From the NCBI GenBank assembly GCA_002499445.1, contig DALS01000064.1, forward strand, positions 283 to 64,282: a DNA stretch of 64,000 nt, given 5' to 3'. The notes under the pieces were generated by a model. It did no database searches. It was not told the origin of the DNA and saw only the letters and a program-made list of their open reading frames with translations. Source of the DNA: Methanosarcina sp. UBA293. GTDB taxonomy: Archaea; Halobacteriota; Methanosarcinia; Methanosarcinales; Methanosarcinaceae. The position numbers were made by a program, and so were the translations under genes. Position 1 is the first letter of the stretch, and each line of letters opens with the position of its first letter. This document shows positions 1 through 64,000 of this stretch, piece after piece.

Positions 1-230
1 AAAATCCCGTGATCGGAAACTTAATCGATTATTCAAAGCTTGAGTCTAAATCTGCTAAAAATCTAAAAACATATATTTTTAAGAATTTTTTGACCATATT
101 ATTAAGATATGCATTTAAAATGAACTTAGTTAAAAAAATTCGATTAATACAAGACATTAAGAATAATAAGGCTTTCCAATGGCGAAAATTGTAGCTTGCA
201 GTTCAGTGTTAGAACCTTAAACTTGCTCAG

Positions 231-247
231 TGAGTTTTATATATATA
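231..247 (+). promoter_or_regulatory. Putative archaeal TATA box for mtaCB
   Basis: TTTTATATATA at about 235-245, roughly 240 nt upstream of the mtaC TTG; implies a long 5' leader. Confidence 0.45.
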
Positions 248-483
248 GGACCCTAATTAAATTAAGGGGAGTTAGGAGTCCCTTTAAGAATTTGGGAAGA
301 ATTTGGGAGTTTATACCTGTTTAGACATCATTTAGTTGTCTCTATGAAAAAATAGGGGAAAAATTAGACAGCTGAATTTTATTAAGATTTACCACAGGGA
401 GAATTTAGTTTTTAGCCCGGCTTCGGCCCCCTGTAAATCATCAGGGATTATTGCTCCTCAAATCCCAAAATGGAGGTTAGGAT

Positions 484-1251
484 TTGATAGATATAGATCC
501 AAGTGGTATTCTGGTTCGATACAATGTAAAAATGGAAAAGGAAATGACACCGGAAGAAGCTGCAGAAGAGCTTTACCCCAAGGATTCAACAATTTACCCG
601 ATTGCAAAAGCTATCTTTGAAGGGGAAGAAGATGATGTTGTTGAGGGGTTACAAAAAGCCATTAGTTCCGGAAAAGATCCAATTTCTCTTATCGACGATG
701 CACTGATGGTTGGAATGGGAGTTGTCACCAGGCTTTATGACGAGGGAATTATTTTTCTGCCAAACGTTATGATGTCTGCTGATGCCATGCTAGAAGGTAT
801 CGACTATGTAAAGGAGAAAGCAGGAAAAGCACCTGTCACTAAAGGAGTAGTCGTCTGTCATGTTGCAGAAGGTGATGTCCACGACATTGGAAAGAACATT
901 GTAGCTGCACTACTGAGAGCAGCAGGCTATGATGTAGTGGACCTTGGAAGAGACGTTCCTGTAGATGAAGTAATAGCTGCGGTTGAGAAAGAAAATCCCC
1001 TCATGCTTACTGGCACAGCCCTTATGACCACGACCATGTATGCATTCAAGGAAGTTAACGACAAACTTATGGAGAAAGGATACAGGATTCCATTCGCATG
1101 TGGCGGCGGTGCTGTGAACCAGGACTTCGTGTCTCAGTACGACCTTGGAGTATATGGTGAAGAGGCAGCCGATGCTCCAAAGATGGCCGATTTCATCAAG
1201 GAACACGGGGACAACATCGTAAAACTGAGGGAGCAATTCCATAGACACTGA
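484..1251 (+). CDS. mtaC: Methanol-specific corrinoid protein MtaC (probably the mtaC3 paralog)
   Basis: B12-binding motif DVHDIGKNIV, N-terminal TPEEAAEELYPKD typical of MtaC; GGAGG RBS before TTG start; directly upstream of mtaB. Confidence 0.96.
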   Translation: MIDIDPSGILVRYNVKMEKEMTPEEAAEELYPKDSTIYPIAKAIFEGEEDDVVEGLQKAISSGKDPISLIDDALMVGMGVVTRLYDEGIIFLPNVMMSADAMLEGIDYVKEKAGKAPVTKGVVVCHVAEGDVHDIGKNIVAALLRAAGYDVVDLGRDVPVDEVIAAVEKENPLMLTGTALMTTTMYAFKEVNDKLMEKGYRIPFACGGGAVNQDFVSQYDLGVYGEEAADAPKMADFIKEHGDNIVKLREQFHRH

Positions 1252-1264
1252 GGAGGTGGAGTAG

Positions 1265-2653
1265 ATGGCAGTAACAAGATGTACTAAAATGGCTTATGCA
1301 AGCGCAGATGAAATGGTATTTGGAAAAGCTGTCAAGCCAGTCAAAGCCGGTCTGGGACTTGAGATCGGTGCAGGCTACACAACTCCTGAAGTGAACTATG
1401 CCCCAAGACCTGAAGCCGGAGAGTCCAAAGAAAAACTTGAAAAAGAGTACGAAAGAATCACCACTGACATTATGGCAAGGATGGTTCAAATCGGAGCTCC
1501 CTCTGTTGTGCTTGAAACTGAACACGTTCAGCAGATGTCCAACAACCCTGACTGGGGAGCAGCCGTTGCACATGTCCAGAAAACTATCATGGAAGATTAT
1601 CACGATGAATATGGCATAAAATGTGCACTCAGGCACACAATTGGTGATATCCGAGAGAGCAGGGAATACCTCGAGCTCAGAGGAGGGGACAAGTACAATA
1701 TCTTCATGGAAGCCTTTGAGCAATGTGCCCAGAGCGGTGCTGATATGCTTGCAGTCGAGTCAATGGGTGGAAAAGAGGTCTTTGACTATGCCATTCTCAG
1801 AAACGATATGGCAGGAGTACTTTACGGCATAGGCGTTCTCGGCAGCATGGACATGGAAATGATCTGGCAAGACATCGCATCAGTTGCAAAGAAGAATAAT
1901 GTAGTAGCATCTGGTGATACAGACTGTGCCCAGGCAAACACTGCAATGTTCATTGCAGGCGGGCTGCTTGACAAGAACCTCGCCCACACACTCGCAATTA
2001 TTGCAAGGTCAATCTCCGCAGCAAGGTCTCTAGTTGCATATGAAGCGGGTGCAGTTGGTCCTGGTAAAGACTGTGGGTATGAAAATTCTATTGTCAAAGC
2101 AATTGCAGGTGTTCCAATTTCTCAGGAAGGCAAGACCTCAACCTGTGCCCACTCTGACCTTATGGGTAACCTGACAATGCAGTGCTGTGATCTCTGGTCC
2201 AATGAATCAGTTGAATACCATGGTGAATTCGGTGGTACAACTGTTCAATGCTGGGCTGAGACCCTGGCTTATGACTGTGCCCTAATGAATGTTGCTCTTG
2301 ATTCGGGTAATGAAAAAGTACTCAGGGATATGTTAGCAGCTTCGGATATGTATAGAGATGCACAGGGATACGTACTCGCATACCAGAACGCATACAGAGT
2401 AGGGCAGGCAATTGCAAAAGATGGAGATGACATCTACCTCCGTGCTAAGAACGCTGCTCTCGAAAGTATCAAAATCGTTGAAGAAGGAGCAAGGGGAAAA
2501 CTTGAGCTCTCCAGATTTGAAGCTAAAGCTCTCGCAGATGCGAGAGCGGCTTTAGAGGCCCTTACTGACGACAAAGAGCAGTTCATGAGCGATTGCCTTA
2601 CGAAGTATAAAGAAGAAATAAAAGTCTTCAAGCCAGAGAACTACGGCCTCTAA
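1265..2653 (+). CDS. mtaB: Methanol:corrinoid methyltransferase MtaB
   Basis: 462 aa; PEVNYAPRP, VLETEHVQQM, DTDCAQANTAMF, GKDCGYE motifs of MtaB; GGAGGTGG RBS; operon with mtaC. Confidence 0.97.
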   Translation: MAVTRCTKMAYASADEMVFGKAVKPVKAGLGLEIGAGYTTPEVNYAPRPEAGESKEKLEKEYERITTDIMARMVQIGAPSVVLETEHVQQMSNNPDWGAAVAHVQKTIMEDYHDEYGIKCALRHTIGDIRESREYLELRGGDKYNIFMEAFEQCAQSGADMLAVESMGGKEVFDYAILRNDMAGVLYGIGVLGSMDMEMIWQDIASVAKKNNVVASGDTDCAQANTAMFIAGGLLDKNLAHTLAIIARSISAARSLVAYEAGAVGPGKDCGYENSIVKAIAGVPISQEGKTSTCAHSDLMGNLTMQCCDLWSNESVEYHGEFGGTTVQCWAETLAYDCALMNVALDSGNEKVLRDMLAASDMYRDAQGYVLAYQNAYRVGQAIAKDGDDIYLRAKNAALESIKIVEEGARGKLELSRFEAKALADARAALEALTDDKEQFMSDCLTKYKEEIKVFKPENYGL

Positions 2654-2663
2654 TCAAGGCCAG

Positions 2664-2682
2664 TTCTTCCCTTTTTATTTTT
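2664..2682 (+). terminator. Pyrimidine/T-tract terminator after mtaB
   Basis: TTCTTCCCTTTTTATTTTT about 10 nt after the mtaB stop. Confidence 0.4.
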
Positions 2683-2973
2683 GACACAGGCCACGAAAAC
2701 CTCAATCAAAAGAACTCTAAAAATAACTCTATCCAGACTCAAGAACTCTATTCAGACTCAGCACATGGAAAATAAAGAAAAAAAATTGCTCCCTTGCTCC
2801 TGAAGTGAAATTCGGGCGGCATAGTTTGGGAAAATTGAAAACGTTGAACTTAATTTAAGAAATTTAAAAAAATTAAAAAGATAATAAAATTAAAATAAGA
2901 AAGATAATAAAACTAGAATAAATTGGTTAAATCAATTATAAATCAGTTAAATCAATTTTTACATTGGGGATTT

Positions 2974-3993
2974 TCAGGCATAATACTCATCTCTTGCCTT
3001 GACCATAGCCTTGATGTGAGAAACTGGAGTCATGGGTGCGATTCCACAGCCAGGAGCCAGTACATCTACGCCTTCGGCAATAGCTTTTTTCGATTCTTCT
3101 TTTATCTTATCTATCGGACCCGGAAGTAGAACAAAGGGACTCGAGATATTTCCTACAAGTCTTGACCTATCCCCAAGTACTTCCTTAGCCTTCTTTATGC
3201 TGCCAACTTTTTCTTCGACGCTCAACCCTTCAAAACCACAATCTGCCATATAATTAAGTATAGAATTCACATTGCCACAGATATGGAGGACCATAACCGA
3301 ATCTACATTTGAAGAAAAATTTTGCAGCCTTGGTTGAAGTTCATTTTTAAATGAGTCTGGACTCATCAGGTCAGGAGATGCCACAGGATCTGCGACTGAG
3401 ATAACATCTGCTCCTGCAAGTACCATAGAATTTGCATAAGCTATTGTGGCATCAGTTGCAAAGTCCAGCACCTGCCGTAACATATCGGGTTTCTTGAGAG
3501 ACCATTTCATAAAAGACTTTACACTCGCCAAATCGGAAGCAAGAGTGACTGGTCCTTCCATTCCTCCTATAATAGGTATATCTGGTCCTACCCTTTCCCT
3601 TATAATTTTGATTGAATCAAGTACAGCCCGGATTCTGCCCATGTCAAGCAGATTATCAGGCATTTCCATGCCTTCGAGGTCCTTAGGATACGGATGCGCA
3701 ATGACAGACGGCTGCCTGTTTTTAGTTCCCATATTAACCTCGCAGCCCAGAGCCTCGGCAAGTACAGTCAGGCAATATGGAACTCTTACAGCTTCAAGCC
3801 CGCTAAGCTCATAGTTTGCAATCGCCAGTTTTGCCAGTTTTTCAGGGTCAGAGTGAGCCTCTGGCCAGGGGGCTCCCACTTCATCCATTAATTCAACAAT
3901 TCCTGTCTGGGTTACGGAACAGACCGGTACCTTGTCAACTTCTTTTCCTTCCAGTGCGTTTAAAAGTCTCTCTTTTAGTGTCATCTCATCCAT
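2974..3993 (-). CDS. mtaA: Methylcobamide:CoM methyltransferase MtaA (URO-D fold; probably mtaA2)
   Basis: VCSVTQTG, VPYCLTVLAEA, Zn ligand motif LHICG and C-terminal APGCG; start placed at ATG 3993 after GGGGGAG. Confidence 0.93.
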   Translation of the reverse strand: MDEMTLKERLLNALEGKEVDKVPVCSVTQTGIVELMDEVGAPWPEAHSDPEKLAKLAIANYELSGLEAVRVPYCLTVLAEALGCEVNMGTKNRQPSVIAHPYPKDLEGMEMPDNLLDMGRIRAVLDSIKIIRERVGPDIPIIGGMEGPVTLASDLASVKSFMKWSLKKPDMLRQVLDFATDATIAYANSMVLAGADVISVADPVASPDLMSPDSFKNELQPRLQNFSSNVDSVMVLHICGNVNSILNYMADCGFEGLSVEEKVGSIKKAKEVLGDRSRLVGNISSPFVLLPGPIDKIKEESKKAIAEGVDVLAPGCGIAPMTPVSHIKAMVKARDEYYA

Positions 3994-5000
3994 AATTGTC
4001 TCCCCCACTTAAGTTTCAATTTGGAAGTTCTTGACCTTATTCCATTACTTAGCTTTACTTATTATTGGTAGTGCTGATCTATTAATAGCTCTGGCCCTTT
4101 AGACCAGTTACTAAAGTAGATCAGTTATTAACACAGCATTGGAATCTCTTTAAGGCGCATCAAGTTTTCAGAGTTTCCACCGCAGGCAATAAACACTCTC
4201 AGATAACGAAATCCCCCTGCCCAGGTTGACTAATATTATCTATGTTTTATGCTATATGATTGTTTGGAAATACTCAAACTAAAGATACTGCCAGTAAAGA
4301 AGAAAATGATATCTACTGGTAGCAAAGTGCTAAAGAAAGCAAGTAAAAGTTAAGAAATAATAGAGTAAGAAAGTAAATGAAAAATCGCAGAACAGAGCAT
4401 ACAAAGCAACTTCAGGAGAATGAATTACCTAAAAAGGTTTTCCTTGTTTGCTTTAATAATGAGACATATCAGTGTCTTCAAGAACCATTATTTAGAGTTT
4501 CTGAGGCTTAAAAAACTCAAATAATTCGTTTTATGTCTTAAATGCGCGTTATGTATTATTATAATCTTTTTTATAAGTATACTGCCTGCAAGGCTTATCA
4601 TAGCTATATCTCTGAAAATATTTAAAACATACCAAAATTATTCATTTGTGCTCAATAATTAAGGATCGTTTATATACAGTGTTAAAAGATTAGATTCTAG
4701 ATAAAAATTAATAGTAAATTTCGATCCGGATGCAGCATCAAATTTTGATGGTTAGTGCGGGTAATTTATTCCTGCATTTGAAAAGAGCTCTTAATCTGAG
4801 AGAGAGGAAAAAATACTCGCAAGAACTCTGAAATCAAAGAAATAGAGTAAAATATTATTAAAGCCTGATAAAAAAGACTAATGCTTAATTATTCAGATCT
4901 TTTAGCTTGCAAGAATATGATTAGAAAAATATAAGAATAACAATTGGAAAAGTGCAGCAATACAGTTAGAAAAGTGCAGGAACACGTTTAGAAAAAGGGA

Positions 5001-8000
5001 TTGGAGGAGTTGATTATCAATCACGATGAAGCCTTTCAAAGAGGCATTAACCTGATTAAACAAAAAAGGTATGAGAAATCGATTAATGTTTTCAACAAGC
5101 TTGTGGACAAAAACCCAAGTCACACGGGAGCTCTTTTTAATAGAGGACTTGCCCTGCTGAAAATTGGAAAAATAGAAGAAGGCCTCAACTCTTTTGATAA
5201 GGTCCTGCACTTCGAGCCAAAAAATTCAGATGCCCTGTACAAAAAAGGGGTTGCTCTGGCCGCTCTAGGAAAATTTGAAGCAGCTCTGGAAGCTTATGAT
5301 AACGCACTTGTATCAAATCCTGAGAATCCAAAAATTTGGTATCAAAAAGGACTTGTATTTGCTGAACTTGAAAGGACTGAAGCTTCAATTAATTGTTTTG
5401 AGAAAGTACTTGAGCTTGAGCCAGAATGCGAAATTGCCTGGTATGCCTTGGGAACTGTAGCTGGAGAAGCCTGCCACTACGAAGAAGCCCTGGAAGCTTT
5501 TGGACACGCCCTTGAGATCAACCCGAAAAATGCAGACGCTTGCTACGCAAAAGGACTGGTTCTTACAAAGCTTGAGGAGTATGAAAAAGCGCTGGAATGC
5601 TTTAATTCCCTTATTCGGGAAAAACCAAGACATACAGATGCCTGGGAACAAAGATGCCTTTTGCTGACAAAGCTCGGAAAAAATAAAGAAGCTCTGGAAT
5701 GTATTGACTGGTTTTTAAAAAAGTTTCCAGTTAATGAGACTGCTCTCTATCACAGAGGCATTCTTTTAAACGAACTTTCCCGCTATGAGGATGCTGAAAA
5801 AACCTTTTCAAAAATCTTGAAAATAAATCCAGGGAATAAAGAAGTCTGGCTCAGGAAAGGGCTTGCTTTTCTCCAGCTGCTCAGGCTCAATGATGCAATA
5901 GAGGCTTTTGAAGAAGCCATCAAGCTGGATCCTACTTATTTTGAAGCCTGGAATTACAAGTGCTTTGCTCTGATGAAACTTGAGGTCTATGAAGAAGCCC
6001 TTGAAGCTTTTGACTCTGTGCTTGAAGTTTATCCGGAAATGAAGGAACTCCAGTATAACCGTGCTCTCGCTCTCGCAAAACTGCAACGTTTTGAGGAGGC
6101 AACACAGGCATTTTCCAGAGTTGCCGAAATGGATCCTGTAGGAGATGCCCTGTACCAGCAGGGATGCTTGCTTGCTAAGGTAGGGAAGTATGAAGAAGCC
6201 CTTAACGCCTTTGATTCCATGCTCGAACATAATCCAGGATTTATTGAAGCTCAGAAATTCAGGGGCACTATGCTTGTCAAGTTAGACCGTATTGAAGAGG
6301 CACTTGAATCTCTTGCACAGAGCCTTGAAAAAGAACCTGAAAACTATAGGCTCTGGCTTAGGCAAGGATTAATCCTCCTTGACAACAAAAAATTTGAGCC
6401 TGCCATGAAGGCTTTTGAGAAAGCTGCGGAACTTAAACCTGACTGTGAAGCCTGCTGGATGAATAAAGGTTTTGCTCTTTACTCCATGAGACGTTATGAA
6501 GAAGCTCTCAAAGCCTTTGAAGAAAGTCTGCGGCTGAACCCGTATCTTGAGAACGGCTGGAATAAAAAAGGAATAGTGCTTGGAAAGCTTGGAAGAACAG
6601 AGGAAGCCCTTGAAGCTTTTGGAGAAGCAGTAAGACTCAGACCTGATTTTGAGGATGCTTTGAGAAACAAAGGACTAATTTTACTGGCTGCGGAAGAATA
6701 CGAAAAAGCAAGCGAAGCCTTTGTCGAAGTCCTTAAAACAAACCCTGCCGATCTTGATTCAATTTACAATAAAGGAATAGCCCTGCTCAAACTCGGAAAA
6801 GCAGAAGCTTCCCTGGAATGTTTTGAAAATCTTCTCTCTCTTAATCCCGATTATCCTGATCTTTTATACAGTCTTGCGGTCGCCCAGGTAGAGCTAGGGA
6901 AGCAGGAAGAAGCCCTGAAAACCTTTGAAAAACTTGTTGCAAAAAATCCCGAGGACCTGGAAATTCAGTGCAGAAAAGGAAAACTTGCAATAGAGCTCGG
7001 AAAATATGAGGATGCACTTCAGACTTTCAATCAAGTGCTCAGAAAAAAACCACAATCCAGAGAAACCTGGTATAGAAAAGGGCTTGCCCTGATAAAACTG
7101 GAACGCTTTGAAGAGGGAATAAAAAGCTTTGAAAACGTTCTTGAGATTGACCCTGCCTACAAGGACTCATATTACCAGATTGGGCTTTCCTATTTTGAAC
7201 TTAGAGATTTTGAAGAAGCTATAAGAGTTTTTGAGGTAGCATTTAAAATAGATTTTGAAAACCTTGATGCTCTTTACATGAAAAGCCTTGCTTTACTACG
7301 ATTGGGAAGATATAAAGAATCGGCTTCAGGTTTCAGGGAGGTCCTTAAAAGAAATCCTTCACATACTGAGGCTCTTGCACATCTGAGCACAGCCTGCTTC
7401 AAACAAGAACTTTACAAAGATGCCCTTGAGTTTTTTGATATGGTCCTGAGGGAGAATCCAGAGAGGAAAACTGTCCTTTTCAGGAAAGGGGTTGCTTTAA
7501 AAGCTCTTGGAAAAGTAAAAGAAGCTTCAACTATCTTTGACTCTATCCTTAAATTGAAGCCTGACTGTACTTATGCACTTGAACAGAAAGGGTATACTCA
7601 CTTTGAGCTTGAGGAATATCAGGAGGCGGCTGAAGCATTTAAAACGGCGCTGGAATATTGCCCAAAAAAGGAAGATCTGAATTACTATAGAGGTATTTCC
7701 TTTTTCAGACTTGGGAACTTTGAAGAAACTGTAAAATCCTTTGAAAAGGCTCTTGAGCTTGGCTGCCTGAAACCTGAATTGTCTTACTATAAAGGAATTT
7801 CCTGCTTCGAAATCAAGGAATATGAAAAAGCAGTGAAAGCCTTTGATGCTGCCCTTAACACCGGAGCAGCCAATCTCGAGCTTCTGCACAAAAAAGCCCT
7901 GGCGCTTTTCGAACTCGGAAAGGCAGATGAAGCAGTTTGTGCAGTTGACACTCTTCTCAAATATCTCGAACTTACAGCAGAGAATTTTAATATTAAAAAT

Positions 8001-9833
8001 GCTGAGGATATTGGGAAAGAAAGTGAAGGAGAGAATGAAGGGGAATTAAAAGGAAAAATTGAAGAAAAAAGCACAGGAGAATTTAAAGGAGAATTTGGAA
8101 GAAAAGACTCAGAAGAAATTCCGGCTTTTGAAGATTCCCAGGTTTTTGAAGAACTGCTTGAAAAGTTTGCATTCTCCCTGATAGAGCTCGGAAGGTATGA
8201 AGAAGCCCTACTGCCGCTTGGAAGACTTATAGCAAACGAATCGACTTCAAAAGCAGCTCTTTGCAACAAAGGGACCGTACTTATGAAGCTCGGCAGACTG
8301 GAGGAAGCTCTTGAGACCTTTTCAGAAATTCTTTCACTTTATCCTGACTTTGAAAAAGCCTGGTACAGCAGAGGGCTCATTCTTTTCTCTCTAGGATACT
8401 ACGCTGATGCACTTGAAGCCTTTGAGCAAGCTATCCTGGAGAATCAGAAGGAAATCCCAGAAGAAATTAGGGAAGAACAAATAGAAAGTCCCGGATTTAA
8501 AGATAAATTAAACGACGCTGAGCTTGACGTCGCCTGGACAAAAATGGGACTTTCCCAACTCGAATTGAGAAGTTATGAAGCCGCTCTTGAGACATTTGGA
8601 AAACTTCTTGGAGTAAAACCAGAGGTTGCAGATCTCTGGTATCTAGCAGGGCTTGCTTTAAGGGGACTTGACCAGGACGAAAAAGCCATTGAAGCTTTTA
8701 AAAAGGCTGTAGAGCTCGATTCAGCCCTGGAAGCTGCCTGGGAGCAAATGGGGCTTGCCCTGCTTGGACGGAAAAGATACGAGGATGCCTGCCAGGCTTT
8801 CAGTTCCGTCCTGGTTATAAATTCTGAGAATGTAAACGCTCTCTACAACAGGTCGGTTGCGAATTTTGAGCTCCAGAACTTCGAAGAAGTGGTACGTGAC
8901 CTTGAAAGAGTACTCCTGTTTGCCCCTGATTTCCCGGATTCTGTTGAAGCTTATTACAGGCTCGGGATTGCCAGAATGGAGCTTCAGGAGTATGAAAAAG
9001 CCCTCGAGATTTTTGATATTATTCTCGAGCAGAACCCGGCGCACAGGGAAGCCTTATATTACAGTGCGCTTATGCTTTTCAACCTCGAGGAATACGAATC
9101 TGCTGCCGAAATCTTTGGAATGCTGCTGGAAGCCTCGCCCGAAGACCCCGAAAGCTTGAATTACTTCGGACTCTGCCTGCTAGAGCTCGAAAGCCCGGAG
9201 GCTGCTCTGAAAGCCTTTGAAAGAGCCGCGCTTTTCAATCCGAAGAACGAAGATGCCCTTTACAATGCAGCCACGACTCTTATCAAGCTCGGGAGGGTAC
9301 AGGAATCCTTTGGCTATTTTGACCGCATCCTTAATATTTCCCCTGAGAATGTCGATGTCTTGAACTACAAAGGAATCGCCTTCTGCACACTTGATATGTA
9401 CAGGGAAGCCCTGAAAACCTTTGACCTTGTGCTGAGAAAAGACCCCGAAAATATCAAGGCGATCTATAATATAGGGGTTGTCTGCTTCAAACAGAAACTC
9501 TATGAAACTGCCTGCCGGGCTTTTGGCGAAGTCCTTGCCCTTAACCCCTGGCACGAACAATCCCTGAAATATCTAGGAATTTCTCTTGCAAAAATCGGAG
9601 AGTACGAGGATGCTCTGAGAACCTTTGACAGGTTGCTAAGGATAAACCCGCGCGATGTTCAGTCCATGAATTACAGGGGAGTTATCCTCGGAAAAATGGA
9701 AAGATATTCAGAAGCCATAAAGACTTTCAATGAAATCCTGCGTCTCTATCCCGACATGGCAGACGCGAAAAGGAAACTTGAAGCCTTAAAATGCATTGAA
9801 AACCAAGAGGATTCCAATGAAGGTTTCTACTGA
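5001..9833 (+). CDS. Very large all-TPR protein (1610 aa)
   Basis: Continuous 34-aa TPR consensus (W..KG..L..LG.YEEAL..F...L..NP) along the whole length; no catalytic domain visible. Confidence 0.92.
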   Translation: MEELIINHDEAFQRGINLIKQKRYEKSINVFNKLVDKNPSHTGALFNRGLALLKIGKIEEGLNSFDKVLHFEPKNSDALYKKGVALAALGKFEAALEAYDNALVSNPENPKIWYQKGLVFAELERTEASINCFEKVLELEPECEIAWYALGTVAGEACHYEEALEAFGHALEINPKNADACYAKGLVLTKLEEYEKALECFNSLIREKPRHTDAWEQRCLLLTKLGKNKEALECIDWFLKKFPVNETALYHRGILLNELSRYEDAEKTFSKILKINPGNKEVWLRKGLAFLQLLRLNDAIEAFEEAIKLDPTYFEAWNYKCFALMKLEVYEEALEAFDSVLEVYPEMKELQYNRALALAKLQRFEEATQAFSRVAEMDPVGDALYQQGCLLAKVGKYEEALNAFDSMLEHNPGFIEAQKFRGTMLVKLDRIEEALESLAQSLEKEPENYRLWLRQGLILLDNKKFEPAMKAFEKAAELKPDCEACWMNKGFALYSMRRYEEALKAFEESLRLNPYLENGWNKKGIVLGKLGRTEEALEAFGEAVRLRPDFEDALRNKGLILLAAEEYEKASEAFVEVLKTNPADLDSIYNKGIALLKLGKAEASLECFENLLSLNPDYPDLLYSLAVAQVELGKQEEALKTFEKLVAKNPEDLEIQCRKGKLAIELGKYEDALQTFNQVLRKKPQSRETWYRKGLALIKLERFEEGIKSFENVLEIDPAYKDSYYQIGLSYFELRDFEEAIRVFEVAFKIDFENLDALYMKSLALLRLGRYKESASGFREVLKRNPSHTEALAHLSTACFKQELYKDALEFFDMVLRENPERKTVLFRKGVALKALGKVKEASTIFDSILKLKPDCTYALEQKGYTHFELEEYQEAAEAFKTALEYCPKKEDLNYYRGISFFRLGNFEETVKSFEKALELGCLKPELSYYKGISCFEIKEYEKAVKAFDAALNTGAANLELLHKKALALFELGKADEAVCAVDTLLKYLELTAENFNIKNAEDIGKESEGENEGELKGKIEEKSTGEFKGEFGRKDSEEIPAFEDSQVFEELLEKFAFSLIELGRYEEALLPLGRLIANESTSKAALCNKGTVLMKLGRLEEALETFSEILSLYPDFEKAWYSRGLILFSLGYYADALEAFEQAILENQKEIPEEIREEQIESPGFKDKLNDAELDVAWTKMGLSQLELRSYEAALETFGKLLGVKPEVADLWYLAGLALRGLDQDEKAIEAFKKAVELDSALEAAWEQMGLALLGRKRYEDACQAFSSVLVINSENVNALYNRSVANFELQNFEEVVRDLERVLLFAPDFPDSVEAYYRLGIARMELQEYEKALEIFDIILEQNPAHREALYYSALMLFNLEEYESAAEIFGMLLEASPEDPESLNYFGLCLLELESPEAALKAFERAALFNPKNEDALYNAATTLIKLGRVQESFGYFDRILNISPENVDVLNYKGIAFCTLDMYREALKTFDLVLRKDPENIKAIYNIGVVCFKQKLYETACRAFGEVLALNPWHEQSLKYLGISLAKIGEYEDALRTFDRLLRINPRDVQSMNYRGVILGKMERYSEAIKTFNEILRLYPDMADAKRKLEALKCIENQEDSNEGFY

Positions 9834-9977
9834 GGTTTTGGGAGAGGATAGGTTTAGAAAGGGGAGAGTGAGGTTTTTTTAGACTTTTTTATGAAGGCTG
9901 GTTATTAAAATTCTCTTTGAAACGAAAAAAACACGGAATAAGAAAAGAGCTCATCCCAAAACCCATTTTTTATTCTT

Positions 9978-10019
9978 AACTATTAGAATTACTCTAGAAA
10001 CTATTAGAATTACTCTAGA
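9978..10019. repeat. Perfect 21-bp tandem duplication
   Basis: AACTATTAGAATTACTCTAGA x2. Confidence 0.9.
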
Positions 10020-10166
10020 TTGCTTTAACAATCTGAAGCCTGGTTGGTTACTTAAATGCGGGAACCAAAGATCAAATTTGAGTTTTGGGATCGATTTGAT
10101 AATCAGTTTTTGGTTAATATCAGGTAATTAAAAACAAAGAGTTTAGAAAAGATAAAAGAGGTGGCT

Positions 10167-10652
10167 TTATCTCCTAATATTCAGGCCTGTTTGATAGCCC
10201 CTTGGGAAGCAATCACTATAACCTCTTTCGTAGCCTCTAGCATAGTCGCTTTTCCTAGCTTCTTTCTTTATAAATGCACTGTAGGGCTTCTTGCTGTCGG
10301 CTTTGCCTTCTCTAAATCCGTCTCTATAGCCATCTCTACAACCGTCTTTGTAGCCTCTGTTATATTCTTTTTGATTTCCGCCTGCCGACCCAGCTTTCAG
10401 GCCTGCTTGATAACCTTTCGGGAAGCAGTCACTGTAACCTCTTTCATATCCTCTATCATAGTCGTTTTTAGTGGCAGTTTTCTTTATGAATGCACTATAG
10501 GGCCTTTTGCTATCGGTTTTACCTTCCCTAAATCCGTCTTTATAGCCGTCTCTACAGCCATCTTTGTAGCCTTTGTTGTATTCTTGCTGGTTTGCGCTTA
10601 CCGCCGCAGCTGTCACTGACACTATGAAACAGACTACCAGCAAAGCAGCCAA
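10167..10652 (-). CDS. Secreted Gly/Tyr-rich protein with an internal 72-aa duplication
   Basis: Hydrophobic signal peptide ending AVSA; two near-identical units rich in GYxxG motifs; start codon uncertain. Confidence 0.75.
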   Translation of the reverse strand: MAALLVVCFIVSVTAAAVSANQQEYNKGYKDGCRDGYKDGFREGKTDSKRPYSAFIKKTATKNDYDRGYERGYSDCFPKGYQAGLKAGSAGGNQKEYNRGYKDGCRDGYRDGFREGKADSKKPYSAFIKKEARKSDYARGYERGYSDCFPRGYQTGLNIRR

Positions 10653-11153
10653 TGTCTTTTTTATACCCGTTTATTCACTCCCCCGATCTGTTTCAACTTT
10701 ATCAATTTTGCGTATCAATCTTGCGGATGTTAGTTTTTCGATTTACCCGATGTTAGCAGATGCATTTATTTTATCAATAAATAGTCCCAGTTTGTTTTTG
10801 ATGAGGATATCAACAATCTAAACTATATCATCATTTATCTACTAAACCTGAACTTGCTAACAAAGTGAATTTCAAACATACGCAATATGATAGTTATTAC
10901 TCATGTAATATAATATTACTAGAAATATAAGTACAGAATGAATTAAATTTCTGCATCAAAAGAACCAAGTTTTATATAAGCACACAAACCTGACTTCAAA
11001 TTTACAGTGAATTGACAACATTGTCCAAGAACTTCAATTAGACCAACTATTATCAGAAAATTATCAGAAAATTGGGCTATCAATTCCACAAGCTACTGAA
11101 TATGTATTTTTAATAATACAGATAATTATTTATAAGCAACCAATTTTGTATCT

Positions 11154-11438
11154 ATGGTAGTTATGTTTAAACTGAAGGAAATAAAGAATAATGCAAAAAA
11201 GTACATAGAACTATGTAAACTTATATACTCAGACCCGCGAACTCCAAAAACTGCAAAAATCTTGCTATGGATAGCCATAGGCTATGCATTATCACCGATC
11301 GATCTAATACCGGATTTCATACCCGTAATTGGACATCTCGATGACATAATAATCATTCCTGTTCTTTTGTACATTGCAATGAGAGCAGTACCCAAAAACG
11401 TGTATATGGAAAATTATGTTCAGGTCTTAAGGACATAA
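11154..11438 (+). CDS. YkvA/DUF1232 family small membrane protein
   Basis: YALSPIDLIPDFIPVIGHLDD signature. Confidence 0.9.
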   Translation: MVVMFKLKEIKNNAKKYIELCKLIYSDPRTPKTAKILLWIAIGYALSPIDLIPDFIPVIGHLDDIIIIPVLLYIAMRAVPKNVYMENYVQVLRT

Positions 11439-11570
11439 GTTTTTTCCAGAAAGAATGTGTAATTTTAGAATTTCCTTTCAGAATTTCGATTCAAGCAAGA
11501 AGCTTATAAAATTCATTTTTATTTAAACCATAGACAGTTTGAATTTTTAAACATAGATGAAAGAAATTAA

Positions 11571-11606
11571 ATCAAATCCAATCAAATCCAATCAAATCCA
11601 ATCAAA
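11571..11606. repeat. 10-bp tandem repeat
   Basis: ATCAAATCCA x3 plus a partial fourth copy. Confidence 0.9.
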
Positions 11607-11758
11607 CTTTTTACAAACCTTTTCTCCTGAATATTAATTCCTAAAAGTATATGCCTTTTGAAGATAAACAATACTTAACTTCACCAAAAGTACTTTTGAA
11701 TCCATTTCAGGTTCAATAAAACAGAATCCTTATCGATTTTTAACGCGGGGTATTAGAA

Positions 11759-12166
11759 GTGTTGATGATGGATATTATTACCTGGGAGCCGAAAGACTCC
11801 CTAAAAGTTGCGGAATTATATGCGAATTATGAGTATCCGAAGGGTATAAAAGTTCTCGATGAATGGACTGACCTTACGGGCTACCGCACATTTGTGATTT
11901 ATGAAACTGAAGATGAAAAAACTTATGCGACTTCAGTACTGCCATTCATGGGGCTGTGCAGGTTTGAGACATTCCCAGTCATGAAACTGGATAAATTTAT
12001 GCAGCTTGCTCAGAAATTTGCCGAGAAAAATGTAGGAAGAGGAGCAAGCGCTGAGCAGGAGAGAGAAGCCGCTGAAAAGAACATTCTGCAAGAAATAGAA
12101 AATCTTGAAAAGAGGATTGAACATCTTGAGCGCCATTCTTTTATCCAGGAGGAAGATGTTACCTAA
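11759..12166 (+). CDS. DUF3303-like protein with C-terminal coiled-coil tail
   Basis: ITWEP...GIKVLDEWTDLTGYRTFVIYE...FETFPVM pattern recalled for DUF3303; charged helical tail. Confidence 0.7.
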   Translation: MLMMDIITWEPKDSLKVAELYANYEYPKGIKVLDEWTDLTGYRTFVIYETEDEKTYATSVLPFMGLCRFETFPVMKLDKFMQLAQKFAEKNVGRGASAEQEREAAEKNILQEIENLEKRIEHLERHSFIQEEDVT

Positions 12167-12306
12167 AGCCGATACTATATAAGCCGATGTATTACCTGAA
12201 ACTATGTTATCTGAGACAAACAAGATATTACCTGAAACTGCCTAATGCCTACTTAGAAAGGAAAAGTGAACTGAAAAAAGTTGAAAAAAGAAAAGAATTG
12301 GAAAAA

Positions 12307-13593
12307 TTACTCTTCCTTCTTCCTTTCCTCAAAAGCTTCCTTTACGATTTTCAAAGCGCAGAGATCACCGCACATTGAGCAAGTCTCGCTTTCGGTTTTT
12401 CGGGCATCCCGGATCTTACGGGCTCTATTGCCATCGATTGCCAGTTCAAACTGCTTATCCCAATCAAGGTCCCTGCGGGCATAGGCCATTGCCAGGTCTT
12501 TTTCCCAGGCGCGCTCTCTCGGGCCTTCCTTTATAAGGTCAATGGTATGGGCTGCAATCTTTGTTACAAGCAAGCCTTCTTTTATATCATCGAGCGTTGG
12601 AAGTGCAAGGTGCTCCGAAGGAGTTACCATGCAGAGAAAATCTGTACCGTGCATCCCTGCAACTGCTCCTCCGATTGCACCAGTAATGTGATCGAAACCA
12701 GGAGCAATATCAGTTACCAGTGGGCCCAGAAGATAGAGAGGGGCATCGTTACAGAGTTCTTTCATGCCTCTTACGCTCAATTCGATCTCGTTTAAAGGCA
12801 CATGGCCAGGCCCTTCCACGAAAGTCTGGACATTGGCAGCCCTTGCCCGTTTTACGAGTTCGCCGAGTGTGATAAATTCCATGAACTTCGGGCGGTCAGA
12901 AGCATCGGCAATGCAGCCAGGGCGCATGCCATCTCCAAGGCTCAGGGTCATATCATATTCTTTTGCGATTTCAAGCAGATAATCATACTCGGCATAAAAG
13001 GGATTGTCTTCCTCATTGTGCAGCATCCAGGCAAGGGTAAAAGAACCTCCTCGGCTCACGACATTCATTATCCTTTCACTCTGGTGAAGCCGCTCAAGAG
13101 CATTTAAGTTGACTCCGGCGTGTATGGTAACAAAATCCACACCCTGCTCAGCATGTTTCCGGACCGCGTTGAACATATCATCCGAGGTCATTTCCACAAC
13201 AGCTTTTCTGGAAGCTGCAGCCTGGTAGATTGGAACCGTACCTACAGGAATACTAACGGACTTGAGGATGCGGGTGCGGATATTGTCCAGATCTCCACCT
13301 GTGGAAAGATCCATTACGGCATGAGCTCCAAAAGCTTCTACAGCCTTTGCTTTTTCGACTTCGGCTTCAATGTCTATAAAGTCCCTTGAGGTTCCGACAT
13401 TGGCATTGATTTTTGTGCTCATATATTTGCCAATGCCGATAGGAAGGGTCTCTCGCCTGTTATTTACTGGAATCGCTATCAGCCCTTTTGCCACGCAGGA
13501 GCGAACAATTTCAGGGTCTATTCCTTCAGCTTTTGCCACGGTTTCTATTGAGGAGGTGACGATTCCCTTCTTGGCATCTTCCATCAGTGTCAT
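12307..13593 (-). CDS. thiC: ThiC-family radical SAM enzyme (phosphomethylpyrimidine synthase or Bza-type paralog)
   Basis: [39 protein letters not shown] and C-terminal CSMCGDLC (CX2CX4C). Confidence 0.88.
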
Positions 13594-14209
13594 TTTTACT
13601 CCAGGTTATGGTGAATAAAGAAAATATAATATTATAATATCGATTAACAGATGATGATAAAAACACATAGTAATGCATGAATAATTTAAATTACAATTAA
13701 CTTCGCTGTCTTACTTTGTCTAACTATCATTACTAGAATAATGGTGTAAAGTGATCCAACATTTCTTTGTTACAGAGTAGGACAGACAGAGTTAACTGAT
13801 ATATACCTTTTCACGTCTCGGAAGTCGCTTAATATGTATAAGCAGACAAATATATAAATAGTGTATGCATATTGTCTAGCGAGTATAAACCGAGAAAATT
13901 GAGAAAAACTGCAGAAATTGTCTTTAAATTAAGGGTTTTACAAATAACCTGTTCAATTAAACCTGATCAGCATAATTAAACTAGTGAAAATAAACAAAAC
14001 GAGAGAAAGAGACAGCATAGAAGTCGTTCCTGTGTATTAGAAATCTTTCTTATATATTTCTTTATGCAATTTATTACATGCCTCACTACTTATTTACTCA
14101 CTCATTTCCTTTACAGCTCGTTACTTATTTACTAATGCATTTCCTTATGCATCTCGTTACGCATTTAATCACATATCCCTTACTTATTCCATTAATTGTA
14201 CTATTTTAC

Positions 14210-14275
14210 ATTTCAAGACTATCTCAAAATTATATTTCAAGACTATCTCAAAATTATATTTCAAGACTATCTCAA
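14210..14275. repeat. 24-bp perfect tandem repeat upstream of the topoisomerase
   Basis: ATTTCAAGACTATCTCAAAATTAT x2 plus an 18-bp third copy; no spacers. Confidence 0.9.
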
Positions 14276-14297
14276 GAACAGAGTTAGGGTATTTCAT

Positions 14298-16646
14298 ATG
14301 ACAGTTGTCGCATTTGCAGAAAAAAATAAGGCAGCAGCCCAGATTGCCAGCATCCTGGGCGATGGGGAAGTAGAGAGGATTACAGTAGAAGGGCTGCCAG
14401 TATATGAATTTAAATGGAAAGGTGAAGAGTGGCTGGTAATGGGATTATCCGGCCATATTATGAATTATGATTTTCCGGAGCAATATAACAAATGGAGTGA
14501 GGTAAACCCCGGTGTACTCCTTGAAGTCGACCCCGAAAAACTTGTAACGCGAGCTGACTACGCGGCTGCTGTAAAAACCCTTGCAAAACGAGCAAAGAAG
14601 ATCGTCCTTGCCTGTGACTACGATAGGGAAGGAGAGAACATAGGATTTGAAGCAAAAACGCTTGCTGAAGAAGTTACGGATGTACCGTTTGCAAGGGCAC
14701 GTTTCTCAGCCCTTTCCACAAAAGAGGTAAAATCCGCCTTTGAGAGCCTTGTAGAACCGGATTATAACATGGCAATGGCTGCCGAGACAAGGCAGATCCT
14801 TGACCTGAAAATGGGAGCTGCTTTTACTCGCTTTGTCACGCTTTCTGTCAGGGAAAAAGCAAGGACAAAAGGCGTCCTTTCAATTGGTCCCTGCCAGACG
14901 CCAACCTGTGGGTTTGTATATGAAAGGGAAAAGGCAATCCGGGCGTTTCAGGCAAAAGACTTCTGGAAGATAACTGCAACTTTTTTGGCAGAAGGCGGAG
15001 AATTCGAAGGCACTCACAGAGCAGGAAATATTCACGATAAGGAAAAAGCCGCAGAGATTTTCAAACGACTTAAAGGGACAAAAGAAGGACTAGTTGCCAA
15101 GAAAACCGTAAGGGAAACTAAAACCAACCCACCTAATCCATTAAATACTACCGAATTCCTGAAAAGGGCCTCCAAATTCCTTGGAATAAGCCCGGAAGTT
15201 TCTCTCGAGGTTGCAGAACAGCTTTACCTTGCAGGATTTACCAGTTACCCAAGGACCGAGACAAATAAGTATGCTGATGACTTTGATTTCAAGTCCCTTG
15301 TTTTTGATTTTGCACGCCAGAAGGAGTATAAGCCTTTTGCGGAAGCTATCCTTACAGCCCCAATTGTGCCGAAAAACGGAGATAAAGATGCGCACGACCA
15401 TCCTCCGATCCATCCCATTAGAGCGGCTTCAAGAGGAGAGGTAAGCTCGGCAGTAAATATTCCTCAGGCTCCTGAGGTCTATGATCTTATAGTAAGGCAT
15501 TTTCTGGCAACCCTTATGCCTGCAGCAGTATTTGAAAAAACCCATCTCCACCTGCTTGTGCAGGAAGAACCCTTCGATTCATCCGGAACCGTGCTCAAGG
15601 ATTCGGGCTGGCTTGAAGTTTATCCCTTTGAAAACAAGAAGGATAAACTTCTTCCGTTTGTTGAAGAAAACCAAAAAGTAGGCATAAAAAAGCTCAGGAA
15701 TACAAAATCTAAAACCAGCCCACCAAAGAAGCTGACCGAAGCCGAACTTCTGACTCTTATGGACAAAAACGGAATTGGAACAAAGGCAACCGCTCCAACT
15801 CATATTGAAACAAATAAGAAGCGAGGATATTTTGAGACAAAGGGAAAAACGGTTTCTATCCTGGACACAGGCTTTACCCTTATGGAGGGACTCTCCCTTA
15901 CCGTCCCGATTCTTGTCAAGCCGGATATAAGGGCAAGGATCGAAACCTTAATTCAGGAAGTCGAGGATGGAAAAAAAGAGTTTGAAGCTGCCCTTGATGA
16001 AGGTACAACCCTGATTCAGGAAATGTATGCTCAGCTTGAAGCGAATAAAAAGGAGTTGACTTCAAGCATAGCAGGCACAATTAAGGACGAAGCTGCCCTT
16101 GAAGACAAGAAAAACTATATAGGAACCTGTAAGGCTTGCGGGCACGTCCTCAGGATTGTGCAGACGGATTCAGGGCGCTTTGTTGGCTGTACAGGCTATC
16201 CTGACTGCAGAAACTCATTTCCCCTTCCAAAAGCCGGAGCTTTGACCGTACTCAGGAGCAAGGAATGTAAGAAAGAAGGAGCAGCTGTCCTGAAAGTAGG
16301 AAACAAGTATAATTGGGCTGTAGGTATAGGCCCCTGCTTTGCCTGCGACCTTGAAAAGGAATGTTATCCGCCTGAAACTGTTGGTCCCTGTCCAGAATGT
16401 GATGGAGATATGTTTCTGATCACCTTTAAAGATACCCGATTCCTGGGCTGTACGAAACGCTGTGGGTATACTCACTCAGTCCCGAAAACCGGAAAATTAA
16501 CCCTGCTTGACAGAAGCTGTGAGAGCTGTGGCTGGAAATTTTTCAAAATAAAGAAAGAAGATGAAAGCCCTGAAGAAGACATCTGTGTGAACCGGCGCTG
16601 CAAAGAAGGTAGGGAATACTGGAGAAAAGCACGCACAGGAAACTGA
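14298..16646 (+). CDS. Type IA DNA topoisomerase (Top3-like) with C-terminal Cys4 zinc ribbons
   Basis: TOPRIM AEK...CDYDREGENI, catalytic SYPRTET, GPCQTPT, several CxxC ribbons; real start ATG 14298 (the ORF-track extension is just the tandem repeat). Confidence 0.93.
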   Translation: MTVVAFAEKNKAAAQIASILGDGEVERITVEGLPVYEFKWKGEEWLVMGLSGHIMNYDFPEQYNKWSEVNPGVLLEVDPEKLVTRADYAAAVKTLAKRAKKIVLACDYDREGENIGFEAKTLAEEVTDVPFARARFSALSTKEVKSAFESLVEPDYNMAMAAETRQILDLKMGAAFTRFVTLSVREKARTKGVLSIGPCQTPTCGFVYEREKAIRAFQAKDFWKITATFLAEGGEFEGTHRAGNIHDKEKAAEIFKRLKGTKEGLVAKKTVRETKTNPPNPLNTTEFLKRASKFLGISPEVSLEVAEQLYLAGFTSYPRTETNKYADDFDFKSLVFDFARQKEYKPFAEAILTAPIVPKNGDKDAHDHPPIHPIRAASRGEVSSAVNIPQAPEVYDLIVRHFLATLMPAAVFEKTHLHLLVQEEPFDSSGTVLKDSGWLEVYPFENKKDKLLPFVEENQKVGIKKLRNTKSKTSPPKKLTEAELLTLMDKNGIGTKATAPTHIETNKKRGYFETKGKTVSILDTGFTLMEGLSLTVPILVKPDIRARIETLIQEVEDGKKEFEAALDEGTTLIQEMYAQLEANKKELTSSIAGTIKDEAALEDKKNYIGTCKACGHVLRIVQTDSGRFVGCTGYPDCRNSFPLPKAGALTVLRSKECKKEGAAVLKVGNKYNWAVGIGPCFACDLEKECYPPETVGPCPECDGDMFLITFKDTRFLGCTKRCGYTHSVPKTGKLTLLDRSCESCGWKFFKIKKEDESPEEDICVNRRCKEGREYWRKARTGN

Positions 16647-16760
16647 GACCAGAATCAATTTCAGAGTCTGGAATCTAAAAGAAACTGAGATATAGAAATT
16701 AGAATACTAAAACAGGCTAAAGATCCAGATGCTAAAGATCCAGATACTAAAAGGATTAAA

Positions 16761-16819
16761 AAGAAAAGAGACCAAGAAAAGAGACCAAGAAAAGAGATTA
16801 AGAAAAGAGATTAAGAAAA
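16761..16819. repeat. 13-bp tandem repeat in the convergent intergenic region
   Basis: AAGAAAAGAGACC x2, AAGAAAAGAGATT x2, partial fifth copy. Confidence 0.85.
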
Positions 16820-16865
16820 TCCTTTCGGATTTTCCCCTGCCTCTTGATGTTAAATCAGAAAGAAA

Positions 16866-17483
16866 TTATGCAGATGCAGGCACGGCTGCAGATGCAGATG
16901 CAGGCACGAGTTCAACCTGGGTTTTCCTGATTTCGACTCTGCGGAGCGGGTAAATAAACTTGGCCTGCCTGTAAATAGCGGCTGAGAGCCTGCCAAGGAT
17001 TGCTTCCTGCATAAAGGTCTCGAAATCGGATTCTGATGCGCGCTTTTTAACGATATCAACCATCATTTCCCTGATTGCTGTTATCTGGCTCGAACGTGCC
17101 CTTTTGATAGTGAAGCAGGTTGGTTTTACACGGATGACATAGCCGTCTTTGGTCCTAACATCGATATTGGCATCGATTCTTGAGGTCTGCCTTTTCACGA
17201 TTGAGCGGATATAGTCAGTTGTGAGTTCATGACCTATGAGGTCGGTGGTTGCTGTGTCTCCGACAACGTTGTTGACCCTAAGGACGACCTTTGTGTTATT
17301 CTTGGTCATATCGTTAGTAAGCTCTCCAACTGTGACTTCAATTTTGCGCCCTACAAGCAAGGAAGGATCTCCTGCCATAGTGTTACCGACTACGCTCCTT
17401 TTTAAGTAAACAGGAGCTTCAATATTATACCATTCCTTGGATTTCCATCCGTCAATTTTTCTCTGTACTTTCTTTCTTGCCAA
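16866..17483 (-). CDS. rps3ae: 30S ribosomal protein S3Ae (eS1)
   Basis: [44 protein letters not shown]. Confidence 0.97.
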
Positions 17484-17979
17484 GTGATTCCTCCGAAGTA
17501 ATGTTCATTTTTATTTTAATTTATTTTTATTTCAATTTAATTTATTTTAGTTTTATTTTAATTGTATTAATTATGAATTGTTTTTGTATGCTGCTGATTT
17601 GTCCTGTGGCCCTCATGCCTTTCAGTTTCTTCTTCCGGATGGCTCGGGTGATCTTTCTTTAATCAATGAGCGTGAATGACCTTCAGCGCCTTTGACAGGC
17701 TTTGCACTGCCGGCGCAGTTTATGGTGCTTTCAGCACAATTTTTTCCTTTTCGAGATAAATTTCCAAGCTTCTATAGGCTTCCGAACTTAAACCCGTCCC
17801 CTATCTTCCGGCAACTACAGGCTTCTGATAACCAAAAATACAATCCGAAAATGGCCAGAAGTTCTTAGAAATTAGCGGTATCTACTAGTTAATGGCTCAC
17901 TATACATATCATTTCAATATATAAATAAATCGGTCAGAAACGCTTTCTGCTTATCATCTAAATAGAAAATTTAAAAAGT

Positions 17980-19488
17980 TTAAAGGAAGCGGATTCCTTT
18001 CGGCATTTCACCCAGCCTCTTTTTAAATTCTTCAGGCCAATTTGCAGGGTCAAGCCCTTTCTGGGCAAGGAAAACCGCAGCCCACCTCTCAAGCCCGACT
18101 CCGGAACAACCAGACCAGAGTTCTTCTCCGGACTGAAGTTTCACGTTGAAACCTTTGGGATACTTATCTCCGTTGATGCTCACGTTCTGGAATTCGAGCC
18201 ATTCTCCATCAGGCCCACGGTAAGGCAAGCAGGCTTCGTAGTCTGTTGTACCAACAGTATTTTCTTCGGCAAGCCCAAGCAGCCCTTCCTGTGCCATAAA
18301 CCAGGGTGTGACTCTTGCTTTTCTCCATTCGATATCCAGGATGTCATTGAAGATGTACATATAACGCTCATGTAATTCTTCTGCACATTTTATGACCTCT
18401 TCTTTTGTTCCGATCCAGACAATTTCGATCCTGTGGAACTCGTCTACCCTTTCGATCCCATGGATTCCGCCACTTTCATATCTGTGAGAAGTTCCTGATC
18501 TGTCAAAGACTTTTATAGGAATTTCATCGTTTGGAAGAGTTTCCCCTGTTACGTACATCCAGAAAGGCGGACACTGGGCATAGCACATGCCTCCGATTGG
18601 CTCTGCGATTTTTTCTTTGAGCAGCTTTGTGGGCACTTCATGAGTAACCTTGTAATAATCGGCAACCTCTTCCCAGTAATCGGGGTCCCTTGTTTGCGGA
18701 GGGCATACATAATATATCTCAGGATATATGCCTTTGGCATGTCCGGACTTCATCCAGACTTCCCAGGTGACCAGTTTCGGGAAAATCATTTCCCTGTACC
18801 CGAGAGGCTCCAGAAGTTCTTCAAAGACGATCTTCTCAAAAGTCCGGAAAATCCTTGTTGACTGAGGCCCGTGAATCCATTGCCCTCGGCTTGCGCCTCG
18901 CTTGAGCCAGCCCTCATTCATCATGGCCTGGGTCGGGTCTTCCTTGAAAGGATGCTCCATTGGCTCTCTCTGCCATAACAGGTTCCAGTGTTCGGCTTTT
19001 GCCCCGTACTGGGCAGCCTCGATCTTCTCTTCAAGGAGTGTGAGAATCCTGTCCGGTACCCGGTTTTTCATCTCAGCTTCCCCGACATCAAGCTCGAGCA
19101 TGATTCCGCCTTCGATGTTTTCCATGCCTTTTATGTAAGGCACTTTCAGCATCCTGAGCTCACGTTCAGCTGGCATCCGAATGGTAAAGGACTCAACCTC
19201 AATTCCGCGAATTCCGATCTTATACCTTTTTCCGAGCGCCTCGGCAAGCTGTTTCCTCAGCCTGAAGATCGCGTCATGCACCCTGACATACCTGCCAGAC
19301 TCAAGCGTAAGCTCGATCCTATCCTCCCCGAGCTTCCATTCCGTAACTTTTGCTCCCTGCCCTTCAGGCGCTCCTCGGGTGAGAAGGGTATTGTTTGCCT
19401 CTTCGAAAAGCGCAGCTATAGCCTCCTTTGCAGGAGTGGGGTCTGCACTTGTTTTAAAGTAAGCTTTGAGATTGAACTGTAATTCCAA
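17980..19488 (-). CDS. serS: Serine--tRNA ligase, methanogen type
   Basis: N-terminal MELQFNLK...GAPEGQGA domain, [41 protein letters not shown]. Confidence 0.95.
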
Positions 19489-20017
19489 AGTTTGAGCCTC
19501 TTTTAATTGGTGTGAAATAATGTAATTGTGAATTAAGATAGGGATGTAAACAGAGTCTAAAATCCTGTTTCTGATATAAATGCCTATTCTATAGCAGATC
19601 GTAACTCAGTATTATAATAAGAAGTAATAATACTGAGCATATAATGAATCAAGTATTCTGATAACCTAGTATCCCCAACTCAGACGTAAAATATTAATGG
19701 TTCAAACATTATAATTATAATTTGACAGACGAGTCTACAATTTAAACAGAATTAGATATATCTATCTGTTGTCCGCTTATATTCATGTGATCTACGTAAA
19801 AGCCTGACCAGCTGTTTTAATATTTAGCACCTGCAAAAAATAGCTAGATGCGTGGTAGATGATTTAATTCTTTTAAATTATATTATTGTAATCGATGTTT
19901 ATAAGTTGATAGTTTCCGATGTCAGCAATTGATCAGGAATTGTCTCAAAAAAGCCGCGTTCCATAACTCTAAAACTGAAATCTGAACTTTGTGCCGAAAA
20001 TGAATTAGCCAGAAATA

Positions 20018-20060
20018 GAACCCCGGCTACGTCTACGGTCACTGTGTGACCGGCGTTCCC
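20018..20060 (-). ncRNA. Candidate small structured RNA
   Basis: GC-rich island with CGGTCAC-ACA-GTGACCG hairpin and GAAC.CCGG/CCGG.GTTC outer pairing, about 20 nt downstream of a TATA-like ATATAATT on the minus strand. Confidence 0.3.
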
Positions 20061-20231
20061 AAAGATGAGGTCTTAATTATATCTATTTGCTTGAGAGTTA
20101 ATTGAAATTCTATTTTACCTTTAGCTACCTTCCTCCCATCAACCTCTGCACAAAACTTACTTAATAACATATTCCTTTCCATCAATCATAATTTTCCATC
20201 CGGGATCTAAAAACTCCGATTTCACAACCGG

Positions 20232-20873
20232 TTATTCTCTTCCTTCTCTCCCAGCATCTACCAGCCTCTCGTTTGCGGTCAGGATCTCGACTCCAAGTTC
20301 GCTGAAATCTTTATCATGGGTTACGAAAACCATGTTTTTTGCGCGGCAGATTTGGGCAAAGAGAAGGTCGTTAAAATCGTATTTTCCCTGCTTAAAAAGA
20401 TCCATGACTTCTGGAAGATCTATAGCCTGCAGTTCAGGATCGCAGGCAAGGGTACTTCTGAGAATTTTCCTTACGTTATAAGCTATTTCCTGGGCAATTA
20501 CCCTGAAGGTCAGAGAGTTTCGAAATTCCTTAAACCTTGTAAACTCGGTCTGCTGTTTGAACTCGATTCGGGAGAAGGCATTTATGAATTCCGAAATTAT
20601 CATACAGTTAATATAAATCGTGCCATCAGAGTTTCTGATTTCTTTCAAAGCCCTGGAATAAGCGTCCGACCGCTGGTCAGGCCAGCCGATTGGGCCGTAG
20701 ATATACAGCCAGATATTGGTGTCAAAGAAGTAGCCTTTACCTTCGGGGAAATTATAATTCTCAATGGAATGAACCTTTACAGGAACAGGTTTTGCGAGCC
20801 TGGATCCTCCGGCGCGAAGCCTTGGACGGCGTTTAACTGGGAAAATGGTTGCACGGTGAACGCTCTTACGCAT
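20232..20873 (-). CDS. PIN-domain ribonuclease (toxin-like)
   Basis: FFDTNIW, IISEF, DFND, THDKDF give the four acidic PIN residues; ATG 20873 overlaps the upstream stop. Confidence 0.85.
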   Translation of the reverse strand: MRKSVHRATIFPVKRRPRLRAGGSRLAKPVPVKVHSIENYNFPEGKGYFFDTNIWLYIYGPIGWPDQRSDAYSRALKEIRNSDGTIYINCMIISEFINAFSRIEFKQQTEFTRFKEFRNSLTFRVIAQEIAYNVRKILRSTLACDPELQAIDLPEVMDLFKQGKYDFNDLLFAQICRAKNMVFVTHDKDFSELGVEILTANERLVDAGREGRE

Positions 20874-21240
20874 CCTCTTCTCCCCCAAGCACATCTTTCA
20901 GTGCCTTTCTGCAGGTATACGCACGCTCAAAATAGGTTTTCGCCCGTTCGATAACCCTTTTGAGGATGATCTCATCCTCCTCGGAGATATCCGTGAACAA
21001 GAGGCTGCTCTCAATCCGTTCTACAGGAAAACAGCCGTAAAGTTGTCCGATTGCCGAATTCAGAAAAGCAGGTGTTAGCTCACTCGCTTCTGCGAAAGAC
21101 AGTTCAATCTTCTTATTTTCGCAGAGCGCTGCTGTAATTATCTCGTAAACTTTCTGCCCGTCACAGGCGGCAACGCAGCAGTTTTCCCCGACAGTTTCAA
21201 AAACGTTAATCTTTATCCTTTCTTCCGTAGGTATCCCCAT
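20866..21240 (-). CDS. STAS-like DUF4325 family protein
   Basis: DGQKVYE.I...KIELSF...LTPAFLNSAIGQLY pattern recalled for DUF4325. Confidence 0.8.
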   Translation of the reverse strand: MGIPTEERIKINVFETVGENCCVAACDGQKVYEIITAALCENKKIELSFAEASELTPAFLNSAIGQLYGCFPVERIESSLLFTDISEEDEIILKRVIERAKTYFERAYTCRKALKDVLGGEEDA

Positions 21241-21359
21241 ATGCTTTATACTCACAAGGGTTTAAAAAGCTCAGGGTTTAAACCCAAAATCCGGGCACTT
21301 GAAAAACTACCTTATCTCTTCACATTGCCACATATTTAAACATTCATAAATACCGAGTT

Positions 21360-21815
21360 TCAATCAGCCTTTCTAAAGAAGAGCCAGCCTTTTTCACCTT
21401 TTCCGTACTTTGTCCGAATCAAAACGTAGGTCCCTTTTAATTTATCTCCTTCAAGCACCACCACGATCTCCTTTTCCTCGCGTTTCAAAAGCTCAAAAGT
21501 CCCCTTATCCCAGATCTCAACCGTGCCTGCTCCGTACTCTCCTTCAGGGATTTCCCCCTCAAAATCAGCGTATCCGAGCGGATGGTCTTCAGTCTCTATG
21601 GCAAGCCTTCGGATGCCAGCCTCTTTCGGGGGCTCTTTTGGCACAGCCCAACTTTTCAGAACCCCGTCAAGCTCCAGGCGGAAATCATAATGAAGGTTGC
21701 GCGCATCGTGGCGCTGAACCACAAAAATTGGTTTTTCGGGGCTCTTTCTGGAATTGATGGCAGGCGGTTCAGGGGTCTTTTTAAAGTGTCTCTTTTTCTC
21801 GTATTCTTCAAGCAT
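21360..21815 (-). CDS. Stand-alone LigD 3'-phosphoesterase (PE) domain protein
   Basis: FVVQRHDARNLHYDFRLELDGVLKSWAVPK, RLAIETEDHPLGY, YGAGTVEIWDKG. Confidence 0.93.
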   Translation of the reverse strand: MLEEYEKKRHFKKTPEPPAINSRKSPEKPIFVVQRHDARNLHYDFRLELDGVLKSWAVPKEPPKEAGIRRLAIETEDHPLGYADFEGEIPEGEYGAGTVEIWDKGTFELLKREEKEIVVVLEGDKLKGTYVLIRTKYGKGEKGWLFFRKAD

Positions 21816-21850
21816 AGAAATCAATAGAAAACTTGGCACACTGCCTTTAA

Positions 21851-22126
21851 TTATTTCCTACTTCTAGCCAGAGCATAGTCTGCATAGATTTTTAAAAACT
21901 CTCCATCAGTTTGCAGGAGCACGGTTTCAAACATGGCTACATGGATTTTTTCTTTTCTGGCAATATCAAGCAGTACTGTACGAATCTCCTCACTTTTTGC
22001 CAGGTTTGCCATCTGCTCATAGATGTTGATAGCATCCAGTTCCGCAATCATGGCAGCTCTAAGAATCTCTTTATCAATATCTTCAGGTCTGGTTTTCTCA
22101 AGATCTGCAAGTACTTCCGAAAGCAG
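21851..22126 (-). CDS. Small ferritin-like (rubrerythrin/EncFtn-type) protein
   Basis: RAAMIAELDAINIYEQ and IARKEKIHV helices; the homologous part begins at CTG 22126 after GGGGGTGG. Confidence 0.75.
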   Translation of the reverse strand: MLSEVLADLEKTRPEDIDKEILRAAMIAELDAINIYEQMANLAKSEEIRTVLLDIARKEKIHVAMFETVLLQTDGEFLKIYADYALARSRK

Positions 22127-22562
22127 GTTTCCACCCCCATACAAATGTACCCTATAAGGTATGGAAAAGCAAGGGTAATGTTTCTTTCTATTGAAGATAA
22201 CAATCCAATTTTTGAAGTGTATCAAAATTAGCCAACTGAAATTAAATTTTAGCGAGTGAAATTAAGATTTGAGTATATTATACAATCCAAATTTGTTTAT
22301 TTATTAATTTTAAATCTCTTTAAAAATGAGTAAAGATTTTCGTAAACGAGCAATCAATAATTAGTTATTATAGTGGATTTATGTGAATAAAACTCTCTGT
22401 AACATAATACAAAAAAACCTTCAGTAGGAAAAAGACTTATAGACAAATCTCATAAATAGTTGAATAAGTTCACATGAAAATAATGCTAAAGATGGTTATC
22501 CAGCCAGCTCTGGGAGATCTTTACAGGCCGACCAGGAGACAATCTCACTGAGGCAAACAATC

Positions 22563-24803
22563 TTGAAAAGAATGAAAATTTCCCTGCTTAAGAAAATAAA
22601 ATCATTTCTGCTTGTGTTCATGATCTTGATTTCATGCCTACCTGCCAGCTCAGGTTTTGCTGCAGGAAGTGTCAATGCCCCTGAAATGCCACAGAACTGT
22701 ACATCTTCTGCTGAATTTGTAATTGAATCTGTGATTGAAACAGCCCCAATGAACCCTGACTTTCTGGAAAGCTGGAAACTTAGCTCGATTGAATCTTTTT
22801 CTTTTGGGAGTAAATACGAAAAGATTTCAGACACCGGGTATAAGCCTTCACCTGTAAAACTGTCAGGGCTTGCAAGCTCAGAAGGAAGAGTTTTGCTGAG
22901 AGCCTCAGGTTCAGAGCTACCACCTGTTTATGACCTGCGTAAAGAAAGGAAAGTAACAGCTGTAAAAGATCAGGGAAAGGCTGGAAGTTGCTGGGCCTTT
23001 TCAAGTATTGCTTCTCTTGAATCCTACATTCTGGGAAAAGAAGGAAAAAACTATGATTTTTCCGAAAACAACATGAAAAACCTCGCCTCAAAAAACTATC
23101 CAGAGGGTTTTGATTTTACCTCGGATGAGGGTGGAAATGCATTCATGTCAACAGCATACCTTTCCCGTTGGGATGGGCCTGTAAATGAATTTGATGATCC
23201 CTATAGTGAGCCCTCTACCTATTCACCCGCAGGGCTTCAGGTACAGAGACATGTGCAGGAGGTGCTTTTCCTACCTGAGAAAACTGAGCCTCTGGATAAC
23301 GAAGTTCTCAAAAGGGCGCTTCTGGAATATGGAGCTGTATACTCCACGATGTACTGGAACCCAGGGCATTATCAGGAAAAAAATTATACTTACCGATATA
23401 CCAAGGATCTGCCTGTCAATCATGCTGTGACCATTGTAGGCTGGGATGATTCTTTTGACAAAAATCTATTTATGCAAGTTCCTCCCGGAGATGGAGCTTT
23501 TATAGTGAAGAACAGCTGGGGTGATGTCTGGGGTCAAGAGGGGTACTTCTATATTTCCTACTACGACACAAAACTCGGGTACAATGAAAATGCCGTGTTC
23601 ACAGCTGAAGATCTGGATAATTATGATAATATCTACCAGTATGATCCTCTTGGGTGGGTGGTATCTAAAAAGTATTCAGAAAACCCCCTAGTTGCCTGGG
23701 GAGGCAATGTTTATTCCTCAGAAAAAAATGAAACCCTCAGAGCTGTAGGATTTTATACTACTGACCTCAATACGGCTTACGAGATATACATCTACAAAAA
23801 TCCTGTCTCAGGTCCTGTTAATTCGAGAAAAGGATTCATTGTACAGGAAAGCGGCCGATACACCTTCCCAGGATATCATACACATGTGTTGAATTCGGCT
23901 GTACCCATAAATGCAGGAGAGAGATTTTCAATAGTTATAAGATTCATTAACCCATCGGCTTCAGGTCCTCTTGCAGTAGAAGAACCTGTAGCCTATTACA
24001 GCAGCAAGGCAAGGGCCAATCCCGGAGAAAGCTACGTAAGTCCTAATGGAGTCAGATGGGAAGACATATCCAGCAACTCGAAAGCAAATCTCTGCATTAA
24101 AGCTTTCACAACAAGTAATGACTTTCCTGAAGCTGATTTTTCTTCAAACACTACCTCAGGAATGCGTCCTCTTACGATCCAGTTCACTGACCTTTCAAAC
24201 AACGCCTTTTCCTGGAAGTGGGATATGAACGGCGATGGGGAAACTGATTCAACAGTCCAGAACCCTGTCTACACCTACAGATCTTACGGGAATTATACCG
24301 TTTCTCTGACTATCGGTAACGGCAAAGGATTTGATTCCAAGACAAAACATGGTTACATAACAATAACTCCTCTCTCAATTAACTCAGCCAATCCCAGAAG
24401 GAATATTACAGGCTACATAGGGGAGAAGCAGGAGTTTAGTGTTAGTACAAACTATGCTTGCAATGTAAGCTGGTACTTTAATGGAGAAAACAGAGGTTCT
24501 GAATCTCAAGTAAAAAAGAGCTCATACTCAGAGAGTATCCATTCCCCAGGAATTTATAATATTACAGCAATTGCCAGAATTGGGGATGAAGAAGTTACAC
24601 AGAAATGGGAGTGGACAGTTCGCACCTGGAATCCCTGGGATAGTCCGGCTTCCCATGAAGGGAAAAAAATAAGTACTAAAGAAATACAGGAAGCTATCCA
24701 TATCTACCGAAATGGACTACAGATCCCTGAAACCGGAGCGGAACTAACGAAAGAAAGGCTCAAGGAACTTATAATTCACTGGAGGGAAGGCTCAGAGGAT
24801 TGA
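22563..24803 (+). CDS. Secreted C1A (papain-family) cysteine protease with lectin-like, PKD and C-terminal helical domains
   Basis: QGKAGSCWAFS, NHAVTIVGWDD, VKNSWG catalytic motifs; PKD WKWDMNGDG...NPVYTY; signal peptide. Confidence 0.92.
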   Translation: MKRMKISLLKKIKSFLLVFMILISCLPASSGFAAGSVNAPEMPQNCTSSAEFVIESVIETAPMNPDFLESWKLSSIESFSFGSKYEKISDTGYKPSPVKLSGLASSEGRVLLRASGSELPPVYDLRKERKVTAVKDQGKAGSCWAFSSIASLESYILGKEGKNYDFSENNMKNLASKNYPEGFDFTSDEGGNAFMSTAYLSRWDGPVNEFDDPYSEPSTYSPAGLQVQRHVQEVLFLPEKTEPLDNEVLKRALLEYGAVYSTMYWNPGHYQEKNYTYRYTKDLPVNHAVTIVGWDDSFDKNLFMQVPPGDGAFIVKNSWGDVWGQEGYFYISYYDTKLGYNENAVFTAEDLDNYDNIYQYDPLGWVVSKKYSENPLVAWGGNVYSSEKNETLRAVGFYTTDLNTAYEIYIYKNPVSGPVNSRKGFIVQESGRYTFPGYHTHVLNSAVPINAGERFSIVIRFINPSASGPLAVEEPVAYYSSKARANPGESYVSPNGVRWEDISSNSKANLCIKAFTTSNDFPEADFSSNTTSGMRPLTIQFTDLSNNAFSWKWDMNGDGETDSTVQNPVYTYRSYGNYTVSLTIGNGKGFDSKTKHGYITITPLSINSANPRRNITGYIGEKQEFSVSTNYACNVSWYFNGENRGSESQVKKSSYSESIHSPGIYNITAIARIGDEEVTQKWEWTVRTWNPWDSPASHEGKKISTKEIQEAIHIYRNGLQIPETGAELTKERLKELIIHWREGSED

Positions 24804-24853
24804 CGACTCCAGCTACAAAAATAGAAGGAAAAAAGAAAAACTAAGAGGCAAGT

Positions 24854-25108
24854 TTAGTTTTTCTGGACTTTGTTTCCTTTTTCCAGAGCCTGTTCAATTC
24901 CTTCCCCAATTTTAACATTCATGAGAAAATCATCAACAGTTGCAAGGAGAGAGCCAATTTTCTCGGAATGAAACAGGACAGCAACTCTCCCGTCACTGAT
25001 TTCACTTTCCATACTCCTAAGATTATCCGGAGAAAGCGCATTTAGAATCCTAGCAGCGGATCTTCTTGATTCTGGATCCGAAAATTCAATTGTGCCTGTA
25101 ATTTTCAT
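24854..25108 (-). CDS. pcc1: KEOPS complex subunit Pcc1
   Basis: LSPDN...IGSLLATVDDFLMNVKI; typical position downstream of the DHH gene. Confidence 0.85.
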   Translation of the reverse strand: MKITGTIEFSDPESRRSAARILNALSPDNLRSMESEISDGRVAVLFHSEKIGSLLATVDDFLMNVKIGEGIEQALEKGNKVQKN

Positions 25109-25269
25109 AAGCAATCCTCATCGTTTTGCTAATTTTTTTGTTACTTTTGGCTTCTGATTCTTTTTACTCTCTTTTTCTATTTGACATCCGTTGCTTGTTC
25201 TTTGCCTCATTTTTGCTTCTGGTCTTTTACTTGACACTCTTTATCTGGTTCCTTATTTTTTATCTTGCT

Positions 25270-26595
25270 TTACTTTTCCGGTTTTGGCAGTTGGCCACCT
25301 ATAATCTGGTCGGCAATGTTCAGGAATTCCTCTGCAGTGCCAATGGGGATCGCAGCCCCAGAAGCTACACTGTGCCCGCCTCCGCTTCCGCCAACTGCGC
25401 CTGCAGCTTCCCTCATAGCGAAAGCAAGGTCAAGACCCTTTGACACAAGTTCGCGGGTACCTCTCGCTGAGACTTTCAGGATACCTTCGGATTCGTTTAT
25501 ACAGATGAAGGGAAGTTCAGGATGAAGGTAGCGCACAACTGTGCTTGCAAGGCTCCCTGTAGAAAGAGCATCAACAGTAATGACATACCAGAGGTTTTCT
25601 CCTTTGCGAGTTTTTTCTATATTTTCCCTGATGTCCAGTGCAAGTTTCTTCTCGTGTTCATTTTTTAGAGAGAGGGCTTCATTGATAATCTCCTGGTCTT
25701 TCAGACAAAGAGAAATAGCCAGCCCATAGATTTTCTGCTTTCCGCATGTGTTAAGAATAGAGATAAAATCGTAAACGTTTCTTACAAGCTCGCGGTCCAA
25801 GAGTAAGACTTCTCCTATAACAGCTTCAATAGCTTCCGGGCTTGCTTGCCTTACAAGTTTCAAGGCGACAGCGTTGGCAAGCCTGGACATTTCCTCCTCA
25901 GAGAGGTCTTCAATCTTTCCTGAAAGCTCGAGCTGGTCCAGAAATTCTTTAACTTTTTCAGGGTAGCCCGTTATATCCAGGAAAGGTTCAGTAGTGCGTG
26001 TAAGAACATCTACAAGATCTCCGTCTCCTACTTTGAGCCCCTTTCGGACAGAAATAATCCCTGCTTTTAGGGCTTCTTCAAGAATGAAAGCATTCGCCGT
26101 TTGAAAAAGCTGCTTGTCTCCGACTGCACCTGCAATTGCTAGCCCTGCAAGATCAATGTTATTAAGTGATAGCTCCCTAGCTACCAGGTAACAGGTGCCA
26201 GAAGCTGAGATGTCAGTTGCCCCGTCGATCCCTACCAGATGGGCATTTACAACCACTTTAGCAGGAGACTGCCCCACTGGCAGGTGATGGTCAAGTACTA
26301 TAACATCGGCTGCTACCTTACCTATAAGCTCAGGCTGCCCGCTGCCCATATCACAAAAAATAACTAGTTCATCCCTGGAGATGCCTTTATTTACTTCATC
26401 AATCACAGCTTCATCCAGCCTTCCAACTATAGAAAGCTGAAAACAAATGCCTGCCCGCAGCAGAGCCTGTGCCATTATTCCGGCTGAGGTCAGCCCATCA
26501 GCATCATTATGTGAGACTACGCGCGCAAATCTATGTTTCCGGATTTTTTCGGCTGCATTTTTTGCAAGGTTTATCAGTTTCTCAAGCTCGCTCAA
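25270..26595 (-). CDS. DHH/DHHA1 family RecJ-like nuclease
   Basis: SHNDADG, FCDMGSG, LDHH, and C-terminal GGGHSVASGA. Confidence 0.92.
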   Translation of the reverse strand: MSELEKLINLAKNAAEKIRKHRFARVVSHNDADGLTSAGIMAQALLRAGICFQLSIVGRLDEAVIDEVNKGISRDELVIFCDMGSGQPELIGKVAADVIVLDHHLPVGQSPAKVVVNAHLVGIDGATDISASGTCYLVARELSLNNIDLAGLAIAGAVGDKQLFQTANAFILEEALKAGIISVRKGLKVGDGDLVDVLTRTTEPFLDITGYPEKVKEFLDQLELSGKIEDLSEEEMSRLANAVALKLVRQASPEAIEAVIGEVLLLDRELVRNVYDFISILNTCGKQKIYGLAISLCLKDQEIINEALSLKNEHEKKLALDIRENIEKTRKGENLWYVITVDALSTGSLASTVVRYLHPELPFICINESEGILKVSARGTRELVSKGLDLAFAMREAAGAVGGSGGGHSVASGAAIPIGTAEEFLNIADQIIGGQLPKPEK

Positions 26596-26844
26596 AATCC
26601 ATCACTCAAAAAGTTCAATAATAAAGTCAAAAGATTGACTTAAAAGATCAGTTAATACATGCTGCTAGAGCACAAAGGATGCCAGTCTATACTGGCTTGA
26701 TAATATAAAACACATGCCCCGAAAAACTATCATGGATCAACTTAATTAATTAGAGAATATATAATTTAAAAAGCAGCAGGGCGCCCTGAAACCTCGGGCA
26801 TCAGTAGTGTGTGAGAAAACAGGAGACTGCTGGAGAATAGGGTT

Positions 26845-26875
26845 AAAAAAAGATAAGCAGCCTTAAAAGCTGCTT
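26845..26875 (-). terminator. Hairpin plus U-tract ending the surface-protein operon
   Basis: Minus strand AAGCAGC-TTTTAAG-GCTGCTT followed by ATCTTTTTTT. Confidence 0.65.
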
Positions 26876-26910
26876 TAAACGTTTTTGAGATTACTAAATT
26901 AGACTTCCTT

Positions 26911-28017
26911 TTACTTTCTTCTCAGGACCTGATACACTGCTCCAAGGGTTCCGATGGCTATTACAGACTCAAACCCTGGAATAGATCCCCATCTTGAGGA
27001 GTCTTTTGCATCAGATGCAGGGTTTGATTCCGGTTTTTTAGAGGGAGAGGTATCTTTCGAATTGGAAGGTTCGATTTCTATCTTCTCATCGGGTACAACG
27101 ATTGTGAAGGAGCCAAAGCCTGGAGTTTTAGACTCGAAGAAAACGTAAGTACTGTCTTCACCAACCTTTTTTGTTTCAAGCTTGTTCCAGGTCTTGTCGT
27201 AGTTCCAGAGAGCCAGAGAAGTTTCATCTGCTCCGGTATTCTTGAGCCAAGCCTTTTCAACTCTGAAACCAATAACTGCATTTTCGATGTTATCAGAGTT
27301 TGCGATTCCTCCTGAACCTACCCAGATATTCACATTTTTATAATCCGTGCCTTCAGGCAGGCTCGAAACCAGCTTGGACTGACCTTTCAGCATTTCAACA
27401 AGAGTAGTGACTTTTCCCAGAGTCTTTTTGGCATCAAACTCCACATACCTTATGCAGGTTACACCCTGTGGGAACTCGAACTTTACGTGCTGCCCAGCTG
27501 TGATAGATTTCTGAGACCGTTCTTTAGCCGCGACGTTGCTTTGGGGTTCAGGAGAAACACCTGCACCTCCGCCGCTTGATTTACCACCAGAGCCGCCAGA
27601 GCCGCCGCTGTAAGATTGACTGACAGTGATGGAACTTTCAGCAGGAAGAACAAGAGACTCAGTTTTGTTTATGTCTCTTAAAAGTCCCACAATTTTATAT
27701 GTGCCTGTTGAGGCTGGAGCTTTCAGGGTGTAGCTGAAGCTTTTTTCATTCATAAGCAGGAAGGAAACCTTGCTGCCATTTTCAGTTACGGCTCTTTCCG
27801 GCAGGGTAGAGCTAACAAATGTAAAGCCAGCAGGAAGTTTTTCAATTACTTGACCGGCAGCCCCATAATCAGCTACGTTGACTGTTACCTGGAACTCCTG
27901 ATTGGGACTAACCGTAGCAGGGGAAGTCCTTTCTGCACTGCCTGCACAAGCCGGGACAGCAGATAAGGTCAGCGCCAGGAGCAGAATAACAGCAAACTTA
28001 AACTTAAGTCGTTTCAT
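26911..28017 (-). CDS. PGF-pre-PGF domain surface protein with N-terminal beta-sandwich and PGF-CTERM anchor
   Basis: Signal peptide; S/G linker; VSPEPQSNV..KE...NVNIWVG...TPGFGSFTI; C-terminal IPGFESVIAIGTLGAVYQVLRRK; ATG overlaps the upstream TGA (ATGA). Confidence 0.88.
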   Translation of the reverse strand: MKRLKFKFAVILLLALTLSAVPACAGSAERTSPATVSPNQEFQVTVNVADYGAAGQVIEKLPAGFTFVSSTLPERAVTENGSKVSFLLMNEKSFSYTLKAPASTGTYKIVGLLRDINKTESLVLPAESSITVSQSYSGGSGGSGGKSSGGGAGVSPEPQSNVAAKERSQKSITAGQHVKFEFPQGVTCIRYVEFDAKKTLGKVTTLVEMLKGQSKLVSSLPEGTDYKNVNIWVGSGGIANSDNIENAVIGFRVEKAWLKNTGADETSLALWNYDKTWNKLETKKVGEDSTYVFFESKTPGFGSFTIVVPDEKIEIEPSNSKDTSPSKKPESNPASDAKDSSRWGSIPGFESVIAIGTLGAVYQVLRRK

Positions 28018-28841
28018 ATTCGATTCCACCCATCAGCAAAGTATGCACCCAGAACTGCATATTTAATCCCACTGGATACTTCGTTATTATTTACAAGGTT
28101 CTTAATTTCTTCAGGAGAGAAGACTCCATCGGAACCTCCAAACCTTGTTGCCAGTTCACTTTCTTTCAGTACCGTAATGGAAATACTTTCTTCATCTATG
28201 ACACTGCTTCCAGAGGGGGCAGCGGCCGTAAAGGCGAATTTGAACTCACCTGGTGTAGTACTTTTCACATTACAAGTATAGAGATCTCCACCTTCTGGCT
28301 TCAATGAAACCACGCCCTGTCCTATGGAGATAAGGTCGATAGTTACTGATGCTACTTCAGAGGATTTACCCACAACCTTTGCCCTGACAGCTGAGAAGTC
28401 CTTTCCGTCATTCAGGATGAATTTGGGGGATGCAGATAAAGTTTCTATATTAGGGGGTATAAAACTTCCATAGAAAGTCAGGTCAAGTTTAGCTGGCTCA
28501 GCTCCATGCTTGTAAGTTGCAGAAATAGGTTCGGATGCGACGCCTCCGAGTTTGAAGGTTATTTCTTTTCCATTATCTTTCTCGGTACCGTTAACTGAAA
28601 CTATATATCTTCCAGTCTTTTTAAGAGATTCTGAGCCAACAAGCTTGGAATCTATATATGCAGAGATTATAATTCCGGGACCTGCATTTGCAGCATCTCC
28701 TTTCAAGTCTCCTTGAAACACATAGGGGATAGGAGGGATAGGAGGAGGACTATTAGCAGATGCGGCCGGAACAAGGGACATGCCCAGTAGCAGAATAACC
28801 AGGCATGATAAAATTTTTAAATATTTGTCCTTGATCGTCAT
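28014..28841 (-). CDS. Secreted two-domain beta-sandwich protein with short helical tail, no membrane anchor
   Basis: Signal peptide ending PAASA; PPIPPIPYVFQG domain; Ig/invasin-like ASPKFILNDGKDFS domain; AGGTGA RBS. Confidence 0.82.
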   Translation of the reverse strand: MTIKDKYLKILSCLVILLLGMSLVPAASANSPPPIPPIPYVFQGDLKGDAANAGPGIIISAYIDSKLVGSESLKKTGRYIVSVNGTEKDNGKEITFKLGGVASEPISATYKHGAEPAKLDLTFYGSFIPPNIETLSASPKFILNDGKDFSAVRAKVVGKSSEVASVTIDLISIGQGVVSLKPEGGDLYTCNVKSTTPGEFKFAFTAAAPSGSSVIDEESISITVLKESELATRFGGSDGVFSPEEIKNLVNNNEVSSGIKYAVLGAYFADGWNRI

Positions 28842-28895
28842 TATGTCACCTTGAAATTTTAATATTATTTATGCAGACTTTTTCAAAAAAGTCCT

Positions 28896-29639
28896 TCAGG
28901 GATTCTTTCTAGATCCCCTCCCGAGATCAAATCCGAAAGCGAGCAGAAGTATGCCTGCAACCGCATAGAAAATTAGGAAACCTGGAGTACTTTCTGGTTT
29001 AGGAGAGTTTTCGGAAGATTCTGCTGCCTCTTTATCTTCGGAGTTTGCACCCGTATTTTTCAAAGCCGTTATATTCGGTTCAGGGATCGAAGTTTTAATG
29101 ACCTCGACTTTGGGATCCTCCGAGGAAACTTCCTGTTTTTTATTATCTGTCAAAGGTTCTGAACCTGTTTTTGAATTTGAATTACTTTTTGTGTTACTAT
29201 TCGAATTACCGTTTGAACCATTGTTTGAATTACTATTTGAATTACTTTCAGTAGTCTCGGTATAAACTACCTTACCATCAGGCAGTTCGAGGGAAACTAT
29301 ACTTCCGGATTCCCAGGCAACACTGCTTGTAGCATCTTTTCCGTCCACTTTAAAAGTAACCAGTTTTCCTTTATCTTCAGCAATACCAGGAATAACGAGA
29401 GAGTATTTTCCTGAGGAAGTATTTGCAAGATGCTCCTTGTCATTAAGGTAAGCTGCAATGACAGTCCCATTGGGAGCAGGCGTACCATCAATAAGAGCAA
29501 CCCCTGTCACTTGCATCGGAAGCATCGGGAGGGCTGGAGGAACATCCACTGCTGCCGTACATCCCTGGGAGAAAGCCAGGAAAAACAACAGTAATATAGA
29601 TGTTCTTAGCAGGCCATTTTTTAATATTTTATTCATCAT
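28896..29639 (-). CDS. Membrane-anchored surface protein with N/S-rich stalk and PGF-type sorting signal
   Basis: Signal peptide; PALPMLPMQVTG domain; SNSNSNSNNGSNGNSNS linker; TPGFLIFYAVAGILLLAF plus basic tail; GGAGGT RBS. Confidence 0.85.
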   Translation of the reverse strand: MMNKILKNGLLRTSILLLFFLAFSQGCTAAVDVPPALPMLPMQVTGVALIDGTPAPNGTVIAAYLNDKEHLANTSSGKYSLVIPGIAEDKGKLVTFKVDGKDATSSVAWESGSIVSLELPDGKVVYTETTESNSNSNSNNGSNGNSNSNTKSNSNSKTGSEPLTDNKKQEVSSEDPKVEVIKTSIPEPNITALKNTGANSEDKEAAESSENSPKPESTPGFLIFYAVAGILLLAFGFDLGRGSRKNP

Positions 29640-29664
29640 AGACCTCCAATTATACGCTAACAAC

Positions 29665-29704
29665 AAAAAGAAAAAAACTATTCAGCCTGAACAGGCTGAA
29701 CAGT
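29665..29704 (-). terminator. Intra-operon hairpin plus U-tract
   Basis: Minus strand ACTGTTCAGCCTG-TT-CAGGCTGAATAGT (one G-U pair) followed by TTTTTTCTTTTT. Confidence 0.65.
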
Positions 29705-29725
29705 CAGTTGTTCTGAAAATTAGCC

Positions 29726-32700
29726 TTACGGCGTCTCGTTCAAGGACTCGCTTGGATCAAAGCCTTCCGGCCACGTAGATGGATCCAAAGGATTAAAGTC
29801 AGGCGGAAGATCTCCGTTGCCTGAGCCATCGTCCTCATCGTACATCAGATCCAGATTATACGTGTTTTCGATGGATGCGTAGGTACCTCCATTCTTCACA
29901 AAGATCCAGTAGCCCTGTCCAGGAACCATATAGTCGTAAGACTGAAGCACTTTAACTGGCTCAGGATTGGCACCAATGGTTGGAAGGGGCATAGAGTCGT
30001 CTAGGCGCCCATCTGCCATAGCAGCAGTGATTATGCCGCCCCAGCCTTCATTGAGATTATAAGTGATGAGGCTGGAGAACTTGTAGTTTTCAGTAAGATC
30101 GGTATTGAAATCATTGAGCGAAGCCAGAGTTATGGACCAGGGTGCAGCATATGCAGAGGTGTGACCTATCATTTGCCATCCTGGTTTGAGAACAAGAGAG
30201 GCTGGCACATCAGGATTGGCACCATCAACTGACATCCCCTTGAACTTGGCATTAGTCACACAAGGTTCTTTGGCGTAGACCCAGTATCCCTTACATGGCT
30301 CGATAGTATCAGGGCATTGCCAGCACGCGCCGTCCCAGTAAATAACTATATTTCCTTCACCAAAGACCGATTCAGGACAGGCTTTTGATTCAACAAGTTT
30401 CTTAGGCACGGATTTAAGGTTCCAGCCCTGCTCAAGCATAATATTCATATCTTCATAGGTCTGTATGGGGCCGCACACGGAGAAAGCAGAGTTGTAGTTG
30501 CCAGCTTTATCGCGAGCAATGACAGCTACCCAGTAGTCTTTGCCGTAGACAAGGTCTTTTCCTTCGAGTGATTCAATACATAGATTACACAGACTCTTAT
30601 CTTGTGAATACCTTAATCTCTGATTTGGAGTAAGTGTCCCGTCGGTGTGAGTCTCGCGTCCATCTATCCTTACCTTTTGCATATCCTCAATACAGCCTGG
30701 TTTCGATGTGCTGATATAGACTTCATATGGCTCATCAGCAAGATCTGCGTCTGTACTTGCATTCCAGCTAACCATCAGCCCAGGATAATCCCTAGTAGAG
30801 GTCCAATCGGTAACACCCGGTGCATCTACAACATTCAGATTTGCCACACAAGCTGGGGCAACACTGTCAACTGAGAAATACTTCACATCAGGCTGGTAAG
30901 TTCTGCCGCTTGTACAGTCAGTAATAAGAACCGTCCAGGATACCTGCTGCTCGTCTTTCACAGATGCTTTTACAGAATAGCTGTCTGCACCAACAAGGAA
31001 GTCGCACTCGTCGCAAGAACCTCCTTCACAACAAACCGTATTATCTTTTTTATCGTCGCAGCTTGCATCTGCCTGCTTGTTGTTAATAAGAAGCTTGTAG
31101 TGGAAAGGCAGTCCTGCTCCTTCTCCATTCTTTCCATCGACCTTGAACTCAAACGTCGGGGTTGAGGTTACGAATCCTCCGTCAGGAGTCAAGAGAGTAA
31201 CTTTAAGTCCGTCAAGGCTTATATAGAATTTCCGGACTTCGCTTTTAGCTTTGTTTCCGGCTCCATCCTCAACTTCAACCGACCAGTTGTGAGCGCCATC
31301 TGCAAGCTGAATTTCCTTGATTACTGACTCTCCAGATCCAACATCCCCGGAAATTACATCATCTGGGAACAGATCATCCAAAAAGTCTTCAGGAACACCG
31401 TTCTCAGGAATACCATTCTCAGGGATATCACCCTCAGGAGTACCAGGGAATATTATTTCCTCCCAGGGCATACCAGGGAATAATTCCTCCCAGGGAATAC
31501 CATCGGGGAATATTTCATCCCAGGGAATTTCCCCAGAACCATCCTCATAATCATACCCAGGAATATAGCCAGGAATTTGATCATATACTCCAGCAGGTTT
31601 CCCATCTATGAAAAGTGTGTATCTGAGGCTAAGATCATCTTTATATTGAGCAGCTAAAGCATCTTCACAGATGAAGTTGAATTTAGTTTCAGGACCGATT
31701 ACCTCTTTGTAGCAGTCTGCAGGAGAAATAAGTTTCACACTGGGGCATTTTGTATCCACATACAGAGTTCTGAGACCACTGCCACCTGTGTTTCCTTGTT
31801 CGTCCCTCAATTTGACTTCCCAGGTGTATTTACCGTCAGCCAGATCAAGCTCAAATTGTTTATATGACCCGGATTTCAAAACCCCGTTAATTTTCTGGAC
31901 ACCATTGAGCTCGAAAGTGTAGGCAATATCCTTAGAACTGTCGTCATAAGCACTGAAATTGAACTTTACACAGCTCTTATTGACGAAATTTGACTCTGGT
32001 ATAACCAGTGTAAATTGTGGGCTCCGATAATCAAAGCTCGGATCAAAATCAATTCCGCCAGGGAAAGATTCGTCACCCAGCAAATTTTCAAGATCGTCAA
32101 AGCCAGAGACACCTATGTCTAGAGGACCACTTATGTCCTGTGGAATCTCATAATCATAACCAAAGGCTTTACCATCGTCACCTATTGGATTCATCTCAGC
32201 TTCAGTCACTGGAGTAGTGCCTACCAAGTTTGCATTACTGGCTCTGGGTAAACCACCGTCTTTAATCGATATTTTAGCGTGATCGACAGGCTCACTGAAA
32301 TTGGCAGTGATGTTTACAACTTTTCCCGGTATGAAAGGACTGGTTTCGTTGAGTCCGATATCAATGCTTAGATAGTCATCAATACCAAATTTAAATGCTT
32401 CAGGGTCTTTTGCAGGTTCACCATTCAGCAGCAGACTGTTATTTGCATCAAACGCATCGATGTCTACAGCCAGAGGACCACTTATTATGTCATTTGAAAT
32501 GGTGTAGATATAAGCAAAGGAGTTATCATCACCATCTAATGGACTCATCGAAGAATTGTTCATTAAAAATGAACCAGAGCTGTTAATGATCGATATAGTG
32601 GCGTGATCAACAGATGTATTGAAATCGACGGTGATATTTACAATATCACCCGGTATAACATCGGTTTTGTTATATGTGACATTAACCTCTGTATCTTCTT

Positions 32701-32773
32701 CAGCTGCACTTGCTGCCCCTATTAAAAGGGACATAATTAGCAGTGCACTAAATAGTATCAATCTTTGTTTCAT
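29726..32773 (-). CDS. Large secreted multi-Ig-like/FN3 acidic protein with GWNL-type C-terminal domain
   Basis: Signal peptide MKQRLILF...AASA; duplicated IPG.(I/V)VNIT domains; Ig-like repeats; LEQGWNLKSVP...GYWV / LKPGWQMIG...GYWIF; no C-terminal TM. Confidence 0.88.
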   Translation of the reverse strand: MKQRLILFSALLIMSLLIGAASAAEEDTEVNVTYNKTDVIPGDIVNITVDFNTSVDHATISIINSSGSFLMNNSSMSPLDGDDNSFAYIYTISNDIISGPLAVDIDAFDANNSLLLNGEPAKDPEAFKFGIDDYLSIDIGLNETSPFIPGKVVNITANFSEPVDHAKISIKDGGLPRASNANLVGTTPVTEAEMNPIGDDGKAFGYDYEIPQDISGPLDIGVSGFDDLENLLGDESFPGGIDFDPSFDYRSPQFTLVIPESNFVNKSCVKFNFSAYDDSSKDIAYTFELNGVQKINGVLKSGSYKQFELDLADGKYTWEVKLRDEQGNTGGSGLRTLYVDTKCPSVKLISPADCYKEVIGPETKFNFICEDALAAQYKDDLSLRYTLFIDGKPAGVYDQIPGYIPGYDYEDGSGEIPWDEIFPDGIPWEELFPGMPWEEIIFPGTPEGDIPENGIPENGVPEDFLDDLFPDDVISGDVGSGESVIKEIQLADGAHNWSVEVEDGAGNKAKSEVRKFYISLDGLKVTLLTPDGGFVTSTPTFEFKVDGKNGEGAGLPFHYKLLINNKQADASCDDKKDNTVCCEGGSCDECDFLVGADSYSVKASVKDEQQVSWTVLITDCTSGRTYQPDVKYFSVDSVAPACVANLNVVDAPGVTDWTSTRDYPGLMVSWNASTDADLADEPYEVYISTSKPGCIEDMQKVRIDGRETHTDGTLTPNQRLRYSQDKSLCNLCIESLEGKDLVYGKDYWVAVIARDKAGNYNSAFSVCGPIQTYEDMNIMLEQGWNLKSVPKKLVESKACPESVFGEGNIVIYWDGACWQCPDTIEPCKGYWVYAKEPCVTNAKFKGMSVDGANPDVPASLVLKPGWQMIGHTSAYAAPWSITLASLNDFNTDLTENYKFSSLITYNLNEGWGGIITAAMADGRLDDSMPLPTIGANPEPVKVLQSYDYMVPGQGYWIFVKNGGTYASIENTYNLDLMYDEDDGSGNGDLPPDFNPLDPSTWPEGFDPSESLNETP

Positions 32774-33733
32774 ATTTTCACCTAGATTCCGCAAATATCC
32801 AAATTTTGTTCCAGTTTAAACATTATGTAATATACTTATTAAATAATATAATTGAGTTGAAAGATATAGCAGATCCCAGCTATTAAATAGTCTAGACAAA
32901 CAGCCCAATAATATTAAGTTAGTGGGAGACTTAGATATTAAATAAACTTCGACTGTTTGATAATTATAGTTTTTACTTTACCCCTATTTTTCTAACCAAA
33001 CCCCCTATAGGTAATTAAACAGATAGTATCATTATCTGTTCGGTTAATAAGAAACCCAAGGCTCCTACGCAATCGTTTTTGGCAGAAGTGGGTAGTATCT
33101 GATGCGGAATTAGCCGCCTTATCGATTCTTGTTGCCCAGAATGACTGTTGACCCCGTTTTTGCACCCATATTAATCAATAGTCCTAGGCATGAGACACGT
33201 GCCCTGCAAAAAAATCAAACGCTTGCAAATAGCGGAAATTTAGCTTACAGTAAATCTCCATCTTTGATGACAGGCACATATCTGTATATATTATCTTATG
33301 ATGATAATATAGATAAGATTGCACAATAACTGATATAAATCTTTCTGAAAGATGAAGGTAACTAAATTTAATAAGATCTAAAAAAGAAAATTCAAAGTAT
33401 GTTGACAAAATTATTTATATTTTTAAGGCTAGAAAAACCAATATTTGGAAGTTAATTTCATTTGCAGAGTACAAAAATTTTCATTAAAATTGCAGAAAAT
33501 TGTAGACGCTATTAATGCGATGCTATTAATTATAGAACTCTTAAGACTCTTAAGTCTGAAAATCAAGAAACCGTATATTTTTTTAAAAAATTGAATGCTC
33601 ACAAACTTAAAGTTTGGAAAAAACATAGTTTAAACAAAAACGTTTTTTATGCAAAAGAAATGGGGGGCTTAAAATTCGATATACTTTTCAGGATTCTACT
33701 GATTTTCCAGTTCAAAGAGACTTTATCCAGGAT

Positions 33734-34807
33734 ATGCAGGACTTTATAAAGATTTCAAATGAAATCATCCCTCTGGAAAAATCAGCTATAACTATAAAAA
33801 ATAAGAATCAAGAAAGGCTTGAATTTTTCGAAAAAAGAATTCAAGAAATTGATCTATTTGAGAAGGACATAAGGAACTCTATTGGAAACCTCACAGCTGA
33901 AGTATACGCACCTGAAATTCTAGAAGTCAAAGAGAGAACTCTTGAGACCTCCTCAAGCGTGGCGCTGGCAAAGAAAAACGAAAAACTTGCAGAGCTTGAC
34001 AGAGAAAACAAACTGAATCTTATGGAAACACAACAAATATATACAAGAATATTCTCATCCCTTAGTCCTTTTTTTGAAGACAGTATATATGGAGCTCAAA
34101 ATGCGTACTACGCCTTCATAGAGGATAAAACGCTGAGGGGAAAGCAGATCAGTTTTGTTGACAATATACAGTACGAATTTGAACTAATTTTTACACAGGA
34201 TACTCTAAAAGTAAAAGACCTGCAAAACTTGACTTTGCCTATATGGACAAAGAGTGGAATTCTATCTAGGGAGAGAAAAGTAAAAAGACTCGATGTTTCC
34301 GACTTCTATATCACGAATGTTGAGTACGAGGGAAATAATCTAAGAACCGTGTTCGAAGACAGGAATGCGGAAAACAGATTCATTGTCTCATCGGATGAGA
34401 AAGCTTTTCTGATCATGTACAGAGACTACGAGATTACACGAGATGAAGAACTGGCTGCTGATTTAGATAGAGATTCAGTCGATAAGTTCATAATAAAAAT
34501 AAAGGAGTTCTTCATAGAATCCGTGGTGTCTAAAAAGCTCAAACGTATAACACTTGACGGAAAAAACGTAATTGAAGAAAATAGAGTTTTTGATTGTCTT
34601 AAGTTAATTGCTTCCATATACGGAAAACTGGTAATTGAGTGCCTTGAAAAAGGATATACTGAGGGAGAAATTACCATCAAGATCGAGGAGCCTGAAGGGA
34701 TCAGGACAGAGAAATATCTTGAGAAATCGGAAGTTTCCAGAGAACTCTCAACCATTGGAAGTGAAGGACAGGAGCTCGCCAAACTCTTGAGAGTTGTTGA
34801 ACCTTGA
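33734..34807 (+). CDS. Hypothetical protein (357 aa)
   Basis: Long ORF with ordinary composition, 31 bp upstream of mgtA; no motif recognised. Confidence 0.8.
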   Translation: MQDFIKISNEIIPLEKSAITIKNKNQERLEFFEKRIQEIDLFEKDIRNSIGNLTAEVYAPEILEVKERTLETSSSVALAKKNEKLAELDRENKLNLMETQQIYTRIFSSLSPFFEDSIYGAQNAYYAFIEDKTLRGKQISFVDNIQYEFELIFTQDTLKVKDLQNLTLPIWTKSGILSRERKVKRLDVSDFYITNVEYEGNNLRTVFEDRNAENRFIVSSDEKAFLIMYRDYEITRDEELAADLDRDSVDKFIIKIKEFFIESVVSKKLKRITLDGKNVIEENRVFDCLKLIASIYGKLVIECLEKGYTEGEITIKIEEPEGIRTEKYLEKSEVSRELSTIGSEGQELAKLLRVVEP

Positions 34808-34838
34808 GAAGTTAAACGAGTAAGTAGGGGGAATTCTG

Positions 34839-37367
34839 TTGACGCAGATTCCTGATAACTTTGAATTCTGGAGCGTTCCAGTACCCGAAATGTTACAGAA
34901 ACTGCAAACAACAGCCGAAGGCTTGAGTAGCTCTGAAAGTAGCGAGCGTCTTAAAAAGTATGGTGCCAATCTTCTTAAACCCAAAAAAAGTTCAGATGCC
35001 CTTAGAATCTTACTTTCCCAGTTCAAGAGCCCGATTACTATCATTTTGCTTTTTGCTGCTGGGCTTTCTTTCTCTCTTGGTGATACTACAGATACTATAA
35101 TTATTGTAACCATTGTTTTTATCAGCAGTCTGCTGGGTTTCTGGCAGGAAAAAGGAGCTGCTGATGCCTTTGAGAAATTGCTCAGCGCAGTTGAGGTAAA
35201 GGCAGCAGTATTAAGAGATAAGGAAGAAAAAGAAGTTCCTATAGAACAGATCGTGCCAGGAGATATAATAATCCTCAATGCAGGCGATATAATTCCTGCT
35301 GATTGCCTCATTCTTGAATCAAAGGGACTTTTTGTCAATGAGGCCACTCTTACTGGAGAGACCTATCCTGTAGAGAAGTCAACAAAAACATTGAAAGCAG
35401 AGACCTCTCTTGCGCAGCGTACAAATTCCCTCTGGATGGGAACAAGCGTGGAAAGCGGAAGTGGAAGAGCCCTGGTAGTGTTTACAGGAAAAAAAACCGA
35501 ATTTGGAGAAATCTCGGAAGAGTTAAAAACCAGTACTCCAGAAACTGAGTTTGAAAGAGGTATAGCAAAATTTGGCCATTTTCTATTGGAAGTTACCATG
35601 CTGATGGTTATTGCAATCTTTGCAATCAACGTCTATCTTCAGCGTCCTATTCTGGATTCTTTCCTTTTCTCCCTTGCTCTTGCAGTTGGGCTTACGCCAC
35701 AGCTTTTGCCTGCGATTATAAGTGTTAACCTATCTCACGGCGCAAGAGAGATGGCACAAAATAAAGTGATTGTCAAGAGATTAGCCTCAATTGAAAACCT
35801 CGGTAGCATGAATTTATTATGCTCCGACAAAACTGGCACTTTGACCGAAGGGGAATTGAAACTCCACTCTTTCCAGGATATGAAAGGAGGTCAGAATGAA
35901 AAGATCCTTCTTTATGCCAGTCTCAATGCCTATTATCAGAAAGGCTTTAAAAACCCTATTGACAGAGCAATCTTGGCACAAAGCAAACTCGATCTGACTG
36001 AATATAGAAGTCTGGATGAGGTTCCTTATGATTTCGTACGTAGACGATTAAGCATTCTTGTCTCTAAAAATAATAAAAGTCTAATGATCACTAAAGGTGC
36101 GCTCTCAAATATTCTTGAGATTTGCACCTTAGCAGAGATTGAACTTGAAAAAACTGTAGAAATTTCTGAGGTCAAGGACCAAATCGAACAGCAGTTTAAA
36201 GAGTTCAGCGAAAAAGAGTTTCGGACACTCGGAATTGCATACAGGGACATGGATCAGCAGACTAAGATAGAAAAAGAACAGGAAAACGGAATGACTTTTC
36301 TCGGATTTCTCTTGTTTTTCGACCCGCTAAAGCCAGATATTGCAAAAACGATAGAAAACATGGGGCAGCTTGGGATTTCTCTAAAAATTATTACCGGAGA
36401 TAATAGGCTTGTGGCTGCCAGTATTAGCCAGGAGGTAGGGTTCAAAGCCTCAAAAATTCTAACTGGAAGCGAACTTAATCGGATATCAACCGAGGCTCTT
36501 GTAAGAAAAGTAAATGATATTGACATCTTTGCCGAGGTAGAGCCAAGTCAGAAAGAGCGTATTATCCTTGCACTTAAGAAGAGAGGAAATGTTGTTGGAT
36601 ATATGGGAGACGGCATTAATGACGCATCGGCTCTTCATGCAGCTGATGTTGGAATCTCGGTTGACAGTGCTGCTGATGTCGCCAAAGAAGCCGCAGATAT
36701 TGTGCTTATGGAAAAAAGCCTGGATGCACTTGTTGAAGGCGTAAAAGGTGGAAGAAAAACTTTCGCCAATACCCTGAAGTACGTTTTTATGGCTACAAGT
36801 GCGAATTTCGGGAATATGTTTAGCATGGCAGGAGCGTCCCTTTTCTTGCCATTTCTTCCCCTGCTGCCCACACAAATCCTGTTAACCAATTTATTGACCG
36901 ATTTCCCGGAAATGACCATAGCCACAGATACCGTCGATAAAGAGCTGATCGATGAGCCACATCGGTGGGATATAGATTTCATCCGCAAATTCATGATTGT
37001 ATTTGGTTTTACAAGCTCAGTTTTCGATTACTTAACCTTCGGTGTTCTGCTTTTCCTGCTACCTGGTATGATAGATCAATTCAGGACCGGCTGGTTTACT
37101 GAGTCAGTTATTTCAGCATCCCTTATAGTACTGGTAATCCGGAGTAGAAAGTCTTTTTTCAAGAGTAAGCCAGGGAAATATCTGCTTGTAGCAACTATAT
37201 TGATCGTAGTCCTGACTCTTTGCTTCCCGTTAACTCCTTTTGCAGCACCTTTTAGCTTTAAACCTCTATCGTTACAGATTATTTTAGTTCTCGGAGCCAT
37301 AATAGGATTGTATATCTTTGCAGCTGAAACAATAAAGAGAGTTTTTTATAAAAAAGTAAAATTTTGA
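34839..37367 (+). CDS. mgtA: Magnesium-translocating P-type ATPase
   Basis: LTGETYPVEK, AVGLTPQLLP, DKTGTLT phosphorylation site, GDGIND, SANFGNMFS. Confidence 0.88.
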   Translation: MTQIPDNFEFWSVPVPEMLQKLQTTAEGLSSSESSERLKKYGANLLKPKKSSDALRILLSQFKSPITIILLFAAGLSFSLGDTTDTIIIVTIVFISSLLGFWQEKGAADAFEKLLSAVEVKAAVLRDKEEKEVPIEQIVPGDIIILNAGDIIPADCLILESKGLFVNEATLTGETYPVEKSTKTLKAETSLAQRTNSLWMGTSVESGSGRALVVFTGKKTEFGEISEELKTSTPETEFERGIAKFGHFLLEVTMLMVIAIFAINVYLQRPILDSFLFSLALAVGLTPQLLPAIISVNLSHGAREMAQNKVIVKRLASIENLGSMNLLCSDKTGTLTEGELKLHSFQDMKGGQNEKILLYASLNAYYQKGFKNPIDRAILAQSKLDLTEYRSLDEVPYDFVRRRLSILVSKNNKSLMITKGALSNILEICTLAEIELEKTVEISEVKDQIEQQFKEFSEKEFRTLGIAYRDMDQQTKIEKEQENGMTFLGFLLFFDPLKPDIAKTIENMGQLGISLKIITGDNRLVAASISQEVGFKASKILTGSELNRISTEALVRKVNDIDIFAEVEPSQKERIILALKKRGNVVGYMGDGINDASALHAADVGISVDSAADVAKEAADIVLMEKSLDALVEGVKGGRKTFANTLKYVFMATSANFGNMFSMAGASLFLPFLPLLPTQILLTNLLTDFPEMTIATDTVDKELIDEPHRWDIDFIRKFMIVFGFTSSVFDYLTFGVLLFLLPGMIDQFRTGWFTESVISASLIVLVIRSRKSFFKSKPGKYLLVATILIVVLTLCFPLTPFAAPFSFKPLSLQIILVLGAIIGLYIFAAETIKRVFYKKVKF

Positions 37368-37422
37368 GAACGGCCTGTAGTGACAGCGTGCTGACAGGAA
37401 AAGCCCCGTTTTACCTGAGTTG

Positions 37423-37629
37423 CTACAGTTTCCCTTCTTCATGACCTGCCCCTTCCGGCAGGAAGGGAGTAAAAATAACAACTATAAGCAATAAAAAAAA
37501 AGTGCCATAGACTCGAGTCGTTGCCTCAAACGTAGCATAGAAGATGAAAATCGTGAGCATGACCCAGACAATGAAGCTGAGCTGAAGAGCTATTTTTACT
37601 CTGTATAGTTTTTCCGTGTTTTCACTCAA
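37423..37629 (-). CDS. Small two-TM membrane protein (hypothetical)
   Basis: GAGGGGG RBS before TTG 37629; two hydrophobic segments. Confidence 0.45.
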   Translation of the reverse strand: MSENTEKLYRVKIALQLSFIVWVMLTIFIFYATFEATTRVYGTFFLLLIVVIFTPFLPEGAGHEEGKL

Positions 37630-37931
37630 GCAAATCCCCCTCAAAAATGCCTTCTTAAAATCCCAAGTAAAAATGATTCACGATTAGATAAATAGTGTTT
37701 GTTTGAAAGAAAGATCTAGAGACTTCAAAAATATAAATTTTGGACTCTTTAAAGAGCTGCCTGAAACTGCTGAAAACCTTGCGCTTGGGAATATTAAAGG
37801 CTGCAAACTCCAGCACTCTTATACAGGCATACAGGCAAATGAATTTGGTCCTACAATATCAGGCTCAGCTTTAATAAATAGAGTTTCCACTACAAACAAC
37901 GAAATTTGACAATATAGATTAAAATAAAAAA

Positions 37932-39641
37932 TTAAATCTCAATAAACTGTAGCAAATAATTTCCTTCACTTACTCGCTTGAGGAAGTCTCCTCTGTCAGT
38001 GTAAGGGATTCCAGCAATTATAGAATCCGCAGCTTTCCTGCCAAGTCCAGGAAGTTCCCTAATAAGATTGGGAGAAGCGGTGTTTATACTCAGAGGGTAA
38101 GGAACACCAGTAATCGAACGCATCCCATGCCCTGTAACCGTTACGTCAGTAAATTTCCGTAAAGGCAGAGAAGCAGGAATTCCTACTAACAAGGGATATG
38201 AGCCAAGTTGCCTTCCAAAAGTAATCCCTTTTTCGTGTATTTCACACATCACACTCCTGAGTACTGTACCTTCAGGCACAACGCGCCGCAGCATTGGAAG
38301 GTCAATCTTCTTCCTTACCCGTTCCTTGTAGTCAAGAAAGAGCCTCTTGTGTTTCTTTGTGGCTTCGTCTTTTCCGTATATTGGGGTTCCCGGAAAAGCC
38401 ATAACCTGGCGGATATTGATCCTTCGCAGGAGCAAATCCGAGTCAAGCACATGCTTCAGGAAATCATAATTGAGCTGGAAAGTTTTCTTAGATTCGCCCA
38501 TCAGCCCATGCACGAAGTTGATGCCTGGAAGTATTTCAGGAAGTCCATTTGCCCCTCGAATGGCTCCAAACTTGTTCACAAGTTTGATCGCCTCAAATAC
38601 CTCATCAGGGGTTGCCTTAAGGGAATTCGCCTTAATTACTGCCCTATCTGCACTCTCCATTCCAAAAGCGATTACATCTCCTGATGTATGATATTTAATA
38701 ATAGTCTTCAGAATCTGCTCAGACTCTTCAGGATAAGCCGCAAGTGTAATCGGGTTTGCGTTATCCATATGGAGCACTGACAGCTCTGGAGCTGAGTTTC
38801 GGATTCCTGTGTAGAGCCTTTCAATAGCCTCTGGATTGGGCTTTGGGACAGGTCCTCCAGTATCCGTGCCATGATAGGAAAAAAGGTCAGGCTGCCTGCC
38901 TATCCTGAAATAGCGGGCTCCGTGAGAGTAAAGGGCGGATGCCTCGGAGATTACATCTTCAACTGGTCGGTAGTCAGATACCCCATAAAAAGGTTCTGTG
39001 CAGAAGGAGCAGTGAACCTGTCTGCCGCAGCCCCTGTAGGTCTCAAGTTCGCACATGCAGTAAGGATAATCAGGGTGTTGTCTGATCAAAAAAGCCCCTC
39101 TGGGTCCCCAACGCCCGATTTCGGCTGTTGTCCTGAAACGGGGATCTACAGCCTCAGGATCTCTTAGTTTCGCAGGAGAAACGTCTTTAATGTCGTCCTT
39201 AAAAAGATCATAAACAAAAGCTTCAAGGTCCATTCTGGCAAGCACGGTATTTACAAGGTTTACTCCGCCCCTAGTATCTTTTGCAGCCTTTCCGCCTTCG
39301 CTGCTGAAACCAAGCCTTATAGGACCGCCTATAACTTTTACTCCTTGTGCAGTCCGGAAAATTGTCTCGATTTCCCCAAGCGTAATTGGGGAAGCCCGAA
39401 GATATCTACCTGGCACAGTCATACCTGCTATAACAATAACAAGGTCTGCTCTTCCTACAAGTTCCGCTGCCCCGGGCGGATTTTCTCGCAGGGTATCAAT
39501 GGTTAAGTAGTGAATGTCCTTTTCGGAAAGCCCGCGTTCTCTGAGAGCGCCTGCTATATAACGCGGATAGGGAGATAGGTAAGGAGGGACTCCAAGGCAG
39601 GCAGGTTCGTCCACATAGCCGTCTATAACAAGTGCTTTCAT
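37932..39641 (-). CDS. Radical SAM protein with TRAM-like and C-terminal helix-hairpin-helix region (COG1031-like)
   Basis: IDGYVDEPACLGVPPY N-terminus, RGCGRQVHCSFC cluster motif, LSINTAS...LPGLG HhH. Confidence 0.85.
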   Translation of the reverse strand: MKALVIDGYVDEPACLGVPPYLSPYPRYIAGALRERGLSEKDIHYLTIDTLRENPPGAAELVGRADLVIVIAGMTVPGRYLRASPITLGEIETIFRTAQGVKVIGGPIRLGFSSEGGKAAKDTRGGVNLVNTVLARMDLEAFVYDLFKDDIKDVSPAKLRDPEAVDPRFRTTAEIGRWGPRGAFLIRQHPDYPYCMCELETYRGCGRQVHCSFCTEPFYGVSDYRPVEDVISEASALYSHGARYFRIGRQPDLFSYHGTDTGGPVPKPNPEAIERLYTGIRNSAPELSVLHMDNANPITLAAYPEESEQILKTIIKYHTSGDVIAFGMESADRAVIKANSLKATPDEVFEAIKLVNKFGAIRGANGLPEILPGINFVHGLMGESKKTFQLNYDFLKHVLDSDLLLRRINIRQVMAFPGTPIYGKDEATKKHKRLFLDYKERVRKKIDLPMLRRVVPEGTVLRSVMCEIHEKGITFGRQLGSYPLLVGIPASLPLRKFTDVTVTGHGMRSITGVPYPLSINTASPNLIRELPGLGRKAADSIIAGIPYTDRGDFLKRVSEGNYLLQFIEI

Positions 39642-39733
39642 GTCAATTCTTGTTTCCGTTATGTCAATTATTTTTCCATTACCTTCTTGTTTTCATTTGC
39701 TTGGTAGTCGAAAGTATACAGTCCAATCAAGCA

Positions 39734-39777
39734 TAAATTAAAGGTAGATGTAGAGTAAATTAAAGGTAGATGTAGAC
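39734..39777. repeat. 22-bp tandem duplication
   Basis: TAAATTAAAGGTAGATGTAGA(G/C) x2. Confidence 0.85.
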
Positions 39778-39899
39778 AAATAATGGTATAAAAAGCCTAT
39801 ATGCAAAGAAAGTATAGAATAAAAAGCGATGTCGCTCCGAAACAGTGAAACTGGTTGAAAGATAAAAGAAATAAGAAAATGATTAAAGAAAATGATTAG

Positions 39900-39972
39900 G
39901 GCCGGGACCGAGAATTGAACTCGGATCGTAGCCTCCACAGGGCCACAGGATAACCTCTACCCTACCCCGGCC
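39900..39972 (-). tRNA. tRNA-His(GUG) with genomic G-1, no encoded CCA
   Basis: Reverse complement G-GCCGGGG...TGGCC-CTGTGGA-GGCTA...CCGAG-TTCAATT-CTCGG-TCCCGGC-C folds as a cloverleaf; anticodon GTG; discriminator C. Confidence 0.96.
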
Positions 39973-40135
39973 ACAGGGGTCTGGTACTTCAGATTGAAGC
40001 AACCTATAGAAGGAGTTTTTTTATATAAAGTTTTTGCCGGAAAGAACAGGAGACCCTCCCGTGGAAAGAAGAAACTTCTGTTTTCCGGCCCTCTGGGCGC
40101 GCAAGATTAGGTAAAATGTCCTGCCTAAATTAGTA

Positions 40136-40918
40136 TTAGAGTTCCTTAAGCTTTTCAAGGGCAAGTTTTGCAGCCTTTTCTCCCGATAGGAGCATACCTC
40201 CAAAGACAGGGCCCATTCTAGGGGCGCGTGTTGCGGCATTTGCAGCCATGCCAGCTACAATCAGGCCAGGATAGATCTCCTGGGTTGCATCGACTGCTAG
40301 GCGTTCGCCAACCTCTGACCACATGGGCTTTTCCCCAAGCAGCCCGAGTTCTCCAATTTTTGCATCGGGGATTTTCCTGAGAATGGTGTTACATACAACT
40401 GCATCATGCCCTGTCCCGTCAATTACGAGTTTTGTGCGGATCATGAGAGGATCCACATGCAAGCGTTGTGCCGTTATAGGCCCCCAGTTGATAACAATTC
40501 CAGTAACCCTATCATTTTCCCGAATCATGACGTCTTCAAAGCTCACAAGGTTGAAAACTTCAGCCCCTGCTGAAGTTGCTCCTGCGATCAGTTTCCCAAC
40601 AGACTCTACGGAATTTGCCACATAGTACCCGGGCTGGTACTCTTTGTACCTGATCCCGAAATCGTCAAGGATGCGGCAGGCTTCTTCTTGCACAACTATG
40701 CGCGGGAACATCATACCACCAGCCCACATGCCGCCCCCGAGTGACAGCTTCTGTTCATAAATAGCGACCTTTGCCCCTGCCTCTGCAAGATACTTTGCAG
40801 CCACCAGGTTTGCAGGTCCCCCTCCTATGAGTGCTACATCGATATCCGTATAATCTAGGAAAGTTCTAGAATACTCATCAAAAATTGCCCTTGTAATTAT
40901 GACTTCATCAAGTTCCAT
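40136..40918 (-). CDS. thi4: Sulfide-dependent thiazole synthase Thi4
   Basis: IGGGPANL, LGGGMWAGGMMF, HVDPL, RMGPVFGGMLLSG. Confidence 0.94.
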   Translation of the reverse strand: MELDEVIITRAIFDEYSRTFLDYTDIDVALIGGGPANLVAAKYLAEAGAKVAIYEQKLSLGGGMWAGGMMFPRIVVQEEACRILDDFGIRYKEYQPGYYVANSVESVGKLIAGATSAGAEVFNLVSFEDVMIRENDRVTGIVINWGPITAQRLHVDPLMIRTKLVIDGTGHDAVVCNTILRKIPDAKIGELGLLGEKPMWSEVGERLAVDATQEIYPGLIVAGMAANAATRAPRMGPVFGGMLLSGEKAAKLALEKLKEL

Positions 40919-41488
40919 TTTAATCTCTCATAAAGCTTATAAGGTTGAAAGCCAGGAAAAAATTCAGGGCTTTCCAGAAGGAAATCAGGAATTGTTAACC
41001 CTGATCCATAATCATTGAATTCACATTCTGATACAGGGCATTGCTATTAAAGTTGTTGGAATCGATGAGTAGAAAACCGAAAAATAAACTCAAAAGGTTA
41101 GAATAATTGAAAGGTACAACATTCGATATCTTGATAAATAAAGATCAAACCGGTGTTCCAGGATATTTTCAAGCTGTATTTTTAACATATCATGAACTGT
41201 TAATAGAAGAGGGCAAGATAAGAGGGCAAGATAACAAAAAATTAGCGTCAAAATTAAACGACATTGGTGGACACATACATGTATATAAAGGAGGGGGAAA
41301 ATGGAGTGCAGAAAATACAAAAACAATTCTGTATATATAACCTTCAGACCCAATAATGTAGAATTGTACTTTAAGTTGCTCATTGCCCAACCATAATCAT
41401 AGCCTGTAGAATTGAAAATAAGATGGGCAATAAGCAACTGATTCTGAACTACTTAAAATTGGCTGATACAGTAATATAGAAGGACAGG

Positions 41489-42028
41489 TCAAATATTCTG
41501 TTCAGCCTCTCCTCCATTGGTAAAGAACATTTTCTGACCTGTATCTCCGGAATAAAGTATAAGCTGCTCATTCTCAAGAGCTGCGGATTTTACATCAGTT
41601 AAAAGTGATAGATATTTGCTATCCATTGATTGAGGTCCGCATGCAACAAGTGTCATTACATGAGGATCAAGAGTTAAGCTATCTTCCTCCAGGTTATAGT
41701 TTCCACTGCCTCTGTTGCAATCGGCTTTGATATAATATGTACCATCGCGGAAGAAGGCAAGTGTATAATTCTCAGGATCAGACACTAAAGTTTTATTTTC
41801 AGAATTGAAAGACTGCTGGAAACCTGACCACTGCCATTTGACATCTATTAAAGAATCAGCAGAAATTATGCTGGAGTTTGCCGGAGTTTTAACAGGTTCA
41901 GGAGAAGTTTCCCCTTGCTCGGTACAACCTGGCGAGAAAGAAATCACAGTTATAACTAGGAAAGTAAAAAACAAAGAAGCTAGACCGATGGGTTTATTTC
42001 TTATTTTAACTCGCATTTTCCTTTTCAT
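41489..42028 (-). CDS. META-domain (HslJ-like) lipoprotein
   Basis: Signal with SPGC lipobox-like Cys; KADCNRGSGNY, MTLVAC motifs. Confidence 0.8.
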   Translation of the reverse strand: MKRKMRVKIRNKPIGLASLFFTFLVITVISFSPGCTEQGETSPEPVKTPANSSIISADSLIDVKWQWSGFQQSFNSENKTLVSDPENYTLAFFRDGTYYIKADCNRGSGNYNLEEDSLTLDPHVMTLVACGPQSMDSKYLSLLTDVKSAALENEQLILYSGDTGQKMFFTNGGEAEQNI

Positions 42029-42297
42029 TGTATATCTCCCAAAGTGAGCTTGTAATCCGGTTAATCTTGGTGTATCTTTTAATCCAATGCATCTCTTTGA
42101 TATAATATTTATTTAAACTTCAATTTGATTCGCAGTCATCGGAAATTAACAGTAATCGAAAGTCAATGATGAAATATGTGAATCGATGTTTATGCTATCT
42201 GATTTGAGTTCAGAAATACAGATTCCTATGTTTCTATAATCGACAAGGCTAACCTTATTGATAACAGAGGTTAATACTTGGATATGGGGGGAGAAGA

Positions 42298-42507
42298 ATA
42301 AAAATAAGCGCACGCAATGTGCTGAAAGGCAAGGTAAAACGAATAGTACACGGATCCGTTAACTCAGAAGTAGCAGTTGAACTTCCGGGTGGTATGGAAA
42401 TCACTTCCATTATTACAAAAAACTCAGCCGAAAATCTGGGTTTGAAAGAAGGGCATGAGGTATACGCAGTAATTAAAGCCACAAGCGTGATGTTGGCTTC
42501 TGACTGA
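42298..42507 (+). CDS. Mop/TOBE molybdate-tungstate binding protein
   Basis: (I)KISARNVLKGKV...ITSIIT..S...LGLKEG..VYAVIKATSVM; family N-terminus starts at ATA 42298. Confidence 0.88.
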   Translation: MKISARNVLKGKVKRIVHGSVNSEVAVELPGGMEITSIITKNSAENLGLKEGHEVYAVIKATSVMLASD

Positions 42508-42679
42508 CAAATGGAGTTTCAGTACTACAGAATTACAAAATCTTATAAGGATTCTTGAAACCAAAACTGGATTTTACAACTAAAAGTAATTTCTGTTATC
42601 TAAAGTCAAATTGATATAAAAACAGTTTTTCCTGAGAATCACCTTGAGAATTGTATTATTGAATAAAGGAGGAGTTATT

Positions 42680-42826
42680 CTGAAAAAAGAGAATAAAGAA
42701 CCAGCATTTCAGCCTGAACCAATACCTGAGCCTGAGCCACAACCTGTTCCCTCACCTGAGCCTATACCTTATCCGGAGCCAGATAGTGAACATGAAAAGA
42801 AACCAAAAAATAAGATAACTCCATAA
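42680..42826 (+). CDS. Small Pro-Glu-rich peptide (hypothetical)
   Basis: GGAGGAG RBS before CTG 42680; QPEPIPEPEPQPVPSPEPIPYPEP; stop 18 bp before the TIR gene. Confidence 0.45.
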   Translation: MKKENKEPAFQPEPIPEPEPQPVPSPEPIPYPEPDSEHEKKPKNKITP

Positions 42827-42844
42827 TTAAACCACAGCAGCGCT

Positions 42845-43411
42845 ATGATTTCAAAAATTTACATAGCTCATTGCGAGCAGGACGAACCACTTGCTCAGGA
42901 ACTAGCCAGAACTCTTTGGGCTGTAGAACTGGAAAGCTTTTCATCCCTATACAGGAAAGCTCGAATTCTTCCTTTAGGCGAAAGGATACGTTTTGGAATT
43001 CGCCAGTCAGATTGTTTTATTCCGATTCTCACACAGGAAGGTGTAGGATCTTTGGAAGTGAATCAGGAGATTGGCCTTGCAGTAGGAATTGATCAGCTTA
43101 TAATCCCACTGGTAGAGATAGGAGTCAAATTGCCTGTTCTCATACACCATCTCCAGCCCATTGTCTTTTTTCCTGAGGCTTATGAGGATGCTCTGGGAAA
43201 ATTGATACAGGGCATCAGAGAGCTTACCAAACTTGACTGGCTGAAGATAAAATGCCCCTACTGTGGGGAGGAAATGACTCAATATATTTCACCCCAGGAG
43301 GAAGTAGAAAGAGCTCTTCTCGCAGGGACGCATCTTGGAACAAGATGTAGTTATTGCCAGAAAAATATTCATTTGGATCCAAGAACCTTTAGACCTGTGC
43401 TCCATCAGTGA
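42845..43411 (+). CDS. TIR-domain protein with C-terminal zinc ribbon
   Basis: KIYIAH..QD..LAQEL, IRQSDCFIPILT, VNQEIG.A, LIIPLV; CPYC...CSYC. Confidence 0.8.
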   Translation: MISKIYIAHCEQDEPLAQELARTLWAVELESFSSLYRKARILPLGERIRFGIRQSDCFIPILTQEGVGSLEVNQEIGLAVGIDQLIIPLVEIGVKLPVLIHHLQPIVFFPEAYEDALGKLIQGIRELTKLDWLKIKCPYCGEEMTQYISPQEEVERALLAGTHLGTRCSYCQKNIHLDPRTFRPVLHQ

Positions 43412-43424
43412 TTGGTAATAATGA

Positions 43425-43814
43425 TTGGTAATTGAATTGAAACAGGAAATGGTGGAATCTATGGAGAGGAAAGTAACAAATGAAATAAAAGATGAGCCAG
43501 GCGAGCCAATAGTAGCTAGCTCCAAAATGGGGGAAGCAACTGTAAGTGAATTAGAGGTCAAAGGAATCGAAAATCTCACCCCTGCGGAAAAGAAACATCT
43601 GCTTCTGCAACTTGCCCGCGATAGAGTTAAAGATAGTTCTGCAGGTCCGTGGGAAATTGTTGATGTTTTTAGAGATGAATGGAGAGCCGTCAAAGATACA
43701 TTAGCTCAACCTGTGGAAATCGATTTAAGGGATATGGGAAGAGACTCACTCTTTCGAGTATTGCTGGATATAACACAGCTAGAAAGACAACTAGAAGTAC
43801 AGGAACAGGAATAA
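43425..43814 (+). CDS. Hypothetical protein (about 120-129 aa)
   Basis: ORF 13 bp after the TIR gene; charged helical composition; no motif recognised. Confidence 0.65.
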   Translation: MVIELKQEMVESMERKVTNEIKDEPGEPIVASSKMGEATVSELEVKGIENLTPAEKKHLLLQLARDRVKDSSAGPWEIVDVFRDEWRAVKDTLAQPVEIDLRDMGRDSLFRVLLDITQLERQLEVQEQE

Positions 43815-44241
43815 GGTAAAATTTCTTTTCTCTCTATTGCATTTACAAGTAACTTGACCTTTTTAAGAAAATCGTATTTAAATCTCTATGTATTGTGATG
43901 ATACCAAAACTCCCTACCGTTGAAAGCCCCATAATCGGTTATTCTGTAGTTTCAGATTAGTCAATCGTTTTCCTATTGTTTCCAATCACCGGTATCTTTT
44001 TTAAAGCTCATTTAAGCTCTTTATATAGAATTAAAAGCATTGCCTTGCAATCGAATATTAGAACCAGAAGAAACTAGGAAAAATCGAATCGCTAGAACTA
44101 TCGGAAAAAAATCAAGAGAAAACCAAGGTATATATAGAGGAAGATTAGTTTAAAAAATATTAGACCGGAAGAAAAACTTCGGTCTGGAAACGGGCTTTAA
44201 TTATAAGAATCCGATTCAAAAAATCGGAAACTTTCTATTGT

Positions 44242-44412
44242 TTACTCCATTGACTCGATTTGGTGGATCAAGTCATTGGTGTATCTTTCAGAGAACTCCA
44301 CATGTGGACCGCAAGGAACGATCTTTACTAGCATCCCATATCTGAACACGTATGTGTAAGGCCCAAGTGAAGTCTTCACTATTTTAAAAGTGTATCCTTT
44401 CACAAAGGTCAC
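44242..44412 (-). CDS. Small ORF, 56 aa (absent from the ORF track)
   Basis: GGAGGT RBS 6 nt before GTG; MTFVKGYTFKIVKTSLGPYTYVFRYGMLVKIVPCGPHVEFSERYTNDLIHQIESME; TATA-like TTTAATAT upstream. Confidence 0.6.
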   Translation of the reverse strand: MTFVKGYTFKIVKTSLGPYTYVFRYGMLVKIVPCGPHVEFSERYTNDLIHQIESME

Positions 44413-44797
44413 TATTTTAACCTCCAGTAGTTATTATGTCGGGCAATCTATATTAAAATTTTTTTACCTAATAATCGTTATAAATCTGACATCTTCGACT
44501 ATTTACGCTCTAGAATGCATTTCAATCGAATTATAATTATATAATTAATAAAAATAATTTTATAAAGAGATTCAAAAAAGAAGGTCATTTTTGAAACCCG
44601 TTAGAGAAATCATCTAACAATCTTGCATAATATTATGAGGACTTAACTTAAAGAATAGCTCTGATGAATAAAATAACTGGGATCAAAAGTTCAGATCAAA
44701 AGAGCTGAGAGACCAAAGTCAGGGGAAAAATTGTGGATCAAAATAATCTGGGTAAGAAACAGCCTCGATAATAAATAATTTTGAAGCCAGCCATAAA

Positions 44798-45220
44798 TTA
44801 CTTTAGCTTTTCTATTATTTTAAGCAGCTCATCTTCATCCCTGGCAAGGGCGACTATAGCCATCTCTACCATAAGATTAACAATTCCATCCGAGAGAGAT
44901 CGAAAATCAGTTCGAAGCCCTATGACAGGTTTTTCCTTTGCATAAGCATAACCTATCTCCCAAGAAGTTCCTGAATCTACGTCCACTCCATCAAGTACTG
45001 CAACTATAACGTCTGAGCCATCCACACCTCCCACACATTTCTTGAAAATGAGCTCCTGACTCTGTTTATTTCGTTCATCTGCAGTGTCCTCTGCGTCTTC
45101 CTGAGGCAAAAAAACCGAAAAGCCTTTCTTGAGCAGCAAGTCCCTCAATTTGCGGTTATATTCAAGTTCTGCATGGCTGAAAAGCGGACCTGCAAGGTAG
45201 ATTCTCTTTTTCTTGTTCAT
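44798..45220 (-). CDS. Nucleoside 2-deoxyribosyltransferase / RCL-like family protein
   Basis: IYLAGPLFS, VFLPQE, DSGTSWEIGYAYA. Confidence 0.9.
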   Translation of the reverse strand: MNKKKRIYLAGPLFSHAELEYNRKLRDLLLKKGFSVFLPQEDAEDTADERNKQSQELIFKKCVGGVDGSDVIVAVLDGVDVDSGTSWEIGYAYAKEKPVIGLRTDFRSLSDGIVNLMVEMAIVALARDEDELLKIIEKLK

Positions 45221-45681
45221 GTTAACTTCCTGACACTTCAAGACTGTTTACAACAAAATTTCCTATAGTAAGAGAGACTCTAGACATAAAATAGTTTACC
45301 TGTAATCCTCCTTTCATTCCAGCACGAAGAGCCTCAGCCTTCCTCGAACTGGAATACACTTATATATTTAAAAAGTTAATTTTCACTGATTCAAAATTAA
45401 AAACATGATTTGCTTTCTGTATAAAACTACAAATGAAAAATCAGATTATCAAAATTCTGGATAAATGGGGTTAATTCCGGTTAATTAGGCATTCTGAATA
45501 ATCAGCGGCCTCTTATTAAACACTGTTAGTTTGGGGAAGTAAAAATCCTTCTATTTAACAGTTTTAAGTAATAGGGTAGTTGCATCAATTAATTACGTGA
45601 CGGTAAACTGATGACAGTACAAGCTTATGTTAACTCTTCCAGGAACAAATTTAATTATCTTATATTGAAATTACAAAGGCA

Positions 45682-46704
45682 ATGACACTTATGATCAAGG
45701 CTGGAATAATAGGAGCTTCAGGCTATACAGGAGGAGAACTCCTCCGCTTGCTTGTTAACCACCCAAATGTCAAGCTAGAACTGGCAACTTCCCGAAGTCT
45801 TGCAGGGAAAGCCGTCACGAGCACCCACAAGCATCTTGAAGGTTTCCTGGACCTCAAGTATGAAAATCCTGATTCAGAAGACATCAGGGAGCGCTGTGAT
45901 GTAGTCTTTCTTGCAGTGCCTCATGGATCTGCCATGAATTATGTCCCTGAGCTGCTTGATGGCAATACCAAGGTTGTTGATCTTAGCGCAGATTACAGGC
46001 TTGAAACTTCGGAATTTGAAAAAATCTACGGGGTAAAGCACAGCGACCCTAGAGATGCTGTTTATGGGCTTGTAGAGCTCCATCCAGAAGTTAAAAAAGA
46101 AAACTTCGTGGCAAATCCTGGATGTTTTCCCACAGGCGCAACCCTTGCAGCAGCTCCTCTTGCGGCAGCCGGACTTATCGACATTGCAGTTTTTGATTCC
46201 AAAACAGGAATTTCAGGAGCTGGCATCTCGCCTACTGAGACTTCACATTACCCGAATCTTGCAGAAAATATCATTCCATACAAGCTTACAACCCATAGGC
46301 ACAGGGCTGAAATCGTCCAGGAACTGATAGCGCTTGACGGAAAGCTCAGGAATATTAGCTTCACTCCCCACGTAATTCCATCTATCAGAGGAATCTTTAC
46401 AACTGCTCACCTTTTTACAAAGGAACCTCTTTCCACAGACGACTTAAAGACAATTTATCAAGAATTTTACAGGGACAGACCGTTTGTCAGGTTCCCTTCA
46501 GGGATTCCTTCCCTTACCGCAGTCAGAGGTTCTAACTTCTGCGATGTAGGTTTTGAAGCGGATAAGGAAAACAATAGGGTTGTTGTACTCTCTGCAATTG
46601 ATAACCTAGTAAAAGGTGCATCAGGACAGGCTATTCAGAATATGAACCTCATGTTTGGACTGGATGAGACGTGTGGGCTATGGCTGCCAGCCGCAGCTCC
46701 GTAA
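45682..46704 (+). CDS. argC: N-acetyl-gamma-glutamyl-phosphate reductase
   Basis: GASGYTG, VANPGCFPT, SGAG, DNLVKGASGQAIQNMN. Confidence 0.96.
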   Translation: MTLMIKAGIIGASGYTGGELLRLLVNHPNVKLELATSRSLAGKAVTSTHKHLEGFLDLKYENPDSEDIRERCDVVFLAVPHGSAMNYVPELLDGNTKVVDLSADYRLETSEFEKIYGVKHSDPRDAVYGLVELHPEVKKENFVANPGCFPTGATLAAAPLAAAGLIDIAVFDSKTGISGAGISPTETSHYPNLAENIIPYKLTTHRHRAEIVQELIALDGKLRNISFTPHVIPSIRGIFTTAHLFTKEPLSTDDLKTIYQEFYRDRPFVRFPSGIPSLTAVRGSNFCDVGFEADKENNRVVVLSAIDNLVKGASGQAIQNMNLMFGLDETCGLWLPAAAP

Positions 46705-46792
46705 ATAAAGCTCAAGCAAGAAATTCAAGCAAAAATATAACTGGTTACGGATTAAAGTAAAGAGTGGATTTTGTGTCAAGGGGTACAGTCAG

Positions 46793-47257
46793 ATGAAGAT
46801 AAAAGATGTCATGAACCCGAACATTGTTTTCTGCAAGCCTGACAATACGATCAGGGAAGCTGCAAAAATCTTGAAAGAAAATAATGTTAGTGGAGCACCT
46901 GTCCTTGAAGGTGAAGAGCTTGTGGGCATAATAAGTGAAGCAGACCTACTGAAACTTCTTATATTGCCCGAAAAAGGAGGCCTCTGGCTTCCAAGCCCCT
47001 TTGAGGTTATAGAGATTCCCATCAGGGAACTTCTTGGCTGGGAGGAAACAAAGAAGATGCTTTCTGATGTTGGCTCTACAAAAATAGAAGAGATTATGAC
47101 AAAGGACGTGCACACGATCTCTTCCAAAGCATCCGTAGAAGAAGCTTCCGAGCATATGATAAGGCACAGGATCAACAGGCTTCCTGTAACTGAGGATAAC
47201 CGCTTGGTAGGGATCGTTACTCGCGGCGATATTATTCAAGGGCTTGCAAAGCTCTGA
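46793..47257 (+). CDS. CBS-pair protein
   Basis: Two CBS repeats (SGAPV...VGIISEADL; RLPV...VGIVTRGDII). Confidence 0.9.
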   Translation: MKIKDVMNPNIVFCKPDNTIREAAKILKENNVSGAPVLEGEELVGIISEADLLKLLILPEKGGLWLPSPFEVIEIPIRELLGWEETKKMLSDVGSTKIEEIMTKDVHTISSKASVEEASEHMIRHRINRLPVTEDNRLVGIVTRGDIIQGLAKL

Positions 47258-47276
47258 AGGAAAAGGAGAGTCTTTC

Positions 47277-48464
47277 ATGAAGCAAATAGAAGGTGGAATC
47301 TGCGCAGTAAGGGGTGTATCCGCAAACGGGATTAAAGTTGGAAAAATGGGATTGACTGTCATTCTTGCGGAAGGCCCTGCAGCAGGTGTCTTTACAAAGA
47401 ATAAAGTGGCTGCAGCCCCGGTTATCCTGAGCAAAGGAGTTATCGAAACCCAGCACCGTCTTTCGGCCGTAATTGCAAATAGCGGCAATGCCAACGCCTT
47501 TACAGGTGATGACGGTTTTCTGGACGCTATGGAAATGGCAGCCATGCTTGCCAAAAAGCTTGACCTTAAAGCTGAAACGGTTGCAGTTGCCTCGACAGGA
47601 GTGATTGGCAGAAAGCTTGATATCTCCCTGATCGGAGAACACCTTCCAGAAGTCCTTGAAGGACTGGGCAGTTCTCCAGAGTGCAGCCAAAAAGCTGCAA
47701 AGGCGATAATGACCACAGATAGGACCTTAAAAGAAGTCACTATTGAAATGGACTGCGGGATCAGGATAGGTGCTATTGCTAAAGGATCAGGGATGATCGA
47801 GCCCAATATGGGAACTATGCTCTGTTTTGCATATACTGATGCGAATGTGCCCGCTGATGTCCTGGATTCCGCTCTAAGAATAGCAGTGGATAAAACTTTC
47901 AATATGGTCGTGGTAGACGGGGATACGAGCACGAACGATATGGTACTTCTCACCTCCACCTGCAAATCTGGAATCAAGCCCTGTATGGATTGCCTGGATG
48001 ATTTTGAGGAAGGGCTAATTTATGTATTCACCGAGCTTGCAAAAAAAATGGCTAGGGACGGAGAAGGAGCTACAAAACTTATTGAAACCAGGGTAGTGGG
48101 CGCAAAAACCCATGAGGAGGCTAAACTTGCTGCAAAAGCCATTGTGCGTTCTCCTTTGGTTAAATCCGCAATTTTTGGAAAGGACCCTAACTGGGGAAGG
48201 ATTGTAGCTGCTGCAGGATATTCGGGTGCAGAACTTGAACCAGAAAGGCTTTCCCTCTCATTTTCAGGAGGAGGAGAAGAAGTTGAACTCGTAAAATCTG
48301 GAGAGATTTCCAGTTCCTCGGATCTCGAGCTTTTGAAAAAGATAATGGCAAATGAAGAGATTATCATTAACCTTGATCTTAACATGGGAAAGGAACAGGC
48401 AACAGCCTGGGGCTGCGACCTGACTTACGACTATGTCAAGATCAATGCTGAGTATACGACTTGA
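47277..48464 (+). CDS. argJ: Ornithine acetyltransferase ArgJ
   Basis: NSGNANA, STGVIG, KGSGMIEPNMGT autocleavage site, DTSTND, DGEGATK. Confidence 0.96.
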   Translation: MKQIEGGICAVRGVSANGIKVGKMGLTVILAEGPAAGVFTKNKVAAAPVILSKGVIETQHRLSAVIANSGNANAFTGDDGFLDAMEMAAMLAKKLDLKAETVAVASTGVIGRKLDISLIGEHLPEVLEGLGSSPECSQKAAKAIMTTDRTLKEVTIEMDCGIRIGAIAKGSGMIEPNMGTMLCFAYTDANVPADVLDSALRIAVDKTFNMVVVDGDTSTNDMVLLTSTCKSGIKPCMDCLDDFEEGLIYVFTELAKKMARDGEGATKLIETRVVGAKTHEEAKLAAKAIVRSPLVKSAIFGKDPNWGRIVAAAGYSGAELEPERLSLSFSGGGEEVELVKSGEISSSSDLELLKKIMANEEIIINLDLNMGKEQATAWGCDLTYDYVKINAEYTT

Positions 48465-48688
48465 AACTGAATAAATAAATTAGTACAGAATATCGACTTG
48501 GTTGAGAATATACAACTTGATACTGGATACGTGGCTTAACGCCGGATATACAACTCACTTAAATTGAATAACGGGAGAAGGAAATAGAGGAAATATAGGC
48601 AAGACCAATCAAAAACGAGTATCCAAGTTTCCCCTATATTCCTGAAAATTACTTTTTGATTCAGATAAATAACCAGGGGGCTTATTAA

Positions 48689-50164
48689 ATGGATATACAA
48701 GAATGGGAACAGTTACATAGAGACGCTTTTTACGATGTTAAGAGGGCCCTTCCTTACCTGGAAGGTATGTTTGTAGCTTACAATAGCAATATCGATGCTA
48801 TCAAACACCTTACAGAAGAAGACCTGTCCAGGTTTATAGGATATTTTAACGAGGCAGAGATTCAGGCAAGAGTTGAAACATATCCAAGGGAAGTAAAAGA
48901 GCCTTTGGATTTCATATCTCGCCTGCTAATTTCCATGCGAGAGGGAAAAGCCGCTGAAATTCCTACCTATACCTCAGATACTCACATATGGCTGAAGGAG
49001 CACCTGGGTTTTGATTATGCGCGCATGGGCGGCCAGGCAGGGATAATTTCCAACCTTCTTACCCAGCTCGGGTTAAAAAAAGTAGTGGCATATATTCCCT
49101 GGCTTTCCGAAGAGCAGGCCGAATATTTTGTGGATTCTGAAAATCTCCTGCATCCTAAGGTAGAAGATGGAAAAGTCGTGCTTAAGCCCCCGCGGCAAGC
49201 CTTCAAGCCCGGATTGGAGTCAAAAGTCAACTGGATCTTTGAGTATTCAAAAGACCTGGAAATAACCTATGGTGGAAACAAATTTAAGGTGCCGAGAGAT
49301 AACCGACTTATAATTTCTTCCCGCCCAAAATGGATCCGCCTGGACATGGACCGAGAGATCTATGAGCACCTTGACGCACTCTTCCCAATTGACGGGGCGA
49401 TGCTTTCAGGTTATCAGATGATTAAAGAGCGGTACGAAGATGGGACTACCTATAAGGACTATGTTTCACATTCAGTGAATGCTATTGAGAAACTTAAGGC
49501 TCTAAATCCTGAACTTCGCATCCATGTAGAGCTTACATCCATCCAGAACCGCGTTATAAGAAAGGCTATCCTTACAGAGATTGTTGCAAAAAATGTCCAT
49601 TCCCTGGGTCTTGATACCGTAGAAGTGGCAAATGCCTTAAACGTTCTGGGGCATGAAGAACTCTCTTATTCCGTGATAAGAAAAGAAGAAACCGGAATAA
49701 CTTCACTCTATCAGGGAGCTGTTCAGCTTTTAAAGGACCTCTCACTTGAAAGAGTCCACGTGCATTGTCTTGGTTATTACATCTGTATCCTTTCAAAAGA
49801 TCACCCTCTCACACTTAAAGAACACAGGGATGCCCTGCTCTTTTCCTCAACCCTAGCTAGTATCAAAGCGCTTAAAGGAAAAATCGAGAACCTTGAAGAT
49901 GCAGCAGCAGGGCTGAAAGTTCCGATTTCAAGTAAAGGCATTGAAGACCTGGAGAACTTCAAGGTTTATTGCGTAGGAAAAAAACTCTGTACCTCTGAGG
50001 AGTTTGAACACGGATACCTTTATGGGCCTGACCATGATGCGGTTTTAATTCCTACAAAAGTGGTAGAGAAACCCACAGTAACAGTCGGGATAGGGGATAC
50101 AATCTCAGCAGGAGCTTTTGCAGCCATGCTTGCAAAAATGAAGCAGACACAAGCAGGAGAATAA
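48689..50164 (+). CDS. pfkC: ADP-dependent phosphofructokinase
   Basis: AYNSNIDAIK, RMGGQAGI, SIQNRVIRK, TVGIGDTISAG. Confidence 0.88.
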   Translation: MDIQEWEQLHRDAFYDVKRALPYLEGMFVAYNSNIDAIKHLTEEDLSRFIGYFNEAEIQARVETYPREVKEPLDFISRLLISMREGKAAEIPTYTSDTHIWLKEHLGFDYARMGGQAGIISNLLTQLGLKKVVAYIPWLSEEQAEYFVDSENLLHPKVEDGKVVLKPPRQAFKPGLESKVNWIFEYSKDLEITYGGNKFKVPRDNRLIISSRPKWIRLDMDREIYEHLDALFPIDGAMLSGYQMIKERYEDGTTYKDYVSHSVNAIEKLKALNPELRIHVELTSIQNRVIRKAILTEIVAKNVHSLGLDTVEVANALNVLGHEELSYSVIRKEETGITSLYQGAVQLLKDLSLERVHVHCLGYYICILSKDHPLTLKEHRDALLFSSTLASIKALKGKIENLEDAAAGLKVPISSKGIEDLENFKVYCVGKKLCTSEEFEHGYLYGPDHDAVLIPTKVVEKPTVTVGIGDTISAGAFAAMLAKMKQTQAGE

Positions 50165-50219
50165 ATTCTCTTTCATTTAATCCGAAACTTCCCATTCCAC
50201 GGATACAGGAACTGGTTAG

Positions 50220-51770
50220 ATGAATATACTTTGTGGATATAATGTCAACATAGACTCAGTATACAGGATCAATAGGGCTGAAATATCAGAACTGCTTGAA
50301 ACCTTTGAGGAAGCTGAAATCCTTAATAAAATCGAGAACCTACCCGGAAACATTGCTTCAGAAGCAGATTTTGTGGCAGGGCTCGCCTACTGTATGAAAA
50401 ATGGATATGGAGCCGAATGGCTTGTTTCTGAGCATTCGGTCTTCAAATTTCTTAAAAACCGTTATTTTGGAAAATCTCTTGTAAGAATGGGCGGAAACGC
50501 CGGAATAATGGCAAATGCCCTTTCCAAATTAGGCGCTTCCAAAGTAATTACAAATGTAGCAGTGCCCTCAAAAACCCAGCTGTCTCTCTTCTCAAAAAAG
50601 GCAATTTACATCCCGGATATCCTTACGCAGACAGAGGAAAATTCAGGAGAAAAACCTGAAGAGAACAAAAATGTTGGAAGAAAGCCTGAAAAAAATAAGA
50701 ATACAGAGAAAGAGTCTGAAGAAAATGAGGGTACGGTTTCCGGCAGCCTTGAACCCATACATTTTGTTTTTGATTTTTCCGAGGGCGAGACATTTTCCCT
50801 GTACGGGACAATAATAAAGGTCCCAAGGGAAAACCGCTTCATAGCAACCTGCGATCACTTAAATCTCAGACTCTTTGCCAATCCTGCATTTGAACAGTAT
50901 GCCTTCCAACATGCCTGCGAGATTGATGGTGCACTTATCTCGGGTTTTCATCTCCTGCTTGAGAACTATCCTGACGGCAGCACCTATGAAACAGTTCTTG
51001 ATAATGCCATCTCCCAGCTCAGAAGCTGGAAAGCTAGTAACAATAAGCTTCGGATTCACCTGGAATTCGGACATTTTGCAAATAAAAAGATTGTAAATTC
51101 GGTTTTTCTGGAATGTGCAGATCTTTCTGATAGCCTTGGAATGAATGAAGACGAGCTCGCAATGCTCTATGACCTGCACGGAATTTCAGGAGAAGGACTT
51201 CTAAATATGGAGGCAGAAGCCGTAGCCTGTGCTGCATGCAGGCTGGCATCAAGGTACAGGCATAAAGAGCTCCTAATTCACACTAGGGAATTTGTGCTGA
51301 CAGTCTCTAATCTGGATTTTATTTCTAAACTGGGTTTTAAATCTAGTTTCAATCCACACTCCGAAAGTCATACAGACTTCCGAACCTCAACAGAAATGAA
51401 AAATTCAATAGAAGATTCTGAAAGTTCAATTTTCCAAAAGGCTACCGGTAAAAAACTTGAAGCCCTAGAATTTGGGGTCAGATGTGCAGGCGCGTATGCA
51501 GCCACAGGCAGGCTTGAAGGATGGGAATTCGTAGAAGAAGAAGCTTCAAAACTTCAGGAAAGCATATTTGGAAGAGAACAGATCGATGCTTTCCTTAAAG
51601 CTTTTAATGGAAAAACTCTCAGGCAGGGCGCTTATGCTCTCTGGGAGGGTTATTTAATCTGCATACTCCCAACACTGCTTTCCAAATCGCCTGTAACTAC
51701 GGTCGGGCTGGGAGACACGTTAACTGCAGGGATTTTTCTAAGAGGGCTTGAGCTCAATGTACAGGCTTAA
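50220..51770 (+). CDS. ADP-dependent glucokinase-family kinase
   Basis: YNVNID, RMGGNAGIMAN, RENRFIA, HLEFG, TVGLGDTLTAG. Confidence 0.82.
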   Translation: MNILCGYNVNIDSVYRINRAEISELLETFEEAEILNKIENLPGNIASEADFVAGLAYCMKNGYGAEWLVSEHSVFKFLKNRYFGKSLVRMGGNAGIMANALSKLGASKVITNVAVPSKTQLSLFSKKAIYIPDILTQTEENSGEKPEENKNVGRKPEKNKNTEKESEENEGTVSGSLEPIHFVFDFSEGETFSLYGTIIKVPRENRFIATCDHLNLRLFANPAFEQYAFQHACEIDGALISGFHLLLENYPDGSTYETVLDNAISQLRSWKASNNKLRIHLEFGHFANKKIVNSVFLECADLSDSLGMNEDELAMLYDLHGISGEGLLNMEAEAVACAACRLASRYRHKELLIHTREFVLTVSNLDFISKLGFKSSFNPHSESHTDFRTSTEMKNSIEDSESSIFQKATGKKLEALEFGVRCAGAYAATGRLEGWEFVEEEASKLQESIFGREQIDAFLKAFNGKTLRQGAYALWEGYLICILPTLLSKSPVTTVGLGDTLTAGIFLRGLELNVQA

Positions 51771-52599
51771 CCCCGAACTCTTTGACCTTAATTATACGCT
51801 TGACTGCGGGCAGGTATTCCGCTGGAAGCGAGACGGAAACGAGTGGACAGGAGTTGTAAGAGACCAGGTCATCCGGCTTTCCCAGGACAAAGGACAACTG
51901 TTTGTCGATTCAAAACTTCAACCTGAGTTTTTTACTCATTACTTCCGCCTGGACGACGATCTGCCTTCAATCTACGAAAGCATAAACCGAGACCTGTTAA
52001 TCGACCGAGCGATCTGTAAATACAAGGGCTTGAGGTTAATTCGACAGGACCCCTGGGAATGCCTGATTTCCTATATGCTCGCAACCGCCTCAAGCATCCC
52101 TACAATCCAGAAACGAATCTACCTCCTTAGCCGATATTTGGGGGAGGAGCTTGAACCAGGATATTTCAGCTTTCCTGACCCTGAAACCCTTGCAAATGCC
52201 GATCCCTCCATACTTGAAAAGTGCAAGCTAGGTTTCAGAACCCGAAACGTAAAAACCGCAGCTGAAGAAGTGGCTTCTGGCGAACTGGATCTCGACGTTC
52301 TTTTCCGTCTGGAGTATAGATACGCGCGGGAACGGCTTATGAGACTTCGCGGTATAGGGGAAAAAGTTGCCGACTGTGTACTTCTTTTCGCTTTCGAGAA
52401 AATGGAAGCCTTTCCGGTAGATACCCATATCAGGCAGATCATCCAGCATTACCACATAGATGACAGTTACTTTGAAACCTGCACAAGTATGAGCTGTATG
52501 GGAGACTGGGGACGGGAATATTTCGGGCCTTATTGCGGGTATGCTCAGCAGTATCTCTATTATCAAAAAAGGGTTGAAGGGTTTGTAAGTCTTTATTGA
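51757..52599 (+). CDS. 8-oxoguanine DNA glycosylase-type HhH-GPD enzyme
   Basis: TLDCGQVFRW, LIRQDPWECLIS, LRGIGEKVADCVLLF, FPVDTH; overlaps the kinase stop. Confidence 0.9.
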   Translation: MYRLNPELFDLNYTLDCGQVFRWKRDGNEWTGVVRDQVIRLSQDKGQLFVDSKLQPEFFTHYFRLDDDLPSIYESINRDLLIDRAICKYKGLRLIRQDPWECLISYMLATASSIPTIQKRIYLLSRYLGEELEPGYFSFPDPETLANADPSILEKCKLGFRTRNVKTAAEEVASGELDLDVLFRLEYRYARERLMRLRGIGEKVADCVLLFAFEKMEAFPVDTHIRQIIQHYHIDDSYFETCTSMSCMGDWGREYFGPYCGYAQQYLYYQKRVEGFVSLY

Positions 52600-52985
52600 A
52601 TTCTGTTTTTCAATCATGTCAGATATTAGCGTTTATGATATCGATTCAATCAAAGCCCTTGTATATGCAGCTGCTACAACTGTTGCATACTGCTGCCAGT
52701 CATAATTTTTCTTGGAATTTTTCCTAGGGGTGATTTTCCAAGAATTTCTAATTAACTTTGTTAAGACAGAGACAATTTAATAAATTATATATGCAATAAC
52801 ATTTAACCGTTGTAAAGTATAAAACATAGCTAATTAATTGCTAATACGAATATTCATAGATAATCTCTACAATTTGAAACCTTTGATGTTATATGACATT
52901 ACAATTTAGTTTAAATTAAATAGAATTTTCCTCCTTGTTCTGCTTTTAATAAATAATAAAAATCTGACTCGTGATGTGTCACATA

Positions 52986-53987
52986 ATGAAAAATAATTAT
53001 GATCGACAGATTCTTGCCTTGAACGATGAACAATTGGAACAGTTCGTCAATGATTGGATTAGTTGCAAGGCTATGGGTTATGTTGAAGTTGATAGGTTCT
53101 CCGGTGCCGGTGATTTAGGGCGCGATGTAGTAGGATTTCTTTCGAAAGAACGTCATGAGGGTCTTTGGCATAACTATCAGTGCAAACAGTATGGAAGAAA
53201 ACTTCCTACAGAAACAGCGATTTTGGAAATCGGCAAAATACTCTATTATGCTTATCAGGGAGAATTTTCAGTTCCTGAGCGATATATCTTTGTTGCGCCA
53301 CGCGGTGTGAACCGGAATCTCGAAAGACTCATTAATAATCCCAGCCAGTTTAAGGCCAAACTTATTGATAATTGGGACCAATATTGTTCTACAAAAATAA
53401 GTGATGGTTTGACGATTCCTCTTGATGGAGGCCTAAAGATATTCATATATGCCTTCGATTTCTCGACAATTAAGCGTTTAGCGCTTGATAATATTCTGAA
53501 AGATACTTGCATTAAGCCTGTGCTTCACAAGTGGTTTGGCGAAGAACTGGGACCCGCCCCCAAAGGCCAAACACCAGCAGAAATTCAGGATTCTGAACTT
53601 CCTTACATAAGGCAGCTTGTCGGCGCATATAGCCAGCGGTGTGGACAAACTTTCGCTGACTATAAAGATATTGAAAATCATCCCGAATATAGTATCCATC
53701 TATTACGTCAACGCGAACGTTTCTACGATGCTGATGCTTTTAAGCGATTTTATCGCGACAATACAGAGCCGGAAGTTCTTGATTCATTTGAAACAGATAT
53801 CTATTATGGGGTTATTGATACTTTTAGTGCTGAACATAAAGATTCTTTAGCCCGCGTAGATGCTGTTATGATACAGGCTTCGGTTGTGCAGGCAGCTGGA
53901 CCACTAGCTAAGTATGCTCGTGTTCCAATTAAGCAAGGTGTTTGCCACCACTTCGCAAATGAGGGTGACTTGATATGGCATCAATAA
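52986..53987 (+). CDS. ABC-3C/Lamassu effector (LmuA-like): Mrr-type PD-(D/E)xK nuclease plus C-terminal domain
   Basis: GDLGRDV...NYQCKQY nuclease motif; C-terminal RERFY...GVCHHFANE. Confidence 0.8.
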   Translation: MKNNYDRQILALNDEQLEQFVNDWISCKAMGYVEVDRFSGAGDLGRDVVGFLSKERHEGLWHNYQCKQYGRKLPTETAILEIGKILYYAYQGEFSVPERYIFVAPRGVNRNLERLINNPSQFKAKLIDNWDQYCSTKISDGLTIPLDGGLKIFIYAFDFSTIKRLALDNILKDTCIKPVLHKWFGEELGPAPKGQTPAEIQDSELPYIRQLVGAYSQRCGQTFADYKDIENHPEYSIHLLRQRERFYDADAFKRFYRDNTEPEVLDSFETDIYYGVIDTFSAEHKDSLARVDAVMIQASVVQAAGPLAKYARVPIKQGVCHHFANEGDLIWHQ

Positions 53988-54487
53988 AAGATTCGGATGA
54001 AACACAGAATATGATTTTATTTAATAGCCCTCTTGAGACTGGTGTACGTGCGGTAGTTGTTCTTAATGCGGCTCATCCTAAAGCTTTCGACTTATCTCAG
54101 GTTACATGGCTTGATCACCTAGTTGTCCATACAAGCGACATCGGAGGTCCAAAGAGTCTTCATCCAGATGTGTCATCTCGTAGTGGTGAATTACTGGTTC
54201 GTCGGAGCTTAATTGAAGAAAGTTTAACGTTGATGCGCCGTCTACATCTGATTGATGTTCTTGCTGATGAACGTGGAATTGTTTATCAAGCCAGCGATGA
54301 AGCTTACTCTTTTGTTGAGCTGATGCGCTCCAAATATGCCTGCGATTTAAAGGTACGATCAGAGTGGCTTGCAGAAAACTTCTGTAACATGGATAAAGAA
54401 CAGATGAAGAAGTTAATTACAGATAAACTAGGTAGATGGGATATAGAATTCCAGCATGAAGTAATACCTTCGGGGTCTCGAACGTGA
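53975..54487 (+). CDS. ABC-3C middle component (LmuC-like)
   Basis: FNSPLETGVR...DHLVVHTSD...SLHP...ELLVRR; overlaps both neighbours. Confidence 0.8.
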   Translation: MASIKDSDETQNMILFNSPLETGVRAVVVLNAAHPKAFDLSQVTWLDHLVVHTSDIGGPKSLHPDVSSRSGELLVRRSLIEESLTLMRRLHLIDVLADERGIVYQASDEAYSFVELMRSKYACDLKVRSEWLAENFCNMDKEQMKKLITDKLGRWDIEFQHEVIPSGSRT

Positions 54488-56364
54488 CACATAACGGATT
54501 GGTTATTAGACATCTTGTGTTTACCGGCCCTAATGTAGAGCCAGCTAGCTTAGACTTCCAGCCTGGCACGAATCTTGTTTATGGCGCTTCGAACACCGGA
54601 AAGTCATTTACGCTGAAATCGCTCGATTTTATGCTTGGAGGCTCAAAGCCGCTATCCGATTTTAAAGAACGCAAGGGATACGAAGGAATTTGGCTTGGTT
54701 TCTCTCTTGAAGGTATAGGCGATTTCACCCTGTTCAGAGCAATCTCAGGAGGACAATATGAGCTTTATAACGGTCTCATATCCTCGGCTCAGATTGAACA
54801 AAAAATAGGAATACTCTCTTCGAGGCACGATTCCAAGACTGATGCTAACCTATCCCAATTCCTACTTAAATATCTTAAATTGTCTGGCAAGTATGTAGCT
54901 AATAATGCTGTGGGAGAAAAGCATAGTTTGAGTTTCCGTGACCTTGCGGAAATTCTGCTGGTTGACGAGACTAGTATCTATATTGAACGATCACCCATTG
55001 AGAGTGGAAGTCCTGTGACTCGCACGAAGGAACGTAGCGTCTTCAGATTCCTTCTCACTGGCGCAGATGATAGTGCGGTTGTGGCTAATATCAAAGAAAG
55101 CACCTTCAAAACATCAAAGGTCGCTATGCTTGAAATAATTGAGGAAATGATTTCCGATGTTGAGTTAAAAATAGCAGAAAACTATCCAAATGTAGATCTT
55201 CCTGCCCAGATTATACTATTAGATGAGAAATTTAAGCAAATTCAGACAGAATTGGAATTGATTCAGGAGCCAATTCTTAAACTTGTTGAAGAAAAAAGAT
55301 TTTTGTCGGTTCAGATTCCAAAAATAAGTACTCGGCTAGAAGAAATCCAACTCCATATCCAACGTTTTGAACAGCTCGAAGAGGTCTATCTTTCTGATAT
55401 TGAAAGATTGAAGGCAATAGATGAGGCAAGTTTCATTTTGTCGCTCGATAATAGTGAGTGGGATTGTCCATTATGTGGTACACCTGTTGAGATGCAAAAA
55501 CATGCCTATTCATTAGAAAATATTAAAAAGATGAGTCAGGCATCGCTAGTAGAAATTGAAAAAATCGAACACCATCGCTCAGATCTTGCGGATACAGTTA
55601 ATAATCTTAAATATGAAAGAGAAAAACTCAAATCTACTCTTCCAGATCTTAAAGAGAAGCTCGCCACAGTTGAGCATAATATCATTTCGCTTACTCCAGA
55701 TGTCAATAATAGTCACTTTGAACTAAATGAGATTATCAAGGCAAGAGATTATGCAAGAAAGGGATTGTCTCTTCTTGAAAAAAGGGATGAGTTACTCTTA
55801 AAGCAAAAGGAATTGAAGAATCTTAAAAAACCTTCGAGTGCAAACAATCCAAAATTAATTCTTCCAGCAGATGAATCGCACGAATTCTGCAAAGTTGTCA
55901 GCGAGGTACTTAAGAGATGGGAATTCCCCGGCGATTGCAATGTGTCATTTGATTATGATACATATGATCTGAGGATTGATGGAAAATTGCGTATTGACAA
56001 TGGTAAAGGTGTTAGGGCTGTAACACATGCAGCCTTCAAGGTTGCACTTCTATTGTTTTGCCGCAATAGAGGACTCCCACATCCGGGATTTGTTGTGCTC
56101 GATACGCCGCTGTTAACTTATAGGGATCCTATGAAAAACACGAAGTTAGGAGATCTAACAGAGGATGAAAAGGCACTTTCAAAAACTTCCTTAAAGGAAA
56201 GATTTTTCGAACATTTAGCTTCTATACATCACCTCGGCCAATTCATCATATTAGAGAATATTGATCCCCCTGAAAACATAGAGAACCTCGCTCACGTGCA
56301 CTTGTTCTCTGGAAACACTGAAGAAGGCCGATATGGCCTATTCCCAGTGTATACTAATGGATAA
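54484..56364 (+). CDS. SMC/Rad50-like ABC ATPase (LmuB-like)
   Basis: Walker A GASNTGKS, long coiled coil with CPLCG hook, degenerate signature NGKG, Walker B VVLDTP. Confidence 0.85.
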   Translation: MTHNGLVIRHLVFTGPNVEPASLDFQPGTNLVYGASNTGKSFTLKSLDFMLGGSKPLSDFKERKGYEGIWLGFSLEGIGDFTLFRAISGGQYELYNGLISSAQIEQKIGILSSRHDSKTDANLSQFLLKYLKLSGKYVANNAVGEKHSLSFRDLAEILLVDETSIYIERSPIESGSPVTRTKERSVFRFLLTGADDSAVVANIKESTFKTSKVAMLEIIEEMISDVELKIAENYPNVDLPAQIILLDEKFKQIQTELELIQEPILKLVEEKRFLSVQIPKISTRLEEIQLHIQRFEQLEEVYLSDIERLKAIDEASFILSLDNSEWDCPLCGTPVEMQKHAYSLENIKKMSQASLVEIEKIEHHRSDLADTVNNLKYEREKLKSTLPDLKEKLATVEHNIISLTPDVNNSHFELNEIIKARDYARKGLSLLEKRDELLLKQKELKNLKKPSSANNPKLILPADESHEFCKVVSEVLKRWEFPGDCNVSFDYDTYDLRIDGKLRIDNGKGVRAVTHAAFKVALLLFCRNRGLPHPGFVVLDTPLLTYRDPMKNTKLGDLTEDEKALSKTSLKERFFEHLASIHHLGQFIILENIDPPENIENLAHVHLFSGNTEEGRYGLFPVYTNG

Positions 56365-56453
56365 AAAACAGATGCAGATGAGAAAAAAACGTATCCTAAG
56401 ATAAAATCCCAACCAGCTAATTAAATCCGCTCTTTATTGCCATTGAGCACTCT

Positions 56454-57818
56454 TTACATCCATCCCCTCAAAAAAACCCTGAAATCAGGATCTTTTAACC
56501 TGCAAATCCCGACATCTTCAATAATCTCAAAACCCCTCTCTACGCTCTGATGCACCTGTTTTCCAAGAGAGCAGCTAATGAGCCGTTCTTCGAGAAGCCC
56601 TTTTGCTGTCGGGTACTTGCGCTGGATTTCAAAGACATATTTTCCGTTTTCGATATAGCCTCCGAAAACGCCGTCCACGCCCTGATATTTTTCCTTGAAC
56701 TTCTCGGCGTGTACTTTTACCCAGACCGGGGGACCGATGTGTTTTTTCACGTTGGGGAGGGTGCCTGAGATAAGTTCTAACATAACTGCGGTTTTGGTTT
56801 TGCCTGACCAGACCCCGGTTTTTATCACTGTAAAATCATATTCTTTCAGAAGGACAGCTACTGCCTGCTCCATTTTATAGAGCTGCGGATAGAGTACATC
56901 CTCTACCACATCCGGGGTTTTGAAGACGATTGCAAGCTGGGTGCTCTTCCGGACTTCAAGCCGTTCCAGAATTTCACTGTCCTCGAGAGGGAGAAGAGGA
57001 GTTGGGAAGAAGCACCTGAGTTCTGGGCTTTTAAAAAATTCCCGGCAGTGGTCTATGAACATACAAAATTTGTCAAGGGAAAGAGCTGCTGCCACGTTCC
57101 GCTTCGGGTCGGTTGGGTCAACCATTACCAGGGGTTCAGCGTGCTCGATTTCCGCGTGCTTCATTATATCGATTTTTACACCGGGTTTCCAGGAGCAGGC
57201 TGCCCAGACGGTTTTTTCGAAGGAGCTGTAGTGGATTATCAGGAGTTCGGTCAGGTAGCCTGAAAAGCCCTGGGTCTTTAATTCCGAGCCATAGACCCCG
57301 CCTCCGCGCATGAACTGCTTCAAAAGCAGGACCTCGTCTTCATGCCCTTTTATACGGGGTTTGACAAAATCGTTATGAAAAGGAGTCCTGTCAACTGCAG
57401 ATTTGATCCGGGAAGCTGAAGCAACCCTGAAGCAGGGGACAAGATCCACATCAAAGCCTTTGTATGTAATATTCAGATAAGGATGTTCAGCGTGGCGGTC
57501 TTCGGCATACTCAGCATTTTTTGCCACTTCCCTTGCAATTGCCATGCCCAGGTTTTCAAGTTCCTTTCTGGGCGTCTCTTCAGGAAAGCTTATAAAAATA
57601 TCAATATCATGAGTGCCTGAAAGCCAGGTACCTCTGGCAGCGGAACCTACTATTATTACAAGCACTTCCTGGATACCGAGCCTCTCTGCTGCGGCTTTAA
57701 CCTGCAAGGCGAGCTCTTCCTGGACCGCTAGGAGTTTTTCTTTCTCAGGTTCAGTGGGTTTTATTCTCTCAAGGACTGCAAGCTTTAATTTATCGGGAAT
57801 GCCTGTATGTGTTTCCAT
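56454..57818 (-). CDS. cca: Archaeal CCA-adding enzyme
   Basis: GSAARGTWLSGTHDIDIF, AEHPY, DLVPC, AVDRTPFH, GFSGYLTELL, DPTDPKRNVAAA. Confidence 0.96.
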   Translation of the reverse strand: METHTGIPDKLKLAVLERIKPTEPEKEKLLAVQEELALQVKAAAERLGIQEVLVIIVGSAARGTWLSGTHDIDIFISFPEETPRKELENLGMAIAREVAKNAEYAEDRHAEHPYLNITYKGFDVDLVPCFRVASASRIKSAVDRTPFHNDFVKPRIKGHEDEVLLLKQFMRGGGVYGSELKTQGFSGYLTELLIIHYSSFEKTVWAACSWKPGVKIDIMKHAEIEHAEPLVMVDPTDPKRNVAAALSLDKFCMFIDHCREFFKSPELRCFFPTPLLPLEDSEILERLEVRKSTQLAIVFKTPDVVEDVLYPQLYKMEQAVAVLLKEYDFTVIKTGVWSGKTKTAVMLELISGTLPNVKKHIGPPVWVKVHAEKFKEKYQGVDGVFGGYIENGKYVFEIQRKYPTAKGLLEERLISCSLGKQVHQSVERGFEIIEDVGICRLKDPDFRVFLRGWM

Positions 57819-58390
57819 GCCAGGTACGGCTCCATATTTTTACTCTGCAGAGTGGATCTTAATTATCCTGTTAATTGTATTGGTTTCTGCTTATTAAGTG
57901 TCAAAAACTGCCTCTTCAATCTTATAACTTGTGGGTATCAAACTGCGCAAGCTCTGTCTATGCATTATTCATTATAGTATCAAAAAATAATTTGTGTATT
58001 TGTTACGGTCTTAAAAGAGTTGTTTGTATGTTTATTACAGTACTAAAAAACCGATTATTTACTTGCTATATTAAAAAGCGGTTAAAAACTGCTTTAAGAT
58101 GTTTAAGGCTTTAAATACATTATTTTATTGTTTTTGATTTTTATATCTCATGTTTTCTCAAAATTTTAATATAACACCCAAAAATTTTTATTAAAGGTCA
58201 GTGTTATTAGAAAATGTACAATTGTTAAAAATATACATAGTAAAATATCTTTGATATAACCCAAATAGACGGGGGTATCCGCATTCAGGATATATTTAGG
58301 ATACTCAGGGAATTATTATTTCCTATTTTTTCCTTCTCAGAGCCTGAAAATTACGCTCCCGTTTTTATGAAATAATAGAGGAGGTTTAAT

Positions 58391-61000
58391 TTGAAAATTA
58401 AAAATTATATAAAGATTTCATGCTTAATTCTGGTGCTCGGGCTGTTATGCACAAATGCGGCTGCCCAAGTCTCAGATTCAACAGGCAACCGCATTTGGGA
58501 TGAAGATGTAAACCAGAACCTTACCTATACATGGACACCTCAGATCTATTCAGGCTTTTATTATGATCTGGATACCGGAGAAGGTTCCGAAAATCTGACA
58601 GTTAAGCTCCTCAGTAAGGGCAGCCGGACAATTGAAGAGAAAAACCTGCAGTATGAAACAAAACCCATACAAACTGGTTTTGAGCACAAAAACTGGGGTT
58701 CATATCAGGTAATAGGGTTTATGGCAGAGCGCTATTTTGCAGGATATACGCCAAACTCAAGCTTTGCAAATAAAGAAATTAGTGTTATCTCTGATGGGCA
58801 GCTTTCAAAGGTACTGACTGACACCGATGATAGGAAATCCCTGTATACAGGTTCTTCCCTCATTCTTGAAGAAGGATATTCCCTGAACATAGTTGAGGTT
58901 GACGTTAAAGGAAACAGCGTCTGGGTGCAGCTTGAAAAAGATGGCAATATAATAGATAACGCTTTCCTGCCCTCTAACAGTGATTATGTATATAAAACCG
59001 GGCTTGGAAGTACAGAAGATGTGCCCATAATCGCAGTCTATTTCTCTCAAATCTTTAGCGGCAGAGAGACAAACGCGGTTTTCGTACAGGGAATTTTCCA
59101 GATCTCAGACCAATCCCTAAAGGTCCGGAGTGGAGACGATTTTGGAAAAATGGAAGTGAATTCCATCTCAAGTTCAGGCATAAAAATGAGAAACAGCGAC
59201 TCTATCTCGCTTAGCAAGGGTAATACTATTGATATAATGGGTAAACTGAGTTTTGTTGTGGCTGATGCCAACAAGCTTCGTTTTGCTCCCATAGTTAAAA
59301 CCACAGAGCCCGGGATATATGAATTAAGAGGAACTGTGCATGATGAGAAGTTTGATACTTTTGTCTGGACCCCTTTTAACTTCGAAGGTTTCTATTATAA
59401 CATTGACGATAATGTTTCCACTGAAAGCCTTGTTATTGAAAAGCTAAATGACAGGACTATTGATGACAAAACGCTCGTTTATTCTACAAAACCCGCACGT
59501 GTTGAATTTGAACACAAAGGCTGGGGGAATTATGAGGTTGTCGGCTTCATGGCAGAGAAGTATTTTGCAGGATATCCTGAGAATACTTTTGGAAACTCAA
59601 AAGGCATAAGCGTGCTTTCAGACCGTATTCTTTCAAAAGTTCTTATCGATGACGACAACAAAAAATCCCTGTTCACAGGTTCTTCGTTAGCTCTGGAGAA
59701 TGGATACTCTCTTAAGGCAGCAGAAGTCGATGTTAATGGAGAAAAGGTACTCTTTGAACTTTACAAAGATGGAAAGCTGGTCGATTCTGGAGTAGTTTCC
59801 AAGAATGGAGATTATATTTATAAAGCCGATATCGGAGGAGCTGAAAATGTTCCTGTCATTGCAGTCCATGTCAGTACAGTCTTCCGTTCCAGTGAAACAG
59901 ATGCCGTATTTGTAGAAGGAATTTTCCAGATCTCAAACGATTACCTGAGAGTTTCTCAAGGTGACTCCTTTGGTAAAATGGAGGTCAGCTCGATTTCTAG
60001 CTCAGGCATTACAATGAAAAATGAGGACTCGATCTCCCTTTCAAAAGGTGACGTTATTGATCTGATGGGCAATGTCAAATTCAGAGTTGCCGATGCTTCA
60101 GTTCTTCGCTTTTATCCTTTTGTTGAAATCAAAACCGAGACAGGAGATCAACTGAACATTGAAATGCCAGATGCGCTTATAGCCGGAAGACAGGCTGAGA
60201 TCCTGGTAACGGCAAGAAACGTTTCAGTCGGCGGCGTTGAAGTCTTCGTTGGTACCACCAGTATCGGCACTACAGAATATAATGGAAAACTCACCTTCAC
60301 ACCTCACAAGGAAGGCAGCTTCACTGTAACTGCAAGCCGGACAGATTATGTTTCCGGAAGCAAGGAAGTTGACGTTGTCGCAGAAGGAGCCCAGAAACTT
60401 CTGCTCTCAGTATCACCTGCAACTGTCAGGGAAGGAGATCAGATCAGCATAAAGGTCACGGATTCTGTAAATAAACAACCTGTTGCCGGAGCTGATGTCT
60501 ATTTCGGTGGAAAGAAAATCGACAAACAAACGGACGCAAACGGTATAATATCTCACTGGGTTACCACTCCGGGTACGTATACCATAAATGCTACAAAAAC
60601 AGGTTATGAAGAAGGAGAAACCGTGATTGAGGTACTTGAAAGCGTAGCACAGTTTACTTTCTCAGACCTCACATTAGAGCCGGCTTCGGTTGAGGCAGGC
60701 ACTCCGGTAAAGATAAGAGTAAATGTTGTGAATAGCGGAAACGTTGCAGGAGAATCCAAAGTGGAACTGCTGGTTAATAACAAATCTGTTGATTCCAAGA
60801 ATATAACTCTTAGCCCTAGTGAGAGTACAACAGTCGAATTCTCACATACTGAGGATAAGGCAGGGGCATATACAGTTGAAGTGGGAGGCCTGAACAAAAG
60901 CTACGAAGTGACCGAAAAAGCTCCTTTCTTCAGCGGGATAGTCACGCTTGGAATACTCGCCACAACATTTGTTTTTCTCAGAAAAAGAAGGACTGACTGA
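58391..61000 (+). CDS. S-layer (DUF1608 x2) paralog with extra Ig-like/CARDB domains and C-terminal TM anchor
   Basis: Two W.P..(Y/F).GFYYD/N repeats with GFMAE.YFAGY; C-terminal APFFSGIVTLGILATTFVFLRKRR. Confidence 0.9.
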   Translation: MKIKNYIKISCLILVLGLLCTNAAAQVSDSTGNRIWDEDVNQNLTYTWTPQIYSGFYYDLDTGEGSENLTVKLLSKGSRTIEEKNLQYETKPIQTGFEHKNWGSYQVIGFMAERYFAGYTPNSSFANKEISVISDGQLSKVLTDTDDRKSLYTGSSLILEEGYSLNIVEVDVKGNSVWVQLEKDGNIIDNAFLPSNSDYVYKTGLGSTEDVPIIAVYFSQIFSGRETNAVFVQGIFQISDQSLKVRSGDDFGKMEVNSISSSGIKMRNSDSISLSKGNTIDIMGKLSFVVADANKLRFAPIVKTTEPGIYELRGTVHDEKFDTFVWTPFNFEGFYYNIDDNVSTESLVIEKLNDRTIDDKTLVYSTKPARVEFEHKGWGNYEVVGFMAEKYFAGYPENTFGNSKGISVLSDRILSKVLIDDDNKKSLFTGSSLALENGYSLKAAEVDVNGEKVLFELYKDGKLVDSGVVSKNGDYIYKADIGGAENVPVIAVHVSTVFRSSETDAVFVEGIFQISNDYLRVSQGDSFGKMEVSSISSSGITMKNEDSISLSKGDVIDLMGNVKFRVADASVLRFYPFVEIKTETGDQLNIEMPDALIAGRQAEILVTARNVSVGGVEVFVGTTSIGTTEYNGKLTFTPHKEGSFTVTASRTDYVSGSKEVDVVAEGAQKLLLSVSPATVREGDQISIKVTDSVNKQPVAGADVYFGGKKIDKQTDANGIISHWVTTPGTYTINATKTGYEEGETVIEVLESVAQFTFSDLTLEPASVEAGTPVKIRVNVVNSGNVAGESKVELLVNNKSVDSKNITLSPSESTTVEFSHTEDKAGAYTVEVGGLNKSYEVTEKAPFFSGIVTLGILATTFVFLRKRRTD

Positions 61001-61069
61001 TGCTAAAGCGTCAGGCATTCGAACTTATTAAAACACAACATAGCTTTAAGATACCTGTTCAGGCAGGAA

Positions 61070-61110
61070 CCGGAAACCGAAACTGGATTTCCGGCTTTCC
61101 TTATTTTTTC
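61070..61110 (+). terminator. Hairpin plus T-rich tract after the S-layer gene
   Basis: CCGGAAA...TTTCCGG followed by CTTTCCTTATTTTTTC. Confidence 0.5.
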
Positions 61111-61192
61111 ATCTTGATTTTGCTTCCTTTTACTTTGCCAGAATAATGCCCGAACGACAGCTTAAAATACTGAACTACAATTGTTGAATACG

Positions 61193-61666
61193 ATGCTTGA
61201 AGCTTTGAGCTCCTTCATTGCCGATTACGGTTACCTGAATCTTTTTATTCTGAGCTTCCTAGCTGCCACGGTTTTGCCAATGGGGTCAGAACCATTATTA
61301 GTAGCCCTTATTTATCAGGGATTTAATCCTTTTGCTGTCATTCTGGTAGCGACGTCAGGCAACTATCTAGGAGCATGCACAACGTATTATCTCGGACTAA
61401 AAGGACGTCCGGTGCTTGAAAAATACCTATCTCCTTCTCGTGAAAAACTTGAGAAAAGTGAAAGGCTTTTTAAAAAATATGGGGTTTACACCCTTCTTTT
61501 CACCTGGCTACCAGGCATAGGAGACGTATTTACCATGGTTGCTGGCCTTATGAAGCTTCCTTTCCGATATTTTTCTGTGGTGGTATTTATTGGGAAATTT
61601 GGGCGTTACTTTGCAGTTGGATATCTGACAGCATATTTAGCAGTTGATTTTTTGTTATCCAGCTAA
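61193..61666 (+). CDS. YqaA/DedA (VTT) family membrane protein
   Basis: LSFLAATVLPMGSE, GNYLG...Y.LG, LPGIGD...AGL, KFGRY. Confidence 0.88.
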   Translation: MLEALSSFIADYGYLNLFILSFLAATVLPMGSEPLLVALIYQGFNPFAVILVATSGNYLGACTTYYLGLKGRPVLEKYLSPSREKLEKSERLFKKYGVYTLLFTWLPGIGDVFTMVAGLMKLPFRYFSVVVFIGKFGRYFAVGYLTAYLAVDFLLSS

Positions 61667-62378
61667 ATTAAAAACTTCATTTTTTTAAAGTTTCTATTTT
61701 AAGTCTCATTTGTTAAGTTTTTTGAAATCTCATTTGTTGAAATACTCTCCCCTTAGGATTTGCCTGTTTAAGCAAGCTTTTCATAGATTTCACTCTTTCT
61801 TTACAACATTAATTTTCTGACATTATCTTCCAAAAAATATTACCTACACAAGAAGAACAGAAATGTTTATATAATAAGACCTATGATATTAGGTTGCTAA
61901 AACAAATTTAGTTGATCTCCGTTGCTTTAATTTGTTTTTTCTCGCCTGTCTTCCAGACCTTCAAAACGGGATTTGCATTTGATTATAACCTCCATTTTTT
62001 ATTTTTTTCATTTTTCCTTAATCTAACATTTTATTACTTTCTGCACAACCTAGCTTTTCATATCATAAGATATTTGGCCTTTTAAAGGAGAGACTGTGAT
62101 TTTCATTATTTTATCTCTGTCAAATCCGTTTGATAGCTTTTTTATATAAAAATATTCAATATAAAACATAATAATTCTATAGATTTATGCATGACATGAT
62201 TCAAGTTTGCTTGTTCTGCTCTATACATTCTCAACTTTGAGAATACCATTACCTTTGAACCAATTTGATACACGCTTATGCACTCGTTTCTTACTCACCG
62301 TAATCTTTATCTATAAACTAACTCAATTTAACTTGCTTTGAGCTCACTAATATTTACTTGATATCCCTTGGTGATCCT

Positions 62379-63086
62379 ATGCATATAATGGAAGGTTTTT
62401 TAGCCACTCCCTGGTGGCAGTTATGGTTTGCAGTGTCTATCCCAGCGATACTGTACGGAATTTACAAAATGAATAGACTGGTAAAAGAAAAACGTGAGAT
62501 CTTACCCCTTCTTGCTGTTGCAGGTGCGTTTATTTTCGTGCTCTCTGCCCTAAAATTGCCTTCTGTCAATGGAAGTTGCTCTCACCCAACTGGAACCGGC
62601 ATTGCTGCAATCATATTTGGACCGGCAATCTCGGCAGTGCTGGGAACAATCGTACTCCTTTATCAAGCTCTTTTCCTTGCACACGGCGGGCTGACAACCT
62701 TAGGAGCCAATGTATTTTCTATGGGAATAGTAGGGCCCCTGGTTGCATATCTAATATACAAAGCTGGAATGAGAGCGAATCTTAACTTTTATGCAGTAGT
62801 CTTCCTTGCCACAGCCTTTGGAGACTGGACAACTTACCTGATTACCACTGCGGAACTTGCTCTTGCATATCCTGCCAGTGATGTGCTTACCCTTGGAGGT
62901 TTCCTCAGCTCATTCAAGAAATTTGCACTCATCTTTGCAGTAACCCAGGCTCCCCTTGCGATCATGGAAGGAGCTGTCAGTGCCCTGCTCTTCAAATACG
63001 TCGTAAACGTCAAGAGCGATATTCTTGTGGAAATGAAAGTCATTGAAGCTTCAGTCGCACGAAAACTTAGGGGAACTCCTGCATGA
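62379..63086 (+). CDS. cbiM: ECF cobalt transporter S component CbiM
   Basis: N-terminal MHIMEGFL, GSCSHPTG, AHGGLTTLGANVFSMG. Confidence 0.95.
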   Translation: MHIMEGFLATPWWQLWFAVSIPAILYGIYKMNRLVKEKREILPLLAVAGAFIFVLSALKLPSVNGSCSHPTGTGIAAIIFGPAISAVLGTIVLLYQALFLAHGGLTTLGANVFSMGIVGPLVAYLIYKAGMRANLNFYAVVFLATAFGDWTTYLITTAELALAYPASDVLTLGGFLSSFKKFALIFAVTQAPLAIMEGAVSALLFKYVVNVKSDILVEMKVIEASVARKLRGTPA

Positions 63087-63367
63087 GCCGAAAATTGGAA
63101 CTTATCGTACTTGCAATAATCCTTATCTTTGCAGCTCAGTTTATTTACATGTCTTCAACCACTGACGCTGAGTACGCAGGAGCTGACGGAGAAGCTGAAG
63201 GCGTGATAAACGACATTACTGGCGGAACCTACAAACCAATTGCAGAACCTTTCTGGGAACCTCCTAGTGGAGAAATTGAAAGCCTCCTCTTCGGTCTTCA
63301 GGCAGCCATTGGTGCAGGAATCCTCGGATACTTCTTTGGCTATTACAGGGCTAAAAAAAACCTATGA
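63083..63367 (+). CDS. cbiN: Cobalt transport protein CbiN
   Basis: GADGEAE...PFWEPPSGEIESLLFGLQAAIGAG; ATGA overlap with cbiM. Confidence 0.95.
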   Translation: MSRKLELIVLAIILIFAAQFIYMSSTTDAEYAGADGEAEGVINDITGGTYKPIAEPFWEPPSGEIESLLFGLQAAIGAGILGYFFGYYRAKKNL

Positions 63368-63564
63368 AAACGAGCTTGGATATAAAGGGAAAAGTAAATC
63401 TGAAAGTGATATGCCCTCTCCAGAGGGGGGACAGGCACTCTTTATAACTTCTTCTTCTACCATGTTAGTTTTCCTCTCTTGAAGGGAGGAAAGCTTTTAT
63501 CATTTGCCTTTTATTTTTAACACTTGATTTTTAGGCTTCATCTACCTTTCTGCGGGTTTTCCAT

Positions 63565-64000
63565 ATGACAAATATTCTTGATGATTATGCTCTTATGAGC
63601 CCTCTCAGGCACCGAAATAACTGGTTGAAACTGGCAATAGTACTATTTGGTTTGCTTGCAGGGATCTCTTCCACTTCTCCCGTAACTCCTCTTTTCATAG
63701 CCTTCTGTATGGGTTTTACGACAGTTGCACTCGGCAGAGCTCCCTTAAAACTATACCTGAAACTTTTGCTTGCACCAATAGGTTTTGCAGTTACAGGTGT
63801 CCTTATAATTGCCTTCTTCTCAGGTTCAGGGCAAGAACTACTATCTTTCAAACTTATGGGATATCCTGTATCATTAAGGAAAGATGGGCTTGAACTTGCT
63901 CTCCTTGTACTTTCAAGATCCTTAAGCGGAATGTGCTGTCTTTACTTCCTGGTACTGACAACTCCCATGATCGAGCTTTTTGCAGTGCTTAAAGCTACCA
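63565..64000 (+). CDS. cbiQ: ECF transporter T component CbiQ (partial, runs off window; not in ORF track)
   Basis: Hand translation from ATG 63565 is open to the end: MTNILDDYALMSPLRHRNNWLK...LSRSLSGMCCLYFLVLTTPMIELF. Confidence 0.88.
   Translation, partial: MTNILDDYALMSPLRHRNNWLKLAIVLFGLLAGISSTSPVTPLFIAFCMGFTTVALGRAPLKLYLKLLLAPIGFAVTGVLIIAFFSGSGQELLSFKLMGYPVSLRKDGLELALLVLSRSLSGMCCLYFLVLTTPMIELFAVLKAT

Follow-up and report, generated by a model that had tools for sequence, protein, structure and literature searches.

A four-gene cluster of Methanosarcina sp. UBA293 possibly encoding a plug-and-socket cell-surface assembly

The 64,000-nucleotide stretch of Methanosarcina sp. UBA293 DNA analysed here (hereafter the window) contains a cluster of four genes, designated g1 to g4, for which we see roughly an even chance that the products form one cell-surface assembly, with the anchored proteins g2 and g4 holding the unanchored g1 and g3 by means of plug-and-socket domains. 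The proposal is based on gene structure, domain content, conservation, fusions and neighbourhood statistics; all contacts between the proteins, their attachment to lipid and the part played by g1 are inferred from these.

According to the proposed mechanism, g2 and g4 would be exported and probably lipid-anchored by archaeosortase A via their PGF-type tails, with a flexible stalk carrying the head domain of each. The helical tail of g3 is suggested to plug into the BatD/DUF11-like head of g4 (g4N), with g3 and g4 acting together like an anchored N-domain protein split in two; this pair would function like a dockerin in a cohesin, although both modules lie outside those families. The N-domains of g2 (directly) and of g3 (through g4) would in turn hold g1 via its C-terminal g1C domain, g1 being the putative displayed adhesin or scaffold. 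The features of the locus are as follows.

26911-32773, minus strand: four-gene cluster, all genes co-oriented and coding for secreted proteins
29726..32773, minus strand: g1, ORF of 1015 aa counted from the ATG
29849..30463, minus strand: g1C domain of g1 (aa 771-975), two GWN...GYW units, proposed plug for the N-domain
29676..29705, minus strand: hairpin (13 pairs) and T-run between g1 and g2, found by scan, terminator or attenuator candidate
28896..29639, minus strand: g2, ORF of 247 aa
29274..29549 (approximate limits), minus strand: N-domain of g2, paralogous to that of g3
28899..28988, minus strand: PGF-type C-terminal anchor of g2 (TPGF, TM segment, RGSRKNP), read from the sequence
28014..28841, minus strand: g3, ORF of 275 aa
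28467..28736, minus strand: N-domain of g3 (aa 36-125), beta-sandwich, strands at 40-123 in the AF2 model with pLDDT above 88
28017..28166, minus strand: C-terminal helical tail of g3 (aa 226-275), conserved, proposed plug for g4N
26911..28017, minus strand: g4, ORF of 368 aa
27613..27936, minus strand: g4N domain of g4 (aa 28-135), BatD/DUF11-like by a BatD profile match, proposed socket
27097..27549, minus strand: PGF-pre-PGF stalk domain of g4 (TIGR04213, E 2.7e-56)
26914..26982, minus strand: PGF-type C-terminal anchor of g4 (IPGF, TM segment, RRK), PF18204 score below cut-off
26855..26875, minus strand: terminator-like hairpin followed by T7, 3' of g4, found by sequence scan

Signal-peptide-like N-terminal segments were found in all four proteins. 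Shine-Dalgarno-like motifs (AGGTGA or GGAGGT) are located upstream of g1, g2 and g3, with a weaker GGGTGGA preceding g4, and the stop codon of g3 overlaps the start codon of g4 in an ATGA. The original prediction of four co-oriented genes with signal peptides, ribosome-binding sites and an ATGA overlap is thus borne out by the ORFs and motifs, while the shared terminator that it included stood only in part: the hairpin with T7 is present after g4, but a conserved hairpin with a T-run also follows g1. The latter is kept in all nine Methanosarcina loci (9/9), has analogues at loci L010 and L011, and occurs in Methanolobus as well; a T6 hairpin is also found 3' of g2. Because the conserved terminator-like hairpin splits g1 from g2-g4, the four genes may be expressed as more than one transcript. 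The genes of the cluster are real, g1 and g3 having 78 and 86 homologues, respectively, those of g3 all belonging to Methanosarcina.

The g4 protein consists of a signal peptide, the g4N beta-sandwich, a Gly-rich linker, a PGF-pre-PGF domain and a PGF-type anchor. When taken alone, g4N matches BatD (PF13584) with 25.8 bits against a cut-off of 24.1 (22.7 bits within the whole protein), and residues 161-311 of the 372-aa form match TIGR04213 (PGF_pre_PGF) with 189.8 bits against a cut-off of 28, these two matches confirming the anticipated beta-sandwich on a PGF-pre-PGF stalk. There are 10 PGF-pre-PGF proteins in the genome including g4, and the g4N HMM detects one extra copy of that domain, on contig C38. 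The C-termini of g2 (...STPGFLIFYAVAGILLLAFGFDLGRGSRKNP) and g4 (...SIPGFESVIAIGTLGAVYQVLRRK) both comprise a PGF motif, a TM segment and a basic tail, so the motifs of the expected PGF-type anchors are there, though their scores lie under the curated cut-offs: PF18204 gives 13.1 bits for g4 (cut-off 18.8) and nothing for g2, Heimdall-CTERM gives 20 bits for g4 (cut-off 24), and the TIGR04126 profile matches neither protein. The two proteins are like substrates of the PGF-CTERM/ArtA system in these tails, in the full membership of g4 in the PGF-pre-PGF family and in that archaeosortase A itself is encoded in the same genome (TIGR04125, 261.5 bits against a cut-off of 75, C23:29182-30015). They differ from PGF-CTERM substrates in the sub-threshold tails; moreover, the PGF-pre-PGF family is described in terms of anchoring only, and the stalk proposed here would serve as a receptor for a partner encoded by another gene.

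In g2, the signal peptide is followed by an N-domain, a Ser/Asn-rich stalk and the anchor, and in g3 by an N-domain, an Ig-like domain and the three-helix tail. The two N-domains share about 33% identity (N-domain HMM E-value of 8e-9 for g2) and are the only matches of this HMM in the whole genome; no Pfam family was matched by the g2 N-domain. The AF2 model of g3 has a mean pLDDT of 85 and contains three helices in the tail (227-234, 243-250 and 257-268) with block pLDDT values of 86-97. The tail is conserved to the same degree as the folded domains, its mean column identity being 0.75-0.77 versus 0.69 for the Ig domain; D238, F241, S242, E245, I246, K260, Y261, L264 and Y267 are among its conserved positions. 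A Foldseek search of the model against PDB returned generic tandem Ig, FnIII, titin and intimin matches only and was uninformative for the tail. Whole-genome HMMs for the g3 tail, the N-domain, g1C and the tail of a neighbouring C1 protease each match their own genes only, and the idea that many proteins of this genome carry the g3 tail as a common modular tag was rejected for that reason.

Ig-like repeats in g1, a secreted multi-domain protein, match Big_13 (PF19077) with 43.9 bits (cut-off 27). The protein also has an acidic linker rich in Pro and Trp and an FnIII-like region, besides the C-terminal g1C. Neither g1 nor g3 possesses a C-terminal hydrophobic segment, in line with the earlier view of both as unanchored. 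No Pfam family was matched by g1C, which is nevertheless present in 137 out of 392 Methanosarcinia genomes. A gene for an N-domain protein of the g2/g3 type lies directly downstream of g1C in 28 out of 35 loci, and at L055, L057 and L075 g1C and the N-domain are fused within single proteins. Sequence searches with g1 and g4 and a profile search with g3 against PDB chains gave nothing meaningful, and the AF2 model of g1C, built from a 12-sequence alignment, was unusable (pLDDT of 39). The fold check suggested originally yielded a confident model for g3, no usable one for g1C and only generic Foldseek matches.

The gene order g1-g2-g3-g4 is kept in nine Methanosarcina species and also at the divergent locus L011, with 36-46% identity. 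In Methanolobus sp. WCC5, the cluster adjoins nif genes, which is a different genomic context, and has an additional g2 paralogue and a 768-aa g3. This recurrence answers the synteny check that the original prediction had called for, but as the flanking genes are syntenic within Methanosarcina too, synteny at the genus level is by itself weak proof. In one Methanosarcina genome (G226), an IS-like integrase gene is found between the conserved flanking genes with none of g1-g4, nor any g4N, left in the genome, and the cluster was lost there as one unit. The complete g3 and g4 are joined in frame in MSH10X1 (G239), G252 and G258, the last with a different junction, and by comparison of these ORFs the fusion is considered to have arisen independently at least twice. 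In G227, a single ORF combines the g3 N-domain with the g4 linker, PGF-pre-PGF domain and anchor, the g3 tail and g4N being missing together. As read here, such fusions point to a functional linkage and do not indicate contact surfaces.

Distant g3-like proteins with an N-domain and an Ig domain carry a Pfam dockerin at the position of the tail, and their genes are followed by one for a Pfam cohesin. At loci encoding g4N that are not orthologous to the cluster, a different module is found, which we call the mini-dockerin and delimited here as an EF-loop-helix family from the N-termini of binding proteins and from 2x helical tails, the two sets forming one family (hhalign probability 94.9%, E 4e-8). 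A mini-dockerin gene lies alongside g4N in 17 out of 18 of these loci, where the module mostly opens the mature chain of an ABC-transporter binding protein (SBP_bac_5 or Peripla_BP_2) devoid of a TM anchor, while module-free paralogous binding proteins of the same operons have an N-terminal TM anchor instead. Moreover, scaffolds with three to four copies of g4N and a g1C adjoin proteins bearing mini-dockerin-type tails. By this association g4N looks like a socket. The likeness of the g3 tail to mini-dockerins appears weak: hhalign against the 2x helical tails gave a probability of 18% (P 1.3e-3) over 16 columns, in the expected register, and the mini-dockerin HMM did not match the tail at E-values up to 5. 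The only HMM-recognisable mini-dockerins of the genome belong to the C1 protease (22563-24803 of the window) and the C38 binding protein. Large 3x-repeat proteins encoded upstream of scaffolds in other genera were also considered as the Methanosarcinales S-layer protein DUF1608, for which Pfam, NCBIfam and PDB gave no support.

A dockerin spans about 60-70 aa and contains a duplicated F-hand loop that binds Ca2+ (DxNxDGxIxxxD), with a helix after each copy. It is conceivable that the cluster encodes a bona fide but divergent cohesin-dockerin pair, in which the g3 tail would be a genuine dockerin that binds Ca2+ and either g4N or the N-domain a genuine cohesin, as the D-G-x-F-S-x-x-E-I residues of the tail fit EF-loop positions 5, 6, 8, 9, 12 and 13 and true dockerins occupy its place in the distant relatives of g3. 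We regard this as highly improbable, since the Dockerin_1 (PF00404) and Cohesin (PF00963) profiles match none of the four proteins at E-values up to 0.1, hhalign gives a probability of 0.1% for the tail alignment against the dockerins of the distant relatives and of 0.2% for 36 g4N sequences against 11 cohesins, and the tail, a three-helix module of about 40 aa, has a single incomplete loop-like segment, FGGSDGVFSPEE, in which ligand positions 1 and 3 are occupied by F and G and thus lack acidic residues. The cohesin profile likewise matched neither the g2 nor the g4 head, nor anything in the whole genome at E-values up to 0.01. On these grounds we reject both a true dockerin in the g3 tail and a divergent cohesin in g4N, and by the same comparisons none of g1-g4 is assigned to the cohesin or dockerin families. 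Of the loose resemblance to an EF-hand or dockerin noticed originally, the helical tail stood and the dockerin kinship failed the PF00404 and hhalign tests; similarly, the idea of non-covalent display gained considerable comparative support from the conservation of the cluster in a shifted context, its loss as a whole unit, the g3::g4 fusions, the joint deletion in G227, the dockerin and cohesin of the distant relatives and the pairing of g4N with mini-dockerins, but had to part with the cohesin-dockerin assignment.

The four proteins might also be co-regulated and yet physically independent, with g2 and g4 as archaeosortase substrates of the usual kind, while g1 and g3 would be secreted adhesins or matrix proteins binding the S-layer, methanochondroitin or external ligands rather than each other. 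The terminator-like site after g1 and the synteny of the flanking genes within Methanosarcina agree with this, as do the PGF-pre-PGF domain, a generic stalk for 10 unrelated passenger domains in this genome, and g1C, which is C-terminal in many different proteins across the class like a generic wall-binding module. Such independence is nonetheless unlikely given the cluster kept in another context by Methanolobus, the independent g3::g4 fusions, one of which drops the tail together with g4N, and the N-domain that shares single proteins with g1C or is encoded next to it in most loci. A distinctly unlikely option is that the g4 head serves as a socket for other cargo with recognisable mini-dockerins (e.g. 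the neighbouring C1 protease or binding proteins), g3 being a separate component of the anchored complex whose tail does something else, e.g. oligomerisation. That the mini-dockerin HMM misses the g3 tail and finds its sole matches in the C1 protease and the C38 binding protein, and that five out of nine Methanosarcina loci have the protease in synteny with the cluster, would suit this option, but the C38 protein adjoins its own g4N anchor, the protease is not near the cluster in Methanolobus or at L011, and translation of g4 is coupled to that of g3, the two genes having also fused repeatedly. In addition, G226 keeps the protease tail intact despite having neither g4 nor any g4N, which leaves the protease unsupported as an obligate cargo of g4 and its originally suggested docking on g4 not borne out. 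Finally, N-domain proteins could polymerise by donor-strand exchange into a short pilus-like fibre with g2 or g4 at the base and g1 as the tip adhesin, a very unlikely arrangement suggested by the conserved (I/L)PxxPxxFxG strand opening the N-domain at the mature N-terminus, by the two to three N-domain genes per cluster and by a gene layout like that of pilin operons, with tip, shaft and base. However, AF2 gives the g3 N-domain as a complete and confident beta-sandwich alone (pLDDT 88-95), apparently with every strand in place; furthermore, the cluster has no gene for an assembly chaperone or a dedicated sortase, and the signal peptides of g2 and g3 are of the Sec type, not class III.

The preferred plug-and-socket assembly may be compared with known systems. 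In the bacterial cellulosome, enzyme dockerins bind a primary scaffoldin, which in turn binds an anchoring scaffoldin fixed by SLH domains or sortase. Relatives of g1-g4 are likewise three-tiered, with tagged cargo, a repeated-socket scaffold with a C-terminal g1C and an anchored N-domain protein, and the putative anchoring enzyme is sortase-like (here an archaeosortase); unlike the cellulosome, the cluster has no carbohydrate-active enzymes, the domain families are different, and g1 has Ig-like repeats in place of socket repeats. Archaeal cohesin-dockerin display resembles the proposed assembly in that anchor-free secreted proteins are encoded beside anchored partners and the tag is at the cargo terminus, and the distant relatives of the cluster do carry Pfam cohesin and dockerin modules. 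The differences are the putative socket of g4, which is a BatD/DUF11-like sandwich, the putative plug of g3, a roughly 40-aa helical tail with an incomplete Ca2+ loop, and the second putative pair (g1C and the N-domain), which has no counterpart in the described systems. Cohesin-dockerin surface display in ANME relatives has already been published (Timmers 2017, PMC5244752; Chadwick 2022, PMC9012536), including dockerin-tagged ABC binding proteins in ANME (PMC5244752; PMC9012536), and non-cellulosomal archaeal cohesin-dockerin modules are known from Archaeoglobus and ANME-1/-2 (PMC9012536, citing Peer 2009, Bayer 1999 and Haimovitz 2008). Literature searches on the cluster, on PGF-pre-PGF and on dockerins in Methanosarcina gave no description of the g1-g4 cluster, which agrees with the original impression that nothing like it had been described in the genus.

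A broader and somewhat less probable view is that in Methanosarcinaceae two undescribed plug-and-socket pairs replace cohesin-dockerin and form a three-tier surface assembly found across Methanosarcinia. The first pair, the g4N socket with EF-loop-helix tags, would tether ABC-transporter binding proteins that are otherwise unanchored, as well as large surface proteins, to stalks held by lipid anchors, and the second, g1C with the N-domain, would attach scaffold proteins to stalks with a PGF anchor. The g1-g4 operon would then be a specialised case in which the EF-loop-helix tag has degenerated into the g3 tail.

The retention of binding proteins, proteases and adhesins at the surface of archaea that lack an outer membrane is only partly understood; the known mechanisms comprise direct anchoring by lipid or a TM segment and, in ANME and a small number of others, pairs of cohesin and dockerin. 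If the proposal is true, the genetically tractable Methanosarcina would hold a compact four-gene model of modular display with new domain pairs, and the same sockets would tether the binding proteins of nutrient uptake. The domain pairs may also represent new orthogonal protein-docking modules. The cluster would then allow experiments on how the surface is built, how cells aggregate and how they make contact with other cells or with minerals, in methanogens and their methane-oxidising relatives alike.

The cluster consists of four closely packed ORFs on the minus strand of the window, each beginning with a Sec-type signal peptide, and a hairpin with a T-run lies between the first two genes:

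29726-32773, minus strand, g1, ORF of 1015 aa
29676-29705, minus strand, hairpin with a 13-bp stem and a T-run, between g1 and g2
28896-29639, minus strand, g2, ORF of 247 aa
28014-28841, minus strand, g3, ORF of 275 aa
26911-28017, minus strand, g4, ORF of 368 aa

Shine-Dalgarno-like motifs are located 5' of g1, g2 and g3, with a weaker one 5' of g4, and an ATGA overlap joins g3 and g4; these ORFs and motifs confirm the arrangement of co-oriented secreted-protein genes described in the original prediction. The terminator supposed to be shared by all four genes is represented by a hairpin and T-run 3' of g4, but the second hairpin, following g1, is kept in all the orthologous loci examined (L001-L011), across species, with a conserved stem and a variable loop. 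Given this terminator-like structure, g1-g4 possibly do not form one simple transcript, and the hairpin could be an attenuator setting the ratio of g1 to g2-g4. Upstream of g1, an AT-rich region of about 940 bp without a long ORF (32795-33733, GC about 0.35) is followed by a divergent conserved gene coding for 357 aa (33734-34807) and assigned to no family.

The g1 protein has Ig-like domains of the Big_13 type (43.9 bits); its C-terminal domain of 205 aa, g1C, consists of two GWN...GYW units and has no Pfam match. Short acidic TWP(E/S/V/A)GF(D/E/N) repeats come after g1C, their number varying from 0 to 4 depending on the species (29726-29850 of the window, L003, L005 and L009). Both g2 and g3 begin with a beta-sandwich of about 90 aa, the N-domain (about 33% identity between the two), which belongs to no Pfam family. 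In g2 it is followed by a Ser/Asn-rich stalk and then PGF, a transmembrane (TM) segment and a basic tail, and in g3 by an Ig-like domain and a 50-aa tail, predicted to form three helices in the AlphaFold2 model (mean pLDDT 85 for g3). The head of g4, g4N, is BatD/DUF11-like (25.8 bits versus the cut-off of 24.1, with the domain scanned alone) and is joined by a Gly-rich linker to a PGF-pre-PGF domain (189.8 bits), after which comes a PGF tail, so the description of PGF anchors on g2 and g4 and none on g1 and g3 was accurate. Archaeosortase A is encoded in the same genome, along with ten PGF-pre-PGF proteins whose passenger domains are unrelated; the PGF-pre-PGF domain with the PGF tail is a generic stalk cassette. 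The passengers include PKD repeats and beta-helix, polysaccharide-deacetylase-like, metallo-beta-lactamase-like and beta-propeller-like domains.

The gene order g1-g2-g3-g4 is conserved in nine Methanosarcina species, which alone is weak evidence for a unit because the flanking genes are kept too. Stronger evidence comes from the presence of the cluster on a divergent Methanosarcinaceae contig (36-46% identity) and in Methanolobus sp. WCC5, from its loss in one genome and from gene fusions. The Methanolobus cluster adjoins nif genes; its g1 is 1669 aa long and its g3, lengthened by additional Ig repeats, 768 aa, and it also encodes g4 and two anchored proteins of the g2 type. In Methanosarcina G226, a complete genome, the conserved flanks enclose none of the four genes, and at the site occupied by the cluster in other Methanosarcina genomes there is the following gene:

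L079:4609-5526, IS-like integrase gene of G226

This genome, in which no g4N domain was found anywhere, has lost the cluster as a unit.

In MSH10X1 (G239) and G252, g3 and g4 form a single ORF with the junction ...YFAD|ALY..., and the different junction in G258 (...YFADGWDRI|LYAAQ...) points to an independent fusion event. Every g3::g4 fusion retains the g3 signal peptide and lacks that of g4, as expected of a functional fusion. In G227, which has no g2, one 352-aa ORF joins the g3 signal peptide and N-domain to the g4 linker, PGF-pre-PGF domain and anchor, the g3 Ig domain and tail and the g4 signal peptide and g4N missing together. These fusions argue that g3 and g4 are a two-piece anchored N-domain protein and suggest that the g3 tail and g4N are a joint, dispensable once the link is covalent.

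The g3 tail was rejected as a dockerin: it gives no Pfam dockerin match and an hhalign probability of 0.1% against true dockerins, and its single EF-loop-like segment (FGGSDGVFSPEE) has no ligands at positions 1 and 3. Its conservation equals that of folded domains. When 1.84 billion representatives were searched with a profile, distant proteins with a signal peptide, N-domain and Ig domain were found that end in a Pfam dockerin or in an EF-loop-helix module of smaller size, so the g3 tail occupies the exact site of its relatives' docking tag. Where contigs were readable, the gene following these is that of a Pfam cohesin protein, and the upstream region encodes a PGF-anchored N-domain protein similar to g2 as well as the end of a protein that carries g1C.

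The g1C domain is present in 137 of the 392 genomes of the class Methanosarcinia (22 of 49 genera), always C-terminal, in secreted proteins with bodies as varied as Ig repeats, two to three cohesins or three to four g4N copies. One or more N-domain genes, mostly with PGF-type anchors, come next after the g1C gene in 28 of 35 sampled loci, for which chance is estimated at well under 1%, as N-domain genes are few per genome, and the two domains share one polypeptide in L055, L057 and L075. Adjacency and fusions identify the pair of g1C and N-domain as the neighbourhood's invariant core and suggest that the heads of g2 and g3 hold g1.

At 17 of 18 sampled g4N loci non-orthologous to g4, from several genera, an adjacent, often overlapping, gene encodes a mini-dockerin, an EF-loop-helix module (for example, IPGDLNKDYEISRAELSDAIISYM). 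At most of them the module forms the N-terminal end of a mature ABC-transporter binding protein, which belongs to one of two unrelated families, SBP_bac_5 and Peripla_BP_2; none of these proteins is membrane-anchored. Two operons encode a second binding-protein paralogue with an N-terminal TM anchor and linker instead of the module, an internal control for a tethering role. The UBA293 genome contains such a pair outside the window (C38:24157-26714): the 246-aa ORF of a small anchored g4N protein runs into the 5' end of the gene for an SBP_bac_5 binding protein, which has an EF-loop-helix module at the mature N-terminus (VIPGDSSGDTCVSDEELASSILSYM...HLSAEELSLAAHNF) and no TM anchor, and ABC permease- and ATPase-sized ORFs come next. 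In other genera, scaffolds with three to four g4N copies and g1C directly follow large proteins ending in two-repeat mini-dockerins, which form one family with the binding-protein modules (hhalign probability 94.9%, E 4e-8). The likeness of the g3 tail to mini-dockerin tails is weak (hhalign probability 18%, P 1.3e-3, 16 columns in the expected register), and the mini-dockerin HMM did not find it. No relation of g4N to cohesin was seen, and no Pfam cohesin was found in the whole UBA293 genome. Its only Pfam Dockerin_1 match (C51:99622-100463, 28.7 bits) lies at the N-terminus of a binding protein similar to Peripla_BP_2, whose coding sequence is divided between two reading frames and adjoins ABC-transporter-sized ORFs. 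In other genera, genes immediately 5' of those for cohesin- or g4N-repeat scaffolds encode large secreted proteins in which an internal repeat (motifs CWEPCGTKVEQCD and GDIRLT) occurs three times; these proteins have a terminal dockerin or mini-dockerin tail and no Pfam, NCBIfam or PDB sequence match:

L053:5147-7393, three-repeat protein
L058:4684-7365, three-repeat protein
L059:10236-12722, three-repeat protein
L075:10463-12718, three-repeat protein
L076:2465-4771, three-repeat protein
L095 and L096, three-repeat proteins, ORFs of 708-725 aa

The best-supported reading, with each contact inferred from gene context, fusions and conservation, is that g2 and g4 would be ArtA-processed, lipid-anchored stalks, that g3 would dock on g4N via its tail, and that the N-domains of g2 and g3 would hold g1 via g1C. 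Alternatively, g4 might serve a neighbouring protease whose two-repeat helical tail (ISTKEIQEAIHIYRNG...LTKERLKELIIHWREG) is a member of the mini-dockerin family:

22563-24803, plus strand, secreted protease of the C1 (papain) family that also has a lectin-like domain and PKD domains

This explanation is weakened by G226, which retains the protease tail despite having neither g4 nor g4N. A pilus-like polymer of N-domain proteins is unlikely, as the model of the N-domain shows a complete sandwich. It is possible that g1-g4 are independent, merely co-regulated surface proteins, but this leaves the fusions unexplained. The proposal that anchored proteins hold the unanchored ones is partly supported, by gene context, g3::g4 fusions and conservation, but its cohesin-dockerin form fails.

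Archaeal non-cellulosomal cohesin-dockerin modules have already been published, among them those of ANME, where dockerin-tagged binding proteins occur as well as scaffoldin-like proteins (PMC5244752; PMC9012536). The cluster would resemble such display in its proposed working but lies outside those families, the cohesin and dockerin tests being negative. The searchable literature yielded no description of the four-gene cluster, g1C or the N-domain, nor of any pairing between a BatD-like socket and an EF-loop-helix tag. The display hypothesis is a specific one that can be tested in Methanosarcina, which is genetically tractable.
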